Part shown: one piece after another, positions 1-64,000 of the stretch
How the letters are laid out: each line of letters begins with the position of its first letter
Position numbering within the stretch: the first letter of the stretch is position 1
Source of the DNA: Verrucomicrobiota bacterium
GTDB taxonomy: Bacteria > Verrucomicrobiota > Verrucomicrobiia > Opitutales > Cerasicoccaceae
Assembly: GCA_039818205.1 (NCBI GenBank)
Contig: JBCBUK010000003.1
Span: 320,001 to 384,000 of the forward strand
DNA length: 64,000 bases
Direction: 5' to 3'
Position numbers and translations under genes: made by a program
Notes under the pieces: model-generated
The model's input: only the letters and a program-made list of their open reading frames with translations
Told to the model about the DNA's origin: nothing
Databases searched by the model: none

Positions 1-1218
1 TCGGATGACGGTTTTTTAACTGCCAATGACGTGACTGCCTATTGCTGGGCATCCTTGTCATCCGAGAACGGGCCAATCATTGTCGAAGTTCCTCCAGCCA
101 CGGATAAGGTCAGCTATTTCGGTACGATTGTGAATGCCTGGGACCAACCGATCGAAGACGTGGGGCCCTCGGGTAAGGACGAAGGAAAAGGTGGCAGATT
201 CCTTCTGCTTCCGCCCGATTACGATGGGGAGCAATCGGTAGCGGAACTGGAGCGGGAAGGATATATCGTCTGCGAGACCGATACCTATCAGTATGGCTTT
301 TCGTTTCGCCCGCGCTTGTATAACGGTGCCACGGATAAGGACGCCGGCGACTATGCAAAGGGCGTGAAAATCTATCATCTCTCCGAAGCGGATAACCCAC
401 CAGCGACGAACTATGTCGATGCCACTGAAAAGAGCTACGACTGTTTGCCTTATTACAACTATACCTACTTTCAGGACATAAATGATGTTATCCAGGGAAA
501 CCCAATCCGTCTGCAGGACAAAGCGATGGCTTCGCTCCTAAAGGACCTGGGGATTGAGAAAGGAAAGCCCTTCAATCCGACGGTTCGTCAGAAGCAGGCC
601 ATCCATGAAGGTTTGTTGCTCGCCTACGCGTCGATGCAGGACTTCTTTGTTGCCGATGGAAAAGCCTGTGTTCCTTTGTGGAAAGACAAAGATGGAAATC
701 TTCAGTCACAGTGGATAGTCTGGGACTTCGCGCCCGGCCAGCCACAAGCAGGATTTCCTTATGAAACCGAGGACGCCATCCTGATCGATGACCGTGCCGG
801 TGGCAGTTATTTTTGGATCACCTACTTACCCAAGATCCTTGGCGGTGGTACCTTCTACCTTACTGGCCTCCGGGATACGAACGGCGATATGTATGACCCC
901 CAGGCAACCTACAAACTCAATGTGCCCAAAGATACGCCAGCGAAAGATTTCTGGTCGGTCATCGTCTACAGCATGGAAACGAAAAGCTTTATTCGTGACG
1001 TGCCACGTGTCGGACTGTCTTCGCGCGATGCGGACACCATGCAGGTCAACGACGACGGATCGTACGATATCTACTTCGGCCCCAAGGCACCGACGGGTAA
1101 GGAATCAAATTGGATACCAACGGGCGAAGACTTCTTTTTACTCTTTCGCTTGTATGGCCCCGAGAGCAAAGAATTCTACAAAACTTGGATGCTCGGCGAC
1201 CTGGAGAAAGTCGATTGA
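1..1218 (+). CDS. DUF1254/DUF1214 domain protein (5'-truncated by window edge)
   Basis: Frame open from base 1 (SDDGFLTANDVTAY, DUF1254-like LTANxxTxY). C-terminal DFWSVIVY...DGSYDIYFGPKAP...NWIPT...FRLYGP is typical of DUF1214. Confidence 0.85.
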   Translation, partial: SDDGFLTANDVTAYCWASLSSENGPIIVEVPPATDKVSYFGTIVNAWDQPIEDVGPSGKDEGKGGRFLLLPPDYDGEQSVAELEREGYIVCETDTYQYGFSFRPRLYNGATDKDAGDYAKGVKIYHLSEADNPPATNYVDATEKSYDCLPYYNYTYFQDINDVIQGNPIRLQDKAMASLLKDLGIEKGKPFNPTVRQKQAIHEGLLLAYASMQDFFVADGKACVPLWKDKDGNLQSQWIVWDFAPGQPQAGFPYETEDAILIDDRAGGSYFWITYLPKILGGGTFYLTGLRDTNGDMYDPQATYKLNVPKDTPAKDFWSVIVYSMETKSFIRDVPRVGLSSRDADTMQVNDDGSYDIYFGPKAPTGKESNWIPTGEDFFLLFRLYGPESKEFYKTWMLGDLEKVD

Positions 1219-1319
1219 TTTATCCGCTGCTACCAAAACCTTCAAAGGGGAATGAGCGGTCGTATTGTGTTAAGGTCATTCGTGCAGAGCCGGAATGACG
1301 ATCGCCAATTGAGGCACCT

Positions 1320-2138
1320 CTACTTGATCTCGATTTCCTCGGGCTCGAATTCGACTTTGGGGTAGGTTAGTTCCAGGGATTCGAGCAGGCCAACCACAAT
1401 GCGCGCGACAAGAAGATTGCGGGCCCATTTCCGGTTGGCTGGGATGATATACCAGGGCGCAAAATCTTCGCTCGTTTTTTCCAGGACGTCCTCGTAGGCC
1501 TCCATGTACTGGTCCCATTTTTCGCGGGCAATGAGATCGCTTTGGTCGAACTTCCAGTTCTTGGCCGGGTCATCCAGGCGCTTTTGCAGGCGGTCTCGCT
1601 GAGTCTCCCGATCAATATGGAGGAAAAATTTCAAAATGAGCGTTCCCTCATCGGCGAGCATGCGCTCAAACTCGATCATGTGGCGAAAACGCTTCTTCCA
1701 AACCGCCTCTGGCTGTAGCTCGTTGACTCGGACCGCTAGCACGTCCTCATAGTGGCTTCGGTCAAAGACCACGATTTCACCGCTCTTGGGCACCTCACGA
1801 TGCACGCGCCACAGGTAGTCGTAGCTCAACTCGCGCCGGGTGGGCTTGTCAAAACTGGCAACATCCACCCCTTGCGGGTTCACGCCTCGAAAGACGTGCC
1901 GAATCGTTCCGCCCTTGCCGCTGGTATCCATCCCTTGCAGGACAACCAGTAACTTTCGGCGTCGATCAATGAAAAAGCGCTTCTGGAGATCGGCAAGCTG
2001 CTCATTGAGCTCTTCCAGCTCCTCTCGGCCGCGCTCCTTGTCATCGGGAATATCGTGCCCAGGATCTGAGGGCACTTCCTCCAAATGCGGTCTTTTGCCT
2101 GGTTTGACCGCGTATCGCTCAAATCCTTTGACTACCAT
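1320..2138 (-). CDS. ppk2: Polyphosphate kinase 2 family (polyphosphate:nucleotide phosphotransferase)
   Basis: Walker A LQGMDTSGKGG, FDRSHYEDVL, KFFLHI, APWYIIPANRKW motifs. Confidence 0.92.
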   Translation of the reverse strand: MVVKGFERYAVKPGKRPHLEEVPSDPGHDIPDDKERGREELEELNEQLADLQKRFFIDRRRKLLVVLQGMDTSGKGGTIRHVFRGVNPQGVDVASFDKPTRRELSYDYLWRVHREVPKSGEIVVFDRSHYEDVLAVRVNELQPEAVWKKRFRHMIEFERMLADEGTLILKFFLHIDRETQRDRLQKRLDDPAKNWKFDQSDLIAREKWDQYMEAYEDVLEKTSEDFAPWYIIPANRKWARNLLVARIVVGLLESLELTYPKVEFEPEEIEIK

Positions 2139-2298
2139 GCTGAAGAGGTATCATTCACGTGACAGCCCCGACGTCAAACCGTACGATAAGAGAAATGAGC
2201 ATTGCTTATCGAGACAGCAAAAGCGTGAACTTGCTTGTGTAGTGGTTCTAAAATATCTTTCTGAGATTCGTTTGTAAATTAGCTCGAATCAGTCCGCC

Positions 2299-3105
2299 AT
2301 GAAATTTTTGCTTTTTGGATTGCTTTGTTTCCTGTTGGGATTCGCGGGAGGTGTCTTGTTGATTCAGGCAGTAATCGGTGAAACCGAACCTATCGTCGTT
2401 TATCGATTGTTGAAAGGGGAGGCTGACAGATCTGAAAGAAGCTGGGCTGCCGGGTCTGTTTCGGCTGATGAAGAAGCAGAGATTGGGGCGCTGGAACAAA
2501 TTACTGCGGAAAATGATGATGGTTCTATAATAACAATCACATTTTTGGCCGATGGCAGCTCTGATGAAAGAGAAATGCAGGCCAAGGAGATCGGACTAAA
2601 TCTTGATCGCATTCTTAACATGGAGACTGTGGGGCTCAGTGAAAATCTCGTTTTGACTGAAGAAGCGCGGATCAAATACCGGCTCACAAGGGAACAAGTT
2701 GCGGAGGTAAATCAGTATTTCGTCACTAAGCTTGGTGAGCTCGAGGAATATCAGAGGGAAAATGTGACCATCGAAAGAGTGGGAGATGCCAAGATCCAAG
2801 CTAGAATTCCTCCTTATCCTGACGACAGAGATCTAGAGACCGAATTACTCGAAGATCTCGAGCGTTTGGTAGACTCAGATATTGCCGGAGGAATTTTCTA
2901 CGGTAGCCAGGCGAATTTAGTGCAGTCTTTTCATGGCCTCGGCAAGTGGGATCGCGTCATTACTTTTAGTAGTTTGAGCAGTGATAAGATCGCTATCGAG
3001 GATGTATACACGAATGCCGTCGGTATGGAGGTGATGTCGATATGGAGTACAACGGCTGATCTCCCCGCCGAGTATCAGCATTTTCTGAAGATGGTTGAGG
3101 AGTAG
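2299..3105 (+). CDS. Hypothetical protein with N-terminal signal/anchor helix
   Basis: 268-aa ORF, hydrophobic N-terminus MKFLLFGLLCFLLGFAGG, acidic soluble remainder, no recognised motif. Confidence 0.7.
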   Translation: MKFLLFGLLCFLLGFAGGVLLIQAVIGETEPIVVYRLLKGEADRSERSWAAGSVSADEEAEIGALEQITAENDDGSIITITFLADGSSDEREMQAKEIGLNLDRILNMETVGLSENLVLTEEARIKYRLTREQVAEVNQYFVTKLGELEEYQRENVTIERVGDAKIQARIPPYPDDRDLETELLEDLERLVDSDIAGGIFYGSQANLVQSFHGLGKWDRVITFSSLSSDKIAIEDVYTNAVGMEVMSIWSTTADLPAEYQHFLKMVEE

Positions 3106-3274
3106 GAATTGCTTCGGCGAGACCCGCAACCATGCGGTCAAAAATCTATCCTTGCCGATCGGAATTTTGGCGTCTAGAACGTGTACTAGAGCGTCATTAG
3201 GCGCATTTTCAGCATCGGAACGGAAGGTTATGGCGGCTCCGGCCAAAATAACTGAATTTTTTCAAAAAAATCGC

Positions 3275-3302
3275 TTGCATTGAGTGATGCGAAGCGTAGT
3301 CT
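3275..3302 (+). promoter_or_regulatory. Putative sigma70 promoter of the str/S10 cluster
   Basis: TTGCAT-16 nt-TAGTCT preceded by T/A tracts (UP-like), about 90 nt upstream of rpsL. Confidence 0.4.
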
Positions 3303-3392
3303 CCGTCCCTTTCCCTGAAACCCCGCTGGTTCAGGCACATGTGTGTATTGATGCCGCGGGTCTTCTTATTTTCCGGAAATCCACCTATTTTC

Positions 3393-3773
<381 letters not shown>

Positions 3774-3789
3774 TTAAAATTTTAGAACC

Positions 3790-4263
3790 ATGTCACGTCG
3801 TCGTAGAGCAGTTAAGCGGAATGTCCCCGCCGATCCACGTTACCAAAGTCAACTCGTTGCGAGCTTGATCAACCTCGTTATGGAGCGCGGCAAGAAGTCC
3901 ATCGCTGAGCGCATTGTTTACAGTGCCTTCGAGCGGGTTTCCGAAAAGCTTGAAAAGGGCGATCCAGTCGATCTGCTCCTCGGTGCTTTGGAAAACGTCC
4001 GCCCAAAGCTAGAAGTTAAAAGCCGCCGTGTTGGTGGTGCGACTTACCAGGTTCCTGTTGAAATTTCCTATGAGCGCCAGCAAAGCCTCGCTTTCCGCTG
4101 GCTTGTCGACTCCGCCAAGAAGCGCAAAGGCATCCCAATGCGTGAGTCCCTCGCTCAAGAGATCATCGACGCCTACAATAATACCGGTGGCGTTGTGAAG
4201 AAGAAGGAAGAGACCCACAAAATGGCGCAAGCAAACCGCGCCTTCGCTCACCTCCGCTGGTGA
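3790..4263 (+). CDS. rpsG: 30S ribosomal protein S7
   Basis: [25 protein letters not shown]. Confidence 0.99.
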
Positions 4264-4315
4264 GCTTTTGATTTTTTATTAACCCTTAACCGTCGTTCTT
4301 TGACCAGTCTAACCA

Positions 4316-6478
4316 ATGTCCGCTACGCTCCAGTTGTCCCCTGCGAATGCTTCCGATCGGAAGTACCCGCTGGAGTATACGCGTAACATCGGGATCGCCG
4401 CGCACATCGATGCCGGCAAAACGACGACAACCGAACGAGTTCTTTATTACTCTGGCGTTGTTCACAAGTTGGGCGAAGTCCACGAAGGCACTGCGGTGAC
4501 CGACTGGATGGAGCAGGAGCGTGAGCGTGGAATCACGATCACCTCTGCAGCAATTTCCTGCAACTGGACGACCAAAGAAGGGCCTTTCGGCGGCACCGAG
4601 CACCAGATCAATATTATTGATACACCTGGGCACGTTGATTTTACCGCTGAAGTGGAGCGCTCCCTGCGCGTCCTCGACGGAGCTGTCGGTGTTTTCTGCG
4701 CCGTCGCTGGTGTCCAGCCCCAGTCCGAAACGGTCTGGCGCCAAATGGACAAATACCACGTCCCCCGCATCGCGTTCATCAATAAAATGGACCGGACGGG
4801 GGCTGATTTTTTTGCAGCTGTTGAGTCTATTCGCGAGAAGCTCGGTGGGAACGCTCATCCGATCTATCTGCCAATCGGGGCGGAGGATCAGCTGAGCGGT
4901 CTGATCGATTTGGTCACCATGCGTGCTGCGGTCTACGACCAAAGCGATGTTTCTGGTGTCGCTTTTGAATGGCAAGACATCCCAGCTGACCACCTCGAGC
5001 AAGCGGAAGCACACCGTGAGGAGCTAATTGAAGCGCTTTGTGATTTCGACGACGAGCTCGCTGAAAAGTATCTCGGCGGCGACGACGTTCAGCCGGACGA
5101 CATCCGCACGGGTATCCGGAAAGCAACCATGAGCCTCGATTTTATCGGCGTAATTCCCGGTTCTGCTTTTAAGAACAAGGGTGTGCAGATGCTCATGGAT
5201 GCAGTTGTCGACTACCTTCCAAGCCCAGTCGATGTGAAGCCAATGCCGGCCCACGACGAAGATGGTGAGCGTGAGATCGATCCGATTGTAGCTGATGACG
5301 CAGGTAGCGTATGCGGCCTGGCATTCAAGCTGATGAACGATTCCTTCGTTGGAAAACTCGTCTTTTTCCGAATTTATCGCGGCACCCTGCGCAAGGGTTC
5401 GATGCTCTACAATCCACGCACCCGCCGGAGCGAACGCATTTCCCGCCTCATGATCATGAAGGCTGATGCACGCGAAGACATCGATATCGCTCATTCGGGC
5501 GACATCTGTGCTCTGGTTGGAGCGAAGGATGTCATCACCGGCGATACGCTTTGCGAAAAATCGAATCCACTCGTTCTGGAGCCACCGTCGTTCCCTGAGC
5601 CGGTCATTTCGATGTCCATCGAGCCCAACACCAAGGCCGACCAGGAAAAGCTCTCGCTGGGACTTCAGCGTCTTGCCGAAGAAGACCCGACTTTTAAGGT
5701 AAGCTCAAACGAGGAAACCGGCCAGACCATCATCTCTGGAATGGGCGAGCTTCACCTCGAGATTATCCGCGACCGATTGTTCCGTGAGTTCAAGGTCGAG
5801 GCCGAAGCCGGCAAACCGCAAATTTCCTACCGCGAGACCATCACCCAAGCAGCCGACGGCGAAGGCAAGTTCGTTCGCCAATCCGGAGGTAAGGGGCAGT
5901 ATGGTCACGGCTTCATCAAGCTTGAGCCACAAGAAGCCGGGAAGGGCGTCGAAGTCGTCAACGAAATCGTTGGTGGTGCAATCCCGAAAGAATACATCAA
6001 GCCTTTCATGGATGGCGTCAAGGAAGCCGCCAACACCGGCACGATCGCTGGATATCCAGTTGTCGATTGGAAAGTCCGCGTCGTTGATGGATCATTCCAC
6101 GAAGTCGATTCCTCGGAGATGGCCTTTAAGATGGCCGGTATTTTTGCATTCCGTGACGCGGCGGACAAGGCAGGCGCTGTTCTCCTTGAACCGATCATGG
6201 AAGTCGAAGTTTCTGTGCCCGAAGAATACCAAGGCGATATCGTTGGTGATATCAACCGTCGCCGTGGTCAAATCCAAGGTATGGAGTCCAAGAATGGCCT
6301 GGCTGTTCTTTCCGCAAAAATCCCCCTGGAAACCATGTTCGGTTACGCCACCGACGTGCGTTCTTTGTCCAAAGGCCGCGCAAATTACAGCATGACGCCG
6401 CTTTGCTTCGAGCAGGTTCCTGGCAGCGTGCTCAAAACCATTGTTGAAACCTCCGGCTATATGCCCGCCCGTTCCTAA
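4316..6478 (+). CDS. fusA: Elongation factor G
   Basis: [46 protein letters not shown]. Confidence 0.99.
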
Positions 6479-6513
6479 TCCTCTTTTCCACACCCAAGAA
6501 ATCCTTTCTCATC

Positions 6514-6822
6514 ATGGCAGGTCCAAAAATTCGCATCAAACTCCGCGGTTACGATTACCGCATCATCGACCAGTCGGCAGCTGACATTGTAGACACCGCG
6601 AAGCGCTCTGGCGCCCGCGTCAGCGGTCCCGTGCCGATGCCCACTCGCATCGAAAAGGTGACGGTTAACCGTTCCCCGCACGTTGACAAGAAGTCGATGG
6701 ATCAATTTGAACTGCGCACTCACAAGCGCCTCATTGACATCATTGAGCCCACCGCCCAGACAGTGGACGAGCTGAAGAAGCTCAACCTCCCAGCTGGCGT
6801 GGATATCAATATCACTGTTTAA
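6514..6822 (+). CDS. rpsJ: 30S ribosomal protein S10
   Basis: [10 protein letters not shown]...[22 protein letters not shown]. Confidence 0.99.
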
Positions 6823-6956
6823 TCACAACAAAACCTTAACTTAATTCGTTAACCGTCCGTTACTAAGCGATTTTTTAACTGACAGTTTTAACCTTCACGC
6901 AGGTCTCACGACAACGGAGACGCGGAGCAATCCAACTTTCCACCTGCCTCTGACTT

Positions 6957-7604
6957 ATGAGCTTTACCCTAATTGGTAAGAAAATTGGGATGACCCAGAT
7001 ATTCGACGGCAACGCGCTTGTGCCCGTGACCGTTGTTGAAGCTGGACCATGCCCAGTCGTTCAAGTTAAGTCCTCCGAAAAGGATGGCTACGAAGCCGTG
7101 CAAATCGGCTACGGTCCTCAAAAGGAACACCGCGTTTCCAAGCAACTCCAAGGTCACTTCGCTGCTGCAAAGGTAGCGCCGACCAGCGAGCTCAAGGAAT
7201 TCCGCACGGGTGACAACGAGGACGAATACAACGTTGGTGACGTTCTTACGGTTGCCAAATTCAATGAAGGCCAGAAGGTCGACATTATTGGCACGACCAA
7301 AGGTAAGGGTTTCCAAGGCGTTGTTAAGCGCTGGGGATTCTCTGGTGGGCCGGCTACGCACGGTTCGATGACGCACCGCCGCGGTGGTTCCTACGGTCAG
7401 TGCCAATGGCCAGGTGAGGTCTGGAAGGGCAAGAAGATGCCCGGTCACACCGGTAGCCGCAGCCGCACGACACAGAACCTTCGTGTTGTTAAAATCCTCG
7501 AAGATAAGAACTTGCTCCTGTTGAAGGGCAGTGTTCATGGCCCTAACGGCGGCACGGTTTATATCCGCACCGCAATCAAGAAGAAGCGCTCAGAACAAGC
7601 GTAA
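6957..7604 (+). CDS. rplC: 50S ribosomal protein L3
   Basis: GKKIGMTQIF, KGKGFQGVVKRW, KGKKMPGH. Confidence 0.99.
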   Translation: MSFTLIGKKIGMTQIFDGNALVPVTVVEAGPCPVVQVKSSEKDGYEAVQIGYGPQKEHRVSKQLQGHFAAAKVAPTSELKEFRTGDNEDEYNVGDVLTVAKFNEGQKVDIIGTTKGKGFQGVVKRWGFSGGPATHGSMTHRRGGSYGQCQWPGEVWKGKKMPGHTGSRSRTTQNLRVVKILEDKNLLLLKGSVHGPNGGTVYIRTAIKKKRSEQA

Positions 7605-7624
7605 TTTAGCCGGAGATTATACCA

Positions 7625-8248
7625 ATGAAGCTTAAAGTATTTACCGCCGACGGCAGCTCCAGCACTGAAAAGGAGTTTGCTATCCCGACTTTCGAGGACG
7701 ACAAGGGTCTTCAAGCACTTAAGGAAGTCGTCGTCAACTATCAGTCCAACCAACGCCAAGGCAATGCGAAGGCCAAGACCCGCGCCGAAGTGCGTGGTTC
7801 GGGCAAGAAGATCTATCGCCAGAAGGGCACCGGTAACGCACGTCACGGTGACCGTCAGGCACCTATTTTTGTTGGCGGTGGCGTTGCTCACGGACCGAAA
7901 CTCCGCGACTGGACCAAGCACACCAATAAGAAGGTTAAACTCTTGGCTATGCGTCGTGCATTGTTTGACAAAGCAAGCGACGGTGAGATTGCCGTTATTG
8001 AGAAATTCGAGATGTCGGCTCCTAAGACCAAGGATTTCGCCTCGATTCTCGGCAACATCAAGCCAGAGGGCAAAGTCCTGATCGTTGACCAACAGTTCGA
8101 CGACAACACCGCACTTTCCGCGCGCAACCTCGCTCGCGTCCACATTACCGATTCTGCATCCCTCAATCCATGGGACCTCGTACGTTTTGACAATCTGGTC
8201 ATCACGGAAAAGGGAATCGAGCAAGTTCTCGCCCGCACTGCACAGTAA
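7625..8248 (+). CDS. rplD: 50S ribosomal protein L4
   Basis: KTRAEVRGSGKKIYRQKGTGNARHG. Confidence 0.99.
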   Translation: MKLKVFTADGSSSTEKEFAIPTFEDDKGLQALKEVVVNYQSNQRQGNAKAKTRAEVRGSGKKIYRQKGTGNARHGDRQAPIFVGGGVAHGPKLRDWTKHTNKKVKLLAMRRALFDKASDGEIAVIEKFEMSAPKTKDFASILGNIKPEGKVLIVDQQFDDNTALSARNLARVHITDSASLNPWDLVRFDNLVITEKGIEQVLARTAQ

Positions 8249-8268
8249 CCAATAACCGGCGAACGATC

Positions 8269-8559
8269 ATGATTTCCCCCGACACCATTATTAAAGAATA
8301 CCGCGTGACGGAAAAGGCAGCCGATCTGACTGCTCATACCAATAAGTATACTTTCGAAGTATTTCCGTCGGTAAACCGTCGTCAGGTTGCATCCGCAGTC
8401 GAGAAGCTCTTTGACGTCAAGGTAGTGCGCGTAAACATCCTTAACCAGCGCCCAAAGACCAAGCGTAATCGCATGGCCCGTGGACGCGCCGGCAGCACTG
8501 CTGCCGTCAAGAAAGCAATCGTCACTCTCGCTGAGGGCGAAAGCATTGAACTTGCATAA
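8269..8559 (+). CDS. rplW: 50S ribosomal protein L23
   Basis: VTEKA...KYTFEV...AVEKLFDVKV...KKAIVTL, operon position. Confidence 0.98.
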   Translation: MISPDTIIKEYRVTEKAADLTAHTNKYTFEVFPSVNRRQVASAVEKLFDVKVVRVNILNQRPKTKRNRMARGRAGSTAAVKKAIVTLAEGESIELA

Positions 8560-8582
8560 ACTTTTAGGAGCTTAGAAACGAC

Positions 8583-9440
8583 ATGCCGCTCGTATCCAAC
8601 AATCCGACCACTCCGAGTCTGCGATTCCGCATTCAGAACAAACAGGACCTCGCGCCCAATAAGCCGGAGAAGAGCCTTACTCAGTCGCGCCACAATCCCA
8701 AGGGCCGCAACTGTTATGGCCGCATCACCTCGCGTCACCGTGGGGGTGGCCACAAGCGCCTTTATCGCTTGATCGATTTCAAGCGCGAGCGCCTCGATCA
8801 GGAAGCTGAAGTTTTGTCGATCGAATACGATCCAAACCGTTCGGCGAATATTGCCCTCGTGCAGTATCCTGACGGCGAGAAGCGCTACGTTCTCGCTTGG
8901 CGTGGGCTTCAGATTGGTCAAAAGGTCGTCAGCACCAACGAAAAGGTCGAGGAGTATACTCCGGGTCTTTGCTGCCAGCTGAAGAACATTCCACCAGCAA
9001 CTTTTATCCACGCAATTGAGATGCAGCCTGGCCAAGGCGCCCGCATTGCCCGCAGCGCGGGTCAGTCGGCTCAGTTGATCTCGATTGATGGTGCTTACGC
9101 CACGATCAAGATGCCTTCGGGAGAAATCCGTAAGGTTCACTCTTCTTGCCGCGCCACTATCGGTCGTGTCGGTAACGAAGAGCACGGTGACGAAGTCATT
9201 GGTAAGGCTGGACGTAACCGCTGGAAGGGCCGTCGCCCCAAGGTTCGTGGTATGGCCATGAACCCGGTCGATCACCCAAATGGTGGTGGTGAAGGTCGCT
9301 CGAAGTCTGGTGGTGGTCGCCAGCACCCAACTTCTCCATGGGGTCAGCTCGCTAAGGGCTATCCAACCCGTAAGAAGTCCAAGCAATCCAACGCCCTGAT
9401 TCTTGTTCGCCGCAATGGTCGCAAGATGAAGAAGCGTTAG
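8583..9440 (+). CDS. rplB: 50S ribosomal protein L2
   Basis: GGGHKRLYR, IEYDPNRSA, RGMAMNPVDHPNGGGEG. Confidence 0.99.
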   Translation: MPLVSNNPTTPSLRFRIQNKQDLAPNKPEKSLTQSRHNPKGRNCYGRITSRHRGGGHKRLYRLIDFKRERLDQEAEVLSIEYDPNRSANIALVQYPDGEKRYVLAWRGLQIGQKVVSTNEKVEEYTPGLCCQLKNIPPATFIHAIEMQPGQGARIARSAGQSAQLISIDGAYATIKMPSGEIRKVHSSCRATIGRVGNEEHGDEVIGKAGRNRWKGRRPKVRGMAMNPVDHPNGGGEGRSKSGGGRQHPTSPWGQLAKGYPTRKKSKQSNALILVRRNGRKMKKR

Positions 9441-9461
9441 TCTCTCTTTTCTTTAATCACA

Positions 9462-9482
9462 ATTCTGCAATCCGCAATCCGC
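9462..9482. repeat. Short heptamer tandem (ATTCTGC-AATCCGC-AATCCGC)
   Basis: Read directly in the rplB-rpsS spacer. A single AATCCGC recurs at 11832-11838. Confidence 0.5.
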
Positions 9483-9489
9483 ATAATTC

Positions 9490-9759
9490 ATGGCACGTTC
9501 GATCAAAAAAGGCTTCTTCGTTGACCCGAAGCTGATGGACAAGATTGAAGCCGCACAATCTGCTGGCTCCACTAAACCCATCAAGACGTGGTCGCGTCGC
9601 TCGACGATCACTCCCGAATTCGTTGGCCTCAACCTTTCCGTTCACAATGGTAAGGGCTTCATGCCCGTTTACGTTACGGAAAACATGGTTGGCCACAAAT
9701 TGGGTGAGTTCGCACCGACGCGCACCTTCAAGGGTCACCAGCCGTCCTCCAAGAAATAA
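9490..9759 (+). CDS. rpsS: 30S ribosomal protein S19
   Basis: [27 protein letters not shown]. Confidence 0.99.
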
Positions 9760-9780
9760 CCCGTTTCGCTCATCTTAACC

Positions 9781-10338
9781 ATGATCCGTTTCCTTAAACA
9801 AGCGCTCTTGATTTCCGGTCTTTTGACTGGCGGGTCGCTTGTAGCCGAGGAAAGCGAGGCCCGCTTCGACCTGCGTTTTATTACGTCAGACTTCGAAGGT
9901 AAATGGGCCGAGATCGAGGTTGAGGAAGAGCGTCCGGTTGAAACCGTCAATCCCGGCTTTCCAACCAAAGCCCCCGCTGAGGTGGTTGTGGTTGAGGATT
10001 TGAATCCGGCCGAGTTTGCGATCCTCCGCGAGGCCGCCCAGTTGCGGACCGAAGTGCCGGAGTTTGCTAATAGCAGTATTTATCCATCCGGTGAGGCCGT
10101 TGTCTTTGGTGTCACCGAAAACAAGGCCGCCGACATTGTCATTCTCGACAATGGCCTCGATCAAGGTTTCCGCGTTGGGATGCTCTGTGAGATCACCCGC
10201 GAGGACACCGTCGTCGGAACCATTATTTTAGTTGCCGTTGAAGCTGACCGCTCCGCCGGCCTCATCGTTAACCTTCAGCCAGGCCGCAAAATTGTTTTCG
10301 GCGACCTGGCCCGCATTAAGACCGTTCAATTTTCCTAA
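9781..10338 (+). CDS. Hypothetical exported protein (signal peptide; FlgT C-terminal-like beta domain) inserted in the S10 operon
   Basis: Fills the rpsS-rplV gap with 21- and 13-nt spacers. Signal peptide MIRFLKQALLISGLLTGGSLVA. C-terminal pattern VILDNGLDQGFRVG...VGTIILVAV...IVFGDLAR. Confidence 0.8.
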   Translation: MIRFLKQALLISGLLTGGSLVAEESEARFDLRFITSDFEGKWAEIEVEEERPVETVNPGFPTKAPAEVVVVEDLNPAEFAILREAAQLRTEVPEFANSSIYPSGEAVVFGVTENKAADIVILDNGLDQGFRVGMLCEITREDTVVGTIILVAVEADRSAGLIVNLQPGRKIVFGDLARIKTVQFS

Positions 10339-10351
10339 CTAAGTAGATACC

Positions 10352-10702
10352 ATGGAAGTCTTGGCTCTCACCAAATACGCGCGTATGTCGCCAATAAAGG
10401 TTCGTGAAGTCGCCCGCGAAATTCAGGGCCTTCCCGCCAATGAAGCGATGGACCTTTTAAAGTTCATCCCGCGCAAGTCCGCACGCCTCTTGTCTAAGAC
10501 GCTCGCTAGCGCCATTGCTAACGCGGAGAACAACCACAACCTTTCATCCGACGATCTCGTGATCAAGAGCGCGATCATCGAAGAGGGCCCAGCCTTCCGC
10601 CGCTTCCAACCGGTTGCTCGTGGTTCCGCTCACCCCCTTCGTAAACGCACTAGCCACATTCGCATCATCCTCACCGACGAGGTGAAGGAGCCAGCAGCTT
10701 AA
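10352..10702 (+). CDS. rplV: 50S ribosomal protein L22
   Basis: RMSPIKVR, SAIANAENN, ARGSAHPLRKRTSHI. Confidence 0.99.
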   Translation: MEVLALTKYARMSPIKVREVAREIQGLPANEAMDLLKFIPRKSARLLSKTLASAIANAENNHNLSSDDLVIKSAIIEEGPAFRRFQPVARGSAHPLRKRTSHIRIILTDEVKEPAA

Positions 10703-10725
10703 CCCTTTAAAACACGCACTTAAAT

Positions 10726-11361
10726 ATGGGACAGAAAGTAAATCCTAAAGGCTTCCGCCTCGCCGTCCGTCGTGACTGGGACAGCCGTTGGTTCGCCGAC
10801 AAGAAGCAATTCCCTGAGTTCATTGCTGAGGACAACAGTATCCGCACCTTCCTGAATGAGCGCCTGCGCTTTGCCTCCGTGCCAAAGATCTACATCGAGC
10901 GCGCCGGCCAGCGTGTCCGCGTCAAGATCTACACCGCTCGTCCAGGTATCGTCATTGGTCGTAAGGGTGCAGAATTGGACAAGCTCAAGGCTGACCTTTC
11001 CAAGCTCGTTAAGCGCGAAGTCCTCCTCGACATCGCGGAAGTCAAGAAGCCAGACCTCGTTGCCCAGCTCGTCGCCGAGAACGTAGCACTGCAACTTGAG
11101 CGTCGTATTTCTTTCCGCCGTGCGATGAAGAAGGCCGTCCAGACCACTATGCAGATGGGTGCTGACGGTATTCGCGTCCAGTGCGCTGGTCGTCTTGGTG
11201 GTGCGGAAATCGCCCGGACCGAACAACAGCGTCAGGGTCGTGTGCCTCTACACACATTGCGCGAAAACATCGACTATGGTTTCGCTGAAGCACGCACCCT
11301 TTATGGGATCATCGGCATCAAGTGCTGGATCTGTAATTCTGACCCGGAAGAAGGCCTGTAA
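10726..11361 (+). CDS. rpsC: 30S ribosomal protein S3
   Basis: MGQKVNPKGFRL, RPGIVIGRKG, GRLGGAEIAR, VPLHTLR. Confidence 0.99.
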   Translation: MGQKVNPKGFRLAVRRDWDSRWFADKKQFPEFIAEDNSIRTFLNERLRFASVPKIYIERAGQRVRVKIYTARPGIVIGRKGAELDKLKADLSKLVKREVLLDIAEVKKPDLVAQLVAENVALQLERRISFRRAMKKAVQTTMQMGADGIRVQCAGRLGGAEIARTEQQRQGRVPLHTLRENIDYGFAEARTLYGIIGIKCWICNSDPEEGL

Positions 11362-11396
11362 GCCCTCGCAACGTTAATCTTTAAAGACTTAGAACA

Positions 11397-11825
11397 ATGG
11401 CAAAACTTCTACCAGCCAAGACCAAGTACCGCAAGGTGCACAAGGGCCGTATCCGTGGACGCGCCAAGGGTTGTGACACGCTCGCATTTGGTGAGTTCGG
11501 CTTGCAAGCTCTGGGCCGTGGTCGCTTGACCGCCGCTCAACTCGAAGCCGCTCGTGTTACCATCAACCGTTACCTTAAGCGCCGCGGTAAAGTTTGGATC
11601 CGTGTTTTCCCTCACAAGCCAGTGACCAAGAAGCCTCAAGAAACCCGTCAGGGTAAAGGTAAGGGGCCCGTTGAGTACTGGTGTGCGATCGTTAAGCCCG
11701 GCACGATGCTCTTCGAAGTATCGGGTTGTGGTGCTCAAGCCGCTCGCGAAGCGATGCGCCGCGCCGATGGCAAGCTGCCTTTCCGTTGCCGCTTTGTTAG
11801 CCGCGAAGAACTCGAACAATACTAA
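11397..11825 (+). CDS. rplP: 50S ribosomal protein L16
   Basis: KVWIRVFPHKPVTKKP.ETRQGKGKG. Confidence 0.99.
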   Translation: MAKLLPAKTKYRKVHKGRIRGRAKGCDTLAFGEFGLQALGRGRLTAAQLEAARVTINRYLKRRGKVWIRVFPHKPVTKKPQETRQGKGKGPVEYWCAIVKPGTMLFEVSGCGAQAAREAMRRADGKLPFRCRFVSREELEQY

Positions 11826-11866
11826 TTAAGAAATCCGCAATTTTGCGCCGATACCTTTAGACCGCG

Positions 11867-12064
11867 ATGAAAGCCAAAGACATCCGTGAACTTTCCCCCG
11901 AGGAACTCAACAAGAAGCTCCGCGACACCCGCGATGAGCTCGTAAATCTCCGTGTGCGTAAGCAGGTCGGCCAAGTGGAAAATCCGTCCCAACTACGCTC
12001 CCTCCGCCGTGACATAGCCCGCATCGAAACGATCCTTAATCAAAAGGAAGCGGCTACTGCCTAA
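11867..12064 (+). CDS. rpmC: 50S ribosomal protein L29
   Basis: MKAKDIREL...LRRDIARIETIL. Confidence 0.98.
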   Translation: MKAKDIRELSPEELNKKLRDTRDELVNLRVRKQVGQVENPSQLRSLRRDIARIETILNQKEAATA

Positions 12065-12115
12065 CGAACGAATGAGCCGGTGCTAGTTGCTGGCGAATCA
12101 AACAATTAAAAAGAA

Positions 12116-12406
12116 ATGTCCGAAACCGAAACACAGAGCAAGGCTCGCAGCAGCGACCGTAAGGACCTGGTTGGTGTTGTCACCAGCCGCACGGGAGACA
12201 AGTCGATCAAGGTAACCTTTTTCTTCAAGACCCCGCACCCTCTTTACAAGAAAGAGATTAAGCGTAAGACCGTAGTTCACGCCCACGACGAAAAGAACGA
12301 GTGCGGTGTTGGCGACAAGGTCGAGATCATGGAAACCCGCCCCTTGAGCAAGCTCAAGCGCTGGCGTGTTGTGAAAATCCTTCATAAGGCACCGATTGTC
12401 GGCTAG
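12116..12406 (+). CDS. rpsQ: 30S ribosomal protein S17
   Basis: HPLYKK...AHDEKN...GDKVEIMETRPLSKLKRW. Confidence 0.99.
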   Translation: MSETETQSKARSSDRKDLVGVVTSRTGDKSIKVTFFFKTPHPLYKKEIKRKTVVHAHDEKNECGVGDKVEIMETRPLSKLKRWRVVKILHKAPIVG

Positions 12407-12454
12407 CGCCGAGCGGAAGCCGCTTTAACCACTTTTTAAAGGGAACCCGTTCCA

Positions 12455-12820
12455 ATGATTCAGCCCGAAAGCAGATTACAAGTTGCCGATAACACCGGCG
12501 CAAAAGAAGTGCTCATGATTCGCCGTCTTGGCCAAGCCAAGGTAACCGCCTCGGTTGGTGACGTCATCGTTTGCACTGTAAAGGAGAGCTCACCCGAAGC
12601 CGCCGTTAAGAAAGGCACCGTCGTTAAGGCGGTAGTCGTTCGCACCAAGGCTCCAATCCGCCGCGCCGACGGCAGCTACCTCCGTTTTGACAAGAACGCC
12701 TGTGTTGTTTTGGACAACAACAGCAACCCACGTGGCACCCGTATCTTCGGACCGGTTGCTCGTGAACTTCGCTCGAAGAAGTTTATGAAGATCATCTCCC
12801 TTGCACCTGAAGTGCTCTAA
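12455..12820 (+). CDS. rplN: 50S ribosomal protein L14
   Basis: [28 protein letters not shown]. Confidence 0.99.
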
Positions 12821-12855
12821 GGACCCGGATAATTTTTCAACGACGTTTAACTATC

Positions 12856-13101
12856 ATGAAATTTAAAATCAAACGTGGAGACGAGGTCGTCGTGATCTCT
12901 GGCGCGCACAAGGGACAACGTGGCAAGGTGCTGCAAGTTCTGCGCGAAAAGGAGCGGGTCATTATCGAAGGTGTCAACATGATCAAGAAGCACCAAAAGG
13001 CCACTCAAGATAACCCAGAAGGAGCCATCGTCGAGCGCGAGGGCACCGTTCACTATTCCAACGTAATGCTCGCTGAGCGTTTCGATAAGAAGAGCGCTTA
13101 A
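12856..13101 (+). CDS. rplX: 50S ribosomal protein L24 (short form)
   Basis: KOW motif [29 protein letters not shown]. Confidence 0.97.
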
Positions 13102-13163
13102 TTTTACTAATTTAATCTTAGCCAAGACCTGGGGGTCGGAAATCTCCAGGCCAGAAAAAACCA

Positions 13164-13745
13164 ATGAGCCAAGACACACCATACCTGAAAATGCACTACG
13201 CCGAACAAGTAGTTCCTGAGTTGAAGAAGACTCATGGCTACAAGAACGCGCACCAGGTGCCCAAGATCGCCAAAGTTGTCATCAACTCTGGATTCGACGC
13301 CACCAAGGATAAGAACTGGGCGGGCGAAGTTCATAAGGAGATCTCCTCTATCGCCGGTCAGCAAGCTGTCCTCACTCGCGCAAGCAAGAGTGTTTCGAAC
13401 TTTAAGCTCCGTGAAGGCATGCCAATCGGCGTGAAGGTAACACTCCGCGGTGCTCGTATGTATGACTTTTTGTTCCGCTTGATCGCCGTTTCTCTGCCAA
13501 ACATCCGTGACTTCCGCGGTGTGTCCCGTAAGTTGGACGGGCAGGGCAACTACACGCTCGGTATTACCGACAGCACCATCTTTCCTGAAATCAATGCCGA
13601 TTCCGGAGGTCGTGAAACCATCGGTATGGACATCACTATCGTAACCACGGCAGATTCAGATGACGAGGGACGTGATTTGCTTCAACTCATGGGTATGCCA
13701 TTCCGCAAGGATCCAAAGGCTGGTGAGGAAAACCAAGCCGCATAA
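13164..13745 (+). CDS. rplE: 50S ribosomal protein L5
   Basis: FKLREGMPIGVKVTLRG, IRDFRG, GMDITIVT. Confidence 0.99.
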   Translation: MSQDTPYLKMHYAEQVVPELKKTHGYKNAHQVPKIAKVVINSGFDATKDKNWAGEVHKEISSIAGQQAVLTRASKSVSNFKLREGMPIGVKVTLRGARMYDFLFRLIAVSLPNIRDFRGVSRKLDGQGNYTLGITDSTIFPEINADSGGRETIGMDITIVTTADSDDEGRDLLQLMGMPFRKDPKAGEENQAA

Positions 13746-13769
13746 TCTTAATTCCAATTTTTATTCATT

Positions 13770-14075
13770 ATGGCTAAGAAAAGCGCAATCGCACGTAACA
13801 AAAAGCGTGAACGCATGGTCGAAAAATATGCGGCCAAGCGTGCAGAATTGAAGGCGATCATCGCCAACCCAGAGACACCTGACGAGGAGTTCTTCGCTGC
13901 TCAGCGTAAGTTGACCCTCTTGCCACGCAATTCGGCTCCAACCCGTCTGCGCAACCGTTGCAACGTCACCGGCCGTCCACGTGCGCACATCCGCAAGTAT
14001 GGTCTGTCTCGTTTGACCTTCCGTGAGCTCGCATTGGCTGGCCACATTCCTGGCGTCACCAAGTCTTCCTGGTAG
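13770..14075 (+). CDS. rpsN: 30S ribosomal protein S14 (long, zinc-independent form)
   Basis: [21 protein letters not shown]...GLSR...PGVTKSSW, 101 aa, single Cys. Confidence 0.99.
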
Positions 14076-14127
14076 GACACGCCCCAATCTTTTAATCAAA
14101 AAAATAACAACCAAAACCCTATAAGTC

Positions 14128-14526
14128 ATGGCATCCCACGATACTATAGGAGACTTCCTTACACTGATTCGCAACGCCAGCACTGCTGGTCAAGAAGTGA
14201 CAACCTCCCGCTTTTCCAAGTTGAAGGCTGGGGTTGCTTCGATCCTCAAGGACGAAGGCTACATTCACGGTTTCGCGATTCGTGAGGAAGGACCCGGACA
14301 CAAATTCATCGACATCTCCCTGAAGTATGTTGATGGTCGCGCCGCTATTGTCGGCATCGAACGTTACAGCAAGCCTGGACGTCGCCTATATTCTGGCTAC
14401 GAGGAAATTCCAAAGGTCCTCGGCGGACTTGGCGTCTCCATCCTCACCACCTCTAAAGGCATCCTTAAGGATCGCGATGCGCGCCGTGCGAAAGTCGGCG
14501 GCGAAGTGATCTGCAAGGTTTGGTAA
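14128..14526 (+). CDS. rpsH: 30S ribosomal protein S8
   Basis: DTIGDFLTLIRNA, SKPGRRLY, GGEVICKVW. Confidence 0.99.
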   Translation: MASHDTIGDFLTLIRNASTAGQEVTTSRFSKLKAGVASILKDEGYIHGFAIREEGPGHKFIDISLKYVDGRAAIVGIERYSKPGRRLYSGYEEIPKVLGGLGVSILTTSKGILKDRDARRAKVGGEVICKVW

Positions 14527-14546
14527 GTCGAAAGGAGCGCAACATC

Positions 14547-15086
14547 ATGAGCAGAATTGGTAAAATTCCCGTCGATATCCTCGACAAAGTTAACGTTTCC
14601 GTTAGCGGCCAAACCGTCAGTGTTGATGGCCCAAAGGGTAAACTCAGCAAGACTTTCGACAGCGATGTTAAAGTGTCGGTAGACGATGGCAAAGTTGTCA
14701 TCGAGCCGTCGAATGCATCCCGACAAGCAAAGGCAATGTGGGGCACCACACGCTCGATCATCAATGGAATGATTATCGGCGTCACGTCTCCTTACAAGAA
14801 GCAGCTTGAGATTGAAGGTGTTGGTTTTAAGGCCATCCTCAAGGGTGACATTCTTGATCTGGCTTTGGGTTATTCTCACCCGATCAACTACCCAGTGCCC
14901 GCTGGCGTTACCGTGACCGTTGATAAATCCGGCACGAAGCTGGACGTCGAAGGTCCCGACAAGCAAGCCGTTGGTCAAGTCGCCGCTGATATTTTCAGCT
15001 TCTACCCAGTTGAGCCTTACAAGGGCAAAGGGGTTCGCATCGTTGGCCGTTACGTTCGCCGTAAGGAAGGTAAGAAGACTGGTTAA
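14547..15086 (+). CDS. rplF: 50S ribosomal protein L6
   Basis: MSRIGKIPV, LGYSHP, EPYKGKGVR. Start at ATG 14547 after AAGGAG. Confidence 0.99.
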   Translation: MSRIGKIPVDILDKVNVSVSGQTVSVDGPKGKLSKTFDSDVKVSVDDGKVVIEPSNASRQAKAMWGTTRSIINGMIIGVTSPYKKQLEIEGVGFKAILKGDILDLALGYSHPINYPVPAGVTVTVDKSGTKLDVEGPDKQAVGQVAADIFSFYPVEPYKGKGVRIVGRYVRRKEGKKTG

Positions 15087-15133
15087 TCGTCTTCTCTACG
15101 ATACTCATTAATTTTTAGCTGAGAAACACAGCA

Positions 15134-15499
15134 ATGAAACTTGCAAAAAAACTTGTTCAAAATCGCCAGAAGCGCCGTTGGCGCATTCGCAAAAAGGCGA
15201 CCGGTAGCGCTGAGCGTCCACGTCTTGTCGTTACCTTTACTAACCTCCACATCCACGCCCAGTGCATTGATGACGTCGCCCAAAAGACGATCGCCTCTGC
15301 CTCGTCCATGGGTAAGGATGTGCGTGATCAAAAGCTTAAGGCTAACGTCGAAAGTGCAGCCACCCTTGGTAAGTTGATAGGCGAACGCGCCAAAGCTGCC
15401 GGGGTTGAGAAGGTTGTCTTCGATCGTGCAGGCCGTCGTTACCATGGTTGCGTCAAGGCTTTCGCCGACGCCGCCCGTGAAGCCGGTCTTAACTTCTAA
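15134..15499 (+). CDS. rplR: 50S ribosomal protein L18
   Basis: RPRLVV, VVFDRAG..YHG.VKA.ADAAREAGL. Confidence 0.99.
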   Translation: MKLAKKLVQNRQKRRWRIRKKATGSAERPRLVVTFTNLHIHAQCIDDVAQKTIASASSMGKDVRDQKLKANVESAATLGKLIGERAKAAGVEKVVFDRAGRRYHGCVKAFADAAREAGLNF

Positions 15500-15511
15500 C
15501 GAATTTCGAAA

Positions 15512-16195
<684 letters not shown>

Positions 16196-16248
16196 ATTTA
16201 TTTAACCTTCAACGACGGCTCGCCCCGCGAGCCTGAGAAAGTAAAATC

Positions 16249-16728
16249 ATGAAACTTCACACTTTAAAGAACGTTCCCGGAGCGAAGAGCCGTCGCAAGC
16301 GCGTCGGTATCGGTGAAGGCTCGGGCCGTGGTAAGACTTCGTCGCACGGTCAAAAGGGTCAAAAGTCACGTAGTGGCGGCAGTATCCGTATCGGTTTTGA
16401 GTCGGGTCACATTCCTCTCTACCGTCGTTTGCCACACCGTGGTTTCAACAACTATAAGTTCCGCAACGACTACGCGATCGTCAACTTGAGCGACCTCGAC
16501 CGCGTTGAGGGCGATGTTGTAAACAAGGAAACTTTGGTTGCTGCTGGTCTCGTTCGTGTTCGCGCGAAGAAGGTCAAGATCTTGGCTGATGGCGAAGTCA
16601 CCCGTGCATTGACGGTGACTGTCGACAAGTTCTCCGGATCAGCGGTTAGTAAAATCGAAGCAGCCGGTGGCAAAGCCATCATTGCTGAGGCAACCAATAA
16701 GAAGGGCGAAATCATAGCTGAATCTTAA
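16249..16728 (+). CDS. rplO: 50S ribosomal protein L15
   Basis: GKTSSHGQKGQKSRSG, GFESGHIPLYRRLP, KIEAAGG. Confidence 0.99.
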   Translation: MKLHTLKNVPGAKSRRKRVGIGEGSGRGKTSSHGQKGQKSRSGGSIRIGFESGHIPLYRRLPHRGFNNYKFRNDYAIVNLSDLDRVEGDVVNKETLVAAGLVRVRAKKVKILADGEVTRALTVTVDKFSGSAVSKIEAAGGKAIIAEATNKKGEIIAES

Positions 16729-16735
16729 TTGCAGC

Positions 16736-16873
16736 GAGAAGGCAGAAGAGAGGGGAACATCAGGAACTTATTTCGAGTCACCGTCTGGAGAGCTTTATTT
16801 GATACCAAGTAAAATTTCTTCGTTCGGCTCGAAAAGAAGCTCGACCTGTCCGCCTTCTCTCTTCTGCCTTCTC
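16736..16873. repeat. 17-bp perfect inverted repeat closing a long nested stem-loop in the rplO-secY spacer
   Basis: GAGAAGGCAGAAGAGAG (16736-16752) / CTCTCTTCTGCCTTCTC (16857-16873). Inner pairings CAGG/CCTG and TTTCGAGTC/GGCTCGAAA. Confidence 0.85.
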
Positions 16874-16901
16874 ACTTTTCCTCTTTTAAAATCCCGCCTT
16901 C

Positions 16902-18419
16902 ATGTTAAACGCATTCGTCAATTGTTTCAAAATCCCGGAACTCCGGGCCCGAATACTCTTCACGCTTGGCATGATCTTCATTGCCCGCGTGGGTGCGAAT
17001 ATCCCGCTACCCGGGATTGACCCACGCCCATTGCAAGAGTATTTCGCGACCGCTGCTGACAGCGGTCTCTTTGGGCTCTATAACATGTTCACCGGGGGTG
17101 CTCTTCTCAAGGGTGCGGTCTTCGCGCTCGGCATCATGCCATATATTAGTGCGTCGATTATTTTGCAGTTGATGGGTGCTGTGGTGCCAACCTTGGCCCG
17201 CTTACAACAGGAAGGGGAGACTGGTCGCCAGAAGATCACACAGTATACCCGCTATTTGACCATCGCCATTGCGCTGGTTCAATCGGTTCTGCTGAATCTG
17301 ACTCTGCTGCGCAATCCGGAGAGCTTCTTCCAGGGATTCTCGATTGCTGAGTTTGGATCGATCGTTGTCATAGATCCGACCTGGTTCATGATCACGTCGA
17401 CGATCTACTTGACGGCAGGCACCGTTTTGCTGATGTGGATTGGTGAGCAAATAACCCAGCGCGGTATTGGTAACGGTATTTCACTGCTGATCACCATTGG
17501 TATTTTGGCTGACTTACCGTCGGCCGTGAGCTTTGCGATCGATGGCCTGATGGCGCCGGCTGGTGCAGCTATTCAAATCTCCTCGGCTCAGTTTGCTGCG
17601 ATGATGATCTTCCTCGTCCTCGTGATTGCAGGTATTGTTTCGGTGACTCAAGCAGTGCGCAAAATACCGGTCCAGTATGCGAAGCGAGTTGTTGGGCGAA
17701 AGGTATTCGGTGGTCAAAGCTCGTTCCTTCCGTTGAAGGTTAATTACGCGGGTGTTATGCCGGTTATCTTCGCGAGTGCGATTTTGATGTTCCCGACTTA
17801 TCTGTTGGAAACACTCGCTGGCGCGACTGGCCAGGATTTCTTCCGCGATATTGCGAGCTGGCTCTCACCAGGTCACTGGTTCTATTACGTATTTTATGGA
17901 TCGCTCATTCTTGGATTCTCCTACTTCTGGGTCTCCATCATGTTCAAGCCGATCCAGATTGCCGACGATTTGAAGAAGAATGGTGGTTATATTCCTGGCG
18001 TTCGCCCGGGTGAACCGACTGCCAAGTTCCTCGACTTCGTCATGACCCGCTTGACCCTGGCCGGTGCGATCTTCCTGACCGTCATTGCTATTTTGCCATT
18101 GCTGTTAGCAGATTCGTTGCGCATTCCATGGCAGGTATCACAGTTCTTTGGTGGCACCGGTACGCTGATTGCCGTTGGCGTGACATTGGACACGATGCGT
18201 CAGATCGAGACCTTCCTTTTGAACCGCCACTACGATGGCTTCCTAAAGAAGGGCAAGTCTCGCCACCGGGCCTCCAAGGCATCTCGCACCCGTCAACTTG
18301 TTGATGTTGCCGAGGTGAAGACCTTGAACGTCGGCATGCTCTGGACCACTTGTGGCATCCTGCTGGCGGTCGGACTTGTTTCATGGGTTATCCGTTCTTT
18401 CTTCCTGGGCGCTGGCTAA
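16902..18419 (+). CDS. secY: Preprotein translocase subunit SecY
   Basis: FALGIMPYISASII, GIGNGISLLI, AGVMPVIFAS, IPGVRPG, HYDGF, then a C-terminal extension. Confidence 0.99.
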   Translation: MLNAFVNCFKIPELRARILFTLGMIFIARVGANIPLPGIDPRPLQEYFATAADSGLFGLYNMFTGGALLKGAVFALGIMPYISASIILQLMGAVVPTLARLQQEGETGRQKITQYTRYLTIAIALVQSVLLNLTLLRNPESFFQGFSIAEFGSIVVIDPTWFMITSTIYLTAGTVLLMWIGEQITQRGIGNGISLLITIGILADLPSAVSFAIDGLMAPAGAAIQISSAQFAAMMIFLVLVIAGIVSVTQAVRKIPVQYAKRVVGRKVFGGQSSFLPLKVNYAGVMPVIFASAILMFPTYLLETLAGATGQDFFRDIASWLSPGHWFYYVFYGSLILGFSYFWVSIMFKPIQIADDLKKNGGYIPGVRPGEPTAKFLDFVMTRLTLAGAIFLTVIAILPLLLADSLRIPWQVSQFFGGTGTLIAVGVTLDTMRQIETFLLNRHYDGFLKKGKSRHRASKASRTRQLVDVAEVKTLNVGMLWTTCGILLAVGLVSWVIRSFFLGAG

Positions 18420-18444
18420 GCGTTCTGAAATACTGTTCTTTACC

Positions 18445-19230
18445 ATGTTACGTCGCCGCAGCCACAAGCAGATCCGCCCGGATGAAGAAGTCCAGGCAGT
18501 ACGTGAAGCTTGTGTCGTTGCGGCCACCGTGCTTGATAAGCTCTGCCAGATGGTCGAAGTCGGTGTCACGACTTACGATATCGATCAGGCGGGAAAACGT
18601 TTGTTGGCCTCAATGGATGCCGACAGTGCGTGCTTTAATTATCAAGTCGGTAACCGAATATACCCCGCCTACACGTGCCTTTCGGTCAACGACGAAGTCG
18701 TTCACGGGATTGGTAAGTTGGAAACCGTTTTGAATGACGGCGACAACGTCACGGTTGATGTCTGCGTTCAATACAACGGATTCATCGGCGATAATGCTCG
18801 AACCGTTATTGTCGGGCAGGGTAGTGAGTCCATGGAGCGACTCGTCGAAAAAACTCGGAAGGCACTTGAGCTTGGTATCGCCCAAGCCCGCGCTGGTAAC
18901 CGAGTTGGCGATATCTCCAGTGCGATCCAGCAATACGTTCAGCAGTCTGGCTACAGCGTTGTCCGCGAATTCGTCGGACATGGTGTTGGACGGACGATGC
19001 ACGAGGATCCGCAGATTCCCAATTACGGCCGCCCAAAGTCCGGAGCGAAATTGTTTCCCGGAATGACGCTTGCGATTGAACCAATGGTTCTTGAGGGTGG
19101 GGCAGCGATTTCCATCGATGATGACGGTTGGACGGCACGCACGCGTGACGGTAAACCAGCGGCTCATTTCGAACACACCGTTCTCGTGACCGAGGACGAA
19201 CCAGAAATTTTAACAATTCCGAAAAAATAA
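18445..19230 (+). CDS. map: Methionine aminopeptidase type I
   Basis: SVNDEVVHGI, GDNART, GHGVGRTMHEDP, AIEPM, AHFEHT. Start reassigned to ATG 18445. Confidence 0.97.
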   Translation: MLRRRSHKQIRPDEEVQAVREACVVAATVLDKLCQMVEVGVTTYDIDQAGKRLLASMDADSACFNYQVGNRIYPAYTCLSVNDEVVHGIGKLETVLNDGDNVTVDVCVQYNGFIGDNARTVIVGQGSESMERLVEKTRKALELGIAQARAGNRVGDISSAIQQYVQQSGYSVVREFVGHGVGRTMHEDPQIPNYGRPKSGAKLFPGMTLAIEPMVLEGGAAISIDDDGWTARTRDGKPAAHFEHTVLVTEDEPEILTIPKK

Positions 19231-19303
19231 TCTTTCCAAAGCGTGGAACTTTGCTATTTTCTCCGCTTTTCCCTATTTACACACCCAACTGAATTAAAAC
19301 CAA

Positions 19304-19675
19304 ATGCCACGTTTACTTGGAGTCGACATCCCGAGCGCAAAGAAAATCGAATACGCGCTGCAGTACATCTATGGGGTTGGGCCAACCCGCGCGAAAGCAC
19401 TCTGCGAGCAGACCGGGATTGATCCGAACCGTCGTGCCCACGAGCTTTCTGAAGAAGAACTGAACAAGTTTGCCGTCCAGATCCAAGAAGACGGGTATCC
19501 CGTTGAGGGCGACCTCCGCCGTGAGGTTATTGGTAACTTGAAGCGCCTGCAGGCGGTTCGTTGCTATCGTGGCCTCCGCCACCAGCGTGGCCTTCCAGCG
19601 CGAGGTCAGCGTACCCAAACCAATGCCCGCACCCGCAAGGGTGGTCGCAAGACCGTTGCCGGCAAGAAGAAGTAA
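19304..19675 (+). CDS. rpsM: 30S ribosomal protein S13
   Basis: IYGVG, YRGLRHQRGLPARGQRTQTNARTRKG. Confidence 0.99.
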   Translation: MPRLLGVDIPSAKKIEYALQYIYGVGPTRAKALCEQTGIDPNRRAHELSEEELNKFAVQIQEDGYPVEGDLRREVIGNLKRLQAVRCYRGLRHQRGLPARGQRTQTNARTRKGGRKTVAGKKK

Positions 19676-19693
19676 CCCAATTTTTGATATCCG

Positions 19694-20275
19694 ATGAGCG
19701 AAGAAGAAAAGAATCAAGCGGCTGAAGCTGCTCCTGAGAAGCCAGCTGCGACCGAAACTCCTGTCGCTACTGAAAAACCAGCTGATGCTGAGCAACCGGC
19801 AACCGCTGAAGGCGAAGCTCCTGAGGGTGCCGAGGGCGAGGAAAAGAAGTCTGGCCAGCCAACTGCGAAAGATTTGCTCACCGAAGATCTCGGAATTGGC
19901 AAAATTCGTAAGGCTAAGGGTAGCAAGAACATCCATTCCGGTATTGTTCACATTCTTGCGACCTTCAATAACACCAAAGTAACGTTCACCGACACAAGCG
20001 GAAATGTCATTTCCTGGTCCAGTGCCGGTAAGATGAACTTCCGTGGCTCTCGCAAGTCGACCGCCTACGCTGCTCAGGTTGTTACTCAAGATGCGGGCAA
20101 AGTTGCACTTTCTCACGGATTGAAGGAAGTTACCGTTAAGGTCAAGGGACCTGGAATGGGCCGCGACTCTGCGATCCGTGCGCTGCAAAGTTTGGGTCTG
20201 ATCGTAACTGCGATCACTGACACGACTCCAGTGCCTCACAACGGCTGCCGCCCACCAAAGCGTCGCCGCGTTTAA
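19694..20275 (+). CDS. rpsK: 30S ribosomal protein S11 with acidic N-terminal extension
   Basis: [34 protein letters not shown]. Confidence 0.98.
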
Positions 20276-20356
20276 TCAATCAATTTTTCTGTCTCCCGGT
20301 GATGGCAATTCGGGAGGCTTCAATATACGAGACTGCCACCTAATTAATCGATAACT

Positions 20357-20965
20357 ATGGCTCGTTATACCGGACCAACCACTCGCATCAATCGTCGTTT
20401 CGGACAGGCGATCTTCGCTCCGAACAAGGCGTTTGAACGCAAGCCTTACTTGCCTGGGCAACATGGCCCACGCTTGCGCCGCAAATCTTCCGACTATTCG
20501 ATCGGCCTGAACGAGAAGCAGAAGCTTCGTTTCATGTTCGGATTGACCGAGAAGCAATTCCGTCTCACTTTCGCAAAGGCGAAGGCCCAGCGTGGGGTTA
20601 CTGGTGAGATCTTCCTGCGTTTCTTAGAAATGCGCCTGGATAATGTGGTCTATCGCCTCGGTTTGGCGAAAAGCCGCCCAGCAGCACGCCAATTTGTCAA
20701 TCACGGCCACATTAAGGTCAACGGCCACAAGGTCGACATTCCTAGCTATTCGATTAAGCCCGGCGACATTGTCGAGGTGCGTGACCGCACTTCCTCTCGC
20801 CAACTGGCCACTCGGTGTCTCGAGGAGACTCAGTTCCGTGCAGTTCCTGCATGGATGTCAATGGAACGCGATGCTATTCGCGGAACCATCAGCCGTGAGC
20901 CAACCACCGACGAGATGGAGCAAGACGTTAATCTCCAGATCATCGTTGAATACTATAGCCGATAA
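20357..20965 (+). CDS. rpsD: 30S ribosomal protein S4
   Basis: MARYTGP, PGQHG, LEMRLDNVVYRLG, ARQFVNHGHI, VEYYSR. Confidence 0.99.
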   Translation: MARYTGPTTRINRRFGQAIFAPNKAFERKPYLPGQHGPRLRRKSSDYSIGLNEKQKLRFMFGLTEKQFRLTFAKAKAQRGVTGEIFLRFLEMRLDNVVYRLGLAKSRPAARQFVNHGHIKVNGHKVDIPSYSIKPGDIVEVRDRTSSRQLATRCLEETQFRAVPAWMSMERDAIRGTISREPTTDEMEQDVNLQIIVEYYSR

Positions 20966-20973
20966 TTCCTGTC

Positions 20974-21000
20974 ACGGGGGTTCAGTTGAGCCTCCGTTTT
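20974..21000 (+). terminator. Intrinsic terminator-like hairpin between rpsD and rpoA
   Basis: ACGGGGGTTCA/TGAGCCTCCGT stem followed by a short T run. Confidence 0.55.
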
Positions 21001-21046
21001 ATCACAATTTCGCCCGCGGCCAAACTAACCACTTAAATCGGAAGCA

Positions 21047-22093
21047 ATGAGTACTGTCGAAGAAGCACCAGCCACCGACAATCAATTTAACTCGCGCACC
21101 AAGCGACTCGGCAAATTTGAATTGCCGAAGCGTCTCGTCAAGGACGAGGCAACAGCCAGCGATACATATGCGGTCTTCACTGCTGAGCCATTTGAAACCG
21201 GCTACGGCCACACTATAGGCAACAGTCTCCGCCGCATTCTTTTGAGTTCAATCGAAGGTGCAGCTTTTAGTTCGGTCAAGATCGACGGTGTCGACCACGA
21301 GTTCCAATCCCTGGAAGGCGTTGTTGAGGATATCACCGATATCGTTCTGAACTTGAAGAAGGTCCTGTTGGTTTCTCACAAGCGTGAACCTTTGAAGCTT
21401 CTGTTGGATGTTAACAAGGAAGGCGCAATCACTGCAGGTGACATCAAGCCAGATTCCAATGTTGAGATTCTGAATCCAGACCAGATCATTTGCACCCTCG
21501 ATAAACCACAGCGTTTCTTGGCTGAGTTTGAGGTTCGCGTTGGTCGTGGTTACGCAACAGCGGAGCAGAACAAACCGGAGGAGCAACTCATCGGTTTGAT
21601 TCCAATCGACTCACTTTTCAGCCCAGTTCGCCTCGTTAAATATAGCGTGGAGCAAACGCGGGTTGGTCAGATGACTGACTACGATAAGATGATTCTGGAA
21701 GTGACCACCGATGGTCGCGTAACTCCGGATGAAGCGTTGAAGGAATCTGCAGCTATCTTGCGCCACCACCTGGACGTCTTCGACCAAGTTAGCCGTGAGG
21801 CGGTTGAGTTCGAACACGAATCCAAGGAAATCAGCGAAGAACAAAACCGTTTGCGTAAGTTGCTCAATATGAGCGTGAACGAAATCGAACTTTCTGTCCG
21901 CGCAGCAAACTGCCTCAACAACGCGAATATCACGACTGTTGGTGAGCTGGCGATGAAGTCTGAGCAAGAAATGCTCAAGTATCGCAACTTCGGTAAGAAG
22001 TCGCTCAATGAAATTAAAGCCAAGCTCGAGCAGCTTGGATTGTCCCTGGGAATGAAGCTGGACGAGCGTTTGCTCGAGAAAATCGGCGACTAA
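21047..22093 (+). CDS. rpoA: DNA-directed RNA polymerase subunit alpha
   Basis: EPFETGYGHTIGNSLRRILLSS, ELSVRAANCL, RNFGKKSLNEI. Confidence 0.99.
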   Translation: MSTVEEAPATDNQFNSRTKRLGKFELPKRLVKDEATASDTYAVFTAEPFETGYGHTIGNSLRRILLSSIEGAAFSSVKIDGVDHEFQSLEGVVEDITDIVLNLKKVLLVSHKREPLKLLLDVNKEGAITAGDIKPDSNVEILNPDQIICTLDKPQRFLAEFEVRVGRGYATAEQNKPEEQLIGLIPIDSLFSPVRLVKYSVEQTRVGQMTDYDKMILEVTTDGRVTPDEALKESAAILRHHLDVFDQVSREAVEFEHESKEISEEQNRLRKLLNMSVNEIELSVRAANCLNNANITTVGELAMKSEQEMLKYRNFGKKSLNEIKAKLEQLGLSLGMKLDERLLEKIGD

Positions 22094-22132
22094 CCCGATC
22101 AAAACTTAGAACCATATTAATATTTAAGGACC

Positions 22133-22684
22133 ATGCGTCACCGTAAGCATCGTCACCAACTCGGAGTCACGAAAGAGCACCGCCAGGCGCTCATGAGCAA
22201 CCTTGCTGCTGCGCTCTTCCGTCACGGCCGAATTGAAACCACCCTGGCAAAAGCAAAGGCACTTCGTCCATTTGCGGAGAAGATCATCACGCTCGCCAAG
22301 AAGGCAGCGGCTACTGATGATGTTACCCGTAAGTTGCACTACCGTCGTATTGCTTTGGCTCGCGTTCGCGACAAGGCTGCGATCAAGCTTTTGTTCGATG
22401 AGCGCGCGTCCGAATTCTCGGAGCGCACTGGTGGTTACATCCGGATTTACAAGTTGATCCCTCGTGCCAGCGATGGTGCACCCATGGGTATCGTTGAGCT
22501 GATCGATGGAAGCGACGAAGGCTACACCAAGCCAAAGCGTAACCGCAAGCCATCGAAGAAAGCAAAGACGGAGAAGGTTGAAGAAACCGAAGCTCCAGCA
22601 GAAGCGGTAAGTGCAGAGCCAGAAGCATCGGCAGAAGCTGAAGCAACGGCCGAGGACGCGCCAGCCGACGAGAATAAAGACTAA
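22133..22684 (+). CDS. rplQ: 50S ribosomal protein L17 with acidic C-terminal tail
   Basis: MRHRK, IETTLAKAKALR, GGYIRIYK, RASDGAPM. Confidence 0.99.
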   Translation: MRHRKHRHQLGVTKEHRQALMSNLAAALFRHGRIETTLAKAKALRPFAEKIITLAKKAAATDDVTRKLHYRRIALARVRDKAAIKLLFDERASEFSERTGGYIRIYKLIPRASDGAPMGIVELIDGSDEGYTKPKRNRKPSKKAKTEKVEETEAPAEAVSAEPEASAEAEATAEDAPADENKD

Positions 22685-22715
22685 TCGACTTTTCGAAGTT
22701 TCCCGTTCACGGATC

Positions 22716-22751
22716 GGCGCGCACCTGCCAGCAGGGCGCGCCATCTTGTTT
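22716..22751 (+). terminator. Hairpin ending the alpha operon
   Basis: GGCGCGC-a-CCTGC-ca-GCAGG-GCGCGCC then ATCTTGTTT. Confidence 0.55.
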
Positions 22752-22780
22752 AAATTTGGGCATGATTGGCCAACAGTTAG

Positions 22781-23014
22781 ATGATTGATATTGGATTTTC
22801 TTGGTTTGCTTTGCTCTATGTGGCAGCCGGATTGCTTACAGTATTCGGACTCTGGCTCTACTATGACTGGCGAGACAAGAACATCTATGAGAAGGAGCGC
22901 GCCCGGGTTGCGTTTCACTGTATTAAGTGCGGCCAGGTTTATTCCGAACGAAAGCAAGCAGAGTTAGCCGATTGTCCCAGTTGCGGTTTTAAAAACCAGA
23001 AGCTAAAATTTTAA
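22781..23014 (+). CDS. Small membrane protein with C-terminal CxxC...CxxC zinc ribbon
   Basis: One TM helix, then FHCIKCGQVY...CPSCGFKN. 30 nt upstream of guaA. Confidence 0.8.
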   Translation: MIDIGFSWFALLYVAAGLLTVFGLWLYYDWRDKNIYEKERARVAFHCIKCGQVYSERKQAELADCPSCGFKNQKLKF

Positions 23015-23044
23015 CTGATTTAACCCACACACTACTTTCAAGTT

Positions 23045-24586
23045 ATGTCTCAACAGACACTCGCTGTTCTCGATTTCGGATCTCAATACACCCAGGTAAT
23101 TGCACGGCGCATTCGTGAGTGCCAAGTTTACTCGCGGATCTATCCCTACAATGTTTCTGCGAAAGAATTGGAGGCTGATGGTGTGTGTGGGATTATCTTG
23201 TCCGGTGGCCCGAGTAGCGTGTTGGCGAAGAAGGCTCCGTTGCCTGACAAGAGACTCTTCGAGCTCGGCGTTCCGGTCCTCGGTATTTGCTATGGTGTCC
23301 AGTTGATGGGCAAGCTACTCGGTGGCGAAGTCGCGCGGAGCGATCGCCGGGAATATGGCCGTGGCGAGATGACCATTAAAAAAAAGGGCGCCTTGTTGAG
23401 AGGCCTTCCGAAGAGCTTACAGGTTTGGAATTCCCACGGTGATAAGCTGACCAAGATCCCCGCAGGCTTTGAAGTAATTGCCTTTACTGAAAACAGCGAA
23501 AACTCGGTTATCGCTGATGAAACTCGCAAATTTTACGGCATCCAGTTTCACCCGGAAGTTCACCACTCCGAGCGAGGTATCGACATTCTGAAGAACTTTT
23601 TGTTCGGCATTTGCAAGTGCAAGGATGACTGGAAGATGGCCAACTACATTGAAATGGCCACGGAGTCGATTCGCCAACAAGTGGGCGACAAGCGTGTGAT
23701 TTTGGGACTCAGCGGAGGGGTTGATTCATCTGTTGCTGCCGCGTTGATTCACCGGGCGATTGGTAGTCAACTCACCTGTGTGTTTGTCGATAATGGCCTG
23801 CTGCGTAAGAACGAGCGTAAGCGCGTCGAAGACGTTTTCCGCGATCACTTCCACGTGGATTTAAGAGTCGTCAAGGCCGGTGCCCGTTTCTTGAAAGCGT
23901 TGAAGGGCGTTTCTGATCCGGAGCGTAAGCGTAAGATTATCGGCAAGGTCTTCATCGACGTATTCGAAGATTCGATCAAAAAGATTGGCGAGGTGGATTT
24001 CCTGGCCCAAGGAACTCTTTATCCCGACGTAATCGAGAGTGTTGCGATCGATGGAAATCCGGCGGCGTTGATTAAGAGCCACCACAATGTAGGGGGTCTA
24101 CCAAAGCGTATGCGCCTCAAGCTGCTCGAGCCATTGCGTGAACTCTTTAAGGATGAGGTTCGCCGATTGGGCGAAGAACTTGGATTGCCCAAAGAGATGA
24201 TCTGGCGCCACCCATTCCCAGGACCCGGTCTCGGTGTTCGCGTGATGGGTCCGATCAAAAAGAAGTTTTTGCAGATTCTGAAGGAAGCCGACGCGATCCT
24301 ACTTGAAGAGATGAAGCGGACTGGTTTTTACGACAAGACCTGGCAGGCTTTTTGCGTTTTCTTGCCGGTGCGAACGGTTGGTGTAATGGGCGATGAGCGC
24401 ACCTATGACTACGTCATCGCGTTGCGGATCGTCGAGAGTCAGGATGCAATGACAGCTGACTGGGCCCACATTCCTCATGATGTACTCGGGTTAATTTCCA
24501 ATCGGATCATCAACGAGGTTGAGGGCGTCAATCGAGTCGTGCTAGATATTAGCTCGAAGCCGCCGAGCACCATTGAGTGGGAATAG
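23045..24586 (+). CDS. guaA: GMP synthase (glutamine-hydrolysing)
   Basis: [46 protein letters not shown]. Confidence 0.99.
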
Positions 24587-24588
24587 TC

Positions 24589-25362
24589 CTAGGCTTTTCG
24601 AAGCGCCCGCATGATTTCCTGGTGAAGAAAGGGATGCGCGGCGACCGCGGATGAGGTGTCTTCGAGTTTGGGTTTGCCACCCTGCCAATCGGTGATCACG
24701 ACCCCGGCTCCACGCATTACGGGCACGAGCGGAAGCAGATCCCAAGGGGCGAGAATCGGATCCATCATGATGTCAGCCCGTCCGGTGGCAACGAGCAGGT
24801 AGCCATAGCAATCACCCCAGGTTCGCCGAAGGTAGACAGATTGGACTAACTTTTTGAGGCCCGGAATGTCATCGGTTAGCTCGATGAGGTTGGGATCAGT
24901 GGTCAACATCACTGCCCGGCCGATGTCCATCTGCGGCCGTGCGCTTACCGGTTTACCATTCAGTGTGGTGGTTTGGTTGTCGCCAAGCGCGAGCTGGCGC
25001 AAAATTGGTTGGTTGATTACTCCGACAATCGGTTCACCCTTGTGCAGCAAGCCAATCAGCGTTCCAAAAAGCGGAACATGCGACATGAACGACTTCGTGC
25101 CGTCAATTGGATCCAGGATCCACACAAACTCAGCATCCTCATTCTCATTGCCGTATTCCTCGGCGATGATTCCGTGCTCAGGATAGCGTTTATTGATCAT
25201 GCGGCGCATTACTGCCTCGGCGTCGCGATCGGCTCGGGTGACTGGGGTGTCGTCGGATTTAAAGGTCAGGCCGATGTCGTCCTCGTCCCAAATTTCACGA
25301 ATGAGTTGCCCGCTAATTTCTGCCAATTCGGTGGCAAAATTTTTAAATTCGCTGAGATCCAT
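24589..25362 (-). CDS. hisN: Inositol monophosphatase family, probable histidinol-phosphate phosphatase (HisN-type)
   Basis: KSDDTPVTRAD, WILDPIDGTKSF, GDCYGYLLVATG, PWD. Start probably 25362 (alternative 25383). Confidence 0.8.
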   Translation of the reverse strand: MDLSEFKNFATELAEISGQLIREIWDEDDIGLTFKSDDTPVTRADRDAEAVMRRMINKRYPEHGIIAEEYGNENEDAEFVWILDPIDGTKSFMSHVPLFGTLIGLLHKGEPIVGVINQPILRQLALGDNQTTTLNGKPVSARPQMDIGRAVMLTTDPNLIELTDDIPGLKKLVQSVYLRRTWGDCYGYLLVATGRADIMMDPILAPWDLLPLVPVMRGAGVVITDWQGGKPKLEDTSSAVAAHPFLHQEIMRALRKA

Positions 25363-25448
25363 TCGTTGCAGGCTATGAATCATTGAGCGTAAATCACGCA
25401 CAAAGCGAAAAGGTTGCACAAGTTTGACAGGTTAGATTAGTTGTAGGC

Positions 25449-26117
25449 GTGGATAATTGGCGAGAGATTCCCATCTATGTGATCGACTTTGAAGGATGCC
25501 CGCGCACCGGTGTCATCGAGTATGGGGTGGTTGAACTGCGGGATGGTGAGATTGAGTCCTGCCATACGCGGCTATGTGCGCCGCAGGGTTCCATTGATGA
25601 GCGCGAGGCCCGGCTTCATGGTATTCGCCAGCAGGATACCGATGGCTGCACGCCTTTTTCTGATGAGTGGGAGCAATTTCGCTCCTGGCGATCGGCTGGC
25701 GTTTTTGGCGCGCACCATGCACTCATTGAGCACGGACTTTTGAAGCGGCATTGGTGCTATCCCTCAAACTCTCCCGACTATTTGCGAGGCGGAGAAATAG
25801 TTGATTGGGGCCCGTGGATCGATACTCGCCGCTTGTACGAGAATGTTTACCCGGGGCTCGAGACCTACCAATTGATGTCGCTTGTAGATAACTTTGGAAT
25901 GCAAAGTGAGCTTGATTGCATGGTCGATAGATTTTGTCCCGAAGGGCGCCGGCGCGCCCATTGTGCGCTCTATGATGCTTTGGCATCGGTGGTGCTTTTA
26001 GTTCGGCTGTGTAAGGAGCCGGGATATGAAGAGGTATCGATCAAGTGGTTACTTGAACACAGCCTGTCTTCAGCAGAAAAGAAACAGGCCGCCCGTCAAG
26101 GCGACCTGTTTGAGTAG
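25449..26117 (+). CDS. DEDDh 3'-5' exonuclease (DnaQ-like)
   Basis: ExoI VIDFE, WIDT, ExoIII HCALYDA. GTG start. Confidence 0.85.
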   Translation: MDNWREIPIYVIDFEGCPRTGVIEYGVVELRDGEIESCHTRLCAPQGSIDEREARLHGIRQQDTDGCTPFSDEWEQFRSWRSAGVFGAHHALIEHGLLKRHWCYPSNSPDYLRGGEIVDWGPWIDTRRLYENVYPGLETYQLMSLVDNFGMQSELDCMVDRFCPEGRRRAHCALYDALASVVLLVRLCKEPGYEEVSIKWLLEHSLSSAEKKQAARQGDLFE

Positions 26118-26168
26118 GGATTGTATCGTTTTTTCGGGTAGAAACTGCCGATACGGCAGAAATCGTTT

Positions 26169-28610
26169 TTACTCTTCGTCGTCTACCTCAGCATCGTCGA
26201 CTTCAACGACTCGGCAAATGCCAACGAGTTTATCGTCATTGGCAAGGTTGATCAGGCGAACCCCTTGAGTGGTGCGGCCGATGACGCGAACGTCCTTGAC
26301 TGGACTGCGAACCGCTTGCCCACCCACGGTGAACATCATGATCTCGTCTTCCTCATGGACGCTCAATGCACCGGCGACTTTCGAAGCGGTCTTTAAGGCA
26401 ATGATACCGGAACCACCACGGCTTTGTGTGCGGTATTCCGAATATTCGGTGCGCTTGCCGATGCCATTTTCTCCAGCAATGAGTAGCGTCGCATTGGAGT
26501 CGACAACTTCGATTGCCTTAACTACGTCATCGTCTTTCTTGAGCGTGACGCCTTTGACTCCTCGGGTCGCGCGACCTTGGTCACGTAGGTCGGTTTCAGG
26601 GAAGCGAATCGACATGCCTTCACGAGTCACGATGACCAACTCGTTCTCGCCAGAGGTCAGCTTCGAACCAATGAGTTCATCATCGTCGTCAATTTTAATG
26701 CCGATGGTGCCGCCCTTGCGGTAGTTTTGATATTCTGAAAGGTTGGTCTTCTTAACGATTCCCTTCTTGGTGCACATGACCAAGTGGAAGTTGTCGGTAA
26801 ACTCTTTGATGCAAATCATCGAAGCGATGCGCTCGTCCTTTTGCATTTGGAGAACGTTGACGATCGACCGGCCCTTGGACGTTCGAGTGCCTTCCGGGAT
26901 TTCGTAGACCTTTTCCACGTAGACGCGACCATTGTTCATGAAGAACATGATGTAATCGTGGGTTGAGGCTGTGAACAGGTGCTCGACAAAGTCCTCGTCG
27001 TGTTGGCCGCTGCCAATGACACCCTTGCCGCCGCGCTTTTGTGAGCGATAACTGCTAACGGGAGTGCGCTTGACGAAGCCCTTGTGCGAGATCGTGATGA
27101 TGCAGCCTTCGTTGGCGATCACGTCTTCCATACGGAATTCACCTTCGGCCGCGATCAGTTGTGTTCGGCGTGGGTTCTCAAACTTTTCGGTAAGTTCGTT
27201 GAGCTCATCTTTGATGACGCCAAGCAGAATGCTCTCATTGTCGAGGATCGACTTGTAGTATTCGATCTTCGCCATGATCTCGCGGTATTCTGCCTCAATT
27301 TTTTCGCGCTCCAGTCCAGTCAACTGGTAAAGGCGCATGTCGAGGATCGCGTTGGTTTGGCGCTCGCTCAGCGGATATTTTGCCATCAACTTTTCGCGCG
27401 CTTCGTCGCGATTCTTCGATGCGCGAATGATTTTCACAAAGTCATCAAGATTGCTCAGGGCGATCTTGTAGCCTTCGAGGATGTGAGCACGGTCTTCGGC
27501 CTTGCGGAGAAGGAATTGGGTCCGACGGTAGATGACATCGCGGCGATGCTCGATAAAGCACTCGAGCATTTCTTTGATGTTCATCTGCTTTGGCCGGCGT
27601 TCGTCCAGTGCGAGCAGGATGACGCCGAAGGATGATTCAAAAGGCGTATGCTTGGCGATCTTGTTGATCACAACGCGGCCTGGCTCACCCCGTTTGAGCT
27701 CGATTACGATACGGGTGTTCTCGTCGGATTCGTCGCGCAGGTCGCTGATCTCATCGAGGACCTTCTCGTGAACTAAGCTTGCAATCTTAGTTACTAGGTT
27801 CGCGCGATTGACGTTGTAAGGAATCTCGGTGATTACGATCTGTTCCTTGCCGTTCTTGAGCTCTTCGGTGTGGGCCGTTCCTTTAATGCGAACAATCCCA
27901 CGTCCGGTGCGCATGTACTGGTCGATTCCCTTGCGACCTGCAATGGTGCCGCCGGTTGGGAAGTCGGGGCCGGGGAGCACTTGCATGAGATCATCAACGG
28001 TGCAATTTGGCTGGTTGATGATCATGTTGATGGCCGCGGTCAACTCCGTTAGGTTGTGCGGAGGAATGTTGGTGGTCATACCGACTGCAATTCCGGTGGA
28101 ACCATTCATCAGGAGGTTAGGCAAACCGCTGGGAACCACACTGGGCTCGGTGGTTGACTCCTTGTAGTTTGGGACGAAGTCAACGGTGTCCTTGTCGATG
28201 TCCCGCATGAGCTCCTCAGCAATGGCGGTCAGGCGACACTCGGTATAACGATAAGCCGCAGGCGGGTCACCGTCGACGGAACCAAAGTTTCCTTGAGGGT
28301 CGATCAGCGGGTAGCGCATGACCCAACGTTGACCCATCCGCACGAGGGCATCGTAGACGGACATGTCACCGTGAGGGTGATAGTTCTTCAACACTTCGCC
28401 AACCACGCCGGCGCATTTGTCGAAGGAGCGGTTGTGCAGGAGACCTTCCTGCTGCATCGCGTAGAGGACGCGGCGTTGAACCGGCTTTAAGCCGTCGCGG
28501 GCATCGGGAAGTGCTCGGGAGACGATAACCGACATCGAATAGTCGATGTAGGCGTTCTCCATGATATCGGTAATTGAGCGTGCTTCCAGGCGTTCTTTAT
28601 CAGTATACAT
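26169..28610 (-). CDS. gyrA: DNA gyrase subunit A
   Basis: RALPDARDGLKPVQRR, YHPHGD, AAYRYTE, GyrA-box QKRGGKG, beta-pinwheel repeats. Confidence 0.98.
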   Translation of the reverse strand: MYTDKERLEARSITDIMENAYIDYSMSVIVSRALPDARDGLKPVQRRVLYAMQQEGLLHNRSFDKCAGVVGEVLKNYHPHGDMSVYDALVRMGQRWVMRYPLIDPQGNFGSVDGDPPAAYRYTECRLTAIAEELMRDIDKDTVDFVPNYKESTTEPSVVPSGLPNLLMNGSTGIAVGMTTNIPPHNLTELTAAINMIINQPNCTVDDLMQVLPGPDFPTGGTIAGRKGIDQYMRTGRGIVRIKGTAHTEELKNGKEQIVITEIPYNVNRANLVTKIASLVHEKVLDEISDLRDESDENTRIVIELKRGEPGRVVINKIAKHTPFESSFGVILLALDERRPKQMNIKEMLECFIEHRRDVIYRRTQFLLRKAEDRAHILEGYKIALSNLDDFVKIIRASKNRDEAREKLMAKYPLSERQTNAILDMRLYQLTGLEREKIEAEYREIMAKIEYYKSILDNESILLGVIKDELNELTEKFENPRRTQLIAAEGEFRMEDVIANEGCIITISHKGFVKRTPVSSYRSQKRGGKGVIGSGQHDEDFVEHLFTASTHDYIMFFMNNGRVYVEKVYEIPEGTRTSKGRSIVNVLQMQKDERIASMICIKEFTDNFHLVMCTKKGIVKKTNLSEYQNYRKGGTIGIKIDDDDELIGSKLTSGENELVIVTREGMSIRFPETDLRDQGRATRGVKGVTLKKDDDVVKAIEVVDSNATLLIAGENGIGKRTEYSEYRTQSRGGSGIIALKTASKVAGALSVHEEDEIMMFTVGGQAVRSPVKDVRVIGRTTQGVRLINLANDDKLVGICRVVEVDDAEVDDEE

Positions 28611-28688
28611 TGGTATTCAAAATAGTTCTTCGGGTAGTCGGTTTGAAGACCCCTCGATAAGAGTTTTTCGATCGGAGTGGCTACGCGC

Positions 28689-31538
<2,850 letters not shown>

Positions 31539-31602
31539 TTAACTACCAGGCGTTTTGGAAGCGCCTGCTCTTCCTATAAATCAATAACTCGTTACCATCA
31601 AT

Positions 31603-31875
31603 ATGAGCCAACACCACCTCGAACACAGCGACGTTCTTCGCGTCATCGGACAGTCCCATAAAAGCTTTGATGATGCGGTCAGCAGCGCCCTTCAGCAGCT
31701 TGCTAGCCCGAGCCATGGACACAACCATCACCCAAACCTAACCTTCCAGTCGTTTGAGGTGGTTAAGCTCGGAGGATACTTGCACCACGATAAAGACGGT
31801 AAATCCTGCGCGGTGACCCATTTTAGCGCGACGATCGACGTCGTAGCCGTCCACGATCACAGCGACGGGGAGTAG
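31603..31875 (+). CDS. Histidine-rich dodecin-like protein
   Basis: VIGQS..SFDDAVSSAL...FEVV.LGG...F.ATIDV follows the dodecin pattern. 13 His in 90 aa. Followed by a terminator. Confidence 0.7.
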   Translation: MSQHHLEHSDVLRVIGQSHKSFDDAVSSALQQLASPSHGHNHHPNLTFQSFEVVKLGGYLHHDKDGKSCAVTHFSATIDVVAVHDHSDGE

Positions 31876-31913
31876 GTGCCGGCTTGAGGCGCCCACCTCG
31901 GGTGGTCACTGTT

Positions 31914-31944
31914 ATGGCGTGGCGGATATGCCGCGCCATTTTTT
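31914..31944 (+). terminator. Intrinsic terminator after the dodecin-like gene
   Basis: ATGGCGTGGC-ggatat-GCCGCGCCAT followed by TTTTT. Confidence 0.75.
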
Positions 31945-32029
31945 CGAGGATCTCAGCTGGTAGCCAGTGACGGGAAAGAGGCACTCGCACCGTCACAACA
32001 AACGTCGAGTTGGGTGAATCAGCTAACGC

Positions 32030-32605
32030 CTAGTGACCGCTCTTACAGGACTTGCAGCGGCAGAGATTGCTCACATGGGTGCCGACAAGGAAAAGCCCAC
32101 CCAGAGTGGTCAGGATACTGGCCATTGGAAAATTCAGTTTCCACTCGCCTGTTTCGGTTGTTTGGACCGATGGACAGCAGACCTCGCTGCAGCCACTGTC
32201 TGCACCTTGTGCTTGCGGTACCGATCCGCCCGAAATTAACGCGTGTTCCCCGAGGCCTGACGGGCTTGAGGCGTTCTCAAGCGATGGTACGATCGCACCA
32301 GCCAGCACGAACCCAATGCCGAGTACACCGAGCAGGACCATGCTTCTACGGCGTGTTTTCTCGTAGCCTTTGACCATCATGATTGCCGCTACTGGGATCA
32401 CAAACGCCGCCATGACCCAATGGGTCATGGGGTTGGACCAAGCTTTGCCGAACGCGGGTGCCATAAGGAGGAGGATTGGAGTGACCGCGCAATGAACGGC
32501 GCAGAGGGCTGAAGCCACAATGCCGATTTTATCACCGTTTCCTTTGAATGGCTCTTCGGTGGATCCTGCCGGTGGACTCACGAAAATCGTTCTAACTAAG
32601 CTCAT
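32030..32605 (-). CDS. MerC-domain membrane protein with Cys-rich loop and tail
   Basis: DKIGIVASALCAVHCAVTP MerC-type N-terminal motif, about 4 TM helices, CSEVCCP loop, HVSNLCRCKSCKSGH end. Confidence 0.8.
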   Translation of the reverse strand: MSLVRTIFVSPPAGSTEEPFKGNGDKIGIVASALCAVHCAVTPILLLMAPAFGKAWSNPMTHWVMAAFVIPVAAIMMVKGYEKTRRRSMVLLGVLGIGFVLAGAIVPSLENASSPSGLGEHALISGGSVPQAQGADSGCSEVCCPSVQTTETGEWKLNFPMASILTTLGGLFLVGTHVSNLCRCKSCKSGH

Positions 32606-32635
32606 TAGCGAAACAGAGAATGTTGCTTGTACACT

Positions 32636-32656
32636 TAATGCAAGTCTTTTGCATTA
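32636..32656. promoter_or_regulatory. Perfect 8-5-8 inverted repeat, candidate Fur/Zur-family operator
   Basis: TAATGCAA-gtctt-TTGCATTA, 30 nt upstream of the MerC-domain start codon. Confidence 0.6.
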
Positions 32657-32857
32657 GTGCTGGGTTGTTTTTGTAGATGTCCATTGGGGCTGTCGATTTG
32701 CATGGGATCCCGGTATGCCGTCGGGAGTCTTCTGGCGCGAATTTTGCATCCTCTATTGCAAAATCAGTGGGCGTGAGCTGCCGCCAATGGATTCAATTTT
32801 TCTAGTCTGGATCCTTTTCGTTGCCAAAGTTAGGTAAACGACCCAACTTAAGTAGTA

Positions 32858-33271
32858 TTGAAACTATCACTAAAAGTTGAATACGCGCTGCGGGTATTGG
32901 CTCAACTGGGCCGGTATCAGGGAACATCGAAGTTGGCGCACATCGATTCCCTCGCTGAGGCTGAGGAAGTGCCGTCAAACTACCTGGTGCAAATCCTTAA
33001 CGAATTGCGCAATGGTGGTATCATCACCAGTCGTCGGGGTAAACAAGGTGGCTACGCATTAGCCAAGGAGCCAGACGTGATTTCCCTCTATGACGTGATG
33101 CGTGTCATTGATCCGGGTCTCTTTACGAGTGAGCCGTCCCGTGCCGGGCAATCGGGTGCGCACGTTGCGCAGGCGCTTACTCTCATTGGTAGTGCTTTTG
33201 AGGAGAAGGCGAAGGGTCTAACCTTGCGTGATCTGATGCCGAAGGACGCGGGTCCAATGTATTACATCTAG
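32858..33271 (+). CDS. Rrf2 family transcriptional regulator (no Cys; CymR-like)
   Basis: MKLSLKVEYALR, YLVQILNELR..G...SRRGKQGGYALAK. TTG start. Confidence 0.9.
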   Translation: MKLSLKVEYALRVLAQLGRYQGTSKLAHIDSLAEAEEVPSNYLVQILNELRNGGIITSRRGKQGGYALAKEPDVISLYDVMRVIDPGLFTSEPSRAGQSGAHVAQALTLIGSAFEEKAKGLTLRDLMPKDAGPMYYI

Positions 33272-33329
33272 CCTGAATAGCGGATGTCTGCTGGTATTTG
33301 GCCAATCGCTTTGGGCGATTTCTTTGTAT

Positions 33330-34484
33330 CTATTTGAAGCGCGACAAAGAGAAGGGAGCGAGCAATTTTGGGCGCTCTTCGGTGATGCACCATGTGGCGA
33401 TGAGTTCGCCGAGGCCAGCGGAGTGCTTAAATCCATGGCCTGAACATGGGGACGCGAGAAGAATACGGTCGCGTTCGGGGAGGCGGTCGATGACGAATTC
33501 TTGATCGGGAGTCACGGTGTAGGCGCAACGAATGGAATGGGTTGGCCCGGGTTCGAAATCGATTGCGAGGCAGGCGGTCTCAAAAAGGTAATCAACTTCC
33601 TCCCGAGTGGGTTTCACGTCATTTTGAGTAACTGGAATCGATTGGGTGAACTGCTCGCTGGCCACTTTCATTGCACCATCATCACCGGGTAACGGTGGGA
33701 AGCCGTAGAGCATGCCATCGCCAGGGTTTGGGATCCGGATAAAGATGGGAAAGTTTTTCGGAGCGGGCTCTTGCGGGCGATACCAGGCCTGCACTTGTGG
33801 ATAGATCGTGAAGGTCGATTGCACGTTCTCGGGCAGGAACGATTTTAGCCAGCCTCCGGCGGAGAGGATAACTTGGTCGGCAGTCCAGGTCTGGTCCGCA
33901 CTGGTTAGGCGAACATGATCATCGAATTGCTCGATTCGATCGATCACGGTATCGAGGGCAAGGTGAGCGCCGAGCTTTTGGGCGCACGTCAACTGCGTAT
34001 CAATGCACGTTTCCGGGCAAACGTAGCCAGCCGTTGGTTCATAGTATCCGCGATCGGTGTCGCTGAATTTGAACAAGGGAAAGCGTTCCCGCATCGCCTG
34101 CGCCTCCAGCAGCTCGTGTTCAATTCCATGTTTCTGCGCAGCGGCAATAGTTGTGCCCAAGAAGTCTTCGACGCCGTGGGTTGGTCCATTGCCGGTGGTG
34201 TTTCCATAGATCAGACCACCGACCTCGTGAAGTAACGAGTGATTGGTTTTCGCCTCTAGATCTTGCCAGATTTTGTGTGATCGAATCACAATTGGAGAGT
34301 AGTGCGCACCTTCTCCGATCGCTAGACGAGTGATTCGACTTTGGCCGTGCGAGGAGCCATGCGAGTGGGGTGGGCGGAAGCGGTCGATGCCCAATACGCG
34401 TTGGTTGCGTTGGGCGAGTTGATAAAGAGAGGCGCTTCCCACTGCACCAAGGCCAACGATGATCACCTCATAGTGAGATACCAT
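33330..34484 (-). CDS. solA: N-methyl-L-tryptophan oxidase / monomeric sarcosine oxidase family
   Basis: IVGLGAVGS, GSSHGQSRITR, CAYTVTPD, CSGHGFK. Confidence 0.88.
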   Translation of the reverse strand: MVSHYEVIIVGLGAVGSASLYQLAQRNQRVLGIDRFRPPHSHGSSHGQSRITRLAIGEGAHYSPIVIRSHKIWQDLEAKTNHSLLHEVGGLIYGNTTGNGPTHGVEDFLGTTIAAAQKHGIEHELLEAQAMRERFPLFKFSDTDRGYYEPTAGYVCPETCIDTQLTCAQKLGAHLALDTVIDRIEQFDDHVRLTSADQTWTADQVILSAGGWLKSFLPENVQSTFTIYPQVQAWYRPQEPAPKNFPIFIRIPNPGDGMLYGFPPLPGDDGAMKVASEQFTQSIPVTQNDVKPTREEVDYLFETACLAIDFEPGPTHSIRCAYTVTPDQEFVIDRLPERDRILLASPCSGHGFKHSAGLGELIATWCITEERPKLLAPFSLSRFK

Positions 34485-34573
34485 GGTTTCATCCTGGGCG
34501 ATGTGCTTAGGGCTGTCGAGGCAAAGGAGATTTGGTTTGGATTTGTCGGGGATAGCTGCTATCCGCTTATCCT

Positions 34574-35287
34574 ATGGCTCATGTGCGACTACTTGTTTCG
34601 ACTGTTCTTTTCACGCTACCATTAGTTGGCCAAGCGAGCATGGCGCTTCAGTTTAATTTTGGAGCAAATGGAGTAAATGAACCGACCTGGAACAATGTTC
34701 CCGCAGGGCTCGGCTATGTTGGGAACCCCGATACGATTTCTAATTTGGTCGATACTAGTGACAATCCAACGAGCTATTCGCTAACCGTCACTTCGATTGC
34801 CAATGGTCCGAACTTTTCGGGAACGACCTCCTCGACTTTGTTCCCGGCATTTGCCACGGAGTTCAATATATTTGGCAATACACCGGAGGCGGGAAATGGC
34901 ATTGCCAATGTAACGCCCGTCTATGAGTTGAAAGGGCTGGAGACGGACGTTGCATACGATTTTTTGTTCTACGCCTCGCGCGCCGGTGTTTCTGACAATC
35001 GCGAAACTACCTACCGCCTAACGGGGACTACGGTTGAGGCCGTCGACCTGAATCCGTCGAATAACATCGATACCTTCGTGACAATCGAGAACGTTTTCCC
35101 GGATGAGTTCGGGACGTTTCAAATCGAGGTGTTGCCCGGGCCAAACAACGACAATTCGTTTACATTCACTTACCTTGGCGTATTGCAGGTAACCCAAGTG
35201 CCAGAGCCGGAAACTTATGGATTGATTGCCGGTGCGGTGATTGGATTGGCGGTAGCTGTTCGCCGCCGCCGATCCGCTAAGGCATAG
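34574..35287 (+). CDS. PEP-CTERM sorting domain surface protein
   Basis: Signal peptide. C-terminal VPEPETYGLIAGAVIGLAVAVRRRR. Confidence 0.92.
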   Translation: MAHVRLLVSTVLFTLPLVGQASMALQFNFGANGVNEPTWNNVPAGLGYVGNPDTISNLVDTSDNPTSYSLTVTSIANGPNFSGTTSSTLFPAFATEFNIFGNTPEAGNGIANVTPVYELKGLETDVAYDFLFYASRAGVSDNRETTYRLTGTTVEAVDLNPSNNIDTFVTIENVFPDEFGTFQIEVLPGPNNDNSFTFTYLGVLQVTQVPEPETYGLIAGAVIGLAVAVRRRRSAKA

Positions 35288-35300
35288 GAGCTGATCGCTC

Positions 35301-37094
35301 TTAGTAAACGTCGCGTTGGTAACGCTTGTCTTTTTGTAGTTGCTTCACGGTTGCTTCGGCGTCGTCGCGTGAGAGGCCGCCGTGTGTTTCGTGAATGCTG
35401 ATGAGGGCCTCGTGGACATCGTGGGCCATGCGTGACGCATCGCCGCACACGTAGAAGTGGCCACCATCTTGCAACCAAGCATAGATGTCCTTGCCCTTTT
35501 CGATCATGCGATTCTGAACGTAAACCTTGTGGGCCTGGTCGCGAGAGAACGCAGTGTCGAGCTTGGTGAGGACTCCATCCTTCATGTAGCTTTGCAGTTC
35601 AAGCTGGTAAAGGAAGTCGTAAAGGAAGTGCTGGTCACCGAAGAAGAGCCAGTTCTTACCCTTGGCCTCAGTGGCGGCGCGCTCTTCCAGGAAGGACCGG
35701 AATGGGGCCACGCCGGTGCCAGGTCCAACCATGATAATGGGTTTGTCGCTGTCGGCCGGGAGCTTGAAATTCTTGTTGTGGTGCGTGTAGATCGGCATCG
35801 TGTCGCCGATCGAAACGCGGTCGGCCAAGAAAGTTGAAGCAACGCCGCGGCGCTCACGCCCGTGGGTGTTGTAGCGAACAGCGGCAACCGTCAAGTGCAC
35901 CTCATCCGGATGTGCCTTCATGCTCGAGGAAATCGAATAAAGGCGGGGTGGCATCTTGCGGAGCAGGCCGACAAATTCCTTCGCATTGAGACCGCTCACT
36001 GGATGATCAACGAGCAAATCACAAAGTTGGCGACCCCAGAGGTAATCTTGGAGTTTTTCCTTTGCGCCGTTTGCGAGCAATGCCGTCAGCTCGTCACTCT
36101 TGGCCAAGTCGTTATACTTTTTAACGATATTCTTGGTCAGACCAGTGATGTCGTAGTATTGGGTCAGGACTTCGTTAAGTGGACCTTCGCTACCATCTGG
36201 CGCTGCAACGGCATCCTCGGTATTGAACTTACCCGCTTCGATAACCGCTTGAACGTCTTCCTTCGCGTTGCTTGGTAAAATGGCAAGGGCATCACCGGCT
36301 TCATAGGTCAACCCGCTGCCAGCAAGTGACAACTCGACGTGAATCGTTTCCTTCTTCGAGCCACGTCCGTTGAGGAGGACGCGTTCTTTGAGTTCCGATG
36401 GGAACGGATTCTTTTTCCCATACTCGATCGCGGGAGCCAAAGTGGCGGCACTAGCACCATTGGTAGCCACGGTTGGTTTCGCGAGTTCGGCGAGATCATG
36501 CAACGCGCCGTCGAGCCACTTGTTGAAAGGCGGTTCGTAGTCGAGGTCGCAATCGGTGCGTGGGTGGAAACGCTTGCCGCCCAGCTCTTCGAGTCGCTTA
36601 TCAAAGTCCTTGCCGATCTGGCAAAATTTCTCGTAGGAGGTGTCACCAAGGGAGAGCACTGAGAAGCGTGCTTGCTCCATCTTGGGGGCTTTATCGCCCA
36701 TGACGAAGTCGTAGAAGGTGACTGCTCGGTCAGGTGGCTCACCGTCGCCCCAGGTGCTGACGATGACCATGAGGTTTTCCTCTTTCCCAAAATTCGCTGG
36801 CTTGTAATCACCCATGTCCGCAATTTTGGCATCAAAGCCTTTCTTTGCGGCGGCTTTCTTTGCCTGCGCAGCGAGCTCCTCCGCGTTGCCACTCTCAGTA
36901 CCGTAGAGGATGGTGAGCGGGATGCGTGCCGTTGGCGCGGCGATGGCCGCGGGAGCTGGATTCCCGGATGCGCTTTGGGCTCCCGCGAGGAAGCCACTCA
37001 ACCAGGTTGTCTGCTGGGCGTTCAAGGTCGGCAGAACCTGATTAAGAGCCGAACGTTGTGGCTCGCTGAAAGGTGCGTGTTCAGGAATATTCAT
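35301..37094 (-). CDS. cysJ: Sulfite reductase [NADPH] flavoprotein subunit (CysJ-like)
   Basis: Flavodoxin LYGTESGNAE, STWGDGEPP, RLYSISS, MVGPGTGVAPFR, FYVCGDA, RYQRDVY. Start ATG 37094. Confidence 0.9.
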   Translation of the reverse strand: MNIPEHAPFSEPQRSALNQVLPTLNAQQTTWLSGFLAGAQSASGNPAPAAIAAPTARIPLTILYGTESGNAEELAAQAKKAAAKKGFDAKIADMGDYKPANFGKEENLMVIVSTWGDGEPPDRAVTFYDFVMGDKAPKMEQARFSVLSLGDTSYEKFCQIGKDFDKRLEELGGKRFHPRTDCDLDYEPPFNKWLDGALHDLAELAKPTVATNGASAATLAPAIEYGKKNPFPSELKERVLLNGRGSKKETIHVELSLAGSGLTYEAGDALAILPSNAKEDVQAVIEAGKFNTEDAVAAPDGSEGPLNEVLTQYYDITGLTKNIVKKYNDLAKSDELTALLANGAKEKLQDYLWGRQLCDLLVDHPVSGLNAKEFVGLLRKMPPRLYSISSSMKAHPDEVHLTVAAVRYNTHGRERRGVASTFLADRVSIGDTMPIYTHHNKNFKLPADSDKPIIMVGPGTGVAPFRSFLEERAATEAKGKNWLFFGDQHFLYDFLYQLELQSYMKDGVLTKLDTAFSRDQAHKVYVQNRMIEKGKDIYAWLQDGGHFYVCGDASRMAHDVHEALISIHETHGGLSRDDAEATVKQLQKDKRYQRDVY

Positions 37095-37221
37095 GGATAA
37101 GAAAACCAAGTAGTAATGCGGTTACTGCCCCTGAGATCAAGTCTTAGTTCAGCTTAATTAGCGCATCTTATCTATAAGTGCAGCCTAGCTGCTAGCCCGA
37201 TCTGGCCAAATTTTCGGAATT

Positions 37222-37668
37222 CTACGCGTTTGAACTGTTGGCCGTTTTGGGGGCAACGACGGTGAAACAGGCGCGGACGGAGTCTGGAATGGCTAGTGGC
37301 CGGCCTGAATTGGCGTCGATATAGACCCAATCAGTCTCCCCGTGAGCGATAACAGACTGATCATCGGCTTTGAGAAACTGGTATCGACGCTTTGAGCGAA
37401 CCCGCTCCACCTCAGCAATCCAAGTCTTTGCGATCAGTCGATCTCCAAGCAGGGCGGGGCGCCGGTATTCAATATGGTGAGACCGAGCGACCCAGGTCGC
37501 TCCAAGTCGATCGGTTTCCTGGGCCCCTCCCGTTGATCGGGCATGGGCAATCGCGACGTCCTGCATCCATTGCACGTAGACGACGTTGTTGACGTGGTCA
37601 TTGCGGTCGATCGCATCGGGTCCCACGACAATTTCTTCGGAAAACGTTCCTGATTCATCCACCGGCAT
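37222..37668 (-). CDS. Acyl-CoA thioesterase (4HBT/YbgC hotdog family)
   Basis: IDRNDHVNNVVYVQW, HIEYRRPA, GRPLAIP. Confidence 0.9.
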   Translation of the reverse strand: MPVDESGTFSEEIVVGPDAIDRNDHVNNVVYVQWMQDVAIAHARSTGGAQETDRLGATWVARSHHIEYRRPALLGDRLIAKTWIAEVERVRSKRRYQFLKADDQSVIAHGETDWVYIDANSGRPLAIPDSVRACFTVVAPKTANSSNA

Positions 37669-37671
37669 CGT

Positions 37672-38379
37672 TTAAGACTTATCCTTGAGAAGCATGAGCG
37701 ACTCAAGGTTCGAACCTTTGACGCCGTAAATTCGCAAGCTCTTGGGGATCGATGTCACTTTGAAATGGTAGGCTGTATAAAATGCCACAGCCATGCAAAC
37801 CAGGGCGAATATTGCGGTTATGGTGGATGCGGTTTCGGTGTCGGGCTCCATCATAGCCCAGGCGACGATCGCCCAAATGATGCTGATGGTGCCGAGAATA
37901 ACACCGACAACCTGGCCGAACATAAGGAGCGGTCGAGCGGCTTTGCAGCGTTCATAAACGGCCATTGGCAAACGATGGATGGTGCTGTATCCGGTTTCTT
38001 TCGTTTCGTCACCACGGGTCAGCAAAGCCAGTAGGGCGAGTGGGCCGAAGAACATCGATAAGAGCATTCCAATCGCACTCTTATTTGATTCCGAATACCT
38101 AACCTTCCAGTAGGCACGCACTAAAATGCCATCCTCGCTTGTTTCAGCTTCAGCGCTCGAGATTTCGCCTGCAATACGGCCGAAGCGGTCGCAGGCGATG
38201 GATTTGGTCTGAGTTTGTTTCTGGAGGTGTCGCAACAGTTTACCCTCAAATAGCATTTCGGTTTGCTGAGAGAGTAAGGCGGCTTCACGCTCCAACTGCC
38301 CTTGGGCAACGGACTCTGACAAGGCGACGGAGCTGCGTTGCTGAGGAAGTTTTGCCGACGGTGTGAGTTTGTAATTCAC
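37672..38379 (-). CDS. Hypothetical membrane protein (about 3 TM helices)
   Basis: 235-aa ORF with hydrophobic segments, 3 nt from the thioesterase start. Start codon uncertain. Confidence 0.65.
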   Translation of the reverse strand: MNYKLTPSAKLPQQRSSVALSESVAQGQLEREAALLSQQTEMLFEGKLLRHLQKQTQTKSIACDRFGRIAGEISSAEAETSEDGILVRAYWKVRYSESNKSAIGMLLSMFFGPLALLALLTRGDETKETGYSTIHRLPMAVYERCKAARPLLMFGQVVGVILGTISIIWAIVAWAMMEPDTETASTITAIFALVCMAVAFYTAYHFKVTSIPKSLRIYGVKGSNLESLMLLKDKS

Positions 38380-38442
38380 GATTGATACAGAATAGTATTA
38401 ATCCGTGGATTCGGTTGGGCAAGAGAAACCGGGGGCGGCGGG

Positions 38443-39669
38443 CTAGAATTTGATCACAAACTGAGCGGCGATTTGGTTTTCTCCGTCTTGGAAGCTCGTG
38501 AATTGATGTTGGAACTGGTACTGAACTTTAAACAAGCTGTGGCGGTCGAATTTGTAGCCGAGCGCGACCTCGGCTCTAATCTGGTCGTTCTCCCAGTTTT
38601 GGGATCCGAGAATGGTATCGATCTCGTTGTAAAATTGGTGACCGAATCGTAGCGCGGTATAAAACTGAGGCGTTACCTTATATTTGGTTTCGATGTAGTA
38701 GCTGAAGATCTGGGCAGGGTCGCTGACATTCGGAATATCAAACTGGCTAAATAGGAACTCGCCCCAGACCTGCCATGGGCCGCTCGACCAAGTGGCATCG
38801 ACGCCCACAACCACTTGCTGATAGTCGCCAACATCGGTTCCAAGGGGCAGGGCGGGCTCGGCGGCTGGTCGGAAATAGGAGCCAATGGAACCAGAGAGGC
38901 CGAATTGCCATTCAGCGCTATGGGTGTAGCCGAGTCGACCGGTGAATGTCGGGGTAGTCCAGTCGTAGTCGTCCCACTCGGATGGACGAGTGGCGAGGGA
39001 CTCATTGGTCCCGGAGACCGCTAGGTCGAATCCACCCCAGCTGGCAAATGCGGCAATTCCTTGTGTGTAGACGGGACCCCAAATGATAGGAAGCCAGGTC
39101 TTAAGGAAGTTGCTATCGTTTGCGGTCCGCCGGCTGGCAAATGAAAGTGCATTGGCTGGTACGGCCAAGTCGGAAACGCTGGTGGCCTGGTCGTAGGCCA
39201 GGGGCGGAGAAATGAATGGGTTGTCCCACGCATCGAGTCGCGGCACCCAGTTGCCAAAGATCGTGGCGAAGCGGCCGACTCGTAAATCGAGGTGCCCTGG
39301 TACGATCACGCCGTCGGCAAAGATTTCATCCAGTCGCACTTGATTGTCCATGTAACCGGGGTCAATACCATCGTCCCAACGGAACTTGATAGAGCCTGAC
39401 AGGCGCTCACCGACAAAAGCGTCGGCCTCCAGGGTGAGCCGTGGGTGATATTGAGTGTGGTTTCCCGGTTGGACGAAAATAAATCCGATCGGCGCCTCGT
39501 TGAAATAGTAGCCAGTAATTTCGGCCGACCCGCCCGCTTGGATCGCGAAGAAGCCATCCTCAGTTTCATAAAACAGGTTGTCGCTAACGTAGTCGAGCGG
39601 CTCAAGGATGGTTTTGGCCTCGACCAACAGGGGAAGCAGGAAGATTGCGAATAGCGAACGTAGGAACAT
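38443..39669 (-). CDS. Putative outer-membrane beta-barrel protein
   Basis: Signal peptide, alternating aromatic beta-strand pattern, LRVGRF, C-terminal Phe (AQFVIKF). Confidence 0.8.
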   Translation of the reverse strand: MFLRSLFAIFLLPLLVEAKTILEPLDYVSDNLFYETEDGFFAIQAGGSAEITGYYFNEAPIGFIFVQPGNHTQYHPRLTLEADAFVGERLSGSIKFRWDDGIDPGYMDNQVRLDEIFADGVIVPGHLDLRVGRFATIFGNWVPRLDAWDNPFISPPLAYDQATSVSDLAVPANALSFASRRTANDSNFLKTWLPIIWGPVYTQGIAAFASWGGFDLAVSGTNESLATRPSEWDDYDWTTPTFTGRLGYTHSAEWQFGLSGSIGSYFRPAAEPALPLGTDVGDYQQVVVGVDATWSSGPWQVWGEFLFSQFDIPNVSDPAQIFSYYIETKYKVTPQFYTALRFGHQFYNEIDTILGSQNWENDQIRAEVALGYKFDRHSLFKVQYQFQHQFTSFQDGENQIAAQFVIKF

Positions 39670-39671
39670 GA

Positions 39672-41465
39672 CTAATCCACGGAGATAACTTTAAACACTG
39701 GGACACGATCCTTAAAGCCTTTGAGCTGGACGCTGTCAATCCGTTCGACAACCGCGCTCTCGGGGAGACGCTCACGGATGGCCTCGTCAATAATGACTTC
39801 GCCCGGGCCAGCTTTCGAACAAAGGCGAGCGGCGAGGTTAACGCGGTCTCCCAGAACGGTGTAGTTTCGCCGACGGTCCGATCCCATGCGTCCGGCAACG
39901 ACTTCGCCGGCACCGATGCCGACTCCAATGCGAATCGGACGCTCCGCGGTCTCGTTCAGTTTGGCCCGCGCTGCGACCATGTCCAAGCCGCAGCGGACTG
40001 CGTTCACCCAGTCATTACCGTAGGAGTGGGGCGCTCCGAAAAGGACCATAATCTCGTCACCAACGTATTTGTCGACGACGCCCTTGTGGTCGTCCGCGAG
40101 GTCAGCCATTGCGGTCATGTGGACGTTGACCAATTCAACAACATCTCGCGGATCCATCCCGTCGGTGAGTGGCGTGAAGCCGCGGATGTCACAAAACAGC
40201 GTGGCGACTTCCCGAGTTTCGCCGCCGAGTTCAATCTTACCCGCAAGCATTTCTTTAGCGATTGCAGGATCAGTAACCATGTTCAGCACATGGTTCATCT
40301 TTTCTTTTAGCTGAAGCTCACCCGCCATGGATCGTGTTGCCTTGCCCAAGACGCCGAGCTCGCCCTTACCCTCGGGCGGGTTGACGTTGAAGTCACCATC
40401 TCCGATTTGATGCATGACGTTGACCAAGGCTTCAATGTGGCGGGCGAAACTTTGCGATGTAAAGTAACTTAACGTCAAGCCGAGCAATAACGCAGCTGCC
40501 AGAAACCAAACAGCCAGGTTGCGTATCCGATCAACCAGAGCTTCGAGACCCGCCAGTGAGTAGAGTTGCACACGGTATCCTCGGGGCATACCGGGCGAGG
40601 AAGCCAGCCGATAGGTAAACACCAAGTAGTTGATTCCGTTGACCTTGTATTCGGGGTGGACGCTTTGGTCAACCGCAGCGATCTTTTTGGCAATGTCGGA
40701 GGAAGCGGACCTGGGAATGGAAGTCGAGAATAGTTGCTGGTCGGCATAGATACCGCTCTCCACGGTAGAGCTTGCGGTATCGAGAACTTCGGTCCCCAGG
40801 TGTTGACCAATCGCGATCCAGCCAACGTAGGTGCTTTCGTCGGACGCATCGCCGCCAAGGTAGACCGGAGCAACGAGGATTTCGTAGAGGCTCGGTTGAT
40901 CGGGGGTCGGGAAGCTGAGATAGCCAAGGCTGAAAAAGTTTTCGTAGTCTTCCTCCGTTTCCGGAGTCGGCGGCATGATCAGACATTCCTCCAGGCGTTC
41001 AGCGATCGTTTGTTCATTGACGCCTGGTATCTTACCATAAATCCGATCGGTGGGGATCAACATCTTATTGTCGGTGTTGAACAAACGGAAGAATGTGCCG
41101 TTGGAATCGCTGTTCCCATCCGCAAGGAGGATGGGCTCCAACTCGTAGAAAAAGTCGACGTAAGCACGTTCGGAATCCCCAGTGCGGAGGGCCGCTTGCG
41201 GTCGAACGGCAAACTGCGAGGTATTGACAATGATTTGCTCTAGTTTTCCCCGGCGAAGGTTAAACTGTTTTTCAAAGGAGCGAATTTGGTCGTCGAAGCG
41301 ATCTTCAACGAATTCTCGATAAGCGGCGTTGAATCGCGACTGAACGAGGCCGAGAAGGGTGAGTGTGATGAAGGCAACGATCGCCAGGATCGCCAAGGTT
41401 AGGCGAAAACCGAAGCGATGCCAAAGCGGCGGTCGAGCAATTGCTGGATCCGCGCCCGAACTCAT
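39672..41465 (-). CDS. Membrane class III adenylate cyclase (2 TM, periplasmic sensor, HAMP)
   Basis: LFCDIRGFT, DKYVGDEIM, YTVLGDRVNLAARL, LKGF. HAMP-like segment GDFNVNPP..GELGVL...M. Confidence 0.93.
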   Translation of the reverse strand: MSSGADPAIARPPLWHRFGFRLTLAILAIVAFITLTLLGLVQSRFNAAYREFVEDRFDDQIRSFEKQFNLRRGKLEQIIVNTSQFAVRPQAALRTGDSERAYVDFFYELEPILLADGNSDSNGTFFRLFNTDNKMLIPTDRIYGKIPGVNEQTIAERLEECLIMPPTPETEEDYENFFSLGYLSFPTPDQPSLYEILVAPVYLGGDASDESTYVGWIAIGQHLGTEVLDTASSTVESGIYADQQLFSTSIPRSASSDIAKKIAAVDQSVHPEYKVNGINYLVFTYRLASSPGMPRGYRVQLYSLAGLEALVDRIRNLAVWFLAAALLLGLTLSYFTSQSFARHIEALVNVMHQIGDGDFNVNPPEGKGELGVLGKATRSMAGELQLKEKMNHVLNMVTDPAIAKEMLAGKIELGGETREVATLFCDIRGFTPLTDGMDPRDVVELVNVHMTAMADLADDHKGVVDKYVGDEIMVLFGAPHSYGNDWVNAVRCGLDMVAARAKLNETAERPIRIGVGIGAGEVVAGRMGSDRRRNYTVLGDRVNLAARLCSKAGPGEVIIDEAIRERLPESAVVERIDSVQLKGFKDRVPVFKVISVD

Positions 41466-42127
41466 TAGTTCTTTGTCGGTTTGGCTAGGTCGACCGTGAG
41501 GTCGGATTCGCCAGCTGGCACGTTGATGGGTTGCCGGCTTGTTTTGCCCGGCGCGTACCAGACTACCAGCTCATAGTCTCCCGCTGGTATGTCGTTCAAG
41601 GTGAAGTTGCCGGACTCGTCCGCAGTCGTAAAAATTGGCGAATCAAGTACGAGAATGGTGCTCCGCATGTGGCGGTGGATTTCGCAGAAAACCTCAATCT
41701 CTCCTGGTTTATCGAATACCTGTGTTCCCGGGTCTTCGCCTTTGCGATAGCGTCCCAGATCGAATGTCTTCTCCGGGGAGTAGGAGAATACATTGTGGAA
41801 GGTGTTGTCCTCGTTGGGGAAAACGACCATGGTTCCCTTGGTGATCGGCAACACGCTCACCTTGAATTGCAGTCCCTTTTGGATCAGCTGCCCATTCTTA
41901 GGCGCCGCGTCCCAGATTTCGGGTGCGAACTCACCCTCGAGGTATACAACGGCCCGTGGTGATGGTGGTGGAGAGGGCTGCTCGGTCGCTCCTCGATTGT
42001 AGCGGCTCGATGAGCGCTTCTGGCTGGGAAGTTCGGAAGTGTCGACCTGACCGGTGATGGTGGCCGCCTCGACGAGTAAGAACCCGGACAAAAAGATTAT
42101 CAGACTGCTAAGGGTATGACGTTTCAT
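41465..42127 (-). CDS. Exported cupredoxin-like + carboxypeptidase-regulatory-like domain protein
   Basis: FPNED..FHNVFS, FCEIHRHM (H...C-x2-H-x2-M), then G.FTL.DIPAGDYELVVW. TAATG overlap with the cyclase. Confidence 0.85.
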   Translation of the reverse strand: MKRHTLSSLIIFLSGFLLVEAATITGQVDTSELPSQKRSSSRYNRGATEQPSPPPSPRAVVYLEGEFAPEIWDAAPKNGQLIQKGLQFKVSVLPITKGTMVVFPNEDNTFHNVFSYSPEKTFDLGRYRKGEDPGTQVFDKPGEIEVFCEIHRHMRSTILVLDSPIFTTADESGNFTLNDIPAGDYELVVWYAPGKTSRQPINVPAGESDLTVDLAKPTKN

Positions 42128-42283
42128 CGATTAGTGGTAATTGGGCTCGAAACAGGGCCTGTTTCTGTGGGTAACATGGAGGCGTGTTTCGTCTGCTGCA
42201 AATTTAAATGGAGAAGATTTACGGTTCAAATTGAATGCGGATTGACAGTCCTTCCAAGGCTCATTGCATCAATGGTCTTGGCT

Positions 42284-43384
42284 ATGACAGTGCTACCCGA
42301 CCCATTTAGACGCATTTTTAGCATTATCCTTACTGGTTGGCTCTTATTGAGTTCGGTAAGCGCGGAGTCGGGCGAAACCGCCTGGAAACCGCCCACCCCA
42401 AAGATGGACGATGAGTTTGATTGGATCGAGTTAACCTCCGGAGAGTGGCTCAAGGGCGAGTTTCGCTCGATGTACAACGAATCCGTTGAGTTCGACAGTG
42501 ATAAGCTCGGTGTGCTCACGATCGATTGGGACGATATCAACGAGATTCATTTTGCCAATCAGATGGGAGTAAGAACGGAAAACCGCGCCGTCGTCGAAGG
42601 AAAGGTCTCTATGGTCGATGGGCGGATGACCTTTGGAGACGGCGTCCAGACCCTTGAGCGAAAGCAAGTGGTAGCCATTGCGCCCCTGGCGGACAACGAA
42701 TGGGATCGGTGGAGCTTTAACGCGTTGATTGGCGCCGATTTTCAGCGGGGAAATACCGATGAGACGCGCTACACTTCGAGTCTGAGTGCCACCCGGAAGA
42801 CCGAGTCTACACGGCTCAACCTTTCGTATTTAGGCAACTACACGATTACTGACAGTATCGAGACCACCAATAACCATCGAGTCAAAGCGAACTTCGACTA
42901 CTTTTTCGATGAGCGCATGTATTTCCGTTTTGTGGACATCCAATACTATCGCGATCCGTTTCAGAACATCGACCTCGAGCTTACTGCTGGAGCTGGTGTT
43001 GGTTATCGAATCTTTGATACCAAGACCGTCGATTGGGAAGTCTTTGCTGGCCCCGCCTACCAATATACCGAGTTTAGTTCCGTCGAGCCAGGACAACGCC
43101 AGTCTTCGCAAAGCCCAGCCTTTGTCTTCAGCTCGACCTTTGATTACGAGATCACCAGCGATCTCGACTTTAAGAATAGCTACCAGCTTATCCTGACAAA
43201 CGCAGGCTCGGGCCTTTTGACCCAACACCTTGTCTCAAAGCTCGAATACGAGGTGACGACCATTTTCGACGTCTTCGTGATGCTCCAGTTTGACCGGGTA
43301 GAGGAGCCAACGCCGCGATCCGATGGAACGATCCCGGCCCAAGATGATGTTACCTTATCATTTGGGCTCGGCTTGGATATCTAG
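42284..43384 (+). CDS. DUF481-family outer-membrane protein
   Basis: DWIELTSGEWLKGE N-domain, then barrel strands (GNTD, YRDPFQNID, GAGVGYR, FGLGLDI). Start 42284 or 42272. Confidence 0.8.
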   Translation: MTVLPDPFRRIFSIILTGWLLLSSVSAESGETAWKPPTPKMDDEFDWIELTSGEWLKGEFRSMYNESVEFDSDKLGVLTIDWDDINEIHFANQMGVRTENRAVVEGKVSMVDGRMTFGDGVQTLERKQVVAIAPLADNEWDRWSFNALIGADFQRGNTDETRYTSSLSATRKTESTRLNLSYLGNYTITDSIETTNNHRVKANFDYFFDERMYFRFVDIQYYRDPFQNIDLELTAGAGVGYRIFDTKTVDWEVFAGPAYQYTEFSSVEPGQRQSSQSPAFVFSSTFDYEITSDLDFKNSYQLILTNAGSGLLTQHLVSKLEYEVTTIFDVFVMLQFDRVEEPTPRSDGTIPAQDDVTLSFGLGLDI

Positions 43385-43390
43385 GTGATA

Positions 43391-44764
43391 CTAGCGGGCA
43401 GCGACCAAGTCGTAGCCGCGCCAGTCTTGAACGGTGATCTCGGCAAATTCACCAATCGGCAAGGTCTTGTCCACAAATACGGTGCCATCAATTTCCGGAG
43501 CATCCCACTCGGTGCGTGCGACACCTGGTTCCTCAACGAGGACCTTCACGGTTCGGCCTTTCATCGACTCATTCTTTCGCTCAGCAACTCGCTGCAGTGA
43601 TGCCATGGCTTGGTTCCAGCGCTTCTTGCGAGTCATGTGATGGATGTGCCCGTCCATTTTGTCGGCGCGGGTTCCTTCCTCCTTTGAATACTCGAAAACA
43701 CCGGCGCGCTCAAACTCAGCCGATTCGATGAACTCAACTAACTCGTCATGGTCGGCTTGAGTTTCCCCGGGGAAGCCAACGATGAAGGTCGTGCGAATGG
43801 CGAGGTCAGGGATGGTTGCGCGCATGCGCTTAATGAGATCCCGAATGTAGGCGCTATCGGTCTCTCGGCGCATGAGGTTCAACATGTTGTCGGAAATATG
43901 CTGCAGCGGAACGTCAATATAGCGGGCAACCTTGGGGCATTCAGCGATGGCCTGCATCAGTTCGTCGCTCCAGTGTGCCGGGTGGGTGTAGAGCAAACGG
44001 ATCCAGAAATCCCCCTCGATCGCGTTGAGTTCGCGGATCAAGCTAGCCAGGGAATCGCCTTTGGTGGAGTCAACGGGGCTGCGCGGATTTGGGCGAGCGT
44101 CCTCCCAGCGGTCCATGCCGAAATAGGTCGTATCTTGAGAGATAAGATTTAGCTCTTTGCAACCTTGCTCAACCAACTGGCGCGCCTCTTTAACGACACT
44201 TTCGACGGTGCGGCTCCGATGACGTCCACGTATTTTGGGAATAATGCAAAATGAGCATGGGTGGTTACAGCCTTCAGCAATCTTGATGTAGGCCGAGTGA
44301 TCCGGGGTCAGGCGAAAACGGGGCGTATCGTAGTCGGGGATGTAGACGGGTTTGACGGATACGAGATCGTCTCCCTGTTCTTCGTCGGCCTTCGTTTTGC
44401 CGGTTACTTCCTCGATGATTGGAACGATATCCTTGATTTGATCGAGCCCAATGAAGGCATCGACATCGGGCATAAGCGAAGGCAGTTCTTGTTTGAACCG
44501 TTGAGACAAGCAACCTGCGACTATCAACTTCTGCTCGCCCTTGCGCCCGGCTTCCTCGCGGTCGGTGGCGGCGTCTTGGATCGCGGCGATGGACTCCCGC
44601 TTGGCGGCATCGATGAACGAGCAAGTATTGACCACGAGCACGTCTGCCAGCTCAGCATCTGGGGTGAGCGTCATGCCCGCCTCAGCGAGGTGGCCCATCA
44701 TGATTTCGGAATCAATTAAGTTCTTGGCACAGCCAAGTGAAACAAAGCCTACGGTAGTACTCAT
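43391..44764 (-). CDS. rimO: Ribosomal protein S12 methylthiotransferase RimO
   Basis: SLGCAKNLIDSE, NTCSFI, radical SAM EGCNHPCSFCIIP, APEIDG, TRAM domain. Confidence 0.96.
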   Translation of the reverse strand: MSTTVGFVSLGCAKNLIDSEIMMGHLAEAGMTLTPDAELADVLVVNTCSFIDAAKRESIAAIQDAATDREEAGRKGEQKLIVAGCLSQRFKQELPSLMPDVDAFIGLDQIKDIVPIIEEVTGKTKADEEQGDDLVSVKPVYIPDYDTPRFRLTPDHSAYIKIAEGCNHPCSFCIIPKIRGRHRSRTVESVVKEARQLVEQGCKELNLISQDTTYFGMDRWEDARPNPRSPVDSTKGDSLASLIRELNAIEGDFWIRLLYTHPAHWSDELMQAIAECPKVARYIDVPLQHISDNMLNLMRRETDSAYIRDLIKRMRATIPDLAIRTTFIVGFPGETQADHDELVEFIESAEFERAGVFEYSKEEGTRADKMDGHIHHMTRKKRWNQAMASLQRVAERKNESMKGRTVKVLVEEPGVARTEWDAPEIDGTVFVDKTLPIGEFAEITVQDWRGYDLVAAR

Positions 44765-44826
44765 GGGAAAAACGGCCTAATTAGGCGTATTTCTTCCCGT
44801 TTGGCAATCTCAAGTGCGTACCGTGG

Positions 44827-45747
44827 CTACTTCACCGGAAAGTTAATCAGGGTGACCAATTCGTTTTCGGCAGTTTTGCGCGGATCGTTCTCGTAGACCT
44901 CAAAGGGATGCATCCCCTTGTTCATCTTGAACATTTTTGCTTGCTGGCGCATATAGCCGGCCGACCAGGGATTGCCGAGGTGACGATAGGGGCCCGTGTG
45001 TTTGATCGTGTAGACTTTGCAGTCAGGCATGTTTCCACTGATTAATCCATCGGGGATTGCCTTTCCGGCCTCAACGGGGAAGCCAATGGTGTATTCAACC
45101 GTTCCCTTTCCGAAGCTCCATTCATGATAGATGGAAAATGGTTTGGTGGTCGGCTGGATACCCGCTGCGGCTAGCTTTTCATTGAGACTACTGAAATCGG
45201 CCTCCATTTTCGGGCCAACGTCTTTCATTGCGCATTGAGTGCGAATGCCAAAGTAGTGGTAGCCAGAAAATGACGTTTCGCCCAAGACTTCAAGCGAAGT
45301 AGGCACGGAACCCATCTCGATGTAGTCCTTGAGCATTTGAAGACCGCGGTCGTAATCCATCCCGATCATGCCGGTCATCATATTCTTAAAGAAGAACATG
45401 AAGAAGGGGAGTGAGCTGTTCATGATCCAACTCACTTGAGTTCCGCCCTCGGTCTCCTTGAGCTCGAACCGAACCGAAGCGGTGGACTTGAAGGGCTTGA
45501 AAAAGGTCAGTTGATAGGCGATCTTTTCGTCCGGCAGCTCCTGCTCGACCTGCATCTGACCCGCGCCAATGATCTTGCCATCCCACGAGTAGCGTTTGCC
45601 GTCGTCATCGTATTGCAATTGGCAGTCGGGCTCACAGATCAGCCAGGGAGACCACACGGGCCATTGGCGAAAATCGCGGAGACTGGCGAATACCGTACTC
45701 CGGTTGGCGTTTATCGTAACGGAACGTTCAACATTTATCTTTGGCAT
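44827..45747 (-). CDS. SRPBCC + GyrI-like effector-binding domain protein
   Basis: VERSVTINA...WSPW...DYDRGLQMLK, then HTGPYRHLGNPW, PFEVYENDP. Start ATG 45747. Confidence 0.85.
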   Translation of the reverse strand: MPKINVERSVTINANRSTVFASLRDFRQWPVWSPWLICEPDCQLQYDDDGKRYSWDGKIIGAGQMQVEQELPDEKIAYQLTFFKPFKSTASVRFELKETEGGTQVSWIMNSSLPFFMFFFKNMMTGMIGMDYDRGLQMLKDYIEMGSVPTSLEVLGETSFSGYHYFGIRTQCAMKDVGPKMEADFSSLNEKLAAAGIQPTTKPFSIYHEWSFGKGTVEYTIGFPVEAGKAIPDGLISGNMPDCKVYTIKHTGPYRHLGNPWSAGYMRQQAKMFKMNKGMHPFEVYENDPRKTAENELVTLINFPVK

Positions 45748-45883
45748 GATAGCAGTAAGATTGGGCGTTGGGTGTCCTAGCCTTTTTGGCGGCCTACTGC
45801 CAGCTAAAATGCCCGTGGGTGCGAATCTTCTGCGCTTTAGAGTTGAAGCCGCCCGGTATCGGGCTTTTGTTACGGGATTTGAC

Positions 45884-46483
45884 ATGAAAACTTTGCCCGC
45901 AATCAAGCAAGTCACTGGCCGCGCCGTGCCAGTCCCAGGAGATGATGTTGATACTGACCGGATTATTCCGGCTCGGTTTATGAAGTGTGTCACCTTCGAT
46001 GGTCTCGGCGAATTCGCGTTTTACGACGTCCGCTTCGACACCGAAGGCAACAAGAAGCCGCATTCCCTCAACGAAGAGCGCTTCCAAGGTGCGACCATTA
46101 TGATTGTCGGATCAAATTTTGGATGCGGTAGCTCGCGTGAGCACGCGCCCCAGAGTCTGCACAAATATGGTGTCCGGGCGATCATTGGCCTGAGCTTTGC
46201 GGAGATTTTCTTTGGCAATTCGACGACCTTGGGCATCCCCTGTGTCACGGTTGACCAGCAGACACAGCACATCTTGGTCGAGACCGTGGAGTCTCACCCG
46301 GAGGGTGAGCTAACGATCGACCTGGAGCGTAAGAAGCTCAAAGTGGGTCAGAATGAATTCAACCTGGACATCAACGAGAGCGCTCGCGAGTCGTTGATCG
46401 GCGCTGAGTGGGATGCGTTGGCGCTCTTAATGCGTGATCCAGACGACATCCATGGCGTGGCCGACCGCCTCCATTATGTTTAA
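45884..46483 (+). CDS. leuD: 3-isopropylmalate dehydratase small subunit
   Basis: DVDTDRIIPARF, NFGCGSSREHAP, SFAEIFFGN. Start ATG 45884. Confidence 0.95.
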   Translation: MKTLPAIKQVTGRAVPVPGDDVDTDRIIPARFMKCVTFDGLGEFAFYDVRFDTEGNKKPHSLNEERFQGATIMIVGSNFGCGSSREHAPQSLHKYGVRAIIGLSFAEIFFGNSTTLGIPCVTVDQQTQHILVETVESHPEGELTIDLERKKLKVGQNEFNLDINESARESLIGAEWDALALLMRDPDDIHGVADRLHYV

Positions 46484-46528
46484 TTAAATCGTTGCTTGCA
46501 CGCAATGTAACTTCAAGCTCCCGAATTA

Positions 46529-47116
46529 ATGACTACTATTCTGGCAGGTGCGGGCTACTTTCTGATCCCATTGGGACTGTGCTCGATTTTAGCAGTTTTC
46601 ATTTTAGCGGAGCGTTTGTTCGCCTTGCGCAGTTCGAAGATTTTGCCGAAGGCAATTGTTGATAGCTTTGTCACGGGCGAAGTCCTTGAACTCGAAGGTG
46701 ACCATGATTCAGTCGCGGGCCGAATTCTCTTTTTCTATCAGTTGAACCGTCCGGATCCCGATGCGCTCAAAGCTTTTGCCTCGCTCGAGACGGCTCGGCT
46801 CGAACGCGGTATGTTCATTCTCGATATTGTCGTCGGGGCAGCGCCATTGATTGGTCTGCTCGGAACGGTCACCGGTTTGATCGACGTATTTAGCGGCATT
46901 GATCCAGAAAGTGGTTTACCGGATCCGACTCAATTCATGCAGGGCATCGCCTTGGCGTTGACCACTACGATGCTTGGTCTATCGATCGCGATTCCCGCGC
47001 TTGTCGGTAATAGTTACCTGAGCCGCCGCGTCGATATGCTGACCGCACAGATCTTTGTCGGGGTTGAGCGGATGATCGATTTGGCCAAGGCCAAAGAGGC
47101 TCAAGGCAAGGCCTAG
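46529..47116 (+). CDS. exbB: MotA/TolQ/ExbB proton channel family protein
   Basis: APLIGLLGTVTG, GIALALTTTMLGLSIAIP. Confidence 0.88.
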   Translation: MTTILAGAGYFLIPLGLCSILAVFILAERLFALRSSKILPKAIVDSFVTGEVLELEGDHDSVAGRILFFYQLNRPDPDALKAFASLETARLERGMFILDIVVGAAPLIGLLGTVTGLIDVFSGIDPESGLPDPTQFMQGIALALTTTMLGLSIAIPALVGNSYLSRRVDMLTAQIFVGVERMIDLAKAKEAQGKA

Positions 47117-47152
47117 TATTGAATCCCGCTACCGTTCAACTGACCTAAGATC

Positions 47153-47542
47153 ATGCAACGCCGTATACGACGGAAAACCGAGATTAACATCGTTCCCTTG
47201 ATCGATGTTTTGATCGTGTTGATCTTTTTCTTCCTGATGACGATGCAGTTTCGGAACTTGAACGTTCTGAACATCACGCCACCCAAAATGGAGACCGCGG
47301 GTAAGACTGGCGAGGTCGATCAAATCGTTATTGGTATCACGACCGAAGGTGAGTTTTACCTGAACAACGAGGTCGTCACCGAAGACGACATCATTGCCGC
47401 GTTCAATGAAGCGTCGACCCAAGAAGAAAAGCCAAATATATTGGTCCAGGCAGACGAAGACGTGCCACTGAAACACGTCACCTTCGTCATGGACCAATCA
47501 CGCAAGGTTGATTTGGGCAAAGTGCGCCTGCAGGCGCGCTAA
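47153..47542 (+). CDS. exbD: Biopolymer transport protein ExbD/TolR
   Basis: INIVPLIDVLIVLIFFF, QADEDVP...VMD. Confidence 0.9.
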   Translation: MQRRIRRKTEINIVPLIDVLIVLIFFFLMTMQFRNLNVLNITPPKMETAGKTGEVDQIVIGITTEGEFYLNNEVVTEDDIIAAFNEASTQEEKPNILVQADEDVPLKHVTFVMDQSRKVDLGKVRLQAR

Positions 47543-47565
47543 TTAGCGATTGGTTTAGCCTGTCG

Positions 47566-48003
47566 CTACTTGAACTGGTTCCGAACCGATTTCAGTTGGA
47601 GTGCCCAGATGGCGTAGCCGTTGATGATGACAGTGAAGAAATTGATGCCCCAGAATAGGACGACATCGACGATGCTCATTGTTGGGAGTGCTTTGTTTCC
47701 AAAGAGCACGACTAGTAGGTTGCCTCCGTAAAAGACGACCATGACGTATGAGCAGGAAAGCGCGGCAGAACGCCACAGGGAAATCCGTCGCTTCAAGCCC
47801 CAACCGACCGCCAAGAAGGCCATCAGAAAGTTCGGCACCGGCAAGGGCGAGTAGAACAAGTTGTGAATCGTCTGCAAGAGTGCCATGCCACCAATAAAAT
47901 AGAAGGCCCAGGCGACATAGCTGAGATGGTCCCGATCCTTGAAAGCGACTTTGGCTTTTTCGGGTTCGGATGGTTGAGCAGTTTCGGTAGGTTCAGAACT
48001 CAT
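47566..48003 (-). CDS. Hypothetical membrane protein (about 4 TM helices)
   Basis: Hydrophobic ORF filling the gap. Start MSSEP at 48003 preferred. Confidence 0.65.
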   Translation of the reverse strand: MSSEPTETAQPSEPEKAKVAFKDRDHLSYVAWAFYFIGGMALLQTIHNLFYSPLPVPNFLMAFLAVGWGLKRRISLWRSAALSCSYVMVVFYGGNLLVVLFGNKALPTMSIVDVVLFWGINFFTVIINGYAIWALQLKSVRNQFK

Positions 48004-48064
48004 TCCACTAGCATGATTTAGCAACTAGCGCAGGGCGAGTAGAAATTTGCATGATACAAACGTC

Positions 48065-48757
48065 TTACAATTCCTCGTCGATGCCGACGGCTTCAACATG
48101 CCAGTCGAAATAGAGCACATGGCGTACCCTGCCATGAATCGGTTTCTCTGGCGTTTTTATGGCCCAGGGGGCAAACTTGACAAACCGGTTCTCCCGATCC
48201 GCATCCATGAGCGCCCAGGCTTGAGCCGGCACGGGAATGGAAGTGACCGTCATCGGAATTGAATCTTCCGGCTTCTTCGCGAGAAATGGATGGGTGCCCC
48301 AATAATTGATGATCTCATTCGTATCTGGATGTCGGTATTTGGTATTCGCGACATAAGTACGTGGCTCAGTTCCGATCTCATCCATTGGATAGGCTGGCGG
48401 GATCATTACCTTAACCGGCATGGGGCGGACTGCGTCTCGCGGTAGGTCAAAATAGGGGCTCAGCCAATAGGCCAGCCGTTCGCGCTCTTCGTTTTGATAG
48501 AAGGGTACCTGGCCTGGCCAGAGCGGGCCCGGCAAGGTTTGCGAGTGGTCCTGCGTGAACAACTGGATAGCGGCACCGGTTTGACGCAATGAATTGACTC
48601 CGCCGGCCCGCATCGCGGATTTGCGAGCGGTCGTCACAACCGAGGCAAGAATCCCGCTCAGAACGGCGACGATCGCGATACACACGAGTAGTTCCACGAG
48701 CGTAAAGCCAGATTTGCGTTCAAGTGAGAGCCGTAAGTTGTTTTTGCTGTACCACAT
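48065..48757 (-). CDS. Prepilin-type N-terminal cleavage/methylation protein with H-X9-DG-like C-terminus
   Basis: GFTLVELLVCIAIVAVL. C-terminal HGRVRHVLYFDWHVE. Confidence 0.9.
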   Translation of the reverse strand: MWYSKNNLRLSLERKSGFTLVELLVCIAIVAVLSGILASVVTTARKSAMRAGGVNSLRQTGAAIQLFTQDHSQTLPGPLWPGQVPFYQNEERERLAYWLSPYFDLPRDAVRPMPVKVMIPPAYPMDEIGTEPRTYVANTKYRHPDTNEIINYWGTHPFLAKKPEDSIPMTVTSIPVPAQAWALMDADRENRFVKFAPWAIKTPEKPIHGRVRHVLYFDWHVEAVGIDEEL

Positions 48758-48886
48758 AATACGATGACTCTACCATACAGCATTTTCTTGGCCTAGCTAG
48801 ACGAATGGCCAAAAAATCGTGACCGGCTTGCCGCAGATAATCGCCCGCGATGCAAACCGGTTCGTTAGATCTGTCGAATTGAAACG

Positions 48887-50323
48887 CTATTGGCTGGCCT
48901 CGAGCTGAAGAAATAGTGGGTCAGCGGTTGCTGGGACGGTCACGGTAACCTCGTCAGTTCCGCCGTCCACGTTCACCGACACGCCAGCTTCGTCGATCGT
49001 CCAATCGCCGCCTTCGAGCTGTCGGCTAGCAACGGTATCCCAGTTGGTCATGTCGCTGGACGATCTAACTTCGAGGAGTGCTCCGTCCGAGATGTTTGGC
49101 GTAAACGTGAAATCGAGGGTGCTGGTTGCGGGGCTGACCAGCGGTAGGACGTTGGTGGAAGGAACCTCGGGATCTGTTCCCAGGACGAACTCGATCAGAT
49201 TGATGACCCCATCAAGATCTGGGTCATTGCCGGGCTCCATTTCAATCGCTGGCGTTCCCGGGCTGAAAGAAGCCGCGATCCAATCTTCGTAAGGGGCGTA
49301 GGCTACGTTGGCATTATCACCGAGGTAGGGTGATGCCGAAGGGGAGGCCGACAATTCTATGGGCGGATTGGCGGTGGAGTTGGTCGCTGGATTGTAGCTG
49401 ACGGACATGTTCTGAAGGATGGTTTCAGTGAGTGCCGGATCGGGGCGTTGAAAACGAAAATAGTCGACCTGAGCAATGATATCCGGGTTGCCCGTGTTCG
49501 GCGGCGCATAGTTGAAATGATAAGAAGACTGTAGGCCGCCTGCGTTGAAGGGAGCTGCGGTGGGCCAGTCCGTGTAGGCCGTGATACCAACTTGCAGGGT
49601 ATCGCCGAATGCCGGAAAATGGTGGTCTGCATTGGGGTAGCGGTTCTCGACAATCCAGGGATCGGATTCACCATGCTTGCGGAGGCAGACAACGGTATCG
49701 CCAATCCGGATCATTTGTAGCCAGACCTCGGTTTCGTTCTGATCGATGCCGGTGGAATCGTAGTAGAGGATTGAGTTGGAGTTGCGGGTCGATTTGATCT
49801 CGAATTGTCGGGTGCCCGGATTGCCCGCAGTGCCGTAGCTGAGAAAGATATAGTTTTCAGTGTTGGGAATGTAGTCGCTGCCGAAGTCAGCCGGAGGCCA
49901 GACCGCCGAGGTTGTGTAAGGATCGGGTGCAGCCTGCGTGATGGTGCGCGGACCATGGGCAAAAATTCCCGCGAGTGAAAAACTATTGTTCGGAACTTCA
50001 GTGGGATCGCCCGGATTGTGCCGGCTAAGCACGCGCAATCGGGTGGTTGCGATGAAGTCACCGGTGACCTCTTTGAAAAACAAGAGGCCGCGCAAGTGGG
50101 CAAACCAGGTATTTGCGCCTGGGACGATGTGGAATCTTCCAGACTCGGTGGTGTCGATATTGGCGACCTCGTAGGCCGGGGCAACCCAGCCTTCGACTTC
50201 GGCCAGATCTTGCCACTTCGAGAAGGTGGATGAGTCGTTAAACTCGTCGCTGTAGGGAGCAAGATCGTCGGCCTGTAACATGCCGCAGGCCAGGCAAAGA
50301 ATGATAACAGAGAGGATTTTCAT
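48887..50323 (-). CDS. Secreted protein (ConA/beta-sandwich-like N-domain; DxDxDG-NLxEF-GTDP C-terminal module)
   Basis: Signal peptide, KEVTGDFIATTRL, QVGITAY, DPDLDGVINLIEFVLGTDP. Confidence 0.75.
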   Translation of the reverse strand: MKILSVIILCLACGMLQADDLAPYSDEFNDSSTFSKWQDLAEVEGWVAPAYEVANIDTTESGRFHIVPGANTWFAHLRGLLFFKEVTGDFIATTRLRVLSRHNPGDPTEVPNNSFSLAGIFAHGPRTITQAAPDPYTTSAVWPPADFGSDYIPNTENYIFLSYGTAGNPGTRQFEIKSTRNSNSILYYDSTGIDQNETEVWLQMIRIGDTVVCLRKHGESDPWIVENRYPNADHHFPAFGDTLQVGITAYTDWPTAAPFNAGGLQSSYHFNYAPPNTGNPDIIAQVDYFRFQRPDPALTETILQNMSVSYNPATNSTANPPIELSASPSASPYLGDNANVAYAPYEDWIAASFSPGTPAIEMEPGNDPDLDGVINLIEFVLGTDPEVPSTNVLPLVSPATSTLDFTFTPNISDGALLEVRSSSDMTNWDTVASRQLEGGDWTIDEAGVSVNVDGGTDEVTVTVPATADPLFLQLEASQ

Positions 50324-50418
50324 GGCTTATAATGAAGCCATATCCCTAGCCGAAATACCGCCATTAGGCGATCGTATAACCCAGATCAGCAGCTCTGTTC
50401 GCTGGATTTACAAGGGCT

Positions 50419-51729
50419 TTACGCCGTCAGCTCTGCCGGTATATCCGCCGTGATGACGGCCTTCATTGAGGCCAGGAGGTTATAAAGTCCGTAGTAGGCG
50501 CGGTTTAGGTATATGGCGTGCCGGGAGCCTCGGGCCGTATTGAGTCGCTTGATTTCAGGATCCTTCTGGGTGCGTTCGCTGAAGTTGTAGATTTCCTGAA
50601 CGTAGGATTCGTCGCCGAAATCGAAACGTTCCCGCTGAAAGGGTCTTGAGAGTAGCTCAATGGATTCGCGGTAGAGCTCTCGCAACAGCTCACGCTCGGT
50701 TGAGGAATCGCTCGTCTGCAATAGGCCTAGTTTATCGAGCATATTTTCGAAATGCTCGTCATCGAGCACACGGTTCATGTCGAGTAGTTGAAAATAGTCG
50801 CGATAGAAATCGTCTTCGAGCTCCTTCACACATCCAAAATCCAGGATATAGAACTGGTTGTCACCAGTTACGAGAAAGTTTCCAGGGTGGGGATCTGCGT
50901 GAAACTCGCGAAGTTCATGGACCTGAAAGTGGTAGAAATCCCACATTGCCTGACCTATGCGATTGCGTTCTTCCTGGCTTGGTTCGCTGGCGATCCACTT
51001 GTCGAGCGGCAAACCATCGATCCACTCCATGGTGAGAATCCGGGTGCTTGAGAAGTCCGCATAGTAGCTCGGGAAGTGAACGTTGGCCAGGTGACTGGAT
51101 TTGGCAGTCAGCGCCTGCGAGCGCTTGAGCTCGAGCGTATAGTCGGTTTCTTCCAGTAAGCGTTCCTCAACTTCATCAAAATAGTAATCGATCTCTTTTG
51201 AAGTCAGGCCGACGATACGCATCGCAATTGGTTTCACCAGGCGCAGGTCAGACTTGAGGCTTTCAGCGACACCTGGGTATTGGATCTTCACGGCAAAGGT
51301 CTCGCCGCCGATCGTGGCTCGATGCACCTGACCAATTGAAGCCGCGTTCACGGCTGACTTTGTAAATGTATCGAATATATCATTCGGACTTTGTCCGAAC
51401 TCTTGTTTGAAGGTTCGGACGACCAGTGGGTAGGAAAGGGGCGGGGCCGAATATTGGGCTTGAGCGAATTGCTCTTGGTAGGCTTGTGGTAAAATATTCT
51501 GATCGATGCTCAGCATCTGGGCCACCTTGAGGGGACCACCCTTGAGCTTGCTGAACGCGGAGTAGGTTTCCTCAGCAATGTCCTCGTGCAAGGCGTTGCG
51601 GTCATCCTTGCCTGTGGCAATCTTCTTGCCGTAATACTTTGCATAGCTGCCACCGATTTTGGCGCCGGTCTTCACGAGAGAAGCGGCACGGGTCAGCTTG
51701 TGTTTGGGGATCGATCGTTGTTCCTTCAT
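50419..51729 (-). CDS. AarF/ABC1/UbiB atypical kinase
   Basis: LKGGPLKVAQMLS, AASIGQVHRA, AVKIQYPG, HADPHPGNF, LDFGC. Confidence 0.93.
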   Translation of the reverse strand: MKEQRSIPKHKLTRAASLVKTGAKIGGSYAKYYGKKIATGKDDRNALHEDIAEETYSAFSKLKGGPLKVAQMLSIDQNILPQAYQEQFAQAQYSAPPLSYPLVVRTFKQEFGQSPNDIFDTFTKSAVNAASIGQVHRATIGGETFAVKIQYPGVAESLKSDLRLVKPIAMRIVGLTSKEIDYYFDEVEERLLEETDYTLELKRSQALTAKSSHLANVHFPSYYADFSSTRILTMEWIDGLPLDKWIASEPSQEERNRIGQAMWDFYHFQVHELREFHADPHPGNFLVTGDNQFYILDFGCVKELEDDFYRDYFQLLDMNRVLDDEHFENMLDKLGLLQTSDSSTERELLRELYRESIELLSRPFQRERFDFGDESYVQEIYNFSERTQKDPEIKRLNTARGSRHAIYLNRAYYGLYNLLASMKAVITADIPAELTA

Positions 51730-51743
51730 GGGTCGCCTATCAA

Positions 51744-52397
51744 CTAGTTGGATTTCCGGTCGCCGGCCAGAAACCGAACGAGATCAAAGGCGCTATCAAT
51801 CACCTGTGCTCCGATTAGATCGAAACCTAGCGCAATCGATTTCTCAATGAGGGCGTCGGTTCTTTGGAACTGAGCGCTCTCATCCTTGAGCCAATAATCG
51901 ATGATAAACAACAGTTGGGCGTAGACTAAATTGGGGTAGCTGTCATTCAAACGGCCGCGCTCGGGGATTTCCTTTGAGCCCTTGGCCTGGTCCAAAACTG
52001 GCTTGATGTAGTCAGTGAAGGCCTTCCGGAACTTGCACATGTAACCGGGAGCACCAACGAGCATCACTCCTGGAAAGCGGAGCAGGAGGAAGGAACGGTT
52101 GTCCAGAGCGACCTCCAAGAAGGTGTAGTAGAAGGCAGCTAGCTTTTGCTGTGCTGGATATTCAGGATAATCAGCGTCAGCGTCGAGCGTCGCAACCGTG
52201 TCGCTGACCATGCCTTTCCAGATTTCGCCTTCCAGTGCATCGAATGACGCAAAGTGTTGATAGAAAGCTTTTTCCCCCATACCCTGATCTTTGGCGAAGC
52301 GAAAGACACTTTTGGGGGCCTCACCGTGTTCCAACAGGTAATCCACGTAGGCTTCAATCCAATCGGCAGGAGACTTACTGGCAGCTTTTTTCGGCAT
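51744..52397 (-). CDS. TetR-like transcriptional regulator
   Basis: PKSVFRFAK...EKAFYQHFASF HTH. C-terminal YWLKDES.QFQRTDALIEKS. 14 nt from the AarF gene. Confidence 0.8.
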   Translation of the reverse strand: MPKKAASKSPADWIEAYVDYLLEHGEAPKSVFRFAKDQGMGEKAFYQHFASFDALEGEIWKGMVSDTVATLDADADYPEYPAQQKLAAFYYTFLEVALDNRSFLLLRFPGVMLVGAPGYMCKFRKAFTDYIKPVLDQAKGSKEIPERGRLNDSYPNLVYAQLLFIIDYWLKDESAQFQRTDALIEKSIALGFDLIGAQVIDSAFDLVRFLAGDRKSN

Positions 52398-52477
52398 GTT
52401 CGTAGCATAGCCAATGAGGGCTAGAACACAAGCGACGAGGGACGAAATCTAGGAAAAGTGAACTGAATTGTGATATA

Positions 52478-52717
52478 ATGTTTGCGTCATTTTTATCGGC
52501 TGCGGCATTTCTGACCGAGGAATCCACATTCGTTGGTCACCTTCTAGAAAGTCTAGAGATGATGTTGAGCCGAGTGTTTGGCCGAGGCGAGATTTGGCCC
52601 ATTATTATTGCGGTTCTTGTGATGTACATCATGGTTCATTACCTGATATTTATATTCTTCATCGCCACAAGAACCGCCCTGAAAATGAGGGCCGTTTCAA
52701 TGAAACCGGTTAGATGA
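52478..52717 (+). CDS. Small hypothetical membrane protein
   Basis: 79-aa ORF with one long hydrophobic helix. Start may be 52559. Confidence 0.45.
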   Translation: MFASFLSAAAFLTEESTFVGHLLESLEMMLSRVFGRGEIWPIIIAVLVMYIMVHYLIFIFFIATRTALKMRAVSMKPVR

Positions 52718-52736
52718 TTTAGCCAATGAGTTCCTA

Positions 52737-54647
52737 CTACTCGGGCAATGCCTTGGCTGCGATGTCGCTGAGAATCTTGCCAATGGCCTCGTCGACGCTG
52801 ACGGTGCCTTCCATGGATTTGCCGATGCGTGAGCGGATTGATACAGTGCCAGCTTCGGCCTCTTTCTCTCCGCACACGAGCATGATCGGCACATGTTCCA
52901 TTTCTGCTCGGCGGACTTTGGCTCCAAATTTCTCGTCGTGTTTGTCGACGGAGCAGCGAATCTTTGCTGCTTTGAGCTTATCCATGATTCCCGTGGCGTA
53001 TTCCGAAGACTTTTCGCTGATCGGCAATACCCGAACTTGTTCGGGCGAAAGCCAGAGAGGGAAGTTGCCGGCGAAGTGCTCAATCAACACGCCGACGAAC
53101 CGCTCCATTGATCCGAACGGCGCCCGGTGGATCATGACAGGTCGGTGCGGTTGGTTGTCTTTGCCGATGTAGGACAGGTCAAAGCGGACGGGTAGCACGT
53201 AGTCGATCTGGACGGTTCCAAGTTGCCATTCGCGGCCAATGACATCTTTGACCACGAAGTCGATCTTCGGGCCATAGAAGGCGGCCTCGCCAGGTTCCTC
53301 GGTAAAGGGCACATCGAGGGTGCTGGCTGCCCGGCGACAAGCTTCTTCGGCTTGGTCCCACTTCTCGCTATCTCCCGTAAATTTGGTGCTATCGGGATCT
53401 CGCAGACCAACCCGAACACGGTAGTCGTGCATCCCAAGGGTGTTTAGGACGGTCTTCACTAGAGTGAGGCAACCGATAACTTCGTCGGCGACTTGGTCTT
53501 CCGTGCAGAAGAGGTGTGCGTCGTCCTGGGTAAAGCCACGCACGCGGGTCATTCCATTGAGCTCGCCGGATTGTTCCCAGCGATAGACCGTACCAAATTC
53601 CGCTAGGCGTATCGGTAGATCGCGATAGGAATACCGCTGTGAGGCAAAGATTTTAATATGATGCGGGCAGTTCATCGGCTTGAGCAAGAAGCCATCCAAC
53701 AGTTTGGTTGGATCCATAACGTGCTCTTGCTTGATCGCTTCCGTCCCAGTGCGCTCATTGAGTTCATCGCGGAAATGCGGTGCGACGGCTTCGAGTCGTT
53801 CCGTTAGTTCCGCACAGGAGCACCCTTCATGGGCGGCGCTCATCAATGCGTCCTGTTCGGGAATGGCCGGAAACTGCGAATCTTTGTAGTATGGGAAATG
53901 GCCAGAGGTTTTGTAGAGACCCAACTTGCCAATATGCGGCGTAAATACTTGATGGTATCCCTGCATTCGCAGTTCGTCTCCAATAAAGTCCTGCAGCTCT
54001 TGACGGATGACAGCCCCGTTGGGCTTCCAGAGAATGAGGCCTTGTCCAACTGCTTCACTGATTTCGAATAGATGGAGATCTTTACCGAGTTTGCGGTGAT
54101 CGCGCTTCTTGGCTTCTTCGAGCTTCTCCAGGTAATCAGCGAGTTCGTCCTTGCTGGTAAATGCGGTTCCGTAGATGCGTTGAAGTTGCTTGTTCTTCTC
54201 GTCCCCACGGTGATACGCGCCCGCAATGCTCATGAGCTTGAAGGCCTTGATCTTCTTAGTGTAGTTGACGTGAGAGCCGGCGCAGAGGTCGATGAACTCG
54301 CCGTTGCGATAGAACGAAATCGGGTCGCCTTCCGGGATGTCGTCAAGGCGTCCCAGCTTGTATCGCTCCTGACCGCTATCCTTGATGATTTTGATGGCTT
54401 CGTCGCGCTCAACTTCCATGCGCTCAAAACGCTGGTTTTCCTTGATGACCTTCTTCATCTCGGCCTCGATTTTCTCAAGGTCTTCCGAGGTGAGCTTCTC
54501 CTCAAGATCAATGTCGTAGTAGAAGCCGTTGTCTGTGGGAGGCCCGATGTCGAGCTTGGCCTCGGGGTAGAGGCGCAAAACGGCGGTCGCGAGCACGTGC
54601 GAGGCACTGTGGCGCAACTCTTCGAGCGGAGTCATCTGGGCTTTCAT
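52737..54647 (-). CDS. thrS: Threonine--tRNA ligase
   Basis: LRHSASHVLA, DLCAGSH, RDHRKLG, LKPMNCP, RVRGFTQDDAH, AFYGPKID, MIHRAPFGS. Confidence 0.98.
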   Translation of the reverse strand: MKAQMTPLEELRHSASHVLATAVLRLYPEAKLDIGPPTDNGFYYDIDLEEKLTSEDLEKIEAEMKKVIKENQRFERMEVERDEAIKIIKDSGQERYKLGRLDDIPEGDPISFYRNGEFIDLCAGSHVNYTKKIKAFKLMSIAGAYHRGDEKNKQLQRIYGTAFTSKDELADYLEKLEEAKKRDHRKLGKDLHLFEISEAVGQGLILWKPNGAVIRQELQDFIGDELRMQGYHQVFTPHIGKLGLYKTSGHFPYYKDSQFPAIPEQDALMSAAHEGCSCAELTERLEAVAPHFRDELNERTGTEAIKQEHVMDPTKLLDGFLLKPMNCPHHIKIFASQRYSYRDLPIRLAEFGTVYRWEQSGELNGMTRVRGFTQDDAHLFCTEDQVADEVIGCLTLVKTVLNTLGMHDYRVRVGLRDPDSTKFTGDSEKWDQAEEACRRAASTLDVPFTEEPGEAAFYGPKIDFVVKDVIGREWQLGTVQIDYVLPVRFDLSYIGKDNQPHRPVMIHRAPFGSMERFVGVLIEHFAGNFPLWLSPEQVRVLPISEKSSEYATGIMDKLKAAKIRCSVDKHDEKFGAKVRRAEMEHVPIMLVCGEKEAEAGTVSIRSRIGKSMEGTVSVDEAIGKILSDIAAKALPE

Positions 54648-54841
54648 GGTGAGTCGGGAGTTTTCGTTAACGGAAAAAGGAGAGGATGACAGACGATTCG
54701 CGGGCAGCTGTCAACCCGCGTGGCGTCAATTTTCTTACCAGGGAATCGTTCGAAATGGCGACATTTGGCGGCCAAATTCCCATGTTTCGATATTTGACCT
54801 GCTTGAGGAGGCCCCTAGGATTATTGAAAACGAGAACTGCG

Positions 54842-55522
54842 ATGAAAACTGGACAAATCTGGATTGGCTTCCTCCTGTTGGGAGTCCTGTTATCCGGCTG
54901 CGAGACCAAGGTGGCCGATCCAAGTGCTGACGACTATGGTTTTGAACGAACGGCGTTGGGCACCGGAGGGACCTTCGCCATCCGCGATGACAAGGCGCTT
55001 GAAGGCTACCATTCGATCTATTTGCGGGCCATTGTTGCGACACCAAGCGATCAAGTAGGCTCCGTCATGATTGATCAAAGCGAGATGGCCAATCTTGAGT
55101 ATGCGTTCGAACGGTCCTTTCGCTCAACCGTGGGGTCGACCTTCCCGGTTGTCTCGGCACCGGGGGAGGGCATCATGCTGGTCGAGGCCACAGTTGACGA
55201 GGTGATGCTTGCTGATGGGCGCGATCAAGTTGAAGCGGCCGATAATGCTGAAATGAATGGGCCTGATAGCTTAGACGGCGGCGCGATGGACGGCGTCGGT
55301 ATGCCGCAGGTTGCAGGCTCGAGTTTGGCCGTGGGTGAGCTCACGCTGCGCCTTCAAATTCGCGACTCGTTGACTGGGGATCTCCTTGCTTCAATGACCG
55401 ATGACGCTGCTGGCGGAACGATCGAGTCGATTAATGGCGAAACCAGTTGGGCCCGAGTATCCGATGCCTTCAACCGCTGGAACAACGACCTCAAGGCTGA
55501 GCTGGTCGCGGTGACGAAGTAG
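54842..55522 (+). CDS. Lipoprotein, DUF3313-like
   Basis: Lipobox LLSGC, VVSAPGEG, IRDSLTGDLLASMTD. Start ATG 54842. Confidence 0.7.
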   Translation: MKTGQIWIGFLLLGVLLSGCETKVADPSADDYGFERTALGTGGTFAIRDDKALEGYHSIYLRAIVATPSDQVGSVMIDQSEMANLEYAFERSFRSTVGSTFPVVSAPGEGIMLVEATVDEVMLADGRDQVEAADNAEMNGPDSLDGGAMDGVGMPQVAGSSLAVGELTLRLQIRDSLTGDLLASMTDDAAGGTIESINGETSWARVSDAFNRWNNDLKAELVAVTK

Positions 55523-55537
55523 ACGATAGTAGATCCC

Positions 55538-55573
55538 AAAAAACAGAAACCTCCCGGTTTAGGGGAGGCTCTG
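55538..55573 (-). terminator. Terminator of the ECF sigma operon (possibly bidirectional)
   Basis: Minus strand CAGAGCCTCCC...GGGAGGTTTCTG followed by TTTTTT. Confidence 0.65.
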
Positions 55574-55607
55574 CTGTGCCTGCTTATTGATGGCGCCTCC
55601 TTGCGGA

Positions 55608-56225
55608 TTACCACTCCAAATAGTCTTGCTGGCCGAGGAGTTCATTGAGTCTCCGTTGGATGATTTGATCCCGATTTTCGATGCGCTTCTCGATCAGAGA
55701 CTCGAGTTCTTTGACCTCGTCTTTGAGGTTTTTGATCTCGGCTTCCTGGAGTTCGATTTTGGAATCAAATGCTTTCTCGAGATTGCCCTTGAGCTTCTTC
55801 TTTAGGTCCGAAACTTCCTTGGCCTGCTCACCATCTTCCTCGAGTTGCATGATGTTCTCAGCCAGGGCGTATGATTCGACTTCCAGTCGGCTATGGTCGA
55901 GGAATTTATCGGCCTTTTTTCGGCTATAGGGCAATATCTCGTAATATTCGACCATGATTTCGCCGAGGTATTCGAGGGCCTCGAGTGCCTTCCATGGTTC
56001 ATATTCGATCCGGGCATTGATTATTTTCCAGACATCGTTCGAGAACTCCTTTTGCACGAACTCCTTGAGACCTTTGCCTTCGTCGGAGCTTAGCCATTCG
56101 TTAATTTCAGCCTTCATCTCGGCGATTTCATAGTCATCGTCGTCGTCGTCTTCGGCGTGCACGGGAATGGTCAGGATACTGACCGCGAGGATGAAAAATC
56201 CCAGGGCTTGTTTGATTGATTGCAT
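55608..56225 (-). CDS. Exported helical/coiled-coil protein
   Basis: Signal peptide (..IPVHA), poly-Asp run, heptad-rich C-terminus. Last gene of the sigma operon. Confidence 0.75.
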   Translation of the reverse strand: MQSIKQALGFFILAVSILTIPVHAEDDDDDDYEIAEMKAEINEWLSSDEGKGLKEFVQKEFSNDVWKIINARIEYEPWKALEALEYLGEIMVEYYEILPYSRKKADKFLDHSRLEVESYALAENIMQLEEDGEQAKEVSDLKKKLKGNLEKAFDSKIELQEAEIKNLKDEVKELESLIEKRIENRDQIIQRRLNELLGQQDYLEW

Positions 56226-56232
56226 GATACAG

Positions 56233-56676
56233 TTAGCTTTCAAGTTCTTGTTTTAGGGCCGAGATACGGAGCTTGAGTGACTTAAAGTCCGTTCGGTCCT
56301 GGTTTGAGTAATTCGAATTGCGATGGATTAACCGGTTGAGCTGGCTTTCGGCAGATTGCAGCCGGGCATCGATCGCGGCCTCGGTGGGCCATTCTATGGG
56401 TGTGATCTCGACGACCACGCCTATCGGGTCGACGAATTCGGGAAAAGTGTCGGGAGTGGGTTGCTGGTTGAGCACGATGGCGAGGAGAAGTGCAACCCCA
56501 GCGACGAGTGGACCGATTATCCAGCGCCAGTACTGCCACATGCTGGTGTGCTTCTGTGCAAAGGCCTCGTAGAGCACTTCGCGCTGATTGGGATCCAGGC
56601 GATGATTCTCGCTCTTGAGGATCTGTGAAAGCTCCTTTTCAAGCGTTTGTTCTTCGGGTGTGAGTTGGTCGTCCAT
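56233..56676 (-). CDS. Putative single-TM anti-sigma factor
   Basis: ATG overlaps the sigma stop (TGATG). Short cytoplasmic N-terminus, one TM helix, periplasmic tail. Confidence 0.65.
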   Translation of the reverse strand: MDDQLTPEEQTLEKELSQILKSENHRLDPNQREVLYEAFAQKHTSMWQYWRWIIGPLVAGVALLLAIVLNQQPTPDTFPEFVDPIGVVVEITPIEWPTEAAIDARLQSAESQLNRLIHRNSNYSNQDRTDFKSLKLRISALKQELES

Positions 56677-57266
56677 CAGTCTCTGTTCTCCAATTGATGT
56701 TTCAATTTCTCCATGGCGTGGCGCATTCGCCAAAGGGCGGTTCCGAGCGGTATGTTGAGTTGTTCGGCAATCTCATTGAATTTCAATTCGCCATAGATGC
56801 GAAGGGTGACGACATCGCGCAAATCATCCGATAGCGTAGCGAGCAAATGCTTGGCGTCGAGCCGATGCAGTCGAGTGCCTGGATTTTCTGAGCAGGCTTC
56901 TGGGGCTTGCTCAAGTTCGACGGTGTGCTTCCGCTTGCGCCAGGAATCGTGGGCGAGGTTGCGCGCTACGCTGAAAATCCAGGGGCGTAGTGAATCGCCC
57001 TTGACCGCTTTGGGGGGATACTTGATGAGTCGCAGAAAGGTTTCTTGGGTCAGGTCGCGGGCGTGATCGGGGTCTTTGGTGTAGTTGGTAAGATACCCGA
57101 TGACTGAGGACTCATAGCGTCGGAGGATTAGCCGCAGGGCTTCTTTATTGCCGGCGCGAAACTGTCGGAGGAGCTCGGCGTCGCTCGAGTCTTCGATCTC
57201 CCGAGTCTTGGACGTGTCGTTTTCCAAGATCATTGCTGCCATGTGGTGCTGCCAAACATTCGTCAT
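56676..57266 (-). CDS. ECF RNA polymerase sigma factor (sigma-70 group 4)
   Basis: DAELL, ARDLTQETFLR, WIFSVARNLAHD, FNEIAEQLNIPLGT. Alternative starts 57242 and 57233. Confidence 0.93.
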   Translation of the reverse strand: MTNVWQHHMAAMILENDTSKTREIEDSSDAELLRQFRAGNKEALRLILRRYESSVIGYLTNYTKDPDHARDLTQETFLRLIKYPPKAVKGDSLRPWIFSVARNLAHDSWRKRKHTVELEQAPEACSENPGTRLHRLDAKHLLATLSDDLRDVVTLRIYGELKFNEIAEQLNIPLGTALWRMRHAMEKLKHQLENRD

Positions 57267-57286
57267 ACTGTAAATATAACGCAGCG

Positions 57287-57300
57287 ATAATCTAGATTAT
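57287..57300. promoter_or_regulatory. Perfect 14-bp palindrome upstream of the ECF sigma gene
   Basis: ATAATCTAGATTAT. Confidence 0.4.
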
Positions 57301-57359
57301 TGGCAACGGACGAAAATTTATCCGATTTTCTGATCGAACGCTCGATTGCCCGGATAATG

Positions 57360-57387
57360 AAAACGGGAGAGGAATATTCCTCTCCCG
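57360..57387 (-). terminator. Terminator after the SPFH operon
   Basis: Perfect palindrome CGGGAGAGGAATATTCCTCTCCCG followed by TTTT on the minus strand. Confidence 0.75.
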
Positions 57388-57421
57388 GTGGCACCCTTGA
57401 TTGGGCGTTGGTGGAGCTTGG

Positions 57422-58540
57422 CTATTCGCTGGCGGCTCCGAGGCGATTGATCATGTGGTCGACGTCGAGTAGTGGTATATCGAGTGTGGATATGGTCATC
57501 TCGCCCAAATTGAGATTCTCGACGGCTTCAAGAGCCACGAGGTTTTGCCCGCCAGAGCCTTTGACGGCGTTGGCCCGGAGTCGTTCACCCTCGGCTTGTG
57601 CTTGCCGCTCCATCAGTTGGCCGCGGGCTAAGAGTTCCTTGGCGTAAAGGTCGGCGTCGGCGCTGGCTTTCGCAACGGCGACCTCCGCTTCCGCCAGAAT
57701 CGTGGCAACTTGTTTGTCCGTGTCCGCTTTGAGCCGTAGTTGCTCAGCCTTCTTCTGCTCTTCGATGACCCGGACCATTGCCTCGGTTTCAGCGGCGATC
57801 TTATTGGTTTCACCCTTCTTTTCCTCGGCGATTGCCCGCGCCTTGTTGAGTTCGACGTCCTGATCGGCCAACTTCTTATCGAGGATCTTTCGCTCGTATG
57901 AGGCGTCAAAGCTGATGTCGCGAACGAGTAGAGTGATTAGTTCGATGTGGTTTCGATCCAGCTCTCCCTTTAGGTTCTGGTAGGTGACCTCGGTCTTCTC
58001 GCGCCGAACTTCAGGCAAGTAGAATTCTTCGGTACGCATGGTTCCGAAGACGTTGCGGAGCGCGTTCTGGACTTGGTCGCGGACAATGCCTTTGTAGCGG
58101 TCCTCAGTGTTGAAGTCTTTGTAGAGCATGTGGACTTCATCGGCCTTTGGGCGGTATTTCACGGTAACGTCCAATTTAATGGTATAGCCATCTTTGAGTT
58201 TGAGCTCAATCCGCTCAGGTCCATGGGGTGGCAGCGTGGAAGCGCTGAGGCGAAAGAGCGAATAGCGGGCACGGTTTTCCAGACGCTCTTCCTTGGTGGT
58301 GAACTCGGTCGTTTGCACAGTGGAGTCAAAGATGTTCCAGTTATCGAGCAGGGGTAGGTTGCGATGCCAACCTGGCCCGAAGTCTTTTTCCTGAACCCCT
58401 TTTTTGCCGAGGATAGCGTATTGCTGAGTGCGGACTCCGACCTCGCCGGGTTCGAGCTTCACCATAAACATGGAGAACATGATGAAGGTGGCGAACACCA
58501 GAACGATGACGGCCATCGCGATGCGGTTGATTAGTTTCAT
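57422..58540 (-). CDS. SPFH (band 7/prohibitin) domain protein
   Basis: N-terminal [22 protein letters not shown], Ala/Glu-rich coiled-coil tail. Confidence 0.88.
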
Positions 58541-58564
58541 GGTAAGTATTTGTTGAAAGTGTGA

Positions 58565-59692
58565 TTATTCTTGGCGGCTTCCGGGCTTGGATGCGGCGCC
58601 CTCCTGCACGTGGGTGAAACGCTCGGTTTCGCCGCTGATTGTGTAGGGTTGACCGGTGACATTCATGCTTTGCAGGCGGGAGGCATAGGCGAGTTTGACG
58701 AGGTTACGACCGCCTTCGCCTTCGAGTGCGTTCGCCATCACTTCTGTTGCCTCAGCCTCGGCCGAGCCTTGAGCCAGAATAGCTTTAGCGTTCTGCTCCA
58801 TTTGATAGTACTGAGCGTCTGCGCCCCGTGCAGTGGAGATGGCGTAAGCCTCGGCGCCCTTCACCTGTCGGTTGGCTTCGGCTTCGGCCTGGACGATGAG
58901 CTGGCGCATCCCACCTTCAATGCTGGCGATGAAAACATCTTTTTTCTTTTCGGCTTCCACGGTGCGGAAGATCTGATTCTGCCGAGCAGCATTTGCTTTG
59001 GATATCTGCTCTTCCACTTCCTGGTCGGCGAGTTTCTTGGCCCGGATCTTATCTTCATACTCCGGGTGAAATCGAAATTTCTCGGCAATAACGCGGGTCA
59101 CCTCGACGCCGAAGGGTTGGAGGAGCTCGTTCATCTCGAGTTCAGTTTTCAGGGCCTTCTCGTTGCGGACGGAGGCATCATAGAACTGTTCGGTGGTCAT
59201 CTCGCCAAAGACAGTACGGCTTACCGAGCGGGCATAGTCGCGGACCCATTTTACTTTGTAGGCATCACCCAAGCCCGAGGTCTTGACGACTTCTTCAATC
59301 CGGTCTCGGCGCATTTGATAGTTGATCGTGAGGTCTAGGAATACATCACTACCGTCGATCGTTTTTATTCGTAGGTCGTCCCGCGCCGCACGATCGCCAC
59401 GGCCAGAGTCAGCCGTCATTTCCAGCCGTTGGACGGTTGTGTCGAGTAGGTGGAAGCTGTTGAGGAATCCGTTGTATATGTAGGTGCCTGATTCCGGAAC
59501 GACCGTTAGGTCGCCATTAAGATTGTTGACCTTGACCCCTACCTCTGTGCCGCTGACTTTCTGGACGCGGATCGTAAAGAGCATGGCGATGCTCAGCAAT
59601 AACATCGCCGAAAGCGCGAGTATAATTGTCCCGCGAAACGGCCGGAGGGCCGAGAAGCGACGGTTTAGTTTAAATTGATATTGATTAGACAT
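58565..59692 (-). CDS. SPFH (band 7/prohibitin) domain protein
   Basis: N-terminal [29 protein letters not shown] coiled coil. Confidence 0.88.
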
Positions 59693-59703
59693 GATGAGTG
59701 GAG

Positions 59704-60627
59704 CTAGAGAATTCTAAGCGGTTGTATGAGGTTGGGTTCCTTGGAGCGGACGATCTGTCGGATCGCCATCAACGAAACTCCGAGGCCGGAAATTAGAAGA
59801 AAGATGAAATGTATCTTCAGGATGAATGCTGCCGCTAGGCAGCCAAAGGCGATGCCGATCCCGGCGATCAGGATTTTTATAAGTTTAGTTTCCCACTCGG
59901 TTTCTCGTGATGCGGGGTACTCGTGAATCGTTTCGTCGTGTTGGCGAAAATGGTTCTCCGGATAGTTGATGTTGGGAAAACGATAGCGATATTGTCCGTT
60001 GTGAATTTCGAGCGAGCAGTAGCCCTGTTTGGTCAAGCTCAGCAGTTTTGCTTTCACTTGCCGGAGTGTGAGCCGCGTATGGCCCGCGACCTCAGCAACA
60101 TTAACCGGACCACTCTTGGTCGCCGTGACAAATATGATCTCGTGTTGCCAGGCGGCATCTGCTGGCCATGCAATGACGTTGGCCTGGGCGGCGATTTCGG
60201 CTTCGAGTTTTGCTCGGGTTGCCGGCGCCATGATCTCCGTTCGATCACGTTTTGAAAGTCGCTCACCGGTATAGACATCAACGCCTTCGATGGATTCTCC
60301 CGAAATGTGTCCAACGAGTTCTTGAAACTCGTAGGTCGTGATGCCGTCGATGGCTTCCTTAAAGACAATCTGACGGTCCACCATGTTGTCCAATCGCTCT
60401 GAAATCATCGCAAGTGAAACTGGCAAATACATCATCAGGTGATTGGCGGTGACGCGGCCCTGATTATTGGCGGCGAGGCGTTCGGCCAGATTTTCAACAA
60501 CAACGTCTAGAAGGGGCGTCGGCACGGTTTCGGATCGGCAGGCGCCCGGGTTCTCAACGGGGTGCGTCTTTCGGCTCGTTGCATCAATCGAGTCGTATGG
60601 GCTGTCGGATTGCAGGATGGTGTTCAC
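59704..60627 (-). CDS. Hypothetical protein with two winged-helix-like repeats and two C-terminal TM helices
   Basis: Two G.V..helix-helix-beta-hairpin-Y.F units, hydrophobic C-terminal hairpin, 11 nt from the first SPFH gene. Start uncertain. Confidence 0.7.
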
Positions 60628-61141
60628 GGAAGTCTTTCTGATTTTCGGAATTATAGCCCGGTCCCATTCCGCCAGCTATTATAACCGAGAGCGCCGTTTG
60701 CAATCGGTCGGTTGCTGGCTCAGAGGCCTTATCCGATTCAGATCAGGGAAATGAGCACCGCTCCCGCGTATTGCCCCAGCGCAATTGTGGATTGTCGGCG
60801 GGGTGTCCTCGTTCGGTAGATGATAGTGGAATCTAAAAAATACAGGAAAAATCCAAAAACATGTCTAATTTGGTCTATTGGGTGGTAATAAGTGATATGT
60901 GAATTGGCATTTCCTCAAATTTCAGGCGAGTCCGTGGACGGCTCGCCGGGCTCTGATTTACTCAACAATGCATACATTATTGTATTTTTAATTTTTCAAT
61001 ACCCGATCTATTACCCAAGTGACCCATTATCGCTGCGACTGGGCGGCGAATTCGAGTGATTCAATCCCCTCTTGGACATTCGAATGCCTTCGAAAAATCC
61101 AGTATTTATCAGATCAAACCCTCCTTAGCACATACTCAGAC

Positions 61142-64000
61142 ATGAAAGTTCAATCTTTCCGGACAGGATTTATATTCCTGCTATTCAGCTCGTTGCTGAC
61201 TCACTTGGGACACACTCAAACTGTTGACATTTTGGGTGAAAAAATTCTCTGGCACAAGATAACGCTGGAGCTAACCGGGCCGCAGACCAGTGAGTCAGCG
61301 AGCCCTAATCCGTTCACGGACCGGCGTATGGACGTGACGTTTTCTCACCCAGCCACGGGGACAGAATTTGTTGTTCCTGGTTTTTTCGCAGCCGACGGTG
61401 ACGCGGCCAACAGCAGTGCGACCTCGGGCAATAAGTGGCATTGCTATTTCCGCCCGAATGAGCCTGGAACCTGGAACTACCGTGTTTCGTTTCGTCAAGG
61501 TACCAACGTTGCGATGATTACGGCGGCTAATCCGGGAAGTGCCATGAGCCCCTACGACGGTGTTTCGGGGTCGTTTCAGGTCTCCGGAATTAACCCAGCG
61601 GCAGCCCCGGATCTTCGGGCGAAGGGACGACTTCAATACGTTGGCAAACACCATCTGCAGTTCGAGGGAAGCGGCGAATATTTTCTTAAATTCGGTCCTG
61701 ATTCTCCGGAAAATTTTCTGGAGTATTTCGAGTTCGATAACACCCCACTTGAGGGCAATAAGGGCATTCGCCATAACTTCACGGCACACGCCCAGCACTA
61801 CGAGAACGATGGCCAAACCTGGCAAAGTGGTAAGGGCAAAAACATACTTGGCGCGGTCAATTACATCTCTAGCACCGGTGCGAATTCGATTTCGATGGTG
61901 TTGAACAATATTGGGCGCTTGGTAGAAGATCCAAACAATGCAAACCGTCCCCTGTCGGGGCCTGGCGATGGTGACCGCGCGTTTCCCTATACCAGTAAAA
62001 CGGAGCGGCTTCGTTTTGATTGTTCCAAGCTGGACCAATGGGAGATCGTATTCGACCACGCGGAACTGAAGGGATTGCATCTGCACTTCAAACTCGCCGA
62101 GATTGAGAACGCCCGCGACCTCGACGGTGGCGCCCTTGGCAATGAACGCCGCTTGTATTATCGCGAGATGATCGCGCGTTTTGGCCACCATCTGGCGTTG
62201 AATTGGAACATCTCAGAAGAGATTCCCGTCGGTTCATCCACGCGGTCGGACTGGCTGAACTTCTTCAAAGACAATGACCCTTGGCAAAGCAATCGGGTAT
62301 TTCACACCGGACCATCATTCGATAAGAGCAATTTCTATAATCCACACCTCGGAGACGCTGAGCTGACGGGTATTTCCCTGCAGACTCCAGAGGCGACTGG
62401 GACGCAGAATGTGTTTAACGAGACGAAGCTTTGGATTGATCGTTCCGCGTCGAATGGCTGGCCGTGGGTTGTTGCCTGTGATGAACAGGGCCCCGGAAAC
62501 CTTGGCGTAAATGCAAGTTTCCCATTGAGCCGGAAAAACGTCCTTTGGGGCAATATCATGGCCGGTGGCGGCGGTGTTGAATACTACTCCGGCGGTTCGG
62601 ACTTGAGCCTCGATGACTACGCGCACTTCGATGAGCTACTAGAGTGGTCGAGCTATGCCGTGAACGATTTCTTCTACGGCCACCAGATTCCGTTTTGGAA
62701 TATGAGCAATGATGACTCCCTGGTGAGCAACGGAACGGCTCGTTGTTTGACCGATGGCAGCGATCAGTTTGTTATTTATCTGCGCGATGGTGGAACCACG
62801 AACCTGAACCTGGGTGGTATCTCGGGAACCTTTGATGTTCGTTGGTTTGACCCCCGCAATGGTGGTGCACTGCAGCAGAGTAGCGTGTTGACCGTCCAAG
62901 GTAATGGTAACCGCGCCTTGGGTGCGGCGCCGAGCAACGCCGGCGAGGACTGGGCGATCCTTGTTCGCAAACAGCAGACTTTGCCTGATCTAGGTTCGTC
63001 GAGCCTGCGTTGGGTTGAGACTGATGGCATCGTGAATATTGAGCCCGAGCATGGCGAACTCGCCGACCAATGGCGCATTCGCCCGGTTGATTTTCTGGAA
63101 GACCCCACGATGGCAGGGAGCTTAGGCAGTGGCTGGGTCGAATGGACGGGTCCCTTTAACGGTGGCACGACCAAGAACGATGATCAGGTGAGCGGTATCA
63201 GTACGTTTACCTTCGAGATCAAGAAGGCGGGTGATTACACATTCCGCTGGCGCACGAAACAATACTCTGATGTCGAAGGTAGCGACGCTGGCAACGATAC
63301 CTACGTGAAGTTCGAAACGGGTACTCCGTTAGAAATGCCCGAGCGCGATGGCAACGGTTTCTACACCATCACAAAGTTTACTAAGGCATTTGTTCAGAAC
63401 AAGACCAGCTGGTCCTACAATGCCGCCTTTGAGGCTGCCTCGCACCGCTTCGTCAACAACCCGCGGATTCACTATGAGGCGGGTATTCATGAGATCAAAA
63501 TTGCAGGCCGCACGGCTGGCCATGCCATTGACCGATTGACGCTCTATCATGATGATGTCAACTACAACCAAAGCGCTTTCGTTGCTAATCCTGAGTCGCC
63601 GCGACGGGCCTCAATCCTCTACGTGGGCGTGGATGATTTTGATCTCCTCCCTGCTGTCGATGGACGTACCATCTACAATCGAAACCTTGGTAGCAACTAC
63701 CTCGCGATCAACGCGGCGGATGAATCGACGCATGGTAAGTTTGCGCAGGCTCAATTGACCTTTAATGGACAACCCGATACCTACGATATTCGCATTACCA
63801 CGATTACAGAGATCGATGGTGAGTCCGTTTATCGACTCTTAGTGAACGGCCGCGTGGTCGGCACCTACGAGAATCCACGGGTGTCTAATTCGAGAGACCT
63901 TCAGCCGAACACGCATATTTGGCGTGGCATTCAGTTGAACCCTGGTAACACAGTTGCGATCGAATCCGCAGTCGATTCCAATGGCCTGATCCCCGAGGGA
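61142..64000 (+). CDS. Large secreted DUF5060-type multidomain protein (putative glycoside hydrolase-like), 3'-truncated
   Basis: Not in the ORF track because it has no stop in the window. Manual translation of sampled segments: MKVQSFRTG...WHKITLELTGP...PNPFTD...VPGFFAADG...DSPENFL...SKLDQWEIVFDH...ARFGHHLALNWNISEE...DEQGP...WFDPRNGG, in frame with the last base. Confidence 0.85.
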   Translation, partial: MKVQSFRTGFIFLLFSSLLTHLGHTQTVDILGEKILWHKITLELTGPQTSESASPNPFTDRRMDVTFSHPATGTEFVVPGFFAADGDAANSSATSGNKWHCYFRPNEPGTWNYRVSFRQGTNVAMITAANPGSAMSPYDGVSGSFQVSGINPAAAPDLRAKGRLQYVGKHHLQFEGSGEYFLKFGPDSPENFLEYFEFDNTPLEGNKGIRHNFTAHAQHYENDGQTWQSGKGKNILGAVNYISSTGANSISMVLNNIGRLVEDPNNANRPLSGPGDGDRAFPYTSKTERLRFDCSKLDQWEIVFDHAELKGLHLHFKLAEIENARDLDGGALGNERRLYYREMIARFGHHLALNWNISEEIPVGSSTRSDWLNFFKDNDPWQSNRVFHTGPSFDKSNFYNPHLGDAELTGISLQTPEATGTQNVFNETKLWIDRSASNGWPWVVACDEQGPGNLGVNASFPLSRKNVLWGNIMAGGGGVEYYSGGSDLSLDDYAHFDELLEWSSYAVNDFFYGHQIPFWNMSNDDSLVSNGTARCLTDGSDQFVIYLRDGGTTNLNLGGISGTFDVRWFDPRNGGALQQSSVLTVQGNGNRALGAAPSNAGEDWAILVRKQQTLPDLGSSSLRWVETDGIVNIEPEHGELADQWRIRPVDFLEDPTMAGSLGSGWVEWTGPFNGGTTKNDDQVSGISTFTFEIKKAGDYTFRWRTKQYSDVEGSDAGNDTYVKFETGTPLEMPERDGNGFYTITKFTKAFVQNKTSWSYNAAFEAASHRFVNNPRIHYEAGIHEIKIAGRTAGHAIDRLTLYHDDVNYNQSAFVANPESPRRASILYVGVDDFDLLPAVDGRTIYNRNLGSNYLAINAADESTHGKFAQAQLTFNGQPDTYDIRITTITEIDGESVYRLLVNGRVVGTYENPRVSNSRDLQPNTHIWRGIQLNPGNTVAIESAVDSNGLIPEG

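Follow-up and report, generated by a model that had tools for sequence, protein, structure and literature searches.

Few gene orders in bacteria are as well conserved as the one to which the junction of rpsS and rplV belongs. In the Verrucomicrobiota this junction holds a gene for a predicted exported protein. What this protein is, how its gene came to be there and what it might contribute to the cell are the questions raised by a 185-residue reading frame in the window considered here, the whole 64,000-nucleotide stretch of Verrucomicrobiota DNA (Opitutales; Cerasicoccaceae) that was analysed. The gene, its neighbours and the parts of its product are as follows:

9490..9759, + strand: rpsS, the upstream neighbour, which encodes uS19 as judged from its translation (ORF list; tblastn anchor)
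9781..10338, + strand: the inserted gene, ATG start, 185 aa, no family name (ORF list)
9781..9846, + strand: predicted Sec signal peptide, residues 1-22, of the signal peptidase I type with no lipobox (by eye and hydropathy; hydrophobic N-terminal helix in the model)
9850..9921, + strand: conserved N-terminal segment, residues 24-47 (alignment A1; pN/pS 0.16; pLDDT ~50-57)
9922..10050, + strand: variable linker, acidic and proline-containing, residues 48-90 (pN/pS 0.47; pLDDT 49-63)
10051..10335, + strand: P-x-F lead-in and predicted six-stranded beta-barrel of the FlgT-C / TsaP / F1-crown / MreC fold class, residues 91-185 (model, fold searches, pN/pS 0.15)
10352..10702, + strand: rplV (uL22), the downstream neighbour, start at 10352 (ORF list)

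A predicted exported barrel protein between rpsS and rplV

The preliminary description of this locus reported a tightly packed gene with no terminator on its strand, and the coordinates and the terminator scan agree: 21 nt separate the rpsS stop from the 185-residue frame, 13 nt separate that frame from the rplV start, and between 8500 and 11500 the only terminator match lies on the - strand (9531-9516). No sigma-70-like promoter was found in the same interval, and a cis-RNA search of 6400-11500 returned no Rfam family at gathering score. The gene has the GC content of the surrounding operon. The closest named proteins, 70-72% identical to its product, come from four Cerasicoccus species and are annotated as hypothetical, which makes the host Cerasicoccus-like. 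Its codon-adaptation index is 0.693 with the window's ribosomal-protein genes as reference (range 0.675-0.777), above that of 97% of the genome's 1645 long ORFs, a background that includes shadow ORFs. The selection among orthologues that had been put forward as a check is evident: in six same-genus copies, with pN/pS computed from uncorrected proportions, the barrel (residues 91-185, 0.15) is under purifying selection, the segment at 24-47 has a value of 0.16, and the linker and signal region stand at 0.47 and 0.52.

The same cluster in the window has several other features of its own. An ORF of 268 aa (2299-3105, + strand) lies just 5' of rpsL; its product has a hydrophobic helix at the N-terminus and matches no NCBIfam family. 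The rpsE (uS5) core is preceded by a long Gly-rich N-terminal tail of about six G-G-G-G-N-R units (15512-16195, + strand), and the rpsE-rplO spacer (16195-16249) is only 53 nt, which leaves no space for rpmD (uL30) at its usual site. Further along, secY (16902-18419) is directly followed by map and then rpsM, and rpsK (uS11; 19694-20275, + strand) encodes 193 aa, its product being extended at the N-terminus by a long acidic stretch rich in Ala, Glu and Pro.

The N-terminus of the 185-aa protein, judged by eye and by Kyte-Doolittle hydropathy, has a basic end, a hydrophobic stretch from residue 8 and then an A-x-A-like site that is clearer in congeners. Its best 11-residue mean, 1.7, is the equal lowest among the 23 short forms of the family, and by hydropathy nearly all family members carry an N-terminal hydrophobic segment. 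AlphaFold2, run with 21 sequences, models residues 101-180 with confidence as a six-stranded barrel (pLDDT 90-97) and the preceding N-terminal half (residues 23-100) with low confidence. The glycine-rich pattern that the preliminary description had picked out in the C-terminal half is present as V120-x-L-D-x-G125-x3-G129-F-x2-G133, G146-x-I-x-L-x2-V153 and I171-x2-G174-D175, and the proposed likeness of this non-ribosomal protein to the FlgT C-terminal barrel is borne out by VIA-align (8z5n_5; Z 9.6, rmsd 2.7, 75 residues). V/F1-ATPase crowns score as high (Z 10.0 and 9.7), and HerA HAS barrels, MreC (7.6) and TsaP (7.2) also rank. The Akkermansia form is modelled as helices at 7-73, 82-120 and 126-143 followed by the same barrel, and FlgT-C is the top match of this predicted model (Z 11.6, rmsd 1.8, 73 residues). 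Because V/F1 crowns match the model of the 185-aa protein as well as FlgT-C does, the predicted fold is a common one and uninformative on function. A Foldseek search against the PDB was dominated by F1/V1 ATPase chains; only the crown barrel aligns, and an ATPase role was rejected.

Sequence searches against Pfam, NCBIfam and the PDB returned nothing above cut-off. The long-form profile has two weak matches among PDB sequences, TsaP (E 0.15) and MreC (E 0.28), and kinship with bS1 was set aside, the weak matches (E 0.26 and up) spanning 28 residues. Two long-form proteins (P0180 and P0211) bear a precomputed match to Pfam PF26666, and in the ESM Atlas, taken as a source of leads only, Verrucomicrobiota clusters score 0.86-0.87 and FlgT_C-bearing clusters 0.78-0.83. 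Longer fusion proteins (322-2000 aa, profile A2) numbered 0 among 7994 candidates, which is weak evidence. The conserved columns are glycines, strand hydrophobics, the final G-D and one Arg, with no catalytic-looking set among them; the Arg is invariant among the 14 long junction forms (100%) and is found in 90% and 52%, respectively, of the 20 Lentisphaeria forms and the 23 short forms, and the 185-aa protein has Glu in that column. A homotrimer prediction for the barrel scored 0.30 against a mark of 0.42 and carries no weight in either direction.

Three known systems invite comparison. The FlgT C-terminal domain (PF16538; residues 287-377 of the Vibrio LPHT ring protein, 8z5n_5) has the six-stranded barrel and Gly spacing in common with the family. 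A preprint describes FlgT as an envelope ring scaffold of ~377 aa with N, M and C domains, the last of which scaffolds the T-ring; the 185-aa protein, in contrast, has neither an N nor an M domain, and its gene lies in a ribosomal operon. PF16538 (cut-off 27 bits) matches neither the 185-aa protein, 21 A1 members and 42 A2 members nor anything else in the whole genome, one paralogue scoring 19.8 bits. A flagellar role was ruled out, since the L-ring gene flgH was not found in this 99.97% complete genome and is missing in 59 of the 73 Opitutales genomes with a family match.

TsaP, an exported and non-catalytic protein, has C domains (6ve2, 3jc8) of the same barrel class, and its profile matches to the family are weak (E 0.71 and 0.15). 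As described in a preprint, TsaP combines LysM with two tandem barrels, its FlgT-like domains form a belt around the PilQ secretin, and it is dispensable even for twitching. The family differs in having one barrel (in both models), no LysM match in the 185-aa protein or the family profiles, no link to pilus genes, and an abundance in Akkermansia that does not match that of the secretin Amuc_1098. Secretins occur in 148 of 151 Opitutales genomes with or without the gene, which makes their co-distribution uninformative; this genome has five secretin matches.

The long forms and MreC (PF04085) have the same order of N-terminal hydrophobic segment, coiled coil and barrel; MreC barrels align at Z 6.8-8.7, and there are weak NCBIfam MreC matches, the best at E 5e-4. 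In contrast to MreC, the family has a single barrel rather than two and ribosomal neighbours rather than mreB, and the Opitutales form lacks the coil. The genome's PF04085 match is a separate gene (G000:C8:131269-131727), and a replacement of MreC, the protein that binds and activates PBP2/RodA, was ruled out because a true MreC occurs in 185 of the 201 genomes searched across the phylum. The 16 genomes in which PF04085 was not found are those of a single Akkermansia-type genus, g109 (16 of 16; G173, G184, G194, G202, G212, G226, G232 and others), and it was found in all 185 searched phylum genomes outside it; most g109 genomes have three members of the barrel family, including a tandem pair (L132).

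The same profiles detect an unnamed paralogue family in the phylum with a membrane anchor, a long coiled coil and the same barrel (G000:C7:203272-204099; L132, L139-L141, L144, L220-L224, L226). Paralogues form a separate group in the tree (88/92, with one long-branch short form inside), have a stronger N-terminal hydrophobic helix and lack the conserved Arg. They lie beside pgi in several Opitutales or as tandem pairs (L132, L223) near dnaX or an NAD(P)H-hydrate repair gene, and are found in some genomes without the junction gene. Non-ribosomal genes in ribosomal-protein clusters are not in themselves exceptional: secY and map in the window likewise share cluster transcription and growth control, and rimM, trmD and rpoA are further examples. 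Those genes, however, serve translation, transcription or export and occupy other sites, whereas the gene described here encodes a predicted exported protein.

Distribution and history in the Verrucomicrobiota

The survey of the junction proposed in the preliminary description revealed that the gene has a wide following. Homologues were found in 23 of 41 related genomes, and the order rplB-rpsS-X-rplV-rpsC held at 20 of the 20 nearest loci returned. Profile A1 matches 73 of 151 Opitutales genomes, nearly always once, leaving about half without a match; among 38 further matching loci, 35 have the gene at the junction, two more are the pieces of a single junction interrupted by contig ends (G137), and the last holds a paralogue (G135). 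Most Opitutales members are 110-145 aa long and consist of signal, P-x-F and barrel; the only ones with the N-terminal extension (172-187 aa) are those of this genus and of the three related loci L007-L009. Between their stop and the rplV start, short forms mostly leave 4-21 nt, and in Akkermansia and some others the gap reaches 39-67 nt. Thirty negative genomes searched with rplV yielded 28 loci, in 26 of which the junction (-1 to 97 nt) is free of any ORF. Given these clean junctions and the half of Opitutales that is unmatched, the gene is not universally needed. Of the other two negative loci, one holds an unrelated frame of 41 aa and the other a strongly diverged signal-peptide ORF of 110 aa; the latter (L065:1161-1490, + strand, genome G020) matches the family profile at E 0.027 and is probably a highly eroded family member.

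Outside Opitutales, weak matches to profile A2 are proteins of 160-425 aa with a hydrophobic N-terminus, long helices and a barrel, again encoded between rpsS and rplV. Carriers of this long form include A. muciniphila, Phragmitibacter flavus, Verrucomicrobium sp. GAS474 and members of other classes. Comparison of the two profiles by HHalign shows this form to be homologous to the short one (probability 99.0, E 5e-18, 83 columns). A profile search of 1.84 billion representatives returned 1645 proteins at E 0.001 or better. Within a phylum sample of 201 genomes, the 150 with a listed rplV position form the basis of the junction counts: among the matches listed, a family gene ends no more than 250 nt upstream of rplV in 96, a match lies elsewhere only in 25, and 29 have no match. 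This is thus a real phylum-wide gene of the Verrucomicrobiota, located directly upstream of rplV. In the data examined the feature appears confined to this phylum; in P. limnophila, for example, the rpsS and rplV tags are consecutive (Plim_0481 and 0482). One contig labelled Thermodesulfobacteriota bears a Verrucomicrobiales-like copy directly before rplV (L306:1-813) and is probably misbinned rather than a case of transfer.

Split operons indicate which neighbour the gene follows. At Verrucomicrobiales-type loci the order rpsS-X-rplV is found in 8 of 8. In Lentisphaeria the S10 operon is split (L143, L178-L191, L227-L297), and rpsS is in the upstream flank at none of 71 loci found with a Victivallales-type rplV; the gene is directly upstream of rplV at 50 of them and not at 17, the flank being too short at four. 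Where the operon splits, therefore, the gene is linked to rplV and not to rpsS. Fifteen of the 25 genomes with matches elsewhere only belong to one genus in which the gene has been relocated as a single copy. Ten of these loci were fetched and seven placed in the tree, where they nest among Lentisphaeria forms (support 100/92). The retention of a single-copy orthologue after it left the operon suggests that the protein is valuable apart from its location. No neighbour is shared consistently by the relocated copies at their new sites, where ftsH/FHA, lptF/G and an RND pump occur. At L212, L214 and L216 the relocated gene lies 3-8 nt behind a same-strand gene of 1035-1048 aa, an AcrB-type RND pump in the two that were scanned, and two other copies lie one gene behind an ORF of LptF/G size (confirmed for L208). 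The remaining ten genomes of the 25 look like carriers of paralogues, three of which were read (G211, G277, G333).

A tree of 86 columns, unrooted and with many open forks, groups 22 of the 23 short forms in a single clade on a long branch (99/100). The simplest history compatible with such an unrooted tree would be one insertion in the phylum ancestor, after which the helices were lost in Opitutales and the gene itself disappeared many times.

Expression in Akkermansia and essentiality in V. spinosum

Published data from two relatives bear on the function of the gene. In Akkermansia muciniphila the orthologue is Amuc_0299, a hypothetical gene between Amuc_0298 (L22) and Amuc_0300 (S19) in the tables of PMC11480725, which give an mRNA baseMean of 2944 for it and of 1032, 991, 2491 and 4557 for L22, S19, S3 and L2. 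From mid-log to the end of growth its log2 change is 2.07 in the same source, and those of L22, S19, S3 and L2 are 2.05, 2.59, 1.76 and 2.09. In the tabulated results of a second study its mRNA falls with its neighbours (-1.71 versus -1.68 to -2.39; PMC12552655). The protein is detectable, being found in 14 of 14 whole-cell samples of a published iBAQ table, where it reaches 2.2-5.3% (median 3.6%) of the median of nine ribosomal proteins in every sample; iBAQ is a rough measure, and an exported protein may be lost from pellets. These values are far from the roughly one copy per ribosome of a ribosomal protein. The second, independent proteome, as tabulated on a log scale, has a mean of 6.3 for Amuc_0299 and 11.2-12.9 for its neighbours (PMC12552655).

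By the same published iBAQ values, Amuc_0299 protein amounts to ~1.35 times FtsZ, ~0.46 times SecY (0.27-0.61), ~0.38 times SecD (0.17-0.51; 14 samples) and ~0.15 times the secretin Amuc_1098 (0.06-0.25). Across samples it follows S19 (Spearman 0.90), and at the end of growth it is down 2.6-, 1.4- and 2.6-fold. Since the mRNA moves with its neighbours and the protein drops as growth ends, growth coupling holds in these tables. The preliminary description had gone further and proposed co-expression at ribosomal-protein level, a claim that in these Akkermansia, rather than Cerasicoccus, data is true of the mRNA and not of the protein. In the window, mRNA folding around the start codon of the 185-aa gene is no different from that of its neighbours and hence does not explain a low protein output. 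Because its codon use is like that of ribosomal-protein genes, the protein may reach a higher level in its short form than was measured in Akkermansia.

In V. spinosum, the published TraDIS data (PMC12283558) place VSP_RS22560 between rplV (VSP_RS22555) and rpsS (VSP_RS22565) and call it essential with an insertion index of 0.00127. This long-form gene, in one species, is assigned to the family by position and length alone; the index equals 1/785, which fits a 261-aa gene like its 261-aa relatives, and at the library mean of one insertion per 12 bp about 65 insertions would be expected. In the portion of Data S5 covering the VSP_RS225xx tags, 18 of 19 are essential (PMC12283558). VSP_RS22525 is the exception. 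Situated between rplN and rplE, it is identified as rplX by position and length; it takes insertions at near the mean library density (19/242 = 0.0785), and the difference from VSP_RS22560 (1/785) has a Fisher P of 1e-11. The mraZ-position tag, likewise named by position and length, is non-essential at 0.114 in this source, the deletable mraW is lowered to 0.023, and mreC, like VSP_RS22560, is called essential (PMC12283558).

Simple polarity is disfavoured as an account of the essential call by these data, because the rplX-position gene of the same cluster tolerates insertions with the essential genes from rplE to secY behind it. The depression of mraW, though it can be deleted, indicates that some polar or fitness effect exists in this dataset, far weaker than at VSP_RS22560. 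Two complications may still bear on this comparison, namely coupling of translation to that of rplV and a promoter located behind rplX.

uL24 is an assembly-initiator protein. The non-essential TraDIS call at the rplX (uL24) position in V. spinosum is, as far as the published table goes, unusual for such a protein.

Possible roles of the protein

We infer an envelope location and a role in envelope building for this predicted exported protein, and on balance we lean towards its being a growth-coupled, non-catalytic barrel adaptor on a cell-envelope machine. The protein would be exported by Sec, with cleavage of its signal into the periplasm, and its synthesis would keep step with growth through shared ribosomal-operon regulation, a lower translation rate or faster turnover bringing mRNA of ribosomal-protein level to an amount of protein like that of FtsZ or SecY. 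By analogy with the same fold in FlgT (T-ring), TsaP (PilQ) and MreC, the barrel may dock on a partner complex, for which our best guess would be a growth-linked wall or outer-membrane assembly complex. The helices of the other classes may be a spacer or oligomerisation arm that Opitutales dropped; since Opitutales do without them, the barrel would be the working end. The membrane-anchored, coiled-coil-plus-barrel paralogues may cover for the gene in lineages that lack it. A bolder possibility, which we raise tentatively, is that the family is an undescribed, essential and Verrucomicrobiota-specific component of wall growth, division or outer-membrane assembly that is wired to the S10 operon and cut some thirty-fold after transcription to an FtsZ-like level.

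The most serious competitor to an envelope adaptor is that the gene is a passenger, an envelope gene of modest value that landed in the phylum ancestor and stays since its disruption would disturb rplV and the genes behind it. Growth coupling would then be a side effect, and the TraDIS call would reflect lost translation of rplV through translational coupling. The many independent clean losses, the protein level far below that of ribosomal proteins and the attachment of the gene to rplV in split operons are what one would expect of a passenger, as are the short gaps to rplV in most short forms and the lack of any Shine-Dalgarno-like sequence before rplV or among the other starts listed. Against this, the rplX- and mraZ-position genes of V. 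spinosum take insertions in the published data, the former with essential genes behind it, the barrel is under purifying selection, the orthologue was kept after relocation, and the gaps of 39-67 nt in Akkermansia and some others are long for strict coupling. We therefore regard a passenger as unlikely.

Another candidate function is in protein export. The product might work in the periplasm alongside the Sec translocon or in the delivery of outer-membrane proteins, its gene being transcribed with those of the ribosome to serve co-translational export. The location of secY in the same cluster in both the window and V. spinosum fits this idea, and so does the abundance of the Akkermansia protein relative to SecY and SecD in the published samples, but similar abundance is weak evidence, secY of Akkermansia is elsewhere (Amuc_0933) with the gene still by rplV, and no known Sec partner is among the top fold matches; a Sec partner thus seems quite improbable to us. 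The fold shared with TsaP and the weak sequence match to it, together with the five secretin matches in this genome, could point to a belt that stabilises a secretin of type II secretion or type IV pili in the phylum. Such a belt is hard to reconcile with secretins that occur irrespective of the gene, the missing LysM domain, an amount of protein well under that of Amuc_1098 in the iBAQ table and the reported dispensability of TsaP for twitching, which is at odds with the essential call, and we consider it very unlikely. Finally, a ribosome-associated protein or assembly factor whose hydrophobic N-terminus was misread as a signal peptide might be suggested by the S10-operon position, by RNA-binding members of the barrel class (EF-Tu domain II, Gar1), by Gar1, EF-Tu and IF2 domains among the fold matches (Z 7.0-7.6) and by the correlation with S19 in the proteome, but it is highly improbable given an N-terminus that by hydropathy is hydrophobic in nearly all members, membrane-anchor-like paralogue N-termini, a surface that is acidic and not basic in the 185-aa protein, and ~3.6% of ribosome stoichiometry in the published table.

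The family is a new one on a known fold at an unusual and ancient position. Topic searches of the literature found nothing on an insertion at the rpsS-rplV junction, and no paper found by full-text search, which leaves most subscription literature outside its reach, names Amuc_0299, AMUC_RS01705 or VSP_RS22560. If the essential call proves to be an artefact of coupling, the gene would be reduced to a curious passenger. The published data, as far as they extend, nevertheless suggest both essentiality in V. spinosum and growth-dependent production in a much-studied gut commensal, A. muciniphila. Targeted mutagenesis now exists in V. spinosum, so that function is directly testable, and the barrel-only form in the window, the relocated copies and the clean losses provide natural controls. 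Should the bolder possibility of an essential, phylum-specific envelope component hold, the gene would open a way into the set of 100 essential proteins of V. spinosum whose function is unknown and would represent a hard-wired link between ribosome synthesis and the expansion of the envelope.
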